DNA of 63,938 nucleotides, filler included, from Octopus bimaculoides (lineage: Eukaryota), in the NCBI RefSeq assembly GCF_001194135.2. It is 8 parts of 7 records of this genome, joined end to end, with 100 filler letters (N's around TTAATTAATTAA, not from the genome) between each part and the next. Parts side by side here need not be neighbours in the genome. Positions count along the whole stretch, not along the records: positions 4,527 to 23,702 come from NC_069005.1; 7 more parts are not named here. One strand, written 5' to 3'. Numbering within the stretch: position 1 is the stretch's first letter; each line of letters begins with the position of its first letter. This document shows, in pieces, positions 1 through 63,938 of this stretch. Under the pieces are notes generated by a model, which was given only the letters and a program-made list of their open reading frames with translations, was not told the DNA's origin and made no database searches. Made by a program: the position numbers and the translations under genes.

Positions 1-402
1 ATATATATATATATATATATATACATCACATATTTGCATTTTGTATGAGAGAAAAATGGGAGGGAAAGCTGGTTTTATGAGCAATTTGAATGATATAAAA
101 GAGAGAGAAGACTTTTAAATGGCGATATCTCTTAGAGAGCAAATGAATAAAGCGGACGATAATATACCAATATATAGTCTGGAGAGATGTCAACAAGCAA
201 AGATAGTTTGGTTGTTGATAATTATTTTAATAAGTACAAAGAATACGGACTGATAAAGACAAGTATTTATTTACACATATGTATATGTGCATTATCGTTG
301 CTGTGTGGTAAGAAACTTGCTTTCCAAACTGGGTTCTGGGATCAGTACCACTTCGTGGCATCATGGGAGAATTCTTTCACTATATATATATATATATATA
401 TA

Positions 403-532
403 TAGTTGAAATTTACAGATAAACGAAAGACAAAGAGAGGTGTATGAACAACAAGTAAGTGTAGTAGTTTGACGCTCAGAAAAGTGAGAAAGTCTTTACG
501 TTTCGAGCCTACGCTCTTCAACAGAAAGGAAT
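403..532 (-). mobile_element. Penelope-like terminal repeat with CUGUUGA hammerhead-like motif (494-530)
   Basis: ccttt-CTGTTGA-A-GAGC(gtag)GCTC-GAA-ACGT-A-aag. Homologous copies at 34718 and 51274. Confidence 0.45.
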
Positions 533-535
533 ATT

Positions 536-822
536 GATTATTATGTATGGAGCGCAGTTGAACGAGAGACCGACAAAACTCCTTGTAATACAAAAGATGA
601 ACTGATGGTACGGATTATGGAGGCATTCACCAACTTAAGCAAAAAGACCGTCCAGAAGAGTTGCAGGAGATTCCGAAGACGTATGGAGACCGTCGTGGAA
701 GCCAATGGCGATTTTATTGAATAAATTTACTCTTTAGTATTTCAAAATATTTAAAAGTAATTTTGGTAAATATATCTGTTAAAATGAGATGTTAGTGATA
801 TTTTCATTTTTGCGTAATTCAG
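536..822 (+). mobile_element. Tc1/mariner transposase C-terminal fragment and 3' end
   Basis: DYYVWSAVERETDKTPCNTKDELMVRIMEAF...RRRMETVVEANGDFIE*. Same family as 59775-60540. Confidence 0.8.
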
Positions 823-834
823 TTGGAGGTCTAT

Positions 835-1075
835 AAAGACATGTTAAGAGAATGCATAAGGTGGCACCTGTTTCTCCTGCCAGCCGGTACAGTTGTCTAG
901 TATGTAATAAGATGTGTAAAAGCTTGGCCAGGCTTAAAAGTCATATAAGGGCATCACATGGCAACAATCATGAATCGTTTCAGTAAGTCTTCTTGGCAAT
1001 GGCTTTTCTTGAGTAACGAGGATGCAGCTGTGATATGTATGTATGTATGTATGCATGTATGTATGTATGTATGTG
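835..1075 (+). mobile_element. RTE-type LINE 3' end with C-terminal zinc finger and (TATG)n tail
   Basis: RYSCLVCNKMCKSLARLKSHIRASH CxxC..H..H motif followed by a simple-repeat tail. Confidence 0.6.
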
Positions 1076-1463
1076 TCTGTCTATCTATCTAGCTATCTAT
1101 ATTGTTCATGTTTCGACCCTTATTGTTCATCACATTAAACAGCCACTGTTGCGTGATCCCACAGGCTTTTATACAGTCTGAGGGAAGGCGTAATATAAAG
1201 ACATAATGTATGCCATAATATAAAGAGCCCATAATTATCGAGAGAAAAGAACATGGGCTTGGACGTGGTGTTCCTTTATTTCATGTATTGAATATGTTTC
1301 TGTATTCGGTAGTAAATAATATCACATTATAAATGTAATCCACAGACCTACCCCATAAGTGCAGCACGCTCATACGTATCGGTACATATATGATGAAGCG
1401 GGCAAATAACAACATGACTGCCCAAAATCAAGATTTTTAAAGAAACACTACTTTATGTATGAA

Positions 1464-1569
1464 TGTATCTGAAGTGATCCAAACTGCAAGATTAATGTAA
1501 CATAGTATGATGCGCAGCATTCCATCTATAAAGGACAGTTGCAGGATGGGTCGAAACGATCGTCGAACA
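1464..1569 (+). ncRNA. Hammerhead-like motif with extended helix II
   Basis: tgtat-CTGAAG(T)-GATCC.aaa.CTGCAA...TTGCAG.gat.GGGTC-GAA-ACGATCGT-C-gaaca. One core base is missing or altered. Confidence 0.5.
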
Positions 1570-1913
1570 AAATAAAGAGTTATACCAATTGCATCTTCTG
1601 TTTACTTAATCGATTATACACACATACACACATATATATATACTTAGACATCTATGTTGATATGATACAACCGCGCCTCCCACACACATACGTACACACA
1701 CACACACACTCGTACACAAAGATATAAATATATATGCCACTGCACTTACGTAATACACGTGGCATCTCAGAGAGATTAGTCCACCATAGGTTTTCTGTTA
1801 TTTGGTCAATGTCTTAAGGAACTCCTTTATGCAGCCATAGAAACACCAGGACAAAGCGCAGCTGTCTCTGTTTGAAACGGTTTATTTCATTCTTTAGCTG
1901 AAGACTGCAGGCC

Positions 1914-1952
<39 letters not shown>

Positions 1953-2166
1953 TAATATAGACGAGAGAGTCACATATGTACAAGGCTTATATTTTACCAA
2001 TGATTCCACTTGTCAGATCTAATTACAGTTATTTTATGCAGTTGATATTTTTTCTTTTGTAAAAGTTTTTTTAATATTCACTGGGGAGTTTTTCACAATT
2101 AATTTCATGGATAGTTACATGCAATCATATGTATCCTAGGGTATATTCCGTCAAAATACACGTACA

Positions 2167-2231
<65 letters not shown>

Positions 2232-2593
2232 GTGTGTGTGTGTGGAGCATTAATAGAAAGAAGTGCGTACATATTTCTTTGCGTGCGTGTGTGTTTGTAT
2301 GTGTGTGCATGTGTGTGTTCGTGTTTGCTAAATAAGTTAAAGTATGCCCCAAACCTGCAAAGACTTAAAGATGTATTTCAGCATTCGTGGCCTCTAAGCA
2401 TCTAAGAATAGTTAACTTAACCCGGGACGTGACGTCAATCCGCAGCAAGGTTAACTCCCTAACTGCAACTGCTAGTGAAGCAAATAATTTCACTCGGGGG
2501 CACTGTTCAATACAAGAATCGAACCTGACATTTTACAGACGTTATCTCTAGACTCCTATCTAAAGAACTAGGCCACGCCTACTTAGACACATG

Positions 2594-2649
<56 letters not shown>

Positions 2650-2849
2650 TTTGTAAGCTAAGTAAGATTCTGATAACAACATTGTAGTATGCTAAACAAA
2701 GCTCGTCCGCGGTTAATGGTTAGCTGAGGTCATCATACAGTGAAAATAGTCTTGCTATTGCATACACGTCAAGAGCTCTACAATATCCATTGAGTTTATA
2801 TAAATAGATAGATATTAAAAAACGGGTTGAAGGACAATATTTAAACATC

Positions 2850-3205
2850 ACTACAATCGTTTCGATACATTTTTACACTCGTAGTATACTGGCGTGAATA
2901 TATAATTAACATGTTGCGTAACTATTACCATGCATCTAAGGTATAAGATGCGCTTCTTCAGGTGGCTGTTTTAAATGAATGCTTCGCTAGATCATATTTA
3001 GAGTCAAAATGAATATCCAAAATAGTGTGTGTTCATTCTCACACCGAGTAAAATAATAGTAAAATGATAATCTAGCGAAGGACGTATTTAAAATAGTCAC
3101 CTGAGGAAGCGCATCTTACTCTTTGAAAGGATGATAGTGATTACACATTTTAATTCTATCGTCTCAACAAAGTACTACGTGTGTAAAAATGTGTCGAAAC
3201 AATTA
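2850..3205. repeat. About 350-bp imperfect inverted repeat (Penelope-like inverted terminus)
   Basis: cgtttcgatacatttttacactcgtagta vs tactacgtgtgtaaaaatgtgtcgaaac; aagatgcgcttcttcaggtggctgttttaaat vs atttaaaatagtcacctgaggaagcgcatctt; cttcgctagat vs atctagcgaag. Confidence 0.75.
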
Positions 3206-3345
3206 AAGAAAGAATGTCCTTCAATCCATATTCTGTTATCTACCTATTTATAATTGTACGCATGTATGTATGTATGTACGCATGTATGTATGTATGTATG
3301 TATGTATGTATGTATGTATGTATGTATCTCTCTCTCTCTCTCTCA

Positions 3346-3377
<32 letters not shown>

Positions 3378-3491
3378 ACACACAAATACACACACATTAT
3401 AAAACAAACAGCAGATGGAGATAGTGTGAAGAGGGATACCTCCTGATATATGTAAACAGTGCGTAACTGAAAGAGGTCAGAATATATACAT

Positions 3492-3522
<31 letters not shown>

Positions 3523-3527
3523 GACAG

Positions 3528-3558
<31 letters not shown>

Positions 3559-4102
3559 AAATATATATATATGTATATATATATGTATGTATATGTGTAT
3601 ATATANNNNNNNNNNNNNNNNNNNNNNNNNNNNNNNNNNNNNNNNNNNNNNNNNNNNNTTGATATGGCGACAGGCAGATATTAATATCTTACGAATATCA
3701 CCACCAGCATCACCCCCCCCCACCCCACTATCCGCTGCAGCACCACAACCGCCATTACTACTATTACTACTACTGTCGTAACCGCCTCCACCTGTACCCC
3801 GTCAATAAAACACCAACAGCATCAACAACAGTTAAATAAATAAACGAAACTCAGCTACCCAAATATAATAAGGTTTGTTACTTCAGAAAAATAACATTGC
3901 TTGCCATTTTTTTTTTGCGTATCACATTACACACAGAAACACACAGAGGCACACAGAGGCACACACACACACATATGCATACATAAAGATATTCATACAT
4001 ATACATACAAATGAACAAACAGGCCGACATACATATATACATAGATATACACACACATATATATACCTATATATATAACTATATATACATATATATATAT
4101 AC

Positions 4103-4137
<35 letters not shown>

Positions 4138-4998
4138 GGTATATATATATGTACATGTATACATACATATATAAATATATATACATATATATACATATAT
4201 ATATATGTATACATATATATATATATGTATAAGTATGTGTATGTGCATGTATATATAAATGAATATATATAAATATAAACATATATATATACATATATAC
4301 ACTCACATACACACACATATACATGCATATATATGAATATGTGTGTGTATAAATGTATGTATATATATGTATATGTGCGTGTATATTATATATGTATATA
4401 TACGCATATATATATATATATATATANNNNNNNNNNNNNNNNNNNNNNNNNNNNNNNNNNNNNNNNNNNNTTAATTAATTAANNNNNNNNNNNNNNNNNN
4501 NNNNNNNNNNNNNNNNNNNNNNNNNNGAGAGAGAGAGAGAGAGAGAGTACATGATCAGAAACAAACCAACTGTAAGGACAAAAAGTACGTGAGCAACAAC
4601 AAATACAACAAAACCAATAACAACAACAACAACAACTGCACAAGAAACCCCAGTCTTATATTCCTCCTTCAAAATATACGCCGTCCTGGCCTGGGGTCTG
4701 GCGCATGGCGCTTGTTCTAGAGCATCGTCTGCTTCGACTATCGTATAGAAGTTAACATGAATGGAAGCCATTGAGCAGAAGTCTTCCATTTCACTTCACA
4801 CATCAAATGGAGACCAAGAAACTTATGTTTTGTCTTTAGGGGGAGTTTCACCACATTTCGTCTGTAATCTATAGTCAATGGGGTTTTATTCTTTTCTTGT
4901 GGTGAACACGTGTATTGCTGGATTATATATATATGTATGTGTATGTGCGTGTATATAAGGTGTGTGTGTATGTGTTTGTGCTTGTGTGAGTGTGTGTA

Positions 4999-5044
<46 letters not shown>

Positions 5045-5067
5045 ATATATTTATATATGCATATATT

Positions 5068-5099
<32 letters not shown>

Positions 5100-5290
5100 C
5101 ATACACACACACACACACATAGACACAAACACGCACACACACACAGATATATAGAGGTGCAGATATGGTTGTATGGTAAGAAGTTTGCTTCCCAACAACA
5201 TGGTTCCGCGTTCAACCACACTGTGTGGCACCTTGGACAACTGCAAATGTATTCTACTATAGCCTTGTGCCGAGTGGATTTACATAAAAC

Positions 5291-5365
<75 letters not shown>

Positions 5366-5367
5366 CC

Positions 5368-5465
<98 letters not shown>

Positions 5466-6185
5466 AGTGTTTGTTTATGTGTGTAATTGTATACATGTGT
5501 AAATAGAAGCGAGAGAAAGAGAGATAGCTACAAGGAAAGAAGAATATTTGGTAATCAGCAACTTCTGAAACTGGAGCCATTGTTAAGGTTTCGAAAAACT
5601 AATTTAATTTACCACCTCAACAGCAGCAGCGGCAGCAGCAACAGCAACAACAACAACAACAACCATACTAATAATATCAATAAGTGGCTGAATGATTGAA
5701 GTGAAAAAAAAGGTAAACAAATAAAGGTAATAAAATAAACGAAAATCAGGGAGACATCTCCGCCTTAGGGGTCGGTGAAAGTGTGAAACGACTTGTTGGC
5801 ACATTTTAACTCAGGTATTGAAAGATTCAACCGAAGAGTTTGCTTTCAAACACGTCACGTGGTTAATTACAAGAATTCTAGTGAAAGGATTCAGTGAAAA
5901 TTGTTTGGCATCTTGTCAGCGAACTTTCCCCTTCGTTATCCTATTTCTTGTTTTTTTTCGCTTTGCGAGGGAATTTGGCAAACATGTCTGCTGCTGTTGT
6001 CTGTTGAAAACTCTCGTGTCGTAAAAACAATGACGACGACGACGACGACGTAATCGAAATAAAGCAACAACGATGATGGACGCCAAAGTACAATGTCTTT
6101 TGTTCAACCTATGAACCCACGAAGCAGTTTTCGACGCCATATTTAATAGATTTCCATCAATATCGTTTCGCATAAAAATAAAAAT

Positions 6186-6436
6186 AAATGCGCCCTTTTA
6201 AAGCCTGGCCAGGCTCATGGGCCCGGTTTCCTGGTTTCAATGGCGTATGTGTTCCCCAGCTGGACGGGACGCCAGTCCATCGCAGTGTTATTCATTTATG
6301 CCAGCTGAGTGGACAGGAGCAACGTGAAATGAAGTGTTTTGCTCAAGAACACAACGCATCGCCCGGTCCAGGAATCGAAACCACAATCTTACGATCATGG
6401 TACTGACACCCTAACCACTAAGCCACGCGCCTCCAC
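6186..6436 (-). mobile_element. tRNA-derived SINE, family C
   Basis: Head gtggaggcgcgtggcttagtggttagg..ggtttcgattcctgg, then ttgtgttcttgagcaaaacacttcatttcacgttgctcc. Related copies at 6471-6750(+), 7400-7621(-), 15375-15530(-), 16415-16520(+), 35850-36020(-). Confidence 0.8.
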
Positions 6437-6984
6437 ATCGTTTCACGTATCTCTACATATATTATAGTAAGTGAAGGCGCGTGGCCTAATGGCTAAGGAT
6501 GCTGCACACGCGATCGCGAGATCGTGGTTTCGATTCTCAGACTGACTGTGCGTTGCGTTCTTGAGCTAAAAACTTCATTTTATGTTGCTCCAGTCCACTT
6601 AGCTGTAAATGAATAACCCTACCACGGACTGGCGTACCTTTCAAGGGGAATGTAAGCCAGCTCGCCTAGTCATTCGAAAGCTACAACAATGTGATAAAGT
6701 GCATTGTGACCAGCGGTGTATAACAACATCCGATAAACAGGTCGATACCGTGATATTATAGTATATATAATATATCTTTTACTTGTTTACTTGTTTCATG
6801 ACTGCGGTCATGTTGGGGCACAGATTCAAGGATTTCAGTCGAATAAATTTTATTCATTTTTTAAAATCTTGCATTTATTCTGTCGGTCTCTTATGCCAAA
6901 CGACTCTGTTACGGTCACGTAAGCAAAACAACACCAATCGTCAGGCGGTAGTAGAGGCATAAATACACACACACACACACACAC

Positions 6985-7052
6985 TATGCCTATAATTATA
7001 GGTTATGCCTATAATTATAGGTTATGCCTATAATTATAGGCATAACCTATAA
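6985..7052. repeat. 3 x 19-bp tandem repeat ending in a perfect 38-bp palindrome (7015-7052)
   Basis: Unit tatgcctataattataggt; palindrome ttataggttatgcctataa|ttataggcataacctataa. Confidence 0.9.
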
Positions 7053-7053
7053 C

Positions 7054-7395
7054 CAGTGCTACTCAAAGTAGTGGTCTGCAGACCGGTGCCAGACCGCGAG
7101 CCATAAGCTACCGTTACGCGGCGAGTTCCCAGAAAAGAAAGAGACATTATAAAACGCTTGTAAAATGCTTATGTAATATTGTATTATTTGTTTACAAAAT
7201 AAATATAAATATAGAAAAAAACTTGTCAACTTTTATTATATTCATTATATATATTGTTTCCGGTATAAATTAATATTACGAAGAAATATTACCAATTCCT
7301 GGCAGATGGAGGAGAAAAAAAACTCCCGGTAGGCGGCGATTTTGCAGAAATCTGGACGGTGCAAGTTATGTATTGCTAAGCGCACGAGGATCCTT
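7054..7395 (+). mobile_element. hAT/Charlie-like element left end
   Basis: CAGTGCTACTCAAAGTAGTGGTCTGCAGACCGGTGCC resembles Charlie/MER5-type termini. Right TIR not found. Confidence 0.55.
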
Positions 7396-7818
7396 AAGGA
7401 CTGGTTCGCGCCAAGGGGCATCCTGAACTCCAGGACAGAGTTTTGCCTTCAAATGACGCCAGCCCGCTGAGTAGGTCAAAATCCACTACCCCGCGATCGA
7501 AGCGGGTACTGAAGCAACGTGAAATGCTCAAGAACACAACGCGCCGCCCAGTCAGGGAATCGAACCCGCGATCTAGCGATCTTGAGTGCAGCAGGCTAAC
7601 CACTAGGCCACGCGCCTTCATACATACACACGTGCGCGTGCGTGTGTGTGTGTGTGTGCATGTATGTAGAATTCTATCTTGCTAAGTACGCTATAATCAA
7701 AACTGTACCTGTTCAGTTGGGTGTCCAATGTGCGAGAGTGGTCTATTGTCGAATCATATTCGGTTAGGCGTCAATGTTTGAGAATGGTCTCTAACTAACA
7801 TTCAACTACAGTCTGTTG

Positions 7819-7838
7819 CCGGAAAGAAACACGTGTTG
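7819..7838 (+). promoter_or_regulatory. ETS-like CCGGAA and palindromic E-box AACACGTGTT just upstream of the POP5 ATG
   Basis: Motifs read directly from sequence. Function is inferred only from position. Confidence 0.3.
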
Positions 7839-7840
7839 AC

Positions 7841-7857
7841 ATGAGGTTCAAAAAACG
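7841..7857 (+). CDS. POP5: POP5 (RNase P/MRP subunit) coding exon 1
   Basis: ATG AGG TTC AAA AAA CG|gtaaac = MRFKK(R), matching the POP5 N-terminus MVRFKHRY. The phase-2 intron joins correctly to exon 2. Confidence 0.85.
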
Positions 7858-7902
7858 GTAAACATTCATTATTTATTTCAACACTCTATGTTTAATAATG
7901 TA

Positions 7903-7944
<42 letters not shown>

Positions 7945-9108
7945 TAATATAATATAATATATATAATATAATATATGTATAATATTATTTTACGAGTATC
8001 GAAAGATCGCCATATATATATGTTGTAACATTAGTTAGAATTCTGTTGTTGTCTGTACCACTATACTTGTTACTCTATTCAAACTAAAAGTAAAAAACCT
8101 ATTTGACCCATATACCTAGGGCTATAATTCCTCAACATTAATTCCTCGACATTTTGATAGTAATAAAATGACCTGATACTACTATGACCAGTGAAACCTC
8201 TAGATTCTAATACTTTTATAACCTTGTCCATGCATACTGCTTACACCTTCCCTCTCTTTAAAAGTAATTGTCCCTTTGCTATCACCACTAGATAAGAAAC
8301 AATAGAATTCTGAGACAGTTAAAACTTTTGTCTAGAATCAATTACTAGCCTGATAGACCCTGCTATATCAAGATGGACTTATATATTCTTCCTCACGTTT
8401 GGATTTTATGTATGCTCTCTCCCNNNNNNNNNNNNNNNNNNNNNNNNNNNNNNNNNNNNNNNNNNNNNNNNNNNNNNNNNNNNNNNNNNNNNNNNNNNNN
8501 NNNNNNNNNNNNNNNNNNNNNNNNNNNNNNNNNNNNNNNNNNNNNNNNNNNNNNNNNNNNNNNNNNNNNNNNNNNNNNNNNNNNNNNNNNNNNNNNNNNN
8601 NNNNNNNNNNNNNNNNNNNNNNNNNNNNNNNNNNNNNNNNNNNNNNNNNNNNNNNNNNNNNNNNNNNNNNNNNNNNNNNNNNNNNNNNNNNNNNNNNNNN
8701 NNNNNNNNNNNNNNNNNNNNNNNNNNNNNNNNNNNNNNNNNNNNNNNNNNNNNNNNNNNNNNNNNNNNNNNNNNNNNNNNNNNNNNNNNNNNNNNNNNNN
8801 NNNNNNNNNNNNNNNNNNNNNNNNNNNNNNNNNNNNNNNNNNNNNNNNNNNNNNNNNNNNNNNNNNNNNNNNNNNNNNNNNNNNNNNNNNNNNNNNNNNN
8901 NNNNNNNNNNNNNNNNNNNNNNNNNNNNNNNNNNNNNNNNNNNNNNNNNNNNNNNNNNNNNNNNNNNNNNNNNNNNNNNNNNNNNNNNNNNNNNNNNNNN
9001 NNNNNNNNNNNNNNNNNNNNNNNNNNNNNNNNNNNNNNNNNNNNNNNNNNNNNNNNNNNNNNNNNNNNNNNNNNNNNNNNNNNNNNNNNNNNNNNNNNNN
9101 NNNNACAC

Positions 9109-9139
<31 letters not shown>

Positions 9140-9834
9140 CACGATGGGCTTCTTTCAGTTTCCGTCTACCAAATCCACTCACAAAGCTTTGATCAGCCCG
9201 AGGCTATAGTAGAAGACACTTACCCAAGGTGCCACACAGTGGAACTGAACCTGGAACCATGTGATTAGATAGCAAGCTTCTTACCTTTCATTTTCTATCC
9301 ACCAAATTCACTGACAAGGCGTTGGGTGATCGAAGGCTGTAGCAAAAGACACTTGGCCATACTGTGGGACTGAACCCAGACCCACATGGTTGGGAAACAT
9401 GCTTCTTAATCTCACAACCATGCCTGCACAATGGATATAAAGAATTGAGAAAATTGGAGAAACAAAGAATGGAAGAATGGAAGACCAAAAATTCAATAAA
9501 AATGGTTCTTTAAGACAATTATCGTTGAGAGACAGATAGACCCTTGTCATTTTAGTTCATTGGAATCGAAGTGAAGCAGTGATTGGTTTGTTATTAATCT
9601 GTAACCAACAACACTATTGTCTGCTGACATCTAAAATGAATGAATAAATAAATGCCCATCCACCATCTGTTGTCACCGTCAATCCTCTTTCAGTCAATCA
9701 TTGGACATAAAGTTGATCCTCCGTCTTTCGTGGACGGTTAACACAGTTTGTGTGACATATGCTAATGAGTTTAAGACGGTGGTTGTTGGCTGTGCTCTGT
9801 TAGCGAAACATGAAGAGAGAGAGAGAGATTTACT

Positions 9835-9879
<45 letters not shown>

Positions 9880-10289
9880 CTTTCAAGAATTAAACAGATG
9901 CACGTCAAAAGAACGAATGGAAAATTCACACACTAGACATGGATGTGTTCTTAGATGGACAAGCTGTTGAAAAGATTAGCATTAATTACAGCAGATAATT
10001 CTAAAACTTAAATTCTAATTAATTTCTTTCAGTCAATTTTTTTTAATATTTATTTCTTTAACTTCTTTTTTTTTTTCCATGTTTTCCTCGTCATCATCAT
10101 CATAATTTTACCATCCACTTTTACCATGCTTCATTGGTTCAATGGAGATTTTTGTTTAAATTGCAGCAGATTTTCTACTGCCTAATGCCCATGTGCCAAC
10201 TCTCACCTGTTTCCATATCAGGTAATATCTGTCCATGGACAGATTATAAAGGATGTTCATTAAAGATTTCCCCTTCTCAAGGGCCTCTG

Positions 10290-10495
10290 GTCCTCTGTGG
10301 ATCACATCCCTACTTCTCAACAGAGTCACTGTTTCTCTCAACAGCAATGTTCCACCTTCGAATGAGAGCATGTATCCCTGCCCCGTAAGATTCTGTTGAC
10401 TGTTCTTTGAGCCACTTCTTCACCACAGTTTTCACTTCCTCATCACTGGAATAATGTTTGCCTCTCAGACCCTCTTTCATGGGGCCCCGAAGAGA
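10290..10495 (-). mobile_element. Mariner transposase C-terminal relic in POP5 intron 1
   Basis: DYHLFG(P)MKEGLRGKHYSSDEEVKTVVKKWLKEQSTESYGAGIHALIRRWNIAVERNSDSVEK. Confidence 0.85.
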
Positions 10496-11000
10496 TGATA
10501 GTCTCACACACATTTGAGGTGGTTGTCTGCTGCACCAAACTCTCCCTTGCAAGGAATCAGTAAAGCCAAAATTCCAGCAGAAAATGNNNNNNNNNNNNNN
10601 NNNNNNNNNNNNNNNNNNNNNNNNNNNNNNNNNNNNNNNNNNNNNNNNNNNNNNNNNNNNNNNNNNNNNNNNNNNNNNNNNNNNNNNNNNNNNNNNNNNN
10701 NNNNNNNNNNNNNNNNNNNNNNNNNNNNNNNNNNNNNNNNNNNNNNNNNNNNNNNNNNNNNNNNNNNNNNNNNNNNNNNNNNNNNNNNNNNNNNNNNNNN
10801 NNNNNNNNNNNNNNNNNNNNNNNNNNNNNNNNNNNNNNNNNNNNNNNNNATCTTTTAAATTATTTATTCCATTATTTTTTAATTATATATATTTTTTTAA
10901 TTTTTTTTTTATTGTATTTTATATTTTACATCTGAGGATTCAAGCTGCAACTCCTTCAAAACTCATTTCTCCAATTTCATGTCTGTCTGTTTGTCCCTGA

Positions 11001-11032
<32 letters not shown>

Positions 11033-11130
11033 GTCCCTTTCTCTCCCTATCTTTCTTTCTCTGTCATGTCTGTGTCTTTCTCCCCCTCTCTCTCTATATA
11101 TATATCTTTCCCTGACTCTCTATATCTGTC

Positions 11131-11162
<32 letters not shown>

Positions 11163-11745
11163 CATCCCCGTTGTCTGTCTCCAAGACACCAATAAAATGC
11201 CTCTTCCAGTTGTCAACTTGATAAATTGGTTCTTCTACTTTTCATATTTGTCCCCTAGACCCCTCCATGCTTTGACCCTACCATTCGTGGGGTTGGTTGG
11301 GAAAGGGGTAACTAGGGAGGAGAAAGAGAGAATGGTGATAGCAGTGAATAGAAATCATGGTGGTGGTAGTATCTGTGGTGGTGGTGGTGGTGGTTGTTGT
11401 TGTTGTTGTTCTTAGGTCCACAGTTCAGCCCTGGCTGAGCAGATTTATAATCAAAGGTGGCAGGCATAGCTGCAAGGTTAAGAAGCTCACGTTGTAACCA
11501 CATGGCTTCAGGTTCAGTCCCATTGCAGTGCATCCCAGGCTGACCAAATGCTTAGCGTCAATTCTTCCAGAGCTTTACATTCTGAGATCAAATACCACAG
11601 AGGTCAGCTTCACTTTTCATCCTTTTAGGGGGCCGAGAAAATAAGATACCCTCCCCCTAAAATAAGTACCAGTTAAACACTGGGGTCAGTGTAATCGACT
11701 CATCCCCACAAGCTGCCCTTGTGACAAAAACTTGAAACCATCATC

Positions 11746-12616
11746 ATTATTATTATTATTATTATTATTCAGTAGTTTTATTTTTATAACGAGCTTTCAC
11801 TTCACTACCGAGCACAGCTCTGTGTGCCTTGGGTATGTGCTGTGGTTTGCTGTGATGCTCTTATGGTTACTGTATTGAAAGTGTTTTGCGTAGGATGTGT
11901 GCAGTGCCCAGTAGTGCAATTTTCTGTATGTTATATATATTTGTAAGTCCTGGTGTTTTTGTTATGTATTTGTCTGAATATTTTTTTATTATACCTAAGG
12001 CACCTACTATGATAGGAATTGTTTCTGTTTTTAGATTCCACATTCGAGTTACCTCTATTTCCAGGTCTTTGTATTTTGAAAGTTTTTCCATTTCTTTTAG
12101 AGAAACGTTGTCATCTGCTGGTATTGATACATCAATTAGAAAGCATTTTTTTTCTTCATGATCTTTGACAACTATATCTGGTNNNNNNNNNNTTTGTTAT
12201 GTATTTGTCTGAATATTTTTTTATTATACCTAAGGCACCTACTATGATAGGAATTGTTTCTGTTTTTAGATTCCACATTCGAGTTACCTCTATTTCCAGG
12301 TCTTTGTATTTTGAAAGTTTTTCCATTTCTTTTAGAGAAACGTTGTCATCTGCTGGTATTGATACATCAATTAGAAAGCATTTTTTTTCTTCATGATCTT
12401 TGACAACTATATCTGGTCTATTGGCCTTAATTTCTCTATCTGTGTGTATTGGCATATCCCATAGTATGGTTGCTTTCTCGTTTTCTGTGACCTTTTCTGG
12501 CATGTGTTTATACCATCTTTTTTCTGTTATTCCATAGTGTTGGCATAGCTTTCAGTGTATATAGGTCCCAGCTCTGTCGTGTCTGTGAATATATTCCTTC
12601 TTAGCCAGGACTGGGC
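11746..12616 (-). mobile_element. 5'-truncated R4/Dong-clade non-LTR retrotransposon in POP5 intron 1
   Basis: CPVLAKKEYIHRHD...ILWDMPIHTDREIKANRPDIVVKD..LIDVSIP..KLSKYKDL...IQKIALLGTAHILRK restriction-like endonuclease domain. (TAA)n tail and (ATT)n on both flanks. Confidence 0.9.
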
Positions 12617-12658
12617 TATTATTATTATTATTATTATGGTGCTGTTTCTGTGTTTAAG

Positions 12659-12786
12659 CTACATCTTGTATGAGATCGAGTCATGCCACAAGTTCTGTTG
12701 CAACGATATAATCACGGCCATCATGAAGGCTGTACAGACGGCTTATGGAGACTACGGCAAGGCTGTCATCCAGAAAGTACTTTATG
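12659..12786 (+). CDS. POP5: POP5 coding exon 2
   Basis: tttctgtgtttaag|...|gtaagt. Encodes YILYEIESCHKFCCNDIITAIMKAVQTAYGDYGKAVIQKVLY, aligning to human YLLCELV...VHGTFGAA. Confidence 0.9.
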
Positions 12787-12805
12787 GTAAGTACTTAGTC
12801 TTCTT

Positions 12806-12838
<33 letters not shown>

Positions 12839-13312
12839 ACACACATGCACACATACATGCTCTCATGCATACATGAGCCAACAAGGGAGTCTCTAAGCGA
12901 AGGGCTCTCATCAGAGGTCCACAGAAGATTTTTCTGTTCGAGTTTTTGTGCTATAAATCGGTTGAGCTTCTGCAATGCATAGAATACTTTTATTCTTTTA
13001 ATTGTTTCAGTCATTTGACTGCGGCCATGCTGGAGCACCACCTTTAGTCAAACAAATCGACCCGCCCCAGGACTTATTCTTTGAAAGCCTAGCACTTGTT
13101 CTATCAGCCTCTTTTGCCGAACCGTTAAGTTAAAGGGACGTAAACACACCAACATCGGTTGTTAAGCGATGGTGGGTGGGTGGGGACAAACTCAGGCACA
13201 CAAACATATACACACACACACATATATATATATACACACAACGGGCTTCTTTCAGTTTCCATCTACCAAATCCACTCACAAGGCTTTGGTTGGCCTGAGG
13301 ATATAGTAGAAG

Positions 13313-13563
13313 GTGGCACGTAAAATACACCATTTCAAGCGTGGCTGTTGCCAGTACCGCCCGACTGGCTTTTGTGCCGGTGGCACATAAAAACACCCAC
13401 TACACTCTCGGAGTGGTTGGCGTTCGGAAGGGCATCCAGCTGTAGAAACTCTGCCAGATCAGATTGGAGCCTGGTGTAGCCATCTGGTTTCACCAGTCCT
13501 CAGTCAAATCATCCAACCCATGCTAGCATGGAAAGCGGACGTTAAACGATGATGATGATGATG
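13313..13563 (+). mobile_element. RTE-tail SINE/LINE 3' end with (GAT)n tail
   Basis: gtggttggcgttcggaagggcatccagctgtagaaac...catggaaagcggacgttaaacgatgatgatg. Reverse copy at 52113-52560, partial copies at 17720-18030, 56600-56700 and 57005-57090. Confidence 0.7.
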
Positions 13564-13765
13564 GAGTCTTCTTCCCAAGTATGACATAATGCCAATAAAT
13601 TCTTTATTTTCATGATTAATTGCTGCAAAGTCTGTATTTCAATAGAAATGTAATAACAAAAGGCTTAAGAGTTAAGTCCCTTTATATCATTTTAATTCTT
13701 TGAACTCCTCCTCCCTCACGTAACATCTTTGTTTTGTTTGTTTTTTTTTCGTTTCTTTCTTTTAG

Positions 13766-13903
13766 TCAAATATTTTGATTGTAACACCAACACTATAATA
13801 ATAGTGGTGCCCAGGAAACACTGTCTTATGGTGCAGTCTGCAGTCTGCTTCATTAAACTCATCAAATGCAAGGAGGCATCTATGCGAACTCTTCATGTTG
13901 GAG
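13766..13903 (+). CDS. POP5: POP5 coding exon 3
   Basis: tttcttttag|...|gtaaaa. Encodes (V)KYFDCNTNTIIIVVPRKHCLMVQSAVCFIKLIKCKEASMRTLHVG, cf. human VRYLNAYTGIVLLR...FNTLHVG. Confidence 0.92.
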
Positions 13904-13964
13904 GTAAAATTAAGTCACTACTCTTTCTTGCCATTCGTCTTCTTGGTTTACTTGTGTGTGTATA

Positions 13965-14044
13965 TATATTTGTATATGTGTGTGTGTGTGTGTGTACGTG
14001 TGAGTATATATATGTATATGTGTGTGTGTGTGTACGTGTGAGTG

Positions 14045-14095
<51 letters not shown>

Positions 14096-14365
14096 ACGTA
14101 TGAGTGTATATATATATGTGTGTGTACGTGTGAGTATATGTGTGTGTGTGTATGTGTGAGTGTATATGTGTGTGTGTGTACGTGTGAGTGTATATATATA
14201 TATATGTGTGTGTGTGTGTACGTGTGAGTGTATATATATATATATGTGTGTGTGTACGTGTGAGTATATATATGTGTGTGTGTACGTGTGAGTGTATATA
14301 TATATGTGTGTGTGTGTACGTGTGAGTATATATATATATATATATGTGTGTATATGTACGTGTGG
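13965..14365. repeat. Compound (TG)n/(TA)n minisatellite anchored on tacgtgtgagt in POP5 intron 3
   Basis: About 11 variable-length units, each (TG)n-TACGT(G/A)TGAGT-(TA)n or similar. Confidence 0.8.
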
Positions 14366-14597
14366 GTGTATACATATTCTTTCGCACTTTTACTTGTTTC
14401 AATCATTTGACTGCGACCATGCTGGGGCACCACCTCAGAGGGTTTTAGTCAAACAAATTGACCCCAGGGCTTATTCTTTGTAACCTTACTACTTATTCTA
14501 TCGGTTTCTTTTGCTGTCACCACCACCACCATTACCACCACCACTGTTCACAGGTTCAATTCCAGTGAAAGTTGTTTCCTATCTATTCTTCCTCCAG

Positions 14598-14681
14598 GGA
14601 CGATAAAATCTACAAAGAAGATCCTGCTTGCTCAGCGTTACCAAGAGTTGCCTCGTGCGTTTCTGGAATGCAAGACCCAAG
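14598..14681 (+). CDS. POP5: POP5 coding exon 4
   Basis: ttcttcctccag|...|gtgagt. Encodes (G)TIKSTKKILLAQRYQELPRAFLECKTQ, cf. human GTIRTCQKFL. Completes the TLHVGGTI signature across the splice. Confidence 0.92.
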
Positions 14682-15522
14682 GTGAGTTGCTGAAGACTTG
14701 GTGTTTGGGATGTTTTTTTATATATGTTTTCATTGTTGTCATCATCATCATCATCGTCATCTTTGTCATCATCATCATCATCACCACCATCATCAGCAGC
14801 AGCTTAACACCAAGAGCATCATATCTTCATTATTATAGTTCGTCATCACCACCATCATCATCATTGTCGTCATAATAATAATAATAATAATAATCTTTTC
14901 TACAATAGGCACAAGGCCTGAAAGTTTTATGGGGAAGGGATGAGTTGATTACGTTGACCCCCCCAATGCGTAACAAATTGACCCCAGTATTTTGTTTTTC
15001 TTTAAGACCTAGTACTTATTCCATCAGTCTCTCCCTTGCCGNNNNNNNNNNNNNNNNNNNNNNNNNNNNNNNNNNNNNNNNNNNNNNNNNNNNNNNNNNN
15101 NNNNNNNNNNNNNNNNNNNNNNNNNNNNNNNNNNNNNNNNNNNNNNNNNNNNNNNNNNNNNNNNNNNNNNNNNNNNNNNNNNNNNNNNNNNNNNNNNNNN
15201 NNNNNNNNNNNNNNNNNNNNNNNNNNNNNNNNNNNNNNNNNNNNNNNNNNNNNNNNNNNNNNNNNNNNNNNNNNNNNNNNNNNNNNNNNNNNNNNNNNNN
15301 NNNNNNNNNNNNNNNNNNNNNNNNNNNNNNNNNNNNNNNNNNNNNNNNNNNNNNNNNNNNNNNNNNNNNNNNNTGATAGAGCTTGGCACCTGTGACGTTG
15401 CAGCTCATTTCTACAGCTGAGTGAACTGGAACAACGTGAAATAAAGTGTCTTGCTCAAGAACACAACACACAGCCTGCTCTGGGAATCAAACTCGCTCCC
15501 TGATGATTGTCAGCCATGTGCC

Positions 15523-15556
<34 letters not shown>

Positions 15557-15816
15557 CAATAGGCTTCTTTCAGTTTCCGTCTACCAGATCTCCTCCTATG
15601 GCTTTGATCTTCCTGAGGTTACATTAGAGGACATCAGCTCAAGGTTCCACACAGTGGGACTGAACCCAGAACCATTTGGTTAAGAAGCAAACTTCTTACC
15701 ACACAGCCACGCCCGCAACGTATAATGTTTGTTTTGTGATGTTTTTCTTGTGATTTTCGTTATTTATTTTTTAAAACTTTTTTTTTAATGTTTATTTTTT
15801 CTTCTTCTTCTTTCAG

Positions 15817-15980
15817 AAGAGAGAGAGAAAGTTCAGGCCTCGATCTTTGACAGTTGTTCCGGAAAGCTCGAGTCCCAAATAGAAGAAAACACCTTCAAGA
15901 TGCGAAGGAATGTCGTGACAACAACAACAACAACAACGACGACAGCAACAACAACAACGACAACAACAACAACAACATGA
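15817..15980 (+). CDS. POP5: POP5 terminal coding exon 5
   Basis: cttcttctttcag|. Encodes (E)EREKVQASIFDSCSGKLESQIEENTFKMRRNVV-T9AT10-stop, cf. human EREAIQKSVTRSC. The five exons total 531 nt (176 aa + stop) with consistent phases. Confidence 0.82.
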
Positions 15981-16233
15981 TTGTGTTAGGCTCAGCCTAG
16001 TGACGAGGAGTCTCTGCTACACACTTGATTGACCTTTTAGAAATAGAAGCCAGATTTCTGCCAACACAAACAACCTGCTGACTTGAAAATATGGTGGTGG
16101 GGGGCAGGACACTAGACAGTGTGTCCTTATATGATTGTATATGTTTATTTGTTTGTGTGTGTGTTTTAAAATTGTTATAACTTTCGTTGTATTGCGTGTA
16201 CTGGGCGTCCACAAGGTCTGGGTCCATGGAGTA

Positions 16234-16312
16234 AATAAAATCATGACAGAAACAATTAAATATAAGAAATGATAATTTCTTAAAGCATGTGGGGGTCCAT
16301 GGAGGAAATAAA
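16234..16312 (+). promoter_or_regulatory. Two candidate POP5 poly(A) signals (AATAAA at 16234 and 16307)
   Basis: Clear AATAAA hexamers downstream of the POP5 stop. Each lies in one copy of the duplicated unit gggtccatggag(t/g)aaataaaatcat. Confidence 0.35.
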
Positions 16313-16327
16313 ATCATAATATGTTGT

Positions 16328-16410
16328 TGTTGTTGGCACTCCGTCGCTTACGACGTCGAGGGTTCCAGTTGATCCGATCAACTGGAACCCTCGACGGAGT
16401 GCCAACAACA
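16328..16410. repeat. Fold-back hairpin: 20-bp perfect stem, 3-nt loop, 12-nt bulge, 14-bp perfect stem
   Basis: cgtcgagggttccagttgat-ccg-atcaactggaaccctcgacg, plus tgttgttggcactc / gagtgccaacaaca. Confidence 0.92.
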
Positions 16411-16615
16411 GAATATGTGGAGGTGCAATGGCCCAGTGGTGAGGGCAGCGGACTCGCGGTTTCGATCCCCAGACCAGATGCTGTGAGTGTTTATTGAGCA
16501 AAAACACCTAAAAAGCTCCATGTTGGGAAATGGCCAAAGAGAATTTGTTTCAGAGTTCTGATATCATTCATACATAAGAGATACCTGACCATATATATAC
16601 ACACACACACTCACA

Positions 16616-16655
<40 letters not shown>

Positions 16656-18419
16656 NNNNNNNNNNNNNNNNNNNNNNNNNNNNNNNNNNNNNNNNNNNNN
16701 NNNNNNNNNNNNNNNNNNNNNNNNNNNNNNNNNNNNNNNNNNNNNNNNNNNNNNNNNNNNNNNNNNNNNNNNNNNNNNNNNNNNNNNNNNNNNNNNNNNN
16801 NNNNNNNNNNNNNNNNNNNNNNNNNNNNNNNNNNNNNNNNNNNNNNNNNNNNNNNNNNNNNNNNNNNNNNNNNNNNNNNNNNNNNNNNNNNNNNNNNNNN
16901 NNNNNNNNNNNNNNNNNNNNNNNNNNNNNNNNNNNNNNNNNNNNNNNNNNNNNNNNNNNNNNNNNNNNNNNNNNNNNNNNNNNNNNNNNNNNNNNNNNNN
17001 NNNNNNNNNNNNNNNNNNNNNNNNNNNNNNNNNNNNNNNNNNNNNNNNNNNNNNNNNNNNNNNNNNNNNNNNNNNNNNNNNNNNNNNNNNNNNNNNNNNA
17101 GAAAAGTGTTCCTAAACAGATGGAGTTGTTGTGCCCAGATCTTCTTTCCTTTGATCACTAGAGGTTTGCTGGTCAGAAATAGGCTCAGGGTCAATAACAA
17201 TAGGGTATTAGTGACAACATTTTTTATTGGTGTTTTACTAAGTATTCCAGTTGAGAAGATGTCGGACTTCTTACCATTCCTCTGTAACATGTCTTCCACA
17301 CTGGAACATTGTTTTTTTTTTTGTACATAAATAAAAGCTTTTTATTTTCTAAGAGTTCCTTTGACAGAGGGAAAAAAAAATCTTTTTGTTTTTCTTTCCT
17401 TTTATTTGCAGTCCAATGACTTCCCATTCTTCTCTCTTTCACAATCAGCTATGTCATTTAGCATCTGCCTTCCAAGTTGGCCTGAGTTGGACAGTTCGAC
17501 TGGATCTGATGAGGCCAGAGACTGTATTACGCTCCAATGTATGCTTTGGCACAGTTTCTATTGCCTGATGACCTTCCTAAAGCAAACCACTTTGTGGAGT
17601 GTGCTACACACTTCTTTGTAGCACCAACACTAGTGAGGTTACCATGTACCCCACAAGACTAAGATCTGCATATATGGGTGTGTCTGTGTATGTATATACA
17701 TGTGTACACACACACACACACACAGCAGTTGCAGGAGCTGGCAAACCAGAGGACTGTGCCAAGCTCTGCTGTCTTCTTTGACATGGTTTCTACGGCTGGA
17801 TGCTCTTTCTAATGCCAACCACTTAACAGAATGTACTGGAAGCTTTTCTTCGTGTCAGTTTTCAGTATTCTGTGAGAACATGTCTGGCCACGGAGAAATA
17901 TTACCTTACGTGGAAACAGGTGAAGGTTGACAACGGGAAAGGTCATCCAGTCGTAGAAAATCTGCCTCAGTAAACTCCGTCCGACTCATGCAAGCATGGA
18001 AAAGTGGACGTTAAAATTATGGTGATGAGACACGGGTGATGAAATGTTGAGTTTGTGTAACAGGGAAGAGAAAAGAGGAGAATGTTCCATTGGATATGTG
18101 ATCGATAGGATGCAAAGGTTTTGAGGGTAGAGGAAAATGGGCATCAGAGATACTTGCTCAAGGGTACAACAGTGATGATGTGGATTTGCAGCGATGCATT
18201 TGAAGAATGATCATCCGTGTGTAAAAGGAGCCAAGTGCTGCAGGTGTAAGGACGTTGTGGGAGAGGAAGACCGACTAAGATTTTTCGTTGCGTGTACCAT
18301 TCAGAAAGCCCCGCGGGCCGCAGGTTTCCCGTGACTGATGCAGACGATACGATAAGGCGAGAGTTGATCTCAGGATGGATGCGTTGACTTGCGAAAGAGA
18401 GATAAAAAAAAATGATCTG

Positions 18420-18790
18420 AATTTAAACAAAATTAAATTGAACTGCTCTCATTAGGATTCGAACCTGATGCGAAAGGACGTCAAGAATGAACTTAAAACA
18501 AAGTTGCACTGGTATGATTCGAACCTGACACCGAGAATATCTTAGTTAACTTAAAAAAAAAAAAAAAAAGAGAAATTAAGCTTAACTGCTATGACTAGGA
18601 TTCGAAACTGATGCCTAACGATGTCAGAAATTATTCTGAAACAAGATAAAGTTGCACTGCCATGAACAGGATTCGAACCTGAAGTCGTAGGATATCTAGA
18701 ATTAACTTATAATAAAACTTGCCATGAGCAAGGATTTCGCATAGAAATGCCGAAGAATATCTGAATTATACTAAAACAATGTGTAAATAG
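18420..18790 (-). repeat. Tandem array of 5 degenerate copies of the tRNA-His 3' end (B-box/T-arm plus acceptor strand)
   Basis: Plus-strand ggattcgaacc-like cores at 18455, 18515, 18598, 18669 and 18732, versus 18804 in the tRNA. Each is preceded by an actgcc(a/g)tga-like acceptor complement. Period 60-83 bp. Confidence 0.85.
18773..18776 (-). terminator. Pol III T4 terminator of tRNA-His
   Basis: First TTTT run, about 17 nt past the tRNA 3' end on the minus strand. Confidence 0.55.
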
Positions 18791-18792
18791 AC

Positions 18793-18864
18793 TGCCGTGA
18801 CCAGGATTCGAACCTGGGTTACCACGGCCACAACGTGGGGTCCTAACCACTAGACGATCACGGC
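18793..18864 (-). tRNA. tRNA-His-GTG: tRNA-His (GTG)
   Basis: GCCGTGATCGTCTAGTGGTTAGGACCCCACGTTGTGGCCGTGGTAACCCAGGTTCGAATCCTGGTCACGGCA. 72 nt with all four stems paired, A and B boxes, GTG anticodon and A73. Stem changes relative to metazoan tRNA-His preserve pairing. Confidence 0.97.
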
Positions 18865-19373
18865 CACCCGTCTAATTGCTGCAAAGTTTCCAGATTAGTT
18901 AATTTCAATCGCTTCTGTTCTGTCAGAGAAATGCCGTGTCAAAATGGACCAGAAGTTCTCAAACGTTTTGGGTAACCGTCCCCACCTCACGGCCACATAA
19001 TACCCTCAGCGCCCCCTATTTTTACATATAAATAAATATTCTATATTTTACTAATGTATATATACTAAAGATCATTTGATATTTAATATTATATTATCTA
19101 ATTTGTATACAATACTATAATAATATTATAATGAATTCATAGTGCCCCCTAATCCATTGCCTTCCTCCCAATGCCTCCTTTTTCTCTACCGCCCCCTTAA
19201 CAGGGGTATGACAAAAGCGGCTGTGTGGTAATTAGCTTGCTTGCCAACCACATGTTTCCGTGTTCAGTCCCACTGCGTGGCACCTTGGGAAAGTGTCTTC
19301 TACTATAGCCCCTGGGCCGACCAAAGCCTTGTGAGTGGATTTGGTAGACGGAAACTGAAAGAAGCCCATCGCG

Positions 19374-19416
<43 letters not shown>

Positions 19417-20284
19417 ATGGATGTGTGTATATGTTAGTCTGTGTTTGTCCCTCCAACATCGCTTGACGACCGATGTTGGTGTGTTGTGTTTACGTCCCTG
19501 TAACTTAGCGGTTCGGCAAAATAGAATAAGTGCTAGGCTTACAAAGAAAAAGTCCCGGGGTCGATTTGCTCGACTATAAAAGCGGTGCTCCAGCCTGGCA
19601 GTCAGTTTCCGTCTACCAAATCCATTCACAAGGCTTTGGTCGGCTATAGCAGAAGACACTTACCAAATCTGCCACGCAGTGGGACTGAACTCGAAATCAT
19701 GTGGTTGGTAAGCAAGCTTCTTATCTCACATCTGTAATGCGCCATTATAGAAGTAAGATTGATATTTATTTTAATTTAGAGTGCGGCGAACAATGTGACC
19801 AACTCCTGGTTCGGAATTTAAAAAAAAGTCAGTAATCAAGGTTTTGGGAAGAAATGAAAATATAGAGCAAGGGAAATAATTCAGTGTCCTATATGATGAT
19901 ACGTTTGAAATTACTTCCCTTGGTCCATCTTTCAAAGTAACGGAATGCACACACGCACACGTCATATACTTTACCTTGAATCGATGGTTGTTTTTGCGAT
20001 CCCTCGAACTGCTAGAAATAGCAGCGAAATTTACCTGGTCATGCGTGGCTGGAGTGTTTTTTGATCATAGGTCTACTGGAAAGAGACTAACCGTGGATTA
20101 AATACATACATACACATAAATGTCTATACATATAAAATCTATATGTATACATATACACACAAACATATATATACACATACATGTATATATAAATAAATAC
20201 ACACATACATACAGGTATGTATGTATGTATACATATATATATATTATGTATATATATATATACACACGCATATAAGTCTGTCTG

Positions 20285-20346
<62 letters not shown>

Positions 20347-21548
20347 TATGTATATATATATATATNNNNNNNNNNNNNNNNNNNNNNNNNNNNNNNNNNN
20401 NNNNNNNNNNNNNNNNNNNNNNNNNNNNNNNNNNNNNNNNNNNNNNNNNNNNNNNNNNNNNNNNNNNNNNNNNNNNNNNNNNNNNNNNNNNNNNNNNNNN
20501 NNNNNNNNNNNNNNNNNNNNNNNNNNNNNNNNNNNNNNNNNNNNNNNNNNNNNNNNNNNNNNNNNNNNNNNNNNNNNNNNNNNNNNNNNNNNNNNNNNNN
20601 NNNNNNNNNNNNNNNNNNNNNNNNNNNNNNNNNNNNNNNNNNNNNNNNNNNNNNNNNNNNNNNNNNNNNNNNNNNNNNNNNNNNNNNNNNNNNNNNNNNN
20701 NNNNNNNNNNNNNNNNNNNNNNNNNNNNNNNNNNNNNNNNNNNNNNNNNNNNNNNNNNNNNNNNNNNNNNNNNNNNNNNNNNNNNNNNNNNNNNNNNNNN
20801 NNNNNNNNNNNNNNNNNNNNNNNNNNNNNNNNNNNNNNNNNNNNNNNNNNNNNNNNNNNNNNNNNNNNNNNNNNNNNNNNNNNNNNNNNNNNNNNNNNNN
20901 NNNNNNNNNNNNNNNNNNNNNNNNNNNNNNNNNNNNNNNNNNNNNNNNNNNNNNNNNNNNNNNNNNNNNNNNNNNNNNNNNNNNNNNNNNNNNNNNNNNN
21001 NNNNNNNNNNNNNNNNNNNNNNNNNNNNNNNNNNNNNNNNNNNNNNNNNNNNNNNNNNNNNNNNNNNNNNNNNNNNNNNNNNNNNNNNNNNNNNNNNNNN
21101 NNNNNNNNNNNNNNNNNNNNNNNNNNNNNNNNNNNNNNNNNNNNNNNNNNNNNNNNNNNNNNNNNNNNNNNNNNNNNNNNNNNNNNNNNNNNTATATATA
21201 TATATATATATACATGTATATACATACACATACGCACACACACACACACACACATATACACACAGATATGCGTGTGAGTGTATCTTTTTGTCTTTAATTG
21301 ATTCATTTCTTTAGCTGTGGCCATACTGGAGCACCTTGGTGAAGGGTTTAGAGGGACAAATCGACCGCAGCACTTCTCTTTTTTTAAGTTTGGTACTTAA
21401 CCTAGTGATCTATTCTGCAGAACCGCTAGCATACTAGGGCCGTAAACAAACCAGCATTGACTGTCAAAGCACACATGCAGTTACAACTCAAAAACAGAAA
21501 CACACACACGCACACACACGTTTATATGTATGTATGTATGTTTGTAGA

Positions 21549-21652
21549 CAGACAGCCAGCCAGCCAGCCAGCTAGACAGACGGACGGACAGACAGACAGA
21601 CAGACAGACAGATAGATAGATTGATTGATGGATAGAGAGAGAGAGAGAGATG

Positions 21653-21690
<38 letters not shown>

Positions 21691-21766
21691 CAGACAGACG
21701 GACGGACGGACGGACGGACAGACAGACAGACAGATTGATTGATGGATAGAGAGAGAGAGAGAGATG

Positions 21767-21797
<31 letters not shown>

Positions 21798-21940
21798 GGA
21801 CGGACGGACGGATGGATGGATAGATAGGAAGGTAGGCAGATAGACAGACAGACAGATTGATTGATGGATAGAGAGAGAGGGGGGAGAGATAGATAGACAG
21901 ACAGACAGACAGATAGATAGACTCACACACACACACACAT
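21549..21940. repeat. Compound tetranucleotide microsatellite (GACA/GATA/GGAC), representative of dozens
   Basis: Direct reading. Similar tracts at 2168, 5291, 31258, 37688. Confidence 0.95.
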
Positions 21941-22179
21941 TCAAAACGCCGATATTGTTAAAACAGAATACATAATGGATGTGAACGTTCGTTTCCCACA
22001 GCATTCTTCCTCCGTTTGTCACATAACCTTGGGCCACACCTCGTCCATACAAAAGGACAAAACGGGGGGGGGGCAGCTTCTCGTATGACCACCTTAGAGA
22101 CGGTGGGGGAGAGGGGGAGGGGTGCAGAGAGAGAAAGAGAAAGACACAGAGAAAGAAGAGAAGAGACAGGAATTCGGAG

Positions 22180-22206
22180 ATGTCATTTGTAAACTGGTTT
22201 AGCAAG
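22180..22206 (+). other. Candidate first-exon end (ATG..MSFVNWFSK|gtgaga)
   Basis: ATG plus a good donor AAG|gtgaga at the end of a unique stretch. No homology recognised. Confidence 0.2.
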
Positions 22207-22222
22207 GTGAGAGTGGTTGTTG

Positions 22223-22253
<31 letters not shown>

Positions 22254-22936
22254 CCACATCATCAATAACAACAACAATAATAATAATACGAGCAACGCCA
22301 ACGACAGCAGCAGCAGCAGCAACTACAACAACAAGGACAACGAGAACGCATTGTCGATGCAGACGGATAACACTTCGGAACGTCTTCTCTCTCTTCTGGT
22401 GTGTGTGTAGGCGCAGGTGTAGCTGAGGTCGACTTTGCCTTTCATCCTTTCGGGGTCGATAAATTAAGTACCAGTTACGCACTGGGGTCGATATAATCGA
22501 CTTAATCTCCTTGTCTGTCTTTGTTTGTCCCGTCTATGTTTAGCCCCTTGTGGGCAATAAAGAAATAAGAAGCTTGCTTCCCAACCACGTGGTTCAGAGT
22601 TCAGTCCCACTGCGTGGCAACTTTGAGCCACGGTCTTCTACTATAGCCTCGAACCGACCAAAACCTTATGAGTGGATTTGATAGACGGAAACTGAAAGAA
22701 GCCAGCCCGTCGTATATGTATATATATATGTGTGTGTATATTTGTTTGTCTGTGTTTACAGCCCCACCACCATCGATTGACAGCCCGATGTTGGTGTGTT
22801 AACGTCCCCGTAACATAGCGGTTCGGGAAAAAAAGATCGATAGAATAAGTACTAGGCTTACAAAGAATACGGTGACTGAGTAATATGCTTTATTATTATT
22901 AAAGCTACAAAAAAAACATCTCAAAAATATCACAAT

Positions 22937-22980
22937 AAACTGCTACTCAGAGTTTCACGTTCCCGTTCGCCGGAGAGTTT
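22937..22980 (-). ncRNA. Minimal hammerhead-like motif, U4C family (degenerate copy)
   Basis: aaactct-CCGGCGA-acg(ggaa)cgt-GAA-ACTCTGAGT-A-gcagttt. Confidence 0.5.
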
Positions 22981-23024
22981 AGATTGTCCGACGAACGAGA
23001 ACGTGAAACTCCGAGTAGCATTTT
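22981..23024 (+). ncRNA. Minimal hammerhead-like motif, U4C family
   Basis: agattgt-CCGACGA-acg(agaa)cgt-GAA-ACTCCGAGT-A-gcatttt. Confidence 0.55.
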
Positions 23025-23399
23025 ATTTGATATTTTTTATCTTTGTAATGTTTTTGCAGATCTGATAATCATGTCTGTGTGTATATATATATATAGCAAC
23101 AAGAAAAGGGAGAGGAATATGAGGTACTCATCAACTTGCAGACAATGTATTCCGTTGATGAACCTGTTTATTTTATAACCAAAGTGACAAAAAAAGACAA
23201 TATACAGACACTTATGACATACCATGTCATATCAACAATTAAGATTTCATATTTAAAGGACATTTAGCAATTGGAGAAGGGACAAAATCTTACAGCTGTT
23301 TCGGCCTAGCGTTGGTATGCCCCATTCTATCTCTATAGCTCCAGTACGCTGGAATATATATGTAGAAACAGTACTGTACTGTATATTTTTTCATTGCTT

Positions 23400-23560
23400 T
23401 TATAATTTGTGTATATTTATTTCATTATAAATGCAAAACAACACCACGGAGGAATCGCCGTAAGCTTAAATAAAAAACCGCGATAGGTGAACCGCAATAG
23501 GTGAACCGCGACGGGTGAACCGCAATAGGTGAACCGTGAAATGGCGAGGGATTAACCGTG
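23400..23560. mobile_element. Tigger/pogo-like MITE end with 4.4 x 14-bp subterminal repeat (23476-23536)
   Basis: (aaccgc[a/g]ataggtg)n followed by a gaaatggcgagggatta TIR-like end. Confidence 0.4.
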
Positions 23561-23802
23561 TGTTTATTTAACCACTTGACATACTTAGGGTTACAGCCGT
23601 TTCGCAGTTTTTTTTCTTGTAGTAATAATTTCAGTGTTTACATGAATTATGTTTGCATGTCTGCATCACTTACGCATGCTACTCATAATAGACTACAACT
23701 GCNNNNNNNNNNNNNNNNNNNNNNNNNNNNNNNNNNNNNNNNNNNNTTAATTAATTAANNNNNNNNNNNNNNNNNNNNNNNNNNNNNNNNNNNNNNNNNN
23801 NN

Positions 23803-24065
23803 GTATCTGTCATTACAGTATCGAAATGTGATTGTTTCAGTTAGAATAGTTTCATTTTTAAAGTGAAAGTATTTGACATGAGTGTTTTTGTTTCACTTTT
23901 GACACGTAATACTTAAATAGTGGAGGAGATATTATGTTGCTGTGGGCTCGAACTCTGCAAGAAGTTAAAATTTTTTTTGACTAAAACACAACTGGAACCC
24001 TAAGTAAGGCATGTGTAAAATTTGAATGAAATTGGTTGCGTAGTTCTCGAGTTTTAGGGATTCAC

Positions 24066-24096
<31 letters not shown>

Positions 24097-24122
24097 CACA
24101 TTCTCATTTTTATATATATAGA
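23803..24122 (-). mobile_element. Helitron-like non-autonomous element 5' end
   Basis: Minus strand a|TCTATATATATAAAAATGAGAATG-(TGTC)n...accaatttcattcaaattttacac, an architecture typical of Helitron 5' termini. Confidence 0.55.
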
Positions 24123-24389
24123 TATACACACGACAGACGTCTTATAGTTTCCGTCGACCAAATCTACTCAAAAGGCTTTGGTCAACCCGAGGCTATAGTA
24201 GGAGACCCTTGCCTAAGGTGTCGTGCAGTGGGACAGAACACGGAACCATACGGTTAGGAAGTGCCTCAGCTTAAAAATGTCAACTGGAAAAGACTGCTGC
24301 TCACTATCACGTGGAAATGTTTTAGCAAAAAAATATATATCCTTTCCGTACATATATTGCAATGTTTTTTGTACATCTGTTTTTTTCTT

Positions 24390-24720
24390 TTTATTAAATT
24401 TCCAATATCTTACTGATCTTGTGTTTGTTTGAAGTGTTCTCTTTCAGAACTTTGTATAAGAGCTTGTGAGTTTCTGTTCAGTTTAAGGTGTGATTTCTTT
24501 TGACACTGTAGATGCTTCAAGATTAACAGTTCCCCGCTGTAGTTTAGATAAAGGTCTTTTGTTTTCAGATGTTCCTGAGCAGATGGTTCAGCCTCTGTTC
24601 ATAAATATTATCAGTTAGTTCTTTAAAACTATTATCCATATCCAACCGCGACATCTTTCCTTTGTCTTCGCGTTCATCTATTACTTTTTATTCATTTTGT
24701 CTTTGTGTTTCAGACTTTTG
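24390..24720 (-). mobile_element. Possible Penelope-like RT N-terminal relic
   Basis: KVIDEREDKGKMSRLDMDNSFKELTDNIYE resembles the PLE DKG motif region. Many stops. Confidence 0.35.
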
Positions 24721-24830
24721 CGTAAGTGTTTGCACTGAAGTGATTAAAACCAGTCAAGTACAGGTGTCGATGTAATCGACTTGCCCCACCTCTCAAAACT
24801 GCTGTCCTTGTGCTAAATTAAGAAATAATT

Positions 24831-24866
<36 letters not shown>

Positions 24867-25078
24867 ATCATTATTATTATAAATGCGACGAGCTGGTAGA
24901 ATCTTTAGCACTCAAAATTGCAGGCCTTGCGCCTTTAGTAGAAAGGATTATTAATATTATTGAAACAAAGTTCACGTTTATTGTTATTCCTGGTAGAATT
25001 TATGTGGGTAGCGGGTTACTACCTGTAACCTTAGGTATCCATACGTTTTCGGCATTTTTTCAAATGCTTAGAACCCAC

Positions 25079-25133
<55 letters not shown>

Positions 25134-25168
25134 TAATAATGGCTGAATCATCATCATCATCATCATCA

Positions 25169-25215
<47 letters not shown>

Positions 25216-25958
25216 GAGTGAGCGAGCAGTGCATGCCATCAAAGTGAAACTGGGGTAAAATATACAAAGCCCATTGTACCCATCATGACTACCCGTCTGA
25301 TAAGGGTACACCAGGCAAATGCATCACAACCATATGTGCGCGACATGGGGATTTCATATCAAGATAAACAGCGCATGACCTCGCAGGTGTAAAAATGTTA
25401 TAAATAACCAATTTAAAGCTGTATTCTTCAAATCTGTGTTTCTTACAAACGCACACACATACATTGCATATATAATTAGGGTCAAAATAAAGCTAAACAA
25501 ATGTCTTAAGAAAGACCCAACGGTGGCTCTTCTATCTGACACAACGTTCAGATTTAAGTAGTGAGTATTAAATAATAGATTAAATCTTTTATCTTTTACT
25601 TGTGTCAGTCATTAGATTGCGGACAAGCTGAAGCACCACCTTGAAGAACTTTAGTCGTACGAATTGACTCCAGAACTTATTTTTTTTAAAGCTTAGTAAT
25701 TTTTAAAGCGTGGTAATTATTCTATCGGTCACTTTTGCCGACCCGCTAGATAACGGGGACGTAAGCACCAACACATACCCCACTCAAACACATGACGAAC
25801 TTCTTTCAGTTTCCGTTTACTAAATCCACTCACAAGGTTTTGGTTGGCCAGAGACTACAGTAGAAGACACTCTCTCGAGGTACCACACAGAGGGACAGAA
25901 CCTGCAACGTGTGGTTCGGAAGCAAACTTCTTAGCATACAGTCACGCCACTGTTACTA

Positions 25959-26850
25959 CAGGGTGGGTGGAAAGTAACTAGGCATTAGAAATTGCTTATA
26001 GAATTTTTAGTATTACTGAAATCATGACGAAAACATTTTTTTAAACAGACAACACAAATGAGGATTTTTAATTTTCTTATTGTCTTATTTCTTATTACTT
26101 ATTTTCCAGATGGCCGGTCGCTTGACTGTTCAGAAGCGAGCTAAGATGGCAGCACGCTATGAAGTGTGGAATTCCATTATTTTGGCAGCGTGTATAGAAA
26201 GGTAAGTATGCAACACTACGTCCGGAGACAATAAAAAGTTGTCATCCAAAGCTGATGACCACGGGCTCTGTGAACAATGCAAGAAGTGGCCATCCAACCT
26301 CATTCCGATCAGCGGAGAACGTGGCAACAGTGCAAGAAAGGTTTAATCGCAGCCCGCAAAAGTCAACACGTCAAGCAGCTCGTGAAAGTGGACTAACAAG
26401 ACACAGAATACGTACGTGTTGCATAAAGAATTGAATTTTTGTCTGTGGAAACCTCATTACGTGCAGGAGCTAAAACCTGAAGACTGTGACCGCAGAATGG
26501 AATATGGAATGGCCTCCAAGAAGTCCAGACTCACTCCATGTGATTTTTACCTGTGAGGTTGCACTAAAGAGGTGTACAAGACAGAACCTCGCACACTGGA
26601 AGACTTGGAGACACGGATTCAGGAGGTTGCCAATGATATCCCAGATGACATCCTTCAGAAGGTTGTTCATTCCATCCCTGGCCGTTGAAGAAACTGGTTG
26701 ACGCCACCGATGCTTAAGTTGAAATATGAATATTTACTTTCACTTTTTGCATGTAATAAAGAACATGTATCATTTGTTTCAATAAATTTGTAAAAGGAAT
26801 ATGGATTTAATTATAAAATTTTAATGCCTACCTACTTCTCATCCACCCTG
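25959..26850 (+). mobile_element. Internally deleted Tc1/mariner with both TIRs and TA duplication
   Basis: TA-CAGGGTGGGTGGAAAGTAACTAGGCATT ... AATGCCTACCTACTTCTCATCCACCCTG-TA. Relic ORF includes RSPQKSTRQAARESG and WPPRSPD. Confidence 0.85.
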
Positions 26851-27270
26851 TACATCAAATATAGCCTTTTTAAAAAATCATATTTATTAAACAGTAATTA
26901 ACAGTAAGCTGTATACACAAATTAATAACTAATAATTAGGGTAACAGGACAAAATGCAAATTTTCAACCCATTTTTTTTCATTTAATAATTATTACCATT
27001 TACACAATAAGGGAAGTCAGGCACTGCATGTACATTTTATGGTACCTCTTTTCACTTGGGGGCTATAAGCACGTGCATTATTTGTTTAATGCTTAATCTG
27101 AATCTGCATGTAAAAGGGAGAGATAGTATGATTATATGAGGGTCGAGGGTAAAAGAGATAGAAAGAGGAATCTCGGTGTTTGAAGGTGAATGGGCGCATG
27201 TGTATATATGTATATGAGAAAAAGAAAGTAATAAAGATAGATAGGTAGATAGATAGATTGATTGGGAGAA

Positions 27271-27304
<34 letters not shown>

Positions 27305-27309
27305 TGAGA

Positions 27310-27352
<43 letters not shown>

Positions 27353-27467
27353 AAATGATTGTCTATGCGTATGTTTGTCTGATAAGGACAGAGAAAGAGA
27401 TGCTGCGCAAAAGAGAAAAGAACAAACTGAAAGTGAGCGATGGAGATAAAAGGGACACACACACACA

Positions 27468-27509
<42 letters not shown>

Positions 27510-29460
27510 TACACACACACACACACACATAAATATACACACACACACTCACGGACACACACATGCACATTCACACACACATTCATACCTATATATATAT
27601 ATATATCCGTACTTATATGTACAATTGTATACATACATACACATTTATGCATATATAATTATCCATGCATTCATACATATATAAATATAAATATTCATAC
27701 ATGTATATACATGTTTATGCATATACATATATATATATACATTTGCGTGAGTTTGTGCGTGTATGTGTGTGTGTGTTTGTGTTTGTGTGTGTGTGTGTGT
27801 GTGTGATGCGTTTGTATGTATATATGTATGCATACGCACATGCGCACACATATGTAAGTAGGCAGAGAGAAAGATAAGAGAAAACAGAAAGTATGAGAGA
27901 GTCCTATCGCGCGTGTATATTACTTATACATAACCATGTACTTACGTATATATGCACTTACTTTTGTGTTTGTGCGTAAAATATAGTATGCATATATGTG
28001 CTCATAGCTGCATGTGTAGATCTGTGTGTGTGTGTGTGTGTGTATGTGATCATGAAAGGGTGTATACGTAAGTATGCGTGTGTATACCTGTATTTGTACG
28101 TGTATGTATATCTATGTGTTATGTATGTGTTTGTGTATGTATGTATGTATATATGAGTATTTGTGTTTACATATCCATGTGGATGTGAATGTGTATACAT
28201 GTATATATACCAATGTGTATGAGTTTGAGGTGGTGCATTTATATATATGCATATATATATATGCGTATATATATATATATATATATATATATNNNNNNNN
28301 NNNNNNNNNNNNNNNNNNNNNNNNNNNNNNNNNNNNNNNNNNNNNNNNNNNNNNNNNNNNNNNNNNNNNNNNNNNNNNNNNNNNNNNNNNNNNNNNNNNN
28401 NNNNNNNNNNNNNNNNNNNNNNNNNNNNNNNNNNNNNNNNNNNNNNNNNNNNNNNNNNNNNNNNNNNNNNNNNNNNNNNNNNNNNNNNNNNNNNNNNNNN
28501 NNNNNNNNNNNNNNNNNNNNNNNNNNNNNNNNNNNNNNNNNNNNNNNNNNNNNNNNNNNNNNNNNNNNNNNNNNNNNNNNNNNNNNNNNNNNNNNNNNNN
28601 NNNNNNNNNNNNNNNNNNNNNNNNNNNNNNNNNNNNNNNNNNNNNNNNNNNNNNNNNNNNNNNNNNNNNNNNNNNNNNNNNNNNNNNNNNNNNNNNNNNN
28701 NNNNNNNNNNNNNNNNNNNNNNNNNNNNNNNNNNNNNNNNNNNNNNNNNNNNNNNNNNNNNNNNNNNNNNNNNNNNNNNNNNNNNNNNNNNNNNNNNNNN
28801 NNNNNNNNNNNNNNNNNNNNNNNNNNNNNNNNNNNNNNNNNNNNNNNNNNNNNNNNNNNNNNNNNNNNNNNNNNNNNNNNNNNNNNNNNNNNNNNNNNNN
28901 NNNNNNNNNNNNNNNNNNNNNNNNNNNNNNNNNNNNNNNNNNNNNNNNNNNNNNNNNNNNNNNNNNNNNNNNNNNNNNNNNNNNNNNNNNNNNNNNNNNN
29001 NNNNNNNNNNNNNNNNNNNNNNNNNNNNNNNNNNNNNNNNNNNNNNNNNNNNNNNNNNNNNNNNNNNNNNNNNNNNNNNNNNNNNNNNNNNNNNNNNNNN
29101 NNNNNNNNNNNNNNNNNNNNNNNNNNNNNNNNNNNNNNNNNNNNNNNTCGACCAGAGCGGAATTTGAACTCAGAAAGTAAAAACGGACGAAATGCCGCTA
29201 AGCATTTTACCTGGCGCGGTAACGATTCTGACGGCTCGCTGCCTTAATAATAATGATAATAATAATAATGGTTTCAAATTTTTGCCACAAAAGCAGCAAT
29301 TTTTTTGTGAGGGATGAGTCGATTACATCGAACCCAGTGTTCAACTGGTACTTATTTTATCGACGTCGAAAGGATGTAAGGCAAAGCCGACCTCGGCTGA
29401 ATTTGAGCTCAGATCTTAAGGACGGACGAAATACAGCCAAGCATTTTGCCCACAAAATCC

Positions 29461-29612
29461 TCTGCATGGCAAATATGTAGCCCGTAGCAAGCAAGCTGAT
29501 GTAGACCAGAAGTACACACATCAGCGGCTACGGTGCTGAAGACTAAAGGCAGAGAATGAAGACTTTATCTTGGCTGTCCAAGATCAGAGGTTATTGACTC
29601 GGAACTATGTAT
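29461..29612 (+). mobile_element. R4/Dong fragment
   Basis: LHGKYVARSKQADVDQKYTHQRLR..LKAENEDFILAVQDQRLLTRNY. Confidence 0.7.
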
Positions 29613-29689
29613 ACAGTACGTTTCTCTGCCCTAGGGTGCCAGGAAGAGACTCGGCAAGAAATGAAAACAGAAAGAAGAGGCTAATGAAA

Positions 29690-30120
29690 ATAATGATAAC
29701 AATAATGATTTCATTTATTTGCCACAAGGACGAAAGATAATAGGGACAATACGAAGTCAGACATAAAGTGTGGGGTTTTACATATAATGAAATGATAAAA
29801 GAAAAAAGGAAAGAAGGTATACACGGTATACACTGAAAAAAGAAAGCAAATATGCATAGCAGACAATGGTTAAAAAACGTGGCGAGGAGGATGATAGAGA
29901 TGTGGCCCTCCTGTTACAGGAAGGCCTCTAGGGATAATCGAGGAACCCTACTGTTCGAGATTTCGTTGAAACCTGAAGTGCAAGTGCCGTCTCTAAGTCC
30001 TTCTCTCCGACTCACAGGTATACACTTAGTGAGGTACCATCAAATCTTGCCGTTTTCGCAACATTCACCCACCTTTCAATAAACTCACTCGAAGACAGCA
30101 CTTCCCTTTCTACTCTCAAT
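29690..30120 (-). mobile_element. L1/Tx1-like LINE 3' end
   Basis: RVEREVLSSSEFIERWVNVAKTARFDGTSLSVYL* followed by a pyrimidine-rich 3' UTR. Confidence 0.55.
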
Positions 30121-30129
30121 TTCCTTTTC

Positions 30130-30657
30130 AAGTGAAACTAAAAATGCCCTGATACAGTACCAGGCAGTGCCCTCGTGGTTTTTGATCTTTACTGATTGGA
30201 AGTGTTATCCTGTATATTGTTTTGTCTTGGTATAAAGCTGGACTACAAAATATATTCTGCTCCATACCACAGATGTGCTTGTCAGTTGGTTGACCATGAC
30301 CAGTTGAGCATGTCCCTTAGTGGCTGACAATATGTGCATCTCTGATCACGAGCAGAAGTAGTGGGAATGCATCATAGCCATGTGTTGAGAGGAATTCTTT
30401 GGGTTTTGAATAATTCACCACTTGAAACATGGGTGTTTTGTTCATCATCCTTCAACAAACCTTATTCAGGGACCTTTTGAGCCCACCTGCAAGGTCATGC
30501 GCTGTTTATCTTTATATAAGATCACTATATGGCGAACATATGCTTGTGATGCATGTGCCTGGTGTACCCTTACCTGACAAGTAGTCATGATGGGTATATT
30601 GGGCTTCGCATATTTGACTCCACTGTCAATTTGATGACATACGTAGCTCTCTCACTC

Positions 30658-30690
<33 letters not shown>
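30130..30690 (+). mobile_element. 3' UTR of a (TAA)n-tailed non-LTR element (Dong-like)
   Basis: Ends ctctcactcaataataat. Homologous reverse copy at 25212-25375. The same terminus is fused to Dong RT sequence at 43350-43381. Confidence 0.6.
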
Positions 30691-30699
<9 letters not shown>

Positions 30700-30766
30700 T
30701 ATATGTTCATGTACACACACATAGACAGACAGACAAAGGTACATATATATGCGTATATGTATATAC

Positions 30767-30801
<35 letters not shown>

Positions 30802-31120
30802 GAGATTTAACATTGCTTATATATATATATATATATATATANNNNNNNNNNNNNNNNNNNNNNNNNNNNNNNNNNNNNNNNNNNNNNNNNNNNNNNNNNN
30901 NNNNNNNNNNNNNNNNNNNNNNNNNNNNNNNNNNNNNNNNNNNNNNNNNNNNNNNNNNNNNNNNNNNNNNNNNNNNNNNNNNNNNNNNNNNNNNNNNNNN
31001 NNNNNNNNNNNNNNNNNNNNNNNNNNNNNNNNNNNNNNNNNNNNNNNNNNNNNNNNNNNNNNNNNNNNNNNNNNNNNNNNNNNNNNNNNNNNNNNNNNNN
31101 NNNNNNNNNNNNNNNNNNNN

Positions 31121-31182
31121 ATAAATATATAGGGATTGACAGTAACCTGCTTCTAGGTTACTGTCAATCCCTATATATTTAT
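31121..31182. repeat. Perfect 28-bp inverted repeat with 6-nt loop
   Basis: ataaatatatagggattgacagtaacct-gcttct-aggttactgtcaatccctatatatttat. Confidence 0.9.
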
Positions 31183-31265
31183 GATTATATATATATATAT
31201 ATATGTATATACATGTGTATATTTACATATATTTACATATATACGCATATATGCACGTCTGTCTG

Positions 31266-31326
<61 letters not shown>

Positions 31327-31513
31327 TTATCTATCTATCTATCTGTCTGTCTGTCTGTCTATTTATCTATCTATATGTCTCTATATGCATATTTATTCAC
31401 ACTTACAAGCAACACAGCTATACTCACACGTCATGTTTCTCCATCGAAGCGACGATGACCATCTAGCCATCCTTAAGGATTACCGATGACTTGTGTTCTG
31501 ACTTTGTTTAAAG

Positions 31514-31581
31514 CGAAGAAGAGTTGCGTACCATCAAGTGCACTCTCTCATCCATGACCATCTTCAGTTGTAAAACAAGAG
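31514..31581 (+). other. Candidate 68-nt exon
   Basis: actttgtttaaag|...GAG|gtaaga. One fully open frame (EEELRTIKCTLSSMTIFSCKTR). No homology recognised. Confidence 0.25.
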
Positions 31582-32545
31582 GTAAGACGACTGGGAATGG
31601 ATGGATGACCAAGGTATCTTACTATCTCATGTTGCTCTCAGCACTACACAATGCGTTGCTGAAGCCTCCTTCTCCTCCGTTAAGGTAGCCAAACCTAAAT
31701 ATACTAATTAACCTATAGTGCTTCTACTCCGGATCAGAGTAGCCCGGGGAAGAATACACATATTCAAAGGTGATAATGTAATCTATCACAAATTAGTTGG
31801 GGGTGAATACAGATAAAGTATGTACTGTTTCTCTTGGTTTATTGAGAACCTCAAAGAAGCGAAACAAACAGTTGTCAACACAGATTTCAATAAATTCAGG
31901 CTACTATTTAAATGTGCGTGGCCTAGTGGTTAGCGCGTTCGGCATGCTATCATACTTTGGTAAGTTCAATTTTGGGATAGAACAACTCGTTATGTACTTC
32001 AACATGACACTTCATCTCATGTTCCATCTGTAATAAGCACCGGCAGGGTGTTAGTGCTAATTTGTTTTCATCCATGTGCCACATCCGAGTTGTTCCGCTG
32101 GAGCAAGGTTGAAATGTCCAAGAAGGTGTCTATGTCTGCTGGTGAATAAATAGTCACCTATAGCAATTTGCGAAAGAATGGCTATCTGCGCTCCTGGATC
32201 ATGATGGATGCGCTGTACTCTTTTTCTTTTTTTATCTACTGCAAACTAGTGACTAATTTTGATTACTCAACCTAGCTTGTATTACGCACTTATATATNNN
32301 NNNNNNNNNNNNNNNNNNNNNNNNNNNNNNNNNNNNNNNNNNNNNNNNNNNNNNNNNNNNNNNNNNNNNNNNNNNNNNNNNNNNNNNNNNNNNNNNNTAC
32401 CTGTTGGTTGCTTCGAGAGACAGGGAAAAACACGTCTTAACACTACAAAACCGGAAGTATATATATATCCATGTATATATATTATACACATATATACATA
32501 CACACATACACATATATACACACATACATACATACATACATACAT

Positions 32546-32614
<69 letters not shown>

Positions 32615-32930
32615 CACGCACATATATATACATATCTATATAGATACATACACACATACATACATACATACAAAGACGTACACGCACACACAAGTTTGAA
32701 GCTCGTGTCAACATTTTCCTTTCAAAAATGAACTTAATTCTTTACGTAAATGTATTCAGTAACATTTCATTTACCGTTTCAATGTCTTTATATATAATTC
32801 CACACAAAAGCAAACATATCATATATATATNNNNNNNNNNNNNNNNNNNNNNNNNNNNNNNNNNNNNNNNNNNNTTAATTAATTAANNNNNNNNNNNNNN
32901 NNNNNNNNNNNNNNNNNNNNNNNNNNNNNN

Positions 32931-32961
<31 letters not shown>

Positions 32962-33160
32962 CAAGGTTGGGATAAAATAATGGAAACCCCTTAAAATTCC
33001 AAACAAATTTATTTTAACATGGGGTAGGACCACCTTTGGCAGTAATTACAGCTTGGATTCTACGAGGTATGCACCCGGACAAAGTTTGAATTGTTTCCAA
33101 AGGAATTTTTGTCTATTCCTCAGCTAAAACAGTCTTCAGTTCTTGATGATGGTAGAAAGG
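32962..33160 (+). mobile_element. Tc1-like left terminus
   Basis: TA-CAAGGTTGGGATAAAATAATGGAAACCCC terminal sequence after a (TA)n run. Confidence 0.5.
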
Positions 33161-33164
33161 ATTA

Positions 33165-33350
33165 TTATTTCATTTACATACAGCAGATTAGACTGTTGGG
33201 AAAAAATTTTCAAACATTGAACTACAATAAGTAACCTTAGATGCCAAGAACTTTCCTAAGTATCCGAGTTGTTCTAATAACACTATTTTCTGGAGCTGCA
33301 CTTAATTGGGTTTTATACCCATTTCCTCTATCCATCTTTTCAGATGGTTC
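33165..33350 (-). mobile_element. R4/Dong C-terminal relic
   Basis: LKRWIEEMGIKPN*VQLQKIVLL..R(I)LRKVL-like C-terminus. Confidence 0.55.
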
Positions 33351-34119
33351 ATCCATGTGAACCTTTGCAGCTTTCTTCTTATTCTGAAAGCAGCTTGTTT
33401 TTTCCCCATACGTTTATCTATTTCCTTTTATATGTATCGTAGTTTTGTAAATTGTAGAAGGATGGGTTCGCTGTTTTAAGGGGTTGCTGATGTCTTTAGA
33501 TTTGGTGATTATGACGTAGAGTTACTTTTCCTCCTCAGTGAGCCAGTTACGTGTTATCTCCAGCTCCTTCAGTATCTTATTAACCATCTTAAATATTTTA
33601 ATCACAAGTTTGGAATCATATATGTTGGTGTTTCCCAGCTGTATTGATATTATCACTTCCCACGATTATTCAACAGCTACCAGTAGCAGTTGTTGCCATG
33701 GTGGTGGTATTAGAGATACTTGATGTTGTTGTAGTTGTCATTGTCGTTTTGACTGCTGTTGATACTGTTATTGTTCGCGATTGTGAATTTATATAACGGA
33801 GTGTAAATGAAATTCCAGCTAATTTGTGTCATTATTCTGGAACGTACGAACACTAACTAATCAAACATATTCAGGGACATACAGACAATGATTACACTAA
33901 CATATTCCAACTTACATACGAACACTAACAACGCAACACTGTCTTGTATAAAGGTATAGGTGGAGGCGTAGCTGTGTGGTAAGAAGTTAGCTTCCGATCC
34001 ACATGATCCCGGGTACAGTCCCCCTGCTTGGCACCACGGGCAAGTGCCTTCTACGATAGTCTCAGGCCGAGTAAAGCTTTGTGAGTGGATTCGGTAAACT
34101 GGAACTGAAAGAAACCCGT

Positions 34120-34185
<66 letters not shown>

Positions 34186-34679
34186 CGCACCACATCCACC
34201 GTTTTACAACCGGTGTCGGTGTGTTTATGTCCTAGTAACGTAGCAGTTTAGCAGTGGAGCCCGATAGAATAAGTATTAGGCTTTACAAAAAAAAAAAAAA
34301 AGAACTGGAGTTGATTTGTTTGCCTCAAATTCTTCAAGGCGGTGCCCCAGCATGGCTGCAGTCTTATGCCTGAAACAAGTAAAAGATAAAAAAAGAAAAA
34401 GAAAAAAGATAAATGCAACACTGTTTTCTGAAGAGGTATTCAAACGGTGGTTAACTGGCAGCAATAGATTCTTTTTTAAGATAAAAAATTCTGAGCACGT
34501 TAACAGATAGTATAAGAAAGAACTATTTAGCTTTATTCGTTAACTGTCCTGTCGTACTTCGCTCCCCATCCATCCTCTTCTTTTTCCCTCTCTTTTAATC
34601 CCCCTCTTTGTTTCCAAATGAGTATATACATACGTATATGCAAACACACACAAACAAACACACACACAACTGCTGAAAT

Positions 34680-34850
34680 CTATAAGTGTTTTCATTCTCT
34701 CTGTTTGTTTCCTCTTATCCCTTTCTGTTGAAGAGCTTACGCTCGAAACCTAAAGGATATTTTCATTTTCCCCGAGCGTCAAACTAATACACTTGCTTGT
34801 TGTTGATATACTTGTCTTCGTCTTTTGTTTTCCTATAAATTTCAACTATA
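34680..34850 (+). mobile_element. Penelope-like terminal repeat, CUGUUGA family (motif 34718-34757)
   Basis: Reverse-complement homology to 403-532. CTGTTGA-A-GAGC(ttac)GCTC-GAAAC. Confidence 0.45.
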
Positions 34851-34951
34851 CACATAAAGTTCTGTCTTGGTTTCCCTCCCCGTCTTTGTATCGTCCATCT
34901 GTTCGTATGTTTTCATTGTCGTCCGTTAGGTTCTTGTTCCGTTTTTGGGAG

Positions 34952-35001
<50 letters not shown>

Positions 35002-35374
35002 GTGTGTATAGACACCTCACTTTTCAGTCATTAAGATGGTGCTTATCGTGGCTATGAGCTGTTTTGACTCTTATTTCTAGCAATACTGGCGCTGGCTACC
35101 GCCCTTAGTCGCTTTGGTGACATATGTTTTTTGCCTTTTGGTTGAAAAATTGCTAACAAGCCACCCTTATTATTTATCTATATCAGCATGGCCGTAGTCA
35201 CATGACTGAAATTGATATAAACAGCCAGACGCAATGTGATACATAAAGGAAAAATTCTATCGTCACTAAGTGTGACTAAGGATGTCGAAGCACCTACGTT
35301 GCTAGAAATAAGAGTTAAAATACTCATAATGCTGCAGGAGGAGCGCAAAATGTATACACACATGCTGACAGGGG

Positions 35375-35435
<61 letters not shown>

Positions 35436-36131
35436 GTTAAAAATGGGGAAGACCAGTTTAGTGGATTACCTTAGGTTTCCCGTCCATAAAGGGTTTAGCA
35501 TTATAGCGAATCGTCAGATCCTAAAACTTGTTGGCCCAAGGCATCTTAAGAAAATGGGTGAAGAAATGCCTCACTACTCAAAGATAACAACGGGGATTAT
35601 CTCCCTTGGCTACTGGCTATCGACTTCTGGCTGTGCCGCCATCTTGTGGGTTCCAAAAGGCTAACAAGAATCTCGTGAAATGTATACAAGCATAAGCTCG
35701 CTTTGCTACCACGTGTTTTCGGGTTTAGTCTCAGACTGTATACAAGTATATATCACGGTATCACGGTATCAACCAGACTATCGTATGTTATACATCTCTG
35801 GTCACAATGCCTTCTGCATTGTTTTAGCTTTCGAATGGCTAGGTGAGCAGAGCAGCATTACCCCTGTTCGGAAGGCTAGTCTGTTGCACGGTTACTCATT
35901 TTTGCCATCTGAGTGGACTGGGGTAACGTAAAATGAAGCGTTTTGCTGAAGGACACAATGCTCCACTCGGTTCGAGAATCGAACCCATGACCAAGTGATC
36001 ATTCGTGCAACACCCTAGACCATGCACGAGTGGATTTGGTAGACGGAAACTAAAAGAAGCCCATCATATACATATGTGCGCGCGCGCGTGTAAAATATAT
36101 ACCTATTTATTAAAGCTTCAAAAACATCAAA

Positions 36132-36175
36132 AAACAGTTACTCAGAGTTTCACGTTTTTGTTCGTCGGACAATTG
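36132..36175 (-). ncRNA. Minimal hammerhead-like motif, U4C family (third copy)
   Basis: caattgt-CCGACGA-aca(aaaa)cgt-GAA-ACTCTGAGT-A-actgttt. Flank homologous to 22885-22936. Confidence 0.45.
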
Positions 36176-37708
36176 TGATCAAGCATATTACTCTACCCAT
36201 GGTATTCGAGTTCTATTTTTCTCCATCTTGTTTTGCATATATTTGCTTACTCGTGTGTGTATGTTTGTATATNNNNNNNNNNNNNNNNNNNNNNNNNNNN
36301 NNNNNNNNNNNNNNNNNNNNNNNNNNNNNNNNNNNNNNNNNNNNNNNNNNNNNNNNNNNNNNNNNNNNNNNNNNNNNNNNNNNNNNNNNNNNNNNNNNNN
36401 NNNNNNNNNNNNNNNNNNNNNNNNNNNNNNNNNNNNNNNNNNNNNNNNNNNNNNNNNNNNNNNNNNNNNNNNNNNNNNNNNNNNNNNNNNNNNNNNNNNN
36501 NNNNNNNNNNNNNNNNNNNNNNNNNNNNNNNNNNNNNNNNNNNNNNNNNNNNNNNNNNNNNNNNNNNNNNNNNNNNNNNNNNNNNNNNNNNNNNNNNNNN
36601 NNNNNNNNNNNNNNNNNNNNNNNNNNNNNNNNNNNNNNNNNNNNNNNNNNNNNNNNNNNNNNNNNNNNNNNNNNNNNNNNNNNNNNNNNNNNNNNNNNNN
36701 NNNNNNNNNNNNNNNNNNNNNNNNNNNNNNNNNNNNNNNNNNNNNNNNNNNNNNNNNNNNNNNNNNNNNNNNNNNNNNNNNNNNNNNNNNNNNNNNNNNN
36801 NNNNNNNNNNNNNNNNNNNNNNNNNNNNNNNNNNNNNNNNNNNNNNNNNNATATATATATATATATACACACACACACAGGGAGGAGGGGGCATACACGC
36901 ACACACATAAATATAATATACATATGTATTTATGTGTGTATGTCTACCCAATTCATTGACAAGACATTTGTCGGTCCCGGACTATAGAAGATACTTGCGT
37001 AGAGTGCCGTCCATTGAAATTGAACACAAACGCAAATATTTTCAAAGCGGGCTTCTTTAATCACAAAACTAGATCTGCGTCTATATATCGAACATCCGGG
37101 CATAATACATATATATACGTAAGAAACACATTATATACATATTTACATAACGTATATTTGTAGTAGATTTACACGCCCACACACGGCCACACGCTCATAC
37201 GCACTCACATACAGACACGTGTGTATAACCATGAACACTCGACTACTCCCACCTCTTACGTGCGCGCCCACATATATCTTTCAATTGGGACATCTCAGCA
37301 AAATTTCTCATTCAGTCACCGCAAATCGATGACCTATAACTAATAGCATTGATAAAGAACATTGACTGACGATAATAAGTAATGGGATGTTGCTACTGTC
37401 GTTGTTGTTGTTGTTGTTGTTTCTTCTATAGAAAACTGCACAGCTTTCTCCATTATGTATGTCTTCTTACGAAATTGTCCATACGATACATGAATACCAA
37501 CTGTACTGAAAGAACATAGACGTGTATATGAAAGATGAACTGGAAACAATAAACTACGTCGTTACTGGGCGAAACTAAAAGATGTTTTAATCTGTTCTTG
37601 TTAAGTTTTTTTATACTTACACGAACAACAGTTTATTAAATTTTCTGTCTCTAATTGCCTGTCGCTTTTCTACTCTTCTTCACTGTCTCTGTCTGTCGTT
37701 TTGTTTAT

Positions 37709-37762
<54 letters not shown>

Positions 37763-37770
37763 CTATCTAT

Positions 37771-37812
<42 letters not shown>

Positions 37813-37904
37813 GTCTGTCTGTCTGTCTGTCATTCTATCTGTCTGTCTGTCTGTCTGTTTAACTATCTGTCTGCCTGTCTGTTAACCTACTTGTCTGTCT
37901 ATCA

Positions 37905-37946
<42 letters not shown>

Positions 37947-38105
37947 GTCTCTGTCTGTCTCTGTCTGTCTATGCCTGTCTCTGTCTATCTATCTGCCAGT
38001 CTGCCTGTCTGCCTGACCGACCGTCAGTCTACCTACCTACCTACCTACCTACCTAACTAACTACCTATCTATCCATCTATCCATCTATCTGTCTGTCTGT
38101 CTATA

Positions 38106-38476
38106 TTCCATAATTGGTGCGATATTGTAATGTTTTGTAGCAAACATCTGATAAATTGCAACCACAGTGACAGGGCCATGCAACCAACAAGCGCTGAAAT
38201 ATGGCTGACAGTGGTTCCTGGAGCAGCTTCTAAATATAAAACTGTGCTAACTGGTTTCATGTGAATGTTATTGATTTCACCAAGATTAACTATTTTTTGC
38301 TTGGATCGCAAAGGGTCCCAGGATCTGTATTCAACGTTTTGTCTCTTAGTTTTGTATCGCCATATACACTATCTCCAGCAACTATGTTTTTGGTAACCAA
38401 AACATCTTCTTTACCACCACCAGTAAGAATACTTTCATGTCTGCGAGGTTAAAGCATGTTATCCACATCCGAAGAC
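38106..38476 (-). pseudogene. FBL: Fibrillarin (FBL/Nop1) pseudogene fragment, probably a retrocopy
   Basis: [34 protein letters not shown], then a frameshift to VEYRSWDPLRSK...NIHMKPVSTVLYLEAAPGTTVSHISALVG. Cf. human [29 protein letters not shown] / IEYRAWNPFRSK...[28 protein letters not shown]. Contains a stop and frameshifts, no introns. Confidence 0.88.
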
Positions 38477-38730
38477 TGCCAAATAGATTAGTAGAGAACA
38501 CAAAAGAAGGGGGTGCTGGGCTTAATCATTCGACTAGTTTAACACCATCATCTGGACCTGTTGGTACTTTTTGCAGGGTCCACTCTGTTACAAGTAATCT
38601 AGGCCTAGTCTCTAGTTTCAGGATATCTCCCTCTTCCCAACCAGTTCCGGAGGATCGTAAGCACTGCCTTCCCTCTTGTTTAAATAATGTAAAAAGAAAA
38701 AAAAAAACGAAATGTCTTTACTCTTTAAAT

Positions 38731-39133
38731 CTTTTACTTGTTTCAGTCATTTGACTGTGGCCATGCTGGAGCACCGCCTTTAGTCGAGCCCTTCGACCCC
38801 AGCACCTATTCTTTGGAAGCCTAGTACTTATTCTATCGGTCTCTTTTGCCGAACCACTAAGTTACGGGGACGTTAACACACCACCATCGGTTGTCAAGCG
38901 ATGTTGGGGGACAAACACAGCCACACAAACACACACACACACACAAACACACACACATATACATATATACGACGGGCTTCTTTCAGTTTCCGTCTACCAA
39001 ATCCACTCACAAGGCTTTGGTCGGCCCGAGGCTATAGTAGAAGACACTTGCCCAAGGTGCCACGCAGTGGGACTGAACCCAGAACCATGTGGTTCGTAAG
39101 CAAGCTACTTACCACACAACCGCTCCTACGCCT
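38731..39133 (-). mobile_element. Full-length tRNA-derived SINE, family A
   Basis: Near-identical in reverse to 45419-45828. Confidence 0.9.
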
Positions 39134-39702
39134 GTGGAATATTCAGCTAAATGTGCATGGTCAATATCGACGAAGAGCTGACCACGGTTTCTAGGAAGTC
39201 GACTGACCACGTCGAACCGTCTTCTTTGCTTTGTTAGGAATATTCCAAGAAGATATATTTTAAGTCGAGTAAAGATATATCTCAAAATTATTACCATAAT
39301 CAATAGTTTATGTTCGATTATACATGTCATATCACAAAATTTTCATGTCATATCACAACTGTGAAGAAATGAAAAATTGAAAATAAAACAATATTGCTGC
39401 GTGGTTAAGGCGCTCGCTTTGTAACCGCGTGATTTTGAGTTCGGTCCCACTGCGCGGCACGCCTTAAACAACTGCCCGCGACTATCAGCCCAGGCCGACT
39501 AATGCCTCGAAAGTGAATTTGGTATAAAGAAACTCTATGGAAGCCCGTCATATATGGATGTGTGGTAAGAATTTTGCTTCCTAACCACAAGTTCAGTCCC
39601 GCTGCGTGTCACATTGGCCAAGTGTCTTCTACTATAGCTGCAGGCAGACCAAAGCCTTGCTTGTGAGTGAATTTAGTAGACGGAAACTAAAGAAAGCTTG
39701 TC

Positions 39703-39740
<38 letters not shown>

Positions 39741-39906
39741 ACNNNNNNNNNNNNNNNNNNNNNNNNNNNNNNNNNNNNNNNNNNNNNNNNNNNNNNNNNN
39801 NNNNNNNNNNCCCCCAAAAAAAAACGAAGAACAAACACAAAAACACAATGCGCGGACTTAGTACATGTAAAGTATTAGCAGACGCCCAGGGAAGGAAAGA
39901 AACGTA

Positions 39907-39942
39907 GTTTAACATTTCGAAACAAAGCTCTTCTTCAGAAAC
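39907..39942 (-). ncRNA. Degenerate hammerhead-like motif with canonical CUGAAGA core
   Basis: gttt-CTGAAGA-A-GAGC(ttt)GTTTC-GAA-ATGT-T-aaac. Helix III ACGT appears CpG-decayed to ATGT. Confidence 0.4.
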
Positions 39943-40014
39943 AGACGAAAGTCCAATAGAAAATGAAGACGGAAGAAAAAATCGCCGACGCTTTACATAT
40001 GGTTACATTTTAAA

Positions 40015-40051
<37 letters not shown>

Positions 40052-41073
40052 CAAAAAAGTTCGTATTCTATGTTTTCGTATTTCGTATTTGATGCTGTTT
40101 ACGTTCTTGTGTAAATATAACAGGTGAAACCATTAGTACGTAGGTTAGTCTTCGTATATTTTCATTTATCTTGCTCCTTTACAGTCTGGTGTCTGGCTGA
40201 AATTTTTTTCTTGAGAACATATTCTTCGTGGTTAGGTGATTCGGCATCTATTTCTAGCATATAAGAGTCCACTTTGCTGGTCATTCCTCTTAATTTTGTG
40301 TGTATAGTATATATATGCTAATCCCTGTATATTTATGATGATACATACATACATATANNNNNNNNNNNNNNNNNNNNNNNNNNNNNNNNNNNNNNNNNNN
40401 NNNNNNNNNNNNNNNNNNNNNNNNNNNNNNNNNNNNNNNNNNNNNNNNNNNNNNNNNNNNNNNNNNNNNNNNNNNNNNNNNNNNNNNNNNNNNNNNNNNN
40501 NNNNNNNNNNNNNNNNNNNNNNNNNNNNNNNNNNNNNNNNNNNNNNNNNNNNNNNNNNNNNNNNNNNNNNNNNNNNNNNNNNNNNNNNNNNNNNNNNNNN
40601 NNNNNNNNNNNNNNNNNNNNNNNNNNNNNNNNNNNNNNNNNNNNNNNNNNNNNNNNNNNNNNNNNNNNNNNNNNNNNNNNNNNNNNNNNNNNNNNNNNNN
40701 NNNNNNNNNNNNNNNNNNNNNNNNNNNNNNNNNNNNNNNNNNNNNNNNNNNNNNNNNNNNNNNNNNNNNNNNNNNNNNNNNNNNNNNNNNNNNNNNNNNN
40801 NNNNNNNNNNNNNNNNNNNNNNNNNNNNNNNNNNNNNNNNNNNNNNNNNNNNNNNNNNNNNNNNNNNNNNNNNNNNNNNNNNNNNNNNNNNNNNNNNNNN
40901 NNNNNNNNNNNNNNNNNNNNNNNNNNNNNNNNNNNNNNNNNNNNNNNNNNNNNNNNNNNNNNNNNNNNNNNNNNNNNNNNNNNNNNNNNNNNNNNNNNNN
41001 NNNNNNNNNNNNNNNNNNNNNNNNNNNNNNNNNNNNNNNNNNNNNNNNNNNNNNNNNNNNNNNNNNNNNNNNN

Positions 41074-41115
<42 letters not shown>

Positions 41116-42349
41116 GTATTTGCGTTTTTGTGGTATTAGTATGGTATTAGTTTGTTTACGTCCTCATATCTTGGCTGTTCGGCAAAAGAGATCGATAGAA
41201 TAAGTGTCAAACTTAAAATAAGTACTTTGTTTTCCCCAAACCTCTTAAAATGATGCCCCAGCATGGTCGTAGTCTAATGATTGAAGCAAGTAAAAACGTA
41301 AAAGTAAGCAATAAACATCGTCTAATAACTAAGCAAGGCGGCGAGTTGACAGAATCGCTAGTACACCGGACGAAATGGTTGTCCGGCTTTACGTTCTGAG
41401 TTCAAATTCCTACGAGATCGACTTTGCCTTTCATCCTTTCGAGGTCGATTAATTAAGTACCAGTTGCTTACTTGGGCCGATCTATGATCTAAACGACTGC
41501 CTCCCCATCAAAAAAGAAGAAAAAAAAATTCGGGCCTTGTGCCTAGATTAGAAAATATTATATAAGGTGGCGAGCTGGCAGAACCATTAGCACACCGGAC
41601 TGAATGGTTAGCGACATTTCGACCGCCTTTACGTTCTCAGTTCAAATTCCGCCTAGGTCAACTTTGTTTTGCATGCTTTCGGGGATCCATAAAATGAATA
41701 CCAGTTAAACGCTGGGATCGATGCAGACGACTTACCGCCAACCCAACTCCCAAATTGCTGGTCTTGTGCCAAAATTAAAAACCAATATATCATTTTACTA
41801 AATCCGTCTAAACAGTCTGTTCTCAAGATGTCCGCGCAAAACTCATTATATTCAGTTCTGGAAAAACTGCGCACGCCGAATTACTTATGTGAACCTATTG
41901 TCAACTTTTAATGACAGCGTTAATTTCTCTTAAAAATTCTTTTCACATCGAAATTTATTTAAATAAAAAAAAAAGTTCCCAGCAGCAAGAGTAGTTATTC
42001 AATTGCTTAATTCATAGAATAATTTTAATTAAAATTATCAGACAAAATAAATGACTAAAAATCGTACGTGTAGGATTTCACTGATATTAATGAGACGTCG
42101 AATATTTTTCCTGGTGGCGATTCGTGTTTTTCGATTTGGAGTTTTAAAAGCCGTCGTTTGCTATTGTTTTTTGTCATTGTTGTCTAAGATTTCTTTGTAT
42201 TAAATATTAAACAGACAGTGATTTAAGTATTTGATTCTTCATTGCAGAAATAATGACCAGGAAGAACGTTTAACAATACTATAGCAGACATAGTTTGATT
42301 TGAAAAATCTTAATTTTCGTTTTGAAAAAAATTTGAAACATATACACGC

Positions 42350-42394
<45 letters not shown>

Positions 42395-42705
42395 TATGTC
42401 TGTGTGTGTATGTATATATCATGATTTCTTTTATAATATATGATATATCATGTGTGTATATATATATATATATATATCATGATTTCTTTTATAATATAAA
42501 TAATCCTTTCTACTGTAGGCACAAGGCCTGAAATTTTGGGGGAGGGGACTAGTCGATTACATTGACTCCAGTGTTTCACTGGTACTTATTTTATCGACTC
42601 CGAAAGGATGAAAAGCAAAGTCGACTTCGGTGGAATTTAAATTCAGGACATGAAGGCAGACGTAAATCCGCTAAGAACTCTGCCCAGCTCCCCGCCTGAA
42701 TAATA

Positions 42706-43381
42706 ATAACTGAACTCTATCCTTCCACAAGCTCAAAAAGGTTGTGAAAGAAATTCTTATGGATGCAAAGATCAATTACTCATAAATAGAATGATCGTAG
42801 AGAATTGCTGGAGCAACAAGAAGAGCTTAAGTATGGCATGGGTAGTCTATAGGAAAGCGTTTGATAGTGTCCCACATAATTGGCTACTCAAGGCTCTTGA
42901 GATGTATAAGATCTCTCTTGTCCTCTCTAAATTCTTACAAGGTAGCATGGCCAAGTGGAATACACGTCTCTTTCTACACCATAGCAATGGGATGAGCCAA
43001 TCTAACAACATCAAGGAAGTTGCTAACTAGACATGGGTCACTCCACCCAAAAAGTGACACAGACAGACTTTATGTACCAAGAAAAAGAGGGGGAAGAGGG
43101 CTTTATTGGATGCGAACACAGCATTAGAGCAGAATAAATCAACATAGCATGGTATGTAAAAAATGCCACAGAACCGCTATTATTAGCAGTAGGAAAGTCA
43201 GGCGTGTGTAGGATGAAAGATTGCAAAGATAAAGCACTCTACAAGAAATTGAAAATGAATGAAACTGAAAATAGGTGGGTAAAGAAAATAATGAATGGTC
43301 AATTTCATAGGGATGTTGAAAATAAGACAGACAGAGAAAAAAGATGCTCTCTCACTCAATAATAATAAAAATAATAATAAT
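42706..43381 (+). mobile_element. Internally deleted R4/Dong LINE (RT fragments fused to 3' terminus)
   Basis: SLSMAWVVYRKAFDSVPHNWL, then CEHSIRAE..IAWYVKNATEPLLLAV...WVKKIMNGQFHRDVENKTDREKR, directly followed by ctctcactcaataataat. Confidence 0.8.
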
Positions 43382-43585
43382 ACCCGATACAAATGCTGAT
43401 TGGTTGGCTGTTTGGTTGGTTGGTTTTTTTGGTTGGTATGACTGATTTTCTAATCACGCTTTACATCGTTCAGAGAGAGGGGAGAGAGTAAAAGGAACAT
43501 ATACTAAGAGAGTTGACGTAAGAGGTGCAGTATAAGTGCATATATGACAGGTGGCAGGCAATGAATAAAGGAACTCTCTCTCTCT

Positions 43586-43630
<45 letters not shown>

Positions 43631-44284
43631 TATATATACTCACATGCATACGCACGCACACACACACAAACGCATACATTCACACTCATATGCACACATA
43701 CAGAGCGAGTAAAAGAATCATAAACACAGAGTAGATGAAGGATGAGGAGAGAGAGAGAGAGAGTAAATGAGAGAGTAGGTATGGTAGGAGTTATACAATT
43801 GACAAATTTGTTTTATTTCATTTTACTTTAAGGTGATTTTTATTTATGTGTTTCAGCCAAGTGGCTGCGGTCATGCTGGTGCACCACCGTGATAAATAAT
43901 TTTCTTTTGAAAATTACTATTCCTTTCATCATTTTGTATGAGCACCAAGAAATTTGAAGAAGTTCAATTATAATTATTGTGTGATAGTCACAATTCTTGA
44001 TAATGGCAATGGTAGCAAAACTTAGCTCCCAAATTTACTCGTCGTATGACAGGTAATATTCTTCTCATGCTGCCACTTGATTTGATCGCTAAATAACCAT
44101 CTTATCCTTAGTTATATAGAAATTTTTATATATATTCACTTCGTCATTATATTCACTGAGATGTCATTTTGATAATATAGCACATAGTGTCTGAATGGAC
44201 AACTGAACTAGTCGCTGTATATATGTGTATAGTAATCTGTGGTCTGTAGCTAAAATCGTTGAATGATCTATCTTGCAAGAAGTG

Positions 44285-44510
44285 TTATAGAGTAATCTCC
44301 CTTTAATAAGTTTCTCGAAAATTCTATATCATGAGAAGTAATTCTTAATTATTCAAGAAGCTTCGCGTTTCTCTAGGAAGTTTCTAGAATGTCTAGCGTT
44401 CCATTAATAAAAACAGCTTGCTTGCCTTGCTCTCTGCTTCTTAGTCGACTAGACTCTAAGCCATTCACGTCGTTGCTATGCCTGTCTATTTCTCTATGCC
44501 ACATGACTGA
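44285..44510 (+). mobile_element. Possible solo LTR
   Basis: TG start, repeated ctaga/tctag motifs, AATAAA. No PBS or PPT seen. Confidence 0.2.
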
Positions 44511-45039
44511 AAATCACCACTTAGCTCTTATTTCTACTTTTCTGAACTTTCTTGCATAGATTACTTCATTCAACTAGATTCTACATTTTGATTATGTTTC
44601 ATCGACAACCAATGAATAAAAAATATTTTTATGTAGTAAACATATAGTTCTTAAATTTATTCTTCTTCTCGGTAAGAATTCTTCTGATAATATACACGCA
44701 TCCATTTCAATACTTGATACTGAACATATATTCCAACTACACGTGCATATATATGTATATACATGTGCGTATACGTGAGTATACGTATGTTTATGCGTAT
44801 ATTTATGTAATTATGTACAATTAATGGTATATTTCATGGACAAAGGTAAAGTATGGTTTTATACACAGCCAGAAACCCAGGGACAGAATTTATCCAGTTT
44901 TTCTGGTTTTATTTGTCTGTTTGTCTTTTCACTTTGTATTGTATTGAATACTTGACGTGGTTTTAGAGTCAGGTTTTAATTGCTATTTCAAGCATGGTGG
45001 TATCTCTTAGACACCCTTGTTCATAATTGTGTGTGTGTG

Positions 45040-45090
<51 letters not shown>

Positions 45091-45418
45091 GTTTGTATGT
45101 GTGTGTGTGTGTGTGTGAGTGTAAAAAGAATTAGATTCGTCCGTTAATTTGGAGTTTTCCAAAACAGATTTCTAAAATTGATTCTTCATATTTTGCTGGT
45201 AGTTTACAGGCGTAAATTTGCGGATATGAAAATAATATTTGTATATGATGTGTTGTGAATTTATAGAAAGAAATCCCACAAGACTCAACAATATTGTTAA
45301 AAATGGAGAAGAGATGAAAAAATCCTCACATATTATAATATCTTCTCTTCTCCATTTTTAACAAAACTGTTGAGTCTTATTGGATTTCTTTCCATAAATC
45401 CACAACAATATATATATA

Positions 45419-45828
45419 GGCGCAGGAGTGGCTGTGTGGTAAGTAGCTTGCTAACGAACCACATGGTTCCGGGTTCAGTCCCACTGCGTGGCACCTTGGG
45501 CAAGTGTCTTCTACTATAGCCTCGGGCCGACCAAAGCCTTGTGAGTGGATTTGGTAGACGGAAACTGAAAGAAGCCCGTTGTATATATGTATATATGTGT
45601 ATATACTCAGCGTGTATATGTCTGTGTGTCTGTGTTTGTCCCCCCAATATCGCTTGACAACCGATGCTGGTGTGTTTACGTCCCCGTAACTTAGCGGTTC
45701 GGCAAAAGAGACCGATAGAATAAGTACTAGGCTTACAAAAAATAAGTCCTGGGGTCGATTTGCTCGACTAAATGCGGTGCTCCAGCATGGCCACAGTCAA
45801 ATGACTAAAACAGGTAAAAGAGTAAAGA
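45419..45828 (+). mobile_element. Full-length tRNA-derived SINE, family A (most abundant repeat in the window)
   Basis: A-box tggctgtgtggtaag, B-box-like ggttcagtccc, CORE-like gtggcaccttgggcaagtgtctt, internal (TA)/(TG) tract, tail aaagag. More than 20 full or partial copies, e.g. 5155, 9143, 12990, 14385, 15550, 19205, 21290, 22570, 24130, 25600, 33958, 39397, 45980, 46920, 47560, 48594, 63330, 63596. Confidence 0.9.
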
Positions 45829-46292
45829 GTATATATGTATATATGTGTATATACTCAGCGTGTATATGTCTGTGTGNNNNNNNNNNNNNNNNNNNNNNNN
45901 NNNNNNNNNNNNNNNNNNNNNNNNNNNNNNNNNNNNNNNNNNNNNNNTATATATATATATATATATGTGTATATATGTACGGCGGGATTCTTTCAGTTTC
46001 CGTCTGCCAGTCCACTCACAAGTGTTTGATCAATCTGGGGCTGTAGTCAAAGGCATTTGGCCAAGGTGCTGTGCAGTAGGACTGAACCCAAGACCTCATG
46101 GTTGAGAAACCAGCTTCTTAACCACACAGCCACACCTGCGCCTATTAAGTACGTTCTTTTTTAATATTCATTTTTATTCAACATCTGATACAATGGCGCC
46201 TCTAATAGTTTCTTATCTCACTAATCTATTTGGTTCCTGCAAACTAATCGGTTCACTGCGTTTGTCTTCTATTCTAACATTCTTTGTTGCAG

Positions 46293-46301
46293 CTGCCTTA
46301 A
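46293..46301 (+). other. Candidate 9-nt microexon CTGCCTTAA
   Basis: Branch point ttctaac, pyrimidine tract and ttgcag acceptor upstream; gtatgt donor downstream. Confidence 0.25.
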
Positions 46302-46716
46302 GTATGTATTACCTGTTCATTCTTACATTTTTTCTGCTTTATTTTTTCACATCAGTTGGATCAATACACTCCCTTACTCTCTCTTACTCTCTCTTACTCC
46401 TCCCTCTCTCTCTCTCTCACCCGCTCTCTTTCTCTTTCTCTCTCTCTAAGGTATCGATAGATTTTTTCCAATAGATAATTATCTATCTAACACACCCAAC
46501 GCCTCTTTTTTTCTCATTTCCGTATTACTGGTCCTCGGCTACATAATGCTCCTGAAGTCGATAATTGTTGCGAATGATTGCTCATGTATGTATGTATGTA
46601 TGTATGTATGTATGTATGTATGTATGTATGAATATATATTATGTACATAATAATATAACAATAATATAACAATAATATAACAATATCATATATATGTTTA
46701 TATATCTATCTATCTA

Positions 46717-46755
<39 letters not shown>

Positions 46756-46855
46756 NNNNNNNNNNNNNNNNNNNNNNNNNNNNNNNNNNNNNNNNNNNNT
46801 TAATTAATTAANNNNNNNNNNNNNNNNNNNNNNNNNNNNNNNNNNNNNNNNNNNN

Positions 46856-46923
<68 letters not shown>

Positions 46924-47457
46924 ATGTGTATGTTTGTGTTTGTTACCTCACCACCGCATGACAACCAGTGTCGGTTTGTTAACGTTCACGTAACTTAGCG
47001 GCCCGGCAAAGGAGACGGATATAGAATAAATACCTGACTTAAAAAATGAATGGCCTCAGGATGGCTGCAGTCCAATGACTGAAACAACTAAAAGATCAGG
47101 GTAGTAATAATAACATCAATAATAGTAATAGTTTTAGTAGCATTGATATATTAATAGTTGTATTAGTAACTTTGGTTTCAAATTTGGTCATAAGACCATT
47201 AATTTCGGGGGAGGGGCTAGTCGATTACATCAGCTCCAAGTGCTCAGTGAGTACTTATTTCATCGAAATGATGAAATGCAAAGTCGACCCCTGCGGCATT
47301 TGAACTCAGGACGTAAGGTCGGAAGAAATGCCACCAAACAATTTTTTGCCAGAGCGGTGACGATTCTGCCAGTTCGCTTCCTTGATACAGAAATTAATAT
47401 TTAAAACCGTTTAGCATGCCGGGCGAAATGTTTATATACAGTAATCGGTGTGCATTC

Positions 47458-47496
47458 AAAGCAATGATTAGTAACATTACGAAACCGGTATGCTTT
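47458..47496 (+). ncRNA. Minimal type-I hammerhead-like motif with A3-U8 core variant
   Basis: AAAGCA-ATGATTA-GTAA(CA)TTAC-GAA-ACCGGT-A-TGCTTT. Helix I 6 bp perfect, helix II paired with G10.1-C11.1, palindromic helix III, GUA cleavage triplet. Confidence 0.7.
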
Positions 47497-47740
47497 TGAA
47501 TCTCTTTAACAATTCACAACACTGACTTTTATTACTTCTATTCCGACCTCAGTTCATCTGCTGGAGCACCGCCTTAAAGGGTTTTTAGTCGAAGCAGACG
47601 ACCCCAAAACTTATTCTTTGTAAGCCTAGTACTTATGTTATCAGTCTCTTTTACTGAACCGCTAAGCTACGTGAACGTAAACACACCAACATCAGTGGTC
47701 AAGCAATGGTGGGGGACAAACACACACACAAAGACACACA

Positions 47741-47780
<40 letters not shown>

Positions 47781-48593
47781 AACACACATACATATACGAT
47801 GGGCTGTCTACCAAATCCCCTCACAAGACTTTGGTCGACCCCAGGCTATTGTAGAAGACACTTGCCCANNNNNNNNNNNNNNNNNNNNNNNNNNNNNNNN
47901 NNNNNNNNNNNNNNNNNNNNNNNNNNNNNNNNNNNNNNNNNNNNNNNNNNNNNNNNNNNNNNNNNNNNNNNNNNNNNNNNNNNNNNNNNNNNNNNNNNNN
48001 NNNNNNNNNNNNNNNNNNNNNNNNNNNNNNNNNNNNNNNNNNNNNNNNNNNNNNNNNNNNNNNNNNNNNNNNNNNNNNNNNNNNNNNNNNNNNNNNNNNN
48101 NNNNNNNNNNNNNNNNNNNNNNNNNNNNNNNNNNNNNNNNNNNNNNNNNNNNNNNNNNNNNNNNNNNNNNNNNNNNNNNNNNNNNNNNNNNNNNNNNNNN
48201 NNNNNNNNNNNNNNNNNNNNNNNNNNNNNNNNNNNNNNNNNNNNNNNNNNNNNNNNNNNNNNNNNNNNNNNNNNNNNNNNNNNNNNNNNNNNNNNNNNNN
48301 NNNNNNNNNNNNNNNNNNNNNNNNNNNNNNNNNNNNNNNNNNNNNNNNNNNNNNNNNNNNNNNNNNNNNNNNNNNNNNNNNNNNNNNNNNNNNNNNNNNN
48401 NNNNNNNNNNNNNNNNNNNNNNNNNNNNNNNNNNNNNNNNNNNNNNNNNNNNNNNNNNNNNNNNNNNNNNNNNNNNNNNNNNNNNNNNNNNNNNNNNNNN
48501 NNNNNNNNNNNNNNNNNNNNNNNNNNNNNNNNNNNNNNNNNNNNNNNNNNNNNNNNNNNNNNNNNNNNNNNNNNNNNNNNNNNNNNNNNNNNN

Positions 48594-48632
<39 letters not shown>

Positions 48633-51269
48633 CCCACCATCGCTTGACAACCGATGCTGGTGTGTTTACGTCCCCGTAACTTAGCGGTTCGGCAAAAAGT
48701 GACCGATAGAATAAGTACTAGGCTTACAAAGAATAAGTCCTGGGATCAATTCGCTCGACTAAATGGCGGTGCTCCAGCATGGCCGCAGTCAAAATGACTG
48801 AAACAAGTAAAAGAGTAAAAGAGAGAGTATAATTTTTTTATGATAAACATCAACATTTACCTTCATTCTTTTATCCCTTTTATCCCCATTTGCCTTCTAC
48901 TCCTGCCCCTGTTAGCCTTCATCCTTTAACTACTTCCTTTACCCTTTTTTCCTCTCTACGTCTCCTTCACTCTTTCTCCATCTCACTTTTATTTATTTAT
49001 TTATTTGTTTATTTTCTCTCAAGCTCCTCCGTTCTGACTATTGTCTTTGTTGGTTTCTTTTGTTCTTTTTTTTCGTTTTTCTTTTTTATAAAGCAATTCT
49101 AGAGTCATTTCTTATTCACACCTTAACAAACCATCACCACCAAACCAGACACCACGACTGCCGCCACCACCACCACCACCACCACCANNNNNNNNNNNNN
49201 NNNNNNNNNNNNNNNNNNNNNNNNNNNNNNNTTAATTAATTAANNNNNNNNNNNNNNNNNNNNNNNNNNNNNNNNNNNNNNNNNNNNATATGTATATATA
49301 TATATATATATATTAAAAATATTAAAAAAAAATATTTTCACAAGTTAATGGTCAAATAATATCTAGCAGTTTATTTTCTTCTTTCTTTGTTTTATTTACT
49401 TTCATAAGTCCAACGGTTTCTTTTATGAAAATGACAGCGTCCCTTACTCGTTCGCTACTTAACTTCATAGGCTAATATCCTAACTTAACAACACTTCTCA
49501 CTTACTCCGCTTTCTAACGGTTTCAAGACCGATATGCTATACAGTGTCAATATGTTTCATGTCTTTTCAACTTGTTTATACACATGTAATCTGAGGACAA
49601 CTATGAATGTTGTCTGTTTTTTACTGTCTGCTATGAATTAATCAAATCTGACCCTGAAGAGATACAATATTCCATATTTTATATTATGCATGAGTTAGTC
49701 TGGATATTGCATCGAAATGAGCATAGGTCATAATAAAGTTTTTACAATGGATCATCTTTTAGCTCTTATTTAAATTGATATATATACATATANNNNNNNN
49801 NNNNNNNNNNNNNNNNNNNNNNNNNNNNNNNNNNNNNNNNNNNNNNNNNNNNNNNNNNNNNNNNNNNNNNNNNNNNNNNNNNNNNNNNNNNNNNNNNATA
49901 TATATATATATATATATATAAGAGGGTGAGATAGAGAAAAGGAGAAAGAATGAAGGCAAGAAATAAGAGTCGCGCGGATATATAAAACTTACTGTCGGGG
50001 TGCTTGCGTTTCATAAATAAATAAATGTAAAATATGTAAACAAACAAACGACAGGTAAAAAAAAACATATAACGTATACTGGTGAAAAAAATCACAAAAT
50101 TTCCAAACTTTTTATTTCCAAGGACGTGATGAAAAAAAAAAACTGGAGAAATTCCTGTCAAAACGAAGAAAATCCAACTTATATGGGTATCCTGATCCGA
50201 AACTCCGCCGACCTACGGTCAAGGTGTGCTGGCCATAACCACCCTGTCATTTTTAAAAAATCATTTCTTGATATTTTTTCATCTGCTGTTTCAGAAAAAA
50301 TCTATGTATTCGCAAACGAACGTTAAACATCCGGAGTTTTGTACTTTTTGAAACGTAGAATGTTTTCTAAGAAAATTTGAAATTATAAAAAGGAAATTCT
50401 ACATTCGTAATTCGTATTTTACCATGTGGATTAAAAACAGAAAGTTTGAAAAAAAGAAAAAAATGTGATGGGGACGGGGAAACTAGAATTTAGAAAACGT
50501 GTTTTTTTTTTCGGCAAAATCGTAATCTTCGATATCGAAAATAGAAATCCGAAGAAATTTTTGAAAAAAAATGGAGGTGGAGGTGCTAACACCCGACATC
50601 CGCCCATATATATCATATACATGCGAGTTCTTAACTAAACAAAAACAACACTACACGATCTGAAAGGTACATGTGGAACATTTTCATTATAAGATGCTCA
50701 TTTTTATGAAGTTATAAAGAAAAAAAGCCGGCGTGGAGGTATGCGTATATAGATTTTTGTGGTGAGTGCATATACTCTGATAGGCAAGGTAGCTCAGAAT
50801 CAACCATAAGATTGTTACGGCGATAACCGAAACTGACCTGTCAGTCTAAGGAATTCTCGGTTCGTGTGATTGAAGCCCTAGCTGAGTGAGCGTTTCAGCA
50901 CTTATTTCTGGCACGCCCTTAGTCAAGCAGTGGTGGAGGACAAACACCACACAGACACACACACACACACACACACACACGTGGAAAAAAACTGTAAACA
51001 ATGGTATTCAACATAGATTGCGTGCGTAATTTCTTGATTTCCTGGAAAAAATAAAGAAGTGTTAGTATATAACTGACGCAATAGCTTGTTTTCTAAGAGC
51101 TTTTCCATCGCCTCAAGGGTATGTAAACGACTTTATTTATTATGAAGTGAACAGAGTGGAAGAATGAATGAAAGTATATATATTTCGTCATGATGAACCG
51201 TTAATCCCTACATATTTTTTTCTCTCTCCGTTTTTCTTGTTTCTTTCTCTCTCTTTTTCTTTCCCCCTC

Positions 51270-51400
51270 TCAATCCTTTCTGTCGAATAGCGTAGGTGCG
51301 AAATATCAAAGGCTTTTCCATTCTTTCCGAACGTCAAACTAATACACCTGCTTGTCCCCTCACCTGTCTTCTTTTATTTTCTGTAAATTTGAACTAACAC
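51270..51400 (+). mobile_element. Penelope-like terminal repeat, CUGUUGA family (decayed)
   Basis: tcctttCTGTCGAATAGCGTAGGTGCGAAAT, followed by cgtcaaactaatacacctgcttg as in the other copies. Confidence 0.4.
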
Positions 51401-51499
51401 ACACACACATTAAGTTAGTTAAAATGTTTGTGACATATAGCTTATTAAGCATAACTACAGATGCGTACCCCACCGAATTTGTGGTCTCATAACTTCCAG

Positions 51500-53250
51500 A
51501 AAAATGATACTTTTTACCGAAATTTTATACAAATACCTTTCAAACGGCATGGATTACGATTATAAAGAAAATTTTTGGAAAGTTTTTTCCAAGGGGTGGG
51601 GAGAGAGCTTCGGATCAGGGAGCTTACATAAGTTAGAATTTCTACGTTTTGATGAATTTTTTAAATTTCTATTTTCACCACAGCTTTCGAAATGATGGTA
51701 GGCACCTTTTTCTAAAAAAAAAAAAATGTTCGGAAAAGTTATGATATTTTTTTTCTCCATCCCCACCACCGATTTTGACCAATTTTTTTTTTTTGGTAAG
51801 AAAAAAATTTTGTAAATATTTTCAGATGAAAAAGTGTGCGATTAAAGGGGAGATTTGGCTGTTGTTTCTAGCACATACCAAGACCACCCTCCTTGTTTCT
51901 CACTCTGACATGTATGGATGCTTTTCAGTATTTTTCTCCCCATAAGCACATTTTCTGGAATGTTGATGTGGGAGTAACACATGCATGGTCCATTGCTGGG
52001 ATACAAGCAACAAAAAAAAAACATGGTAATTTAAATTTTTACCTGCACCCCAACCAAGTGAAGTTGTGTGTGTCTTTGTGCATATAAGAAAAAACATTTT
52101 CTAACAGAAAAGTCATCATCATCACCGTTTAACGTCCGTTTTCCATGCTAGCATGGGTTGGATAGTTCGACTGGCGTCTGGGAAGCCAGGAGGCTTCACC
52201 AGGCTCCAGTCTGATCTGGCAGCGTTTCTACAGCTGGATGCCCTTCCTAACGCCAACCACTCCATGAGTGTAGTGGGTGCTTTTTACGTGCCACTGGCAC
52301 AGGGGCCAGAGGAGGCTGGCAACAGCCACGATTGGTTGGTGCTTTTTACATGCCACTGGCACGGGTATCACAACTACAATTTCCATTTGATTTTCATTTT
52401 GATATTGATGTACTTGACTCAATAGGTCTCCTCAAGCACAGCAGGTTGTCCTACGATCCAAGGTACTTTTCAATGGGCTGGGGCTGATTATGCAAAACTG
52501 GTGTAGTGAATTCACTTTATTTGCTGGGTCTTCGCAGTCACAGCATATCTCCAGAGGTCTAAATAAATTATCTTTTATGTACCTTTTTTTTAAAACCACT
52601 GTGGATAAATCCCAGCTATGACCTTCTTAGGCTCTCCAATATTTTAAAATTATAAACAAAAACAATGGTGAGCAGGAAATGGGCTGAGAAAAATCATAGA
52701 ATTTCAATTTTTTTCTCTTTTTATAGCATAATTGTGTTTATGGGGGAAAGTACTAAAGAGCATCAATACATGTGAGAGTGAGAAAGAGGTGAGGAGGGTA
52801 GTTTTGGAAGGTGCTAGAAACAACAGCCAAATCTCCNNNNNNNNNNNNNNNNNNNNNNNNNNNNNNNNNNNNNNNNNNNNNNNNNNNNNNNNNNNNNNNN
52901 NNNNNNNNNNNNNNNNNNNNNNNNNNNNNNNNNNNNNNNNNNNNNNNNNNNNNNNNNNNNNNNNNNNNNNNNNNNNNNNNNNNNGAAAAAAAATTTTCAA
53001 AACTTTATTTTTCATTAAAAGATGCCCACCATCATTTCAAACGCTGTGGTGGAAAATAAATTGGAGAAAACCCCATCAAAATGGAGAAATTCCAACTTAT
53101 GTGGGTTCCCTGATCTGAAATTCCGATTTTCCAAAACTCTCCAATGCCTAGGAAAAAAATTTCCACCAAAATTTCTTTATAATCCTAATCCATGCTGTTT
53201 GAATGTATTTCTGTTAAATTTCATTAAAAGATACCCATTTTCCTGAAAGT
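51500..53250. repeat. Large degenerate inverted repeat (arms about 51500-51950 and 52735-53250)
   Basis: ggagatttggctgttgtttctagcac (51849) vs gtgctagaaacaacagccaaatctcc (52811); cacagctttcgaaatgatggtaggcacc vs gatgcccaccatcatttcaaacgctgtg. A third family copy lies near 50140-50620. Confidence 0.75.
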
Positions 53251-53479
53251 TATGAAGGAAAAAAGTCGGGTCGTGTGAATTTTGAGAAACTCTTCTCCCC
53301 ACCGCCTTGGAAAAATTCTTTCCAACAAATCTCTGCATACTCTGAATCTACAGCACCTAAACGGTATTTGTTGAAAGTTTTGTTAAAAAGTGTCCATTTT
53401 TCTGGAAGTTATGAGACAACAAAGTGAGTAGGGTATATATTTGTAGTTATGGCAACTATTATACACACACATATATAAA

Positions 53480-54330
53480 GTTTATAGTTATGGCCAGTCA
53501 GAGAGCTCCTCTATGCTGATGACCTTGCACTAACTGCGGAGTCACTATCAGAACTAGAGAAGTTTCAGGTGTGGAAGCAAGGACTAGAATGGAAGCGCCT
53601 TGGAGTCAACCATGAGCAAGAACATGGGGGAGAGGCAAGTGTAGTACATGGACAAAGAAAGTGGAAGATGTACGTTGGTGGAGAAAGAGAGATAATTTGA
53701 TGACTGAGGAGGGTGATCAAGTAAAATGAGGCTTGAGAGGACAGTGTTAAGAATGAAGGATGGATATCAAGTCGAATGGTTCTAGGTAGTGAAGAGGTTA
53801 AGCAATACGAAGGTAAAACTAGTGAAGTATGCTTGGGTAGTTAGCAGCCAGGGGAGGACAGTTTAGTATAAGCTCAGGGACCTTCTCTCACGGCTGGCAA
53901 CAAAGGTCTTTTCCTCTAGAGTGAAAAGCAGATTGTATGATGTTTGTGTTAGAACTGTAATCCTACATGTGATTGAGACATGGACCTTGAATGCAGAGGA
54001 TTTGAGAAGACTAGAAAGAACTGAAGCTAGCATGCTCCACTGGAGGTGCAATGAAAGCATGTTTGAACAACAATGTACAAATGTGTTGAGAATAAAACTG
54101 TGCATAAAAGGGATCAGATGTAGTGTGCAAGAAAAAAGGCTGTGCTGGCATGGACATGTGATGCTGCATAATGATGAGGATTGCTGTATAAAGAAGTAGT
54201 GCTCATTTAATGTGGATGGAGCTTGTGGAAGAGGAAGACCCAGAAAGACATGGACAAAATGGTGAAGATTGATCTCAGAACTTTGAACCTCATTAAGGAA
54301 ATGACAAAGAACCAGGATGACCAGCAAAAA
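53480..54330 (+). mobile_element. RTE-clade LINE relic
   Basis: ELLYADDLALTAES; RVKSRLYDVCVRTVILH..ETW..NAEDLRRLERTEASMLHW; RLCWHGHV..GRGRPRKTW. Confidence 0.85.
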
Positions 54331-55389
54331 GCATTTCATCATGGCAAGTGACCAACAGGTGCACAGCATTGACAAGTGTGAAAGGCATTTGTGAGAATCA
54401 CTGCTGTGCTGTCACTCCAATATCTATTGTGTTTTTTAGCACATGTCTGTGAAGAGATTTTCTCTCAGACAAAAATCACATCATGCTTTTCAACAATGTA
54501 TATATATTTAGCATGATAAGCATGTTGATATATATATATATAGATAGATAGATAGATAGATGTAGATACACACACACACACACATACATACTGGGTAAAG
54601 TGTACCTATGTGTGTGTAAAAACACAGACACACAGGCATATATATTCTGTTCATATTTGCTCATTTCCAGTAACCTCCTGGCCAAGGTTTTATTTACTAA
54701 ATTCTGTTACATTTTGTTCACATGAAGAACCTTTTAACTTGAGGTAATAATGGAGGATATGACAGGATGTGTGAAGTGGGGTAAGAGCCTAGGGCAGAAA
54801 GGAAGAAACCTGTAGCAATTAGGAGTCAAATGAGGGAGGTTTACAGTTGATTTAATACCAGGAAATTGAAACTTCTCAAATTTGAATGTCATGAAATATT
54901 ATAACTAAAACTCCCTTTTTTAATATATATATATATTTTGGGGGAATTTTCTTTTTTTAATTTTTATTTCTGAACTGAAATTTTTGCATTATGGGAGGGT
55001 TGAATAAAAAAAATTTCTGAAATACTACTCTTTAAATTTTAGTTTTGCTTTTGGTGGGTGAGTGGCTGGGTGGGGGTGGGGATTGACAAAGAGGGTATTT
55101 TGCTTCTGTTTCTGTTAGTTCTGGTGAAGGAATACAATATTGGAATTATACCTTTTTCTAAAATTTTTATGTATGTCATACTTATTACCATTATTGTCCT
55201 TACACAGAAATCTTCATAATTTGAATGTTGTTGTTGTTTAACCCTAGGTCATTCCCCCATGAAGCAGATCTATCATGAAAAGCATGCAAAATGCATAGAA
55301 AATTTCGTGTTGGCCTCAAAAATCAAAGAGTAGTGTAAATAAGTTTGGATTTGTAAACTGTTTGATAGATTTAGGGATTGTACTATCTT

Positions 55390-56490
55390 GAGTGGTAAAT
55401 TTAGAGGCTAGACAAGGAAGAGAATTAGCCTAGAGGGGATGCAGTTTAGTTTTGTGCCAGGAAGAAGTATCACTGATGCCATGTTCCTTGTGAGCCAAAT
55501 GCAGGTGAAGCATTTAGCCAAGAGTAAGCGCCTATACTTGGCCTTTGTTGATAGAGAAAAGGACTTTGGTTCGGCTTCACAGTCTGCAATCTGGTGGTCA
55601 TTGAGGATGCAAGATGAATTATAAGAGCCATCCATATAAGACACGTGCAGAGGTGTAACCAGGAAGGTGATAGTCACCAATGAGTTCAGGGATGAATTTA
55701 ACATTCAGGTAAAAGTCCATCAGAATTCAGTTCTCAGCTCACTTCTGTTCCAAGCTACAACAGTGAAGTCCGAAAACAACTGTCTGTTGAAATTCCTATA
55801 TGTTGATCACCTAATTTTTATAACTGAATCCATACCAGATTTAGAAGAAATGACAGATGTGGAGGCAAAATGTAGAATCATGAGGTCTTTAAGTGAATTT
55901 AGCAAAGACTAAAGCAGGAAAGAAGACAAGGCCTTGCTACCATCAAGGAAATTGTCGACATGCAGGAAAGGAGTTGGTAGGAATTCTATAGTGTGTACCC
56001 GCTTTAAATTATGGATGCACTAGAAGAGAAGTGGGGTTGCAAGCAGGCCCAGAGAAACATTTTTCATATGCAGTAGTTGCACAAGAACAATAAAGATTAA
56101 GACCTGATGAGAAAGAGATTTTCTCAAATGCTCAGGAGGCTCACCAGAAGTAATTGATAGCTTTTGTGATTTCAGTGATCAAATTAGCAGTGATGTTTGG
56201 ATGTTCTGAAGGCATAGTAGCCATAGTAAAAGCAGATTGGAAAACAAATTCAGCAAGTTTGTTCCTTTGCTGGCAACAAAGTGTGTTTTTACTCAGAATG
56301 AATGGTAGTTTGTGTGAAGTTTGTGTACAATGCTAAACAGTAATGAGTGAATGCATGGAATTTGCAAAGACTGAAAAGAAATGATGCAAAACTGGATGTG
56401 CAACGTTAGTGTGCATGAATGATGGAATACGAGCAAGTTGAGAGGAGAACTGGATATAAGAAGACTCATATGTAGTGGGCAAGTGTAGCT
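55390..56490 (+). mobile_element. RTE-clade LINE relic (RT domain)
   Basis: MQFSFVPGRSITDAMFLVSQMQVKHLAKSKRLYLAFVDREK and decayed downstream RT motifs. Confidence 0.85.
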
Positions 56491-57255
56491 GATACAGCTT
56501 TCATATGTCACAAATTCAAAAAGAATGGAACTTGTAGAAGGTGTTTAGTGTTGGTTTGTTTTATATCTTTGTTTAGTCAAAAATTTAAGCAACAGCCTAA
56601 AGATCATCATCATCATCATCTTCATCAACATCATCATTTAATGTCTATTTTTCATGCAAGCAGAGGTTGGACGGCTGGCATGATTTTGACAAAGATGAAA
56701 ATAATAAAATAAGCACTGGGGCTGATTTAATCAACTCTTACAATTTAGGAGGTGAGTCCATATTAATAAAGCTATAGTCTAATAATTGAAACAACTACAA
56801 GGATAAAACTGTGCGTGTGTGTATGTGTGTGTGCATGTGTGTGTACTTTGTGGATTAACGAGGCTACCGATTATTTCATGTAGAGAGAAATCTCTCAACA
56901 ATTATCCAGCCTACTCATTGTAGCTCTGTTAACCCACAAATGGAAAAGTATTTTCCCTGCAATGTTGAATACTCATCCTCACTGTTTGATATTAGTGTGT
57001 GTCATTGTCATCATCATTGTTTAATGTCCGCCTTCCATGCTGGCATGAGTTGAATGTTTTGACAAGAGCTGGCTAGGCAGAAGACCAATAATTTCAGCAG
57101 GAGACTGTTTGTTGATTACATTGACCCCTTTGTTCAACTGACACCTATTTTATCAAATCTGAAAGGAGGAAAGAAAATTTGACTTCAGCATGATTTAAAC
57201 GTAGAATATAAAGAAGTGCCGCTAAGCATTTTGCCCTATGCATTAATGATTCTTA

Positions 57256-57490
57256 TTTCTTTATTGCCCACAAGGGGCTAAACATAGAGGGGACAAACAA
57301 AGACAGACAAAGGTATTAAGTTGATTACATCGACCCCAGTGTGTAACTTGTACTTAATTTATCGACCCTGAAAGGATGAAAGGTAAAGTCAACTTTGGCG
57401 GAATTTGAACTCAGAACGTAACGGCAGATGAAATAATGCAAAGCATTTTGCCTGGCGTGCTAACGATTCTGCCAGCTTGCTGCCTTCAGA
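57256..57490 (-). mobile_element. SINE family B
   Basis: Conserved block gactttgcctttcatcctttcggggtcgataaattaagtaccagt. Copies at 11540, 14890, 22405, 24750, 29148, 41330, 41560, 42500, 47170, 57100, 58030. Confidence 0.8.
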
Positions 57491-58930
57491 TTAATGATTC
57501 TGCCAGCTTCCCACCTTAATAATAACAATAATAATCCTTTCTACTATAAGCACAAGGCCTGAAACTTTGTGGGAGGGCGCTATGAAAAAAATGAAACAAG
57601 ACTGGAAAACAAAAGTTTACAAAAATTATGAAATCTGTTATCAGAATTTCATGTTAATATATGTTCCAAACACGTGCTTAATAATGACAGTTACTTTATT
57701 AAATCCTTAATTATTTTCAAAATTAATTGAAACGAAAGACATATGTTTCAAGAGAGTATGGTAAAAAAAAAAAATAAAGGTTAAATGCATGAACAAACAA
57801 ATGAAGTACTTCTCTAACCATCCCTGGAACCATGTGGTTGGGAAGCAAACTTCTGACCACAAAGCCACTAGCTCAACACATAATAATTGATATTTTATAT
57901 TATTGACTTGAAAGAATGAAAAGCAGAGTTGACAGGATTTGAACTTAGAATGTAAAGAGCTGGGAGAAATATACCACTCCATATTTTGTAGTTTTTGAAT
58001 GACTCCTTCAATACATCACCTTAATTCATTTTGCCTGGCATGCTAACGATTCTGTCACATTGCTACCTTAATAATAATAATTATTATTATGATGATAATA
58101 ATAATAATCCTTTCTAGTAAAGGTACAAAGCCTGAAATTTTGTGGAGAGGGGACTAGTCTATTACATCGACCCCAGTGTTTCACTGGTAATTAATTTATC
58201 AACCCTGAAAGGATGAAAGGCAAAGTTGATCCTGGTGGAATTTGAACTTAGAACACGAAGGTGGACAAAATGCTGCTAAACATTTTGCCCAGGGTGCTAA
58301 TGATTCTGCCAGCTTGCTGCCTAATAATAATAATAATAATGGTTTCAAATTTTGGCACAAGGCCAGCAATTTGGGGGAGAGGGTAAGTCAATTATTTTGC
58401 TCCCTAGTACTCAACTGGTATTTATTTTATTGTCCCCAGAAGGATGAAAGACCAACTGGATCTCCATCAGAAATCAAAACTGTTATGTTGCACTGGAACC
58501 ACAAGCAAATAAACAGCAATATACCTCCCCTACACATTCATATATCTAGCTTCACTAACTCTACTATTACCACAATAATAACCAGCACCAGCACTACCAT
58601 CACACCGGGCGCCACCACTATCATTACAACAACCACCACCACTGCAACTTCCACCACTACAACCACCACCATCACCACCACCACTATCACCACCAACCAC
58701 ATCATCAACAACGCAAATGGAAAATTCATTTTCTTTATACAACATCGTTTTTAGATGGAGATTTGATGATGCTTCTAACACCTATGGCATTTGAAAACTG
58801 GCCTGCTTAATTACATTGGGGTTGACAGCTGTTAAATTCATTTAAGAGAAAAATCCAAACCGTAATAAAATTGTAAAAAACAAACAAATTTTGTTGTTCA
58901 CTTTCAGAATTCCACTAGCATTAAGCTAAA

Positions 58931-59012
58931 ATGAAGAGTTACCAACTACTCCAGCTTCTTTTGGTGCTTCATTGCTATACACATGGATTTATCTTCACTA
59001 AGATGCCAATAA
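58931..59012 (+). CDS. Signal-peptide-encoding first coding exon of an unidentified secreted/membrane protein (exon 58908-59012)
   Basis: Strong acceptor ttgttgttcactttcag, then 23 nt UTR. Encodes MKSYQLLQLLLVLHCYTHG/FIFTKMPI and ends at a strong phase-1 donor AA|gtaagt. Confidence 0.55.
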
Positions 59013-59714
59013 GTAAGTAGAAAGTATTTCACTAGTTTTTTTTATTATTACTAATATTAGTATTATTAATATTATTTTTTTTATTGCAATTAGAAAGCAT
59101 TCATCTATGAAGAGCTTTATTAAAGGAATAGAGTAGATAGAGAATAGTTGTGAGATTTGATAAATATCTTCTGTATGAATTGGGATAGAGTATATCTACT
59201 TGCATTTCTCATTCTCTCTCTCTCTCTCTCTCTATCTATCTGTTTATCATTTTATCTATCTATCTATCCATCCATCTGTCATTTTGTCTGTCTATCCTAC
59301 TATCACTTTTTCTCTTCATCTATCCACTGTTTCATTTATTCAACTATCTGTTGCTTTTATCTATTTATCCATCTGTCTATATCTTAACCTATCTGTCCAT
59401 CCATTGTTTTAACTGTCTGTCTGTCTGTCTGTCTGTTTGCTTACCTGCCTGCTTGTCTCTTTCTGTCTCCCTCTTCCTCTCTGTTGAATCTGTCTTTCTA
59501 TATATCTGTCAGTCCATCTATATTTACACACACACATACACACACACAAATAAATAGACAGGTACATATACATTATATATATATATATATATATANNNNN
59601 NNNNNNNNNNNNNNNNNNNNNNNNNNNNNNNNNNNNNNNTTAATTAATTAANNNNNNNNNNNNNNNNNNNNNNNNNNNNNNNNNNNNNNNNNNNNATATA
59701 TATATATATATACA

Positions 59715-59745
<31 letters not shown>

Positions 59746-59774
59746 GTGTGTGTTTGTGTGTGTGTCAGTGGTTA

Positions 59775-60540
59775 CTGGGTGCAGTGAATAAACTGTCGTC
59801 TAAATTACGCAAAAGTGAAAACACTGATATCTCATTTTAATAGATATATTCATCAAAATTACAAGAAAATACCTTGAAATATTAATGAGTAAGTTCATTA
59901 AAAAAAATCGTCGTTGGCGTCAATTATAGCCTCCAAACGACTTCAGAATCTCCTGAAACCGTTCTGGACAGTATCCTTTTTTTTTAGGGTGGTGACTACT
60001 GCTGTAATCCTTGCCCTCAGTTCATTTTTAGGGTTACAAGGAGCTTCGTTATTCTCTCGCTCCACTGTGCCTCACAAATAATAATCAAGTGGGTTGTAGT
60101 CTGGGGAATTAGGTGGCCAGATGTTAGGGGTTATGTTTGTTGCGGAAAGTGTGTGACAACCACGACTAGGTTCTCCTGCTTGTGTGGCATGGTGTAGAGT
60201 CTTATTGCTAGACATTGGTCTTCAAGCAGGGCAGAATCACTTCGTCCAGATATTTGATGTTGGTCTACATGTTGAGTCTAAGGCTGTGTGTGAAGATGAA
60301 TGGAGGCATAACGTCGCCATCACTTATGATCACTCCAAACGCCAAGATGTTGAGTGGATGTTTGATTTTAATCACTCGGTACATATCCTCAGATTCATAC
60401 CCAAATACTCCGTAATGTTCGCATTGGAGCTTCTGGCTCGAATGCGAAGCAGTACAGCATGTCGTTCCCAAAATTCTAGCAGGGTGAATTGCATCATGGT
60501 GCTGTTTTTCTCACAGACGGTGTCCAACTATACTGTGTAG
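59775..60540 (-). mobile_element. Tc1/mariner relic including right terminus
   Basis: FGVIISDGDVMPPFIF..LRLN and ITPNIWPPNSPDYNPLDYY motifs. TA-CTGGGTGCAGTGAATAAACTGTCG terminus. Confidence 0.8.
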
Positions 60541-60703
60541 TCGACAAAATAAAAACAACGTGCATGCGCGAAATTAAAAATGTAACATAATTTACCCATC
60601 GTGGCGTGTATATTTTTATGTTTAATTACAATAAATACGATTTTACATTAATCTGAAAGGCTACTCTGTATGTTTGTGGAGTATAAATCCATTACTCTTT
60701 AAG

Positions 60704-60763
60704 ACAATAATATTGACATTGATTTCGAAAATTCGTCAGCTAAGCCATCATCGGATGGCTCAG
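60704..60763 (+). CDS. Candidate internal exon (NNIDIDFENSSAKPSSDGS)
   Basis: tactctttaag| acceptor and an open phase 1-1 60-nt frame compatible with the 59012 donor. The donor cag|gtggtt is weak and a scaffolding linker intervenes. Confidence 0.25.
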
Positions 60764-61279
60764 GTGGTTGAAAATCGATTTAGCTCTGGCTTACAAGTTA
60801 CTGTCAATATTAGTCTTGTTAAAGACGTGTGTCTATTGTGTGCGTGCGCGAGGTATTTATCTATATCTATATCAGTCGGTAGAGTTCGGACATATGGATG
60901 TAACGTCTTGAAGTAATTTAGTCGAACGAATTGATTCCGGTACATTTTTAAAAACCTGGAACCTACGGTCTCTTTTGAAGAATTGCTAAGTTACAGGCAA
61001 TTAAAAGACATTAACAGCGTTTGTGAAGCATAGAAGTGGAACAAAGACACACAGACACTCATGGTTCTAGGGAATTTGGCTCTTGGCAATTTCACCCCCA
61101 GTATGTTCGCTCCGGTAATTTGACTGCCTCTCAAATCCCGGTAATTTCACTGTTAATATCAAAAAATAGATAAAATGTTGAGATTCATTACTATTATTGT
61201 CGTTGTTTTTGTTGTTGATAATGATTTACTAAGTTATTCAGTTAACTGAAACTATCATTTTAATCACCAGTTCGTTGCT

Positions 61280-62672
61280 TATTAAGTTAGTTATCTGAAA
61301 GTATATTTTCAGTCATCCATTCGAGTGTTTTATTTACAGGTTTACCCGTGAACCATCTCTGCCTCATTCGTTACTGTTTTGGAAGTATTCCGACCACTCC
61401 CATAATATTTGTCGAGTTATCAGGAGTTGATTGGTTAGCAGTTCACTGTGTGCCGTGTAACCTCGTATAACAGTAAACCTTGTGCGTTCGTGTAAATACT
61501 TCGCTAAATTATTTATCCAAATTACCAGTTAATTAAAAATGAAATATACATATACCATGCCTCACATTTTTAACAACATCCGCGGAATGAAGAACGTTGT
61601 GGATGACATGAATTACATATATGAAGCATAGAAACAAAATGCCGATGGATCTAAGACTTACTGAAAAAGGCGAATTTAGTCCTCTATTTTTCGATGAAAA
61701 TTATACCATAATTAAGCACAGTGATGAACATCACCATAGTTCGTGTGCTTCAAACCTCAAAGTTCGCAAAACATTAGCGGAACTAATGGTACACGCTGCT
61801 GCTTCCTGGGAATCTTTTGGTTCATTAATTGCGACTGCTTGTGAAGAACTTGATGAAAATGAAAAGGCTGACATGCCATCCTCTTTGTGTCTAAGTTGCA
61901 ATATAAGGAACTGGCGTGAAGCAAAAGTAAAGGCCTCTCTACTCCCTCAGAGTCGATTTGGTTATGAGATAACCGATGAATACAAGTTCCTTCATAGCAG
62001 CGAACTTTTCTTGCAGTTTGATAGTGGTGAAACTTATGTAGACAGTTGTTCGCAACTGATAAATGGTTTGATGAATGAGTGAATGTAAAACACTGGACAG
62101 GTGATGACACTTTTTGAGTGCTCTCCAATTTTATTTTATCAGTTGTACACGCTTTATATTCAAATAGGTTCATTCAGTGTTCCGCGATTGTTTTAATTAC
62201 TTCCAAACAAAAATCAATAAACTTACACCCACCATTTTAATAAGCTTAATGCATTACGTAAAGGATTGAGCCTTAAGAATGTTATGATGAATTTTGAAAC
62301 AAATCGCATGAATAGCATTTATTTGTGTTTTCTAGTGCTTCCATCTCATAGAGAGAACAGTATGTGATTTTGGCTTTAAGGGAAGATATAATCATGATAA
62401 TGAGTTGAGTATTAAAATCAGGTGTTTTTCAGCGCTGGCTTTTCTTCCTCTAGATGATGTGATTGACGGATTCGAAGATCTTGTAGATGACAACGATCTT
62501 CTGCAAGAAATTATGTCCTATTTTGAATTATCGTACATAGGATGTGTACAAGTTAGAGGAATTAAACAACGAATAACTTTTTCTTTGTTTCCCATCGATT
62601 GTGGGAATATCCGCTTTAAAACAGAATCGGATATGCCTCGCACTAATAACCATTTAGATGGATATCACAACG
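61280..62672 (+). mobile_element. MULE (Mutator-like) transposase relic with FLYWCH-like N-terminus
   Basis: FLTTSRGMKNVVDDMNYIY; HSDEHHH; FLQFDSG; IRCFSALAFLPLDDVIDGFEDL; PRTNNHLDGYHNA. Multiple stops and frameshifts. Confidence 0.8.
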
Positions 62673-62715
62673 CACTACATACACATACACATTCATATAT
62701 ATACATATATATACA

Positions 62716-62746
<31 letters not shown>

Positions 62747-62846
62747 NNNNNNNNNNNNNNNNNNNNNNNNNNNNNNNNNNNNNNNNNNNNTTAATTAATT
62801 AANNNNNNNNNNNNNNNNNNNNNNNNNNNNNNNNNNNNNNNNNNNN

Positions 62847-62883
<37 letters not shown>

Positions 62884-62981
62884 ATAATTATATATACATA
62901 CATACAAGCATGGCCCTCTCTTCTGTCTGTCTGTCTGTCTCTATGTATTTCTCTGTCTGTATAAGTATATACATACACACA

Positions 62982-63012
<31 letters not shown>

Positions 63013-63280
63013 TCACACACAAGTACAAACTCTCACACACACACACACACACACACATTCAACAGCAACTTGAAACCAGAGGAAAACTAATCCTCTTCCA
63101 TGCCACTCCCTCAGGGAGAGAAAGAAATCTCAGGAATCCAAGAATCCAGGAATATAATTTTGTCAATTCCAGGGAGACATTGTCTGAAGATTAAATAAAC
63201 TTCCTTATCGTATCATTAATATCCCTAAAACTGATTAAAGCTCGCATATTAATTAACATTAGATCAACACACAAATATAT

Positions 63281-63332
<52 letters not shown>

Positions 63333-63901
63333 GGCGGGCTTCTTTCAGTTTCTGTTTACCAAATCCACTCACAAGGCTTTGGTCGCCCTGAGGCTATAGT
63401 AGAAGACACTTACCCAAGGTGCCATGCAGTAGGACTGAACCCAGAACCATGTGGTTAGGAAGCAAGATTCTTACCACACACCCACACTTGTGCCTATATA
63501 TGTGTATGTGTGTGTAAATATATGTGTATATATATATATATTTACACACACATACACATATATAGGCACAAGTGTGTGTAATTATGTATGTGTGTGAGTA
63601 GATTTGGTAGATGGAAACTGAAAGAAGCCCATCGTATATATGTATATATATATGTATGTATGTGTGTGTATCTGTGTTTGTCCCACCAACATCGCTTGAC
63701 AACCGATGCTGGTGTGTTTACGTCCCCGTAACTTAGTGGTTCAGCAAAAGAGACCGATAGAATAAGTACTAGGCTTCCAAAGAATAAGTCCCGGGGTCGA
63801 TTTGCTCGACTAAACAGCGGTGCTCCAGCATGGCCACAGTCAAATGACTGAAACAGGTAAAAGAATAAAAAGAGTATCTACCTGTATACACACACATATC
63901 T

Positions 63902-63938
<37 letters not shown>

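What the first reader, a model, noticed from the sequence alone, without database searches (positions are those of the whole stretch)
18420..18864. tRNA-His followed by five tandem echoes of its own 3' end (B-box/T-arm array)
Seen: on the minus strand the tRNA ends CCAGGTTCGAATCCTGGTCACGGCA-GT. Five more units follow, each an AT-rich spacer plus a CAGGTTCGAATCCTGGTCATGGCAGT-like segment (T-arm, 3' acceptor strand, discriminator and first trailer bases) and a T-rich stretch. None has an A-box or anticodon arm. Units 1/3 and 2/4 resemble each other more, suggesting an (ab)(ab) higher-order repeat of about 140 bp. TTCGAA is kept in 4 of 5 units while spacers diverge. Known: B-box-only sites can bind TFIIIC without transcription and act as chromatin boundaries; repeated tRNA 3' ends are known downstream of E. 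coli tyrT and at integrative-element attachment sites. Inference: a TFIIIC-loading or insulator cassette between POP5 and the tDNA, a read-through transcript cut into small RNAs by RNase Z, or scars of repeated tRNA-targeted duplication or integration.
Basis: partly seen in the sequence, partly recalled or inferred. Interest (0 to 1): 0.75.

Follow-up and report, generated by a model that had tools for sequence, protein, structure and literature searches.

The report
Octopus tRNA-His gene with 3'-end echoes
An octopus histidine-tRNA gene is followed by five old tandem copies of its own last 24 bases plus trailer, in which only the 12-base site that normally recruits the tRNA transcription factor TFIIIC has stayed intact. 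The structure is a kind of duplication that also recurs in bacteria and archaea, and here it may have been kept as extra factor-binding sites.

Summary
The window is Octopus bimaculoides. tRNA-His(GTG) lies at 18793-18864 on the minus strand. Five head-to-tail units of 60-83 bp follow it (18404-18742). Each unit echoes tRNA positions 50-72 plus about 45 nt of trailer, including the T-run. The "spacers" are homologous too, so this is a tandem duplication array.

The same five units, in the same order, occur downstream of POP5 in two other Octopus assemblies. They are absent from the Argonauta hians locus, which carries a His/Ala tRNA cluster instead.

Among the paralogous units U2-U5, CAGGTTCGAATC (the B-box) is invariant, while neighbouring columns differ by about 36% (permutation p about 1e-4 to 1e-3). 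Its CpG survives in a CpG-depleted region. This favours past selection for TFIIIC binding.

Between species the B-boxes do not evolve significantly slower than the spacers (2/50 versus 20/213 variable columns, p=0.27). In O. bimaculoides two of the four carry changes at TFIIIC contact bases. The units contain no A-box and show no RNA structure beyond chance.

Database scans found about 130 bacterial and archaeal tRNA genes with the same "tRNA plus 3' echoes" layout. The origin is therefore a general mutational process.

The parts
18793..18864 (-). tRNA-His(GTG) gene, 72 nt. A-box TCGTCTAGTGG at 18847-18857, B-box GGTTCGAATCC at 18804-18814.
   Evidence: ARAGORN; Rfam tRNA 62.2 bits, E=1.7e-12; motif scan. 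It is 72/72 identical in O. vulgaris and in GCA_006345805.1, and identical to 8 of the 9 Argonauta tRNA-His copies.
18743..18792 (-). Trailer of the real tRNA. Together with tRNA positions 50-72 it forms unit U0 (18743-18816). It holds the first Pol III-type terminator, a T4 run at 18773-18776.
   Evidence: It is homologous to the spacers of U1-U5. About 10-20 nt of it still align to Argonauta tRNA-His trailers.
18682..18742 (-). Echo unit U1 (61 nt). It is degenerate: the B-box is lost (ATGCGAAATCC) in all three Octopus species.
   Evidence: It is the fastest-evolving part of the array, at 77% identity between species against about 90% background. The unit profile detects it only weakly, E=0.19.
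18611..18681 (-). Echo unit U2 (71 nt). Perfect B-box at 18669-18679. Its acceptor-derived part reads TGTTCATGGCAGT. It has no T4 run.
   Evidence: nhmmer E=5e-18.
18528..18610 (-). Echo unit U3 (83 nt). B-box GTTTCGAATCC at 18598-18608, carrying G53T in O. bimaculoides only. T17 run at 18553-18569.
   Evidence: O. vulgaris and GCA_006345805.1 keep GGTTCGAATCC. G53 is a base-specific TFIIIC contact (PMC11811891).
18468..18527 (-). Echo unit U4 (60 nt). B-box GGTTCGAATCA at 18515-18525. O. bimaculoides has a 6-nt deletion just after it. T4 run at 18495-18498.
   Evidence: The other two species have GGTTCGAATCG followed by CGG(T/C)CATGCCGGT.
18404..18467 (-). Echo unit U5 (64 nt), the last unit. 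Perfect B-box at 18455-18465. T4 run at 18429-18432 and T9 run at 18404-18412.
   Evidence: The unit profile finds no further units beyond it.
18936..19000 (-). Possible decayed second tRNA-His copy upstream (uncertain). It runs GTGGCCGTGA...CACGGCA over 65 nt. The other two species have 75 nt here, which equals the 3-nt leader plus 72-nt tRNA.
   Evidence: The two end anchors match the real gene at the right spacing and are conserved in three species. The interior similarity is no better than shuffled sequence.
13766..15980 (+). Context only: the last three coding exons of POP5 (about 13766-13903, 14598-14681 and 15817-15980). POP5 is convergent with the tRNA, and its stop codon lies 2.4 kb from the end of the array.
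   Evidence: tblastn and splice-site reading. The joined exons are 100% identical to NCBI O. bimaculoides POP5.

Best explanation
Origin (shown). A ~71-bp segment was tandemly duplicated. It ran from position 50 of the tRNA-His gene (the start of the T-arm) to about 45 bp past the gene's 3' end. Further duplication of this segment gave one intact gene followed by five head-to-tail partial copies.

A duplication with its left breakpoint inside the gene and its right breakpoint downstream always leaves an intact gene at the head. It is therefore tolerated, and it recurs at tRNA genes in Bacteria and Archaea as well.

The array predates the split of O. bimaculoides from O. vulgaris. The units have since diverged by about 36-40% from one another.

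Function (inferred). The only part of the echo that resisted this decay is CAGGTTCGAATC, the B-box. This is the DNA element read by the tauB module of TFIIIC. The echoes have no A-box, no 5' half and no RNA structure.

I therefore propose that U2-U5 act, or acted for most of their history, as promoter-less extra TFIIIC binding sites next to an active tDNA. They would hold additional TFIIIC immediately downstream of the single tRNA-His gene. The likeliest consequence is to help TFIIIC retention and re-loading on that gene, or to strengthen the tDNA's nucleosome-free, barrier-like character. Which of these consequences applies is not shown.

In O. bimaculoides the constraint appears partly relaxed, because U3 and U4 carry changes at TFIIIC contact bases.
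For: Anatomy:
- One full tRNA is followed by five units that repeat tRNA nt 50-72 plus the trailer and T-run.
- The same five units occur in the same order downstream of POP5 in O. vulgaris (L001) and in GCA_006345805.1 (L002).

B-box versus the rest, among paralogues:
- CAGGTTCGAATC is invariant across U0 and U2-U5 in two species (0 of 120 pairwise mismatches). O. bimaculoides has one change.
- The adjacent gap-free acceptor-derived 13 nt differ at 26-37% of pairs, and the spacers at 37-40%.
- Column-shuffle p is <=2e-4 for the a-priori window and about 1e-3 for any 12-nt window. The Fisher test on invariant columns gives p=2e-5 to 3e-3.

CpG evidence:
- The region is CpG-depleted (observed/expected 0.68, with TG and CA in excess).
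- The TTCGAA CpG is nevertheless kept in U2-U5 in all three species, while the acceptor-stem CpG (CACGG) is lost in U2-U5.

Other points:
- The conserved bases include the positions that human TFIIIC220 reads base-specifically: G53, T55, C56, G57 and C61 (PMC11811891).
- There is no A-box in the array, no tRNA-like score and no folding signal. The conservation is therefore DNA-motif-like, not RNA-like.

Generality of the origin:
- In metagenome contigs, 49 of 105 sub-tRNA-spaced T-arm arrays have one complete tRNA at the head.
- In named bacterial and archaeal genomes the figure is 80 of 107.
- None clearly has the tRNA at the tail; the one exception sits at a contig edge.
- The E. coli tyrTV 178-bp repeats overlapping 19 nt of the tyrV 3' end were re-verified.
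Against: - There are no occupancy or expression data.
- Between species the B-boxes are not significantly slower than the rest of the array: 2/50 versus 20/213 variable columns, Fisher p=0.27, Poisson p=0.15.
- U2-U5 as a whole differ by 8.0% between O. bimaculoides and O. vulgaris, against a 10.0% background. This is essentially neutral.
- In O. bimaculoides, U3 has G53T and U4 has C62A plus a 6-nt deletion. U4 in the other two species and U5 in O. vulgaris differ at C62. These are TFIIIC contact bases.
- U1, the echo nearest the gene, lost its B-box in all species.
- This is a single locus. None of the nine tRNA-His genes in the Argonauta locus has echoes, so any benefit is not general.
- The paralogue test is partly post hoc, because the array was noticed through this motif.
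- Identical architectures arise in prokaryotes, which have no TFIIIC. The architecture alone therefore says nothing about function.
Confidence: 0.5

Rival explanations
1. Neutral relic. The array is only the decaying product of tandem duplication at the tRNA 3' end. The B-box identity among units is chance, mutational heterogeneity or an alignment-anchoring effect. Nothing binds there in a way that matters.
For: - Between species, the array (8.0% mismatch) evolves like the 10.0% background.
- The B-box versus spacer difference between species is not significant.
- Three of the four echo B-boxes show a lineage-specific or ancestral change at a TFIIIC contact base.
- U1 lost its box entirely.
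- The same architecture arises about 130 times in organisms without TFIIIC.
- The array is absent from Argonauta.
Against: - Twelve contiguous invariant columns stand against about 36% per-column mismatch elsewhere. The permutation p is about 1e-3 even allowing any window.
- The invariant block coincides with the one a-priori functional DNA element.
- The adjacent 13 gap-free columns are 26-37% diverged, so alignment error is not the cause.
- The CpG inside the block is retained in a CpG-depleted region, while the other tRNA-derived CpG was lost.
Confidence: 0.35
2. Collapsed gene cluster. The echoes are remnants of separate full-length tRNA-His genes, like the His/Ala cluster at the orthologous Argonauta locus, each of which lost its 5' two-thirds.
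For: - Argonauta has 9 tRNA-His and 5 tRNA-Ala genes at the same place downstream of POP5.
- The first trailer bases of U2 and U4 (GTGCAAC) and of U0 (GTCTAATT) match the trailers of individual Argonauta copies.
- A possible decayed tRNA-His lies upstream in Octopus.
Against: - All five units start at the same tRNA position (50) and are separated by mutually homologous ~45-nt spacers. These spacers equal the real gene's trailer.
- This scenario would need five independent deletions with identical endpoints.
- Argonauta copies are 0.4-1.2 kb apart, with tRNA-Ala genes and SINEs between them.
- The trailer matches are only 7-9 nt long.
Confidence: 0.05
3. RNA product. Pol III reads through the weak T4 terminator, and the echoes are processed (by RNase Z, RNase P or La) into small RNAs. 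The T-loop sequence would then be conserved for an RNA-level role.
For: - U0's terminator is a minimal T4 run, and U2 has no T4 run at all.
- The conserved block is also the T-loop.
- The E. coli tyrTV echoes are transcribed as the annotated sRNA rttR.
Against: - The units lack the 5' acceptor strand.
- The T-stem 3' strand is not maintained: it reads CCTAG, CGCGG and CCTAA in U3-U5.
- Predicted folding is no better than shuffled sequence. The whole array gives z=-0.2 and the units give -0.9 to +1.4, against -2.0 for the real tRNA.
- Several T-runs of 4 to 17 bases would stop Pol III within the array.
Confidence: 0.05
4. Integration scars. The repeated 3' ends are att-site duplications left by repeated insertion and excision of a tRNA-targeting mobile element, or the unit is part of a dispersed SINE or satellite.
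For: tRNA 3' ends are classical integration targets (established knowledge). tRNA-derived SINEs with B-boxes are abundant in these loci.
Against: - The periods are 60-83 bp, with no element or ORF between copies.
- The spacers are copies of the gene's own trailer.
- The unit profile hits nothing else in about 100 kb of octopus sequence.
- The SINE B-box contexts are unrelated.
Confidence: 0.03

Closest known systems
E. coli tyrTV downstream repeats (rttR/tpr region)
   Same: A complete tRNA gene is followed by head-to-tail repeats, each carrying the tRNA's own 3' end. In K-12 there are three 178-bp copies, the last overlapping 19 nt of tyrV. The first description by Egan and Landy, and by Rossi et al., is from my own knowledge.
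   Different: It is bacterial. The unit is 178 bp and contains only 19 nt of tRNA, with no T-arm. The copies are 95% identical, so they are young. The region is annotated as an sRNA and a small protein. No B-box/TFIIIC logic applies.
Prokaryotic 'tRNA plus tandem T-arm echo' arrays found here
   Same: The layout is exactly the same: one full tRNA at the head, then 2-10 echoes of 56-73 bp. The echoes start inside the tRNA (position 36-67, median 50) and include the 3' end and a short trailer. Examples are Nocardia jiangxiensis (L139), the archaeon Halovenus marina (L123) and an Acidobacteriaceae MAG with 10 echoes (L136).
   Different: The copies are nearly identical, so they are recent, and conservation is uniform along the unit. 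The hosts lack TFIIIC. The octopus array is old (36-40% diverged), with conservation confined to the B-box. I do not know whether these prokaryotic arrays have been described as a class.
Dictyostelium discoideum external B-box (ex-B)
   Same: It is an extra B-box downstream of a tRNA gene, outside the coding region. It is found about 41 bp downstream of 66% of that genome's tRNA genes (PMC3159450).
   Different: There is a single box at a fixed ~41 bp, and it is a genome-wide feature. Here there are four boxes 113-327 bp past the gene, while the unit at the ex-B-like position (U1) has lost its box. Only one locus is known, and the Argonauta tRNA-His genes lack echoes.
S. pombe IR-L/IR-R B-box clusters, COC sites, and yeast and human ETC sites
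   Same: They are clusters of B-boxes without A-boxes. IR-L and IR-R each hold five B-boxes bound by TFIIIC without Pol III, and they act on chromatin domains (PMC7474672; ETC overview in PMC11811891). The octopus locus also has five B-boxes in 360 bp, counting the gene's own.
   Different: Those sites are not visibly derived from, or attached to, an active tRNA gene. Their TFIIIC occupancy and boundary activity are experimentally shown. Here both are untested.
tRNA-derived SINEs
   Same: They carry B-box sequences of tRNA origin outside true tRNA genes, and they are common in these cephalopod loci.
   Different: SINEs keep an A-box and a tRNA-like 5' head, have a tRNA-unrelated body, and are dispersed. 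The echoes have none of these properties.

Membership tests
tRNA 3'-end tandem echo array (tyrT-type partial tandem duplication) | A complete, canonical tRNA gene lies at the 5' head of the array. | tested here: met
   ARAGORN; Rfam 62 bits; 100% conserved in three Octopus assemblies.
tRNA 3'-end tandem echo array (tyrT-type partial tandem duplication) | The downstream units are head-to-tail copies that begin inside the tRNA and include its 3' end plus trailer. | tested here: met
   The units start at tRNA position 50 and carry an acceptor-derived strand, GT, a T-run and a homologous spacer. nhmmer E-values for U2-U5 run from 1e-11 to 1e-18.
tRNA 3'-end tandem echo array (tyrT-type partial tandem duplication) | The units lack the 5' half of the tRNA (A-box, D and anticodon arms). 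| tested here: met
   No A-box within 2 mismatches. No tRNA match at E<=10 other than the real gene.
Extra-TFIIIC (ETC) or B-box-only TFIIIC site | Match to the B-box consensus GGTTCGANTCC, including the base-specific contacts G53, T55, C56, G57, C61 and C62. | tested here: met
   U2 and U5 are perfect. U3 (G53T) and U4 (C62A) have one mismatch each in O. bimaculoides. In the other two species U3 is perfect, U4 has C62G, and O. vulgaris U5 has C62T.
Extra-TFIIIC (ETC) or B-box-only TFIIIC site | No functional A-box and no Pol III gene at the site. | tested here: met
   The absence of Pol III itself is not testable here.
Extra-TFIIIC (ETC) or B-box-only TFIIIC site | The B-box is conserved more than its surroundings. 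| tested here: inconclusive
   Among paralogous units: yes, p about 1e-4 to 1e-3. Among orthologues in three species: 2/50 versus 20/213 variable columns, p=0.27.
Extra-TFIIIC (ETC) or B-box-only TFIIIC site | TFIIIC occupancy in vivo without Pol III or TFIIIB. | not testable with these tools
Dictyostelium-type ex-B box | A single B-box about 41 bp downstream of the tRNA gene. | tested here: not met
   The first intact echo B-box starts 113 nt after the tRNA end. U1, at about 51 nt, has no B-box in any species.
Dictyostelium-type ex-B box | Present at most tRNA genes of the genome. | not tested
   No whole octopus genome was available. None of the nine Argonauta tRNA-His genes has an echo.
tDNA chromatin boundary or insulator | Lies between differently regulated Pol II domains and blocks spreading or enhancers. 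| not testable with these tools
   The context is only suggestive. The POP5 stop codon is 2.4 kb from the array's end. The ANF_receptor gene model starts at an ATG at 18931, but from my reading of the, 20 and 29 sequences (not a tool result) that ORF is interrupted in O. vulgaris. No gene is called there in L001 or L002.
tRNA-derived SINE or dispersed satellite | A tRNA-like head with A- and B-boxes, and many dispersed copies. | tested here: not met
   No A-box. The unit profile finds nothing outside the array in the 19-kb piece or in L001-L003.
Integrative-element att-site repeats | Direct repeats of the tRNA 3' end flank a kilobase-scale element with integration genes. | tested here: not met
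   The spacing is 60-135 bp, and the spacers are copies of the trailer. ORFs overlapping the array are short and incidental; the longest listed is the 47-aa frame across the tRNA itself.

The most novel reading that the evidence does not exclude
The array is a selected TFIIIC-loading cassette born by tandem duplication of a tRNA gene's 3' end: five B-boxes in 360 bp, one in the gene and four promoter-less. It would be an animal counterpart of the five-B-box boundary elements of fission yeast. It would also be a caught-in-the-act example of how extra-TFIIIC sites originate from tRNA genes. The raw material would come from a duplication process that the prokaryotic arrays show to be universal.
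Probability: 0.3. Interest if true: 0.65.

Novelty: new variant of a known kind. Interest (0 to 1): 0.4.

Why it matters
If the echo B-boxes bind TFIIIC, this locus is a natural, evolutionarily dated example of how B-box-only (ETC-like) sites arise from tRNA genes. It would also be a compact test object for what extra TFIIIC next to a tDNA does in an animal: four boxes that vary naturally at contact bases between sister species.

If they do not bind TFIIIC, the locus is a useful caution. Partial tandem duplication at tRNA 3' ends is a general mutational outcome, with about 130 bacterial and archaeal cases found here. It automatically creates B-box-like motifs that can be mistaken for regulatory cassettes.

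Either way it is a single locus, and it is not a property of cephalopod tRNA-His genes in general.

Tried and rejected
No RNA or DNA reads could be laid, and read laying was not attempted.
- Tandem Repeats Finder did not report the array at minimum score 30, because the units are too diverged and carry indels. The repeat finder and manual alignment did detect it.
- The (ab)(ab) higher-order repeat gave only marginal differences in pairwise identities, so I do not assert it.
- The upstream 'pseudo-tRNA-His' has matching end anchors, but its interior alignment is no better than shuffles. I kept it only as a passing note.
- A possible sixth unit (CATCAGTCACGG at about 18331-18342) was not detected by the unit profile and is dropped.
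- RNA-level readings found no fold beyond shuffles.
- Apart from the tRNA, the Rfam hits in the neighbourhood are microsatellite-driven miRNA false positives, far below the gathering scores.
- Literature searches for a published description of tRNA 3'-echo arrays or of tyrT repeats in the open-access library returned nothing relevant. Two searches failed on term syntax.
- The first POP5 search returned only three cephalopod proteins, so no further octopod orthologues were reachable.
- I ran no further search on the spurious ORFs across the array. The POP5 exon search had already shown that run-level contigs of octopus are not represented.
- Some hits of the three-B-box scan are unrelated, for example a 30-bp coding repeat in Pseudomonas veronii (L162) and tightly packed full tRNAs. 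These were separated out by ARAGORN.
Full report
**What is there.**
On the minus strand of the window, ARAGORN finds a single tRNA-His(GTG) at 18793-18864. Rfam's tRNA model scores it at 62 bits, and no other tRNA-like match appears between 17500 and 20000 even at E<=10.

Five further units follow head to tail downstream on the same strand. Their coordinates are U1 18682-18742, U2 18611-18681, U3 18528-18610, U4 18468-18527 and U5 18404-18467.

Each unit begins with the equivalent of tRNA position 50 (CAGGTTCGAATCC...). It continues through a decayed copy of the 3' acceptor strand and the first trailer bases (...TCATGGCAGT). It then runs through about 45 nt that align with the real gene's own trailer, including its T-run.

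The whole ~70-bp unit is the repeat, and the structure is a tandem duplication array.

GGTTCGAATCC with at most one mismatch occurs five times in 360 bp. In the 28-kb locus L004, which contains this region, these five plus one SINE copy make six hits, against 0.17 expected by chance (the window search is). A-box-like sequence occurs only in the true gene. T-runs of four or more bases follow the tRNA (18773-18776) and occur in U1, U3 (T17), U4 and U5.

The proposed (ab)(ab) higher-order pattern is only weakly visible.

**Where it is.**
Three POP5 coding exons lie upstream on the plus strand. Joined, they are 100% identical to NCBI's Octopus bimaculoides POP5.

The window is identical to the chromosome-level assembly GCA_001194135.2 across the region. 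POP5 is convergent with the tRNA, and its stop codon is 2.4 kb from the array's end.

On the other side, the annotation starts an ANF_receptor gene model at an ATG at window 18931, 67 bp from the tRNA's 5' end. By my own reading of the sequences, that short ORF is interrupted in O. vulgaris. No gene is called there in the other two assemblies. I do not lean on it.

**Comparative evidence.**
I fetched the orthologous intervals through POP5. These were O. vulgaris GCA_951406725.2 (L001), GCA_006345805.1 (L002, which I recall as O. sinensis) and Argonauta hians (L003).

Both Octopus loci carry one tRNA-His followed by the same five units in the same order. The array therefore predates their split from O. 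bimaculoides.

Argonauta has a cluster of nine tRNA-His and five tRNA-Ala genes at this position. No echo lies within 500 nt downstream of any His copy. Its other B-box hits are SINEs.

A profile built from the units finds U0 and U2-U5 (and weakly U1) in each Octopus locus. It finds nothing else in about 100 kb. In Argonauta it finds only the true tRNA 3' ends with 10-20 nt of trailer.

**Is the B-box special?**
Among paralogous units, yes.
- In O. vulgaris and in L002, the 12 columns CAGGTTCGAATC are invariant across U0 and U2-U5 (0 of 120 pairwise mismatches). O. bimaculoides has one change.
- The adjacent, gap-free acceptor-derived 13 columns differ at 26-37% of pairs, and the spacers at 37-40%.
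- Column shuffling gives p<=2e-4 for the a-priori window and about 1e-3 for any 12-column window.
- The region is CpG-depleted (observed/expected 0.68). Even so, the TTCGAA CpG is retained in U2-U5 in all three species, while the acceptor-stem CpG was lost.
- The invariant block contains the bases that human TFIIIC220 reads base-specifically: G53, T55, C56, G57 and C61 (PMC11811891).
- The T-stem's 3' strand is not maintained, and the units fold no better than shuffled sequence. The whole array gives z=-0.2 and the units give -0.9 to +1.4. The signal looks like a DNA motif, not an RNA structure.

Among orthologues the test is underpowered and does not separate the classes.
- The O. bimaculoides to O. 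vulgaris background mismatch is 10.0% over 9.4 kb.
- U2-U5 differ by 8.0%, the U0 trailer by 12.5% and U1 by 23%.
- Variable columns number 2 of 50 in the B-box 13-mers against 20 of 213 in the rest of U2-U5 (Fisher p=0.27).
- The changes that did occur hit contact bases. O. bimaculoides has U3 G53T, and U4 C62A with a 6-nt deletion. O. vulgaris has U5 C62T.
- U1 had already lost its box before the species split.

**Is the architecture unusual?**
No. I scanned for three exact GGTTCGAATCC motifs spaced too closely (56-73 bp) to be full tRNAs. This found 110 stretches in metagenome contigs and 107 in species-representative bacterial and archaeal genomes.

ARAGORN classification gave the following.
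- Metagenomes: one complete tRNA at the head of the array in 49 of 105 cases. Another 21 were cut by a contig edge, 30 had no tRNA, and 5 were packed full tRNAs.
- Genomes: one complete tRNA at the head in 80 of 107 cases.
- None clearly had the tRNA at the tail.

The echoes start at tRNA positions 36-67 (median 50). They include the 3' end and a short trailer, and they are nearly identical to each other.

The classical E. coli case was re-verified. Three 178-bp repeats lie downstream of tyrV, and the last overlaps the tRNA's final 19 nt.

The layout follows from geometry. A tandem duplication with one breakpoint inside the gene and one downstream leaves the gene intact at the head. Because these hosts have no TFIIIC, the origin of such arrays needs no B-box function.

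**Interpretation.**
*Shown:* this is an old tandem duplication of tRNA nt 50-72 plus trailer. It is conserved as five units in at least three Octopus assemblies and absent from Argonauta. It is not a SINE, not an integration scar and not a set of tRNA-like RNAs.

*Inferred (confidence about 0.5):* the echo B-boxes were kept by selection as promoter-less TFIIIC sites adjacent to the single tRNA-His gene. This resembles Dictyostelium external B-boxes (PMC3159450) and the five-B-box, Pol III-free TFIIIC elements IR-L and IR-R of fission yeast (PMC7474672). The constraint is partly relaxed in O. bimaculoides.

The downstream consequence is not determined. It could be TFIIIC retention for re-initiation, or a barrier or nucleosome-free region.

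*Main rival (about 0.35):* a neutral relic whose B-box identity is fortuitous. The collapsed-cluster, read-through-RNA and integration-scar readings are each unlikely.

**Limits.**
- Only three closely related species carry the array.
- No whole-genome census of octopus tRNA genes was possible.
- The paralogue test is partly post hoc.

**Verdict.**

The architecture is a known kind, and it proved to be widespread in prokaryotes. The octopus case is a variant distinguished by its age and by conservation confined to the B-box. Interest is moderate.

Noticed in passing
L005-L114 (metagenome contigs) and L116-L222 (bacterial and archaeal genomes); for example L139 3356-3600 (-), L123 6170-6330 (+), L136 3432-4000 (-): About 130 prokaryotic tRNA genes (Arg, Ser, Tyr, Gln, Leu, Lys, Glu and others) are each followed by 2-10 nearly identical tandem echoes (56-73 bp) of their own 3' part plus a short trailer. 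Hosts include Actinomycetota, Acidobacteriota and haloarchaea. This is a recurrent architecture, and I could not find it described as a class in the searchable literature.
   Followed up: partly
window 18936-19000 (-); L001 about 22345-22420 (-); L002 about 23815-23890 (-): Upstream of the tRNA-His lies GTGGCC(G/A)TGA ... CACGGCA. It is 75 nt long in the two other species, exactly the 3-nt leader plus 72-nt tRNA, and 65 nt in O. bimaculoides. It may be a fully decayed second tRNA-His. The interior similarity is not significant. An NCBI gene model (ANF_receptor family) places its start codon (ATG at 18931) here.
   Followed up: partly
L003 17073-24011: In Argonauta hians the interval downstream of POP5 holds 9 tRNA-His and 5 tRNA-Ala genes in about 7 kb (4 of the 5 Ala fall in this stretch, with one more upstream of POP5). 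They partly alternate on opposite strands and are interspersed with tRNA-derived SINE fragments. The tRNA-His sequence is identical to the octopus gene in 8 of the 9 copies.
   Followed up: partly
L001 about 21500-21700 (-) and L002 about 22970-23200 (-): Just beyond the array, O. vulgaris and the L002 species carry a GC-rich tandem repeat of about 60 bp (GGCTCGCCCAAGGACGGGCTGTCTCACGCGACCC...). It is absent at the corresponding place in O. bimaculoides.
   Followed up: no
window 18682-18742: U1, the echo closest to the active gene, differs by 23% between species against a 10% background, and the U0 trailer differs by 12.5%. This fits the elevated mutation reported next to highly transcribed tRNA genes (my recollection of the literature, not checked). 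Alignment uncertainty in U1 may contribute.
   Followed up: partly
window 5070-5280, 13133-13400, 15445-15680, 19232-19660, 22604-22800: Several copies of one dispersed repeat occur on both strands. Its translated frame reads ...DQSLVSGFGRRKLK.... Two copies flank the (CA)n/(TA)n microsatellite at 19374-19440, which produces spurious miRNA-family hits in Rfam.
   Followed up: no
window 7500-7600 (-) and L004 9716-9726 / L001 9704-9714: A tRNA-derived SINE copy with a B-box-like GGTTCGATTCC lies upstream of the POP5 gene model (L004/L001 coordinates are below the model's start at 10001). It is conserved in position between O. bimaculoides and O. vulgaris.
   Followed up: no
window 11957-12417: A 235-bp tandem duplication (2.0 copies, 95% identical) spans a short N gap (12183-12192). 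It may be partly an assembly effect.
   Followed up: no
window 15918-15977: O. bimaculoides POP5 ends in a 19-residue Thr/Ala run encoded by an (ACA)n microsatellite. This makes it 176 aa, against 160 aa in O. vulgaris and 159 aa in Argonauta.
   Followed up: no
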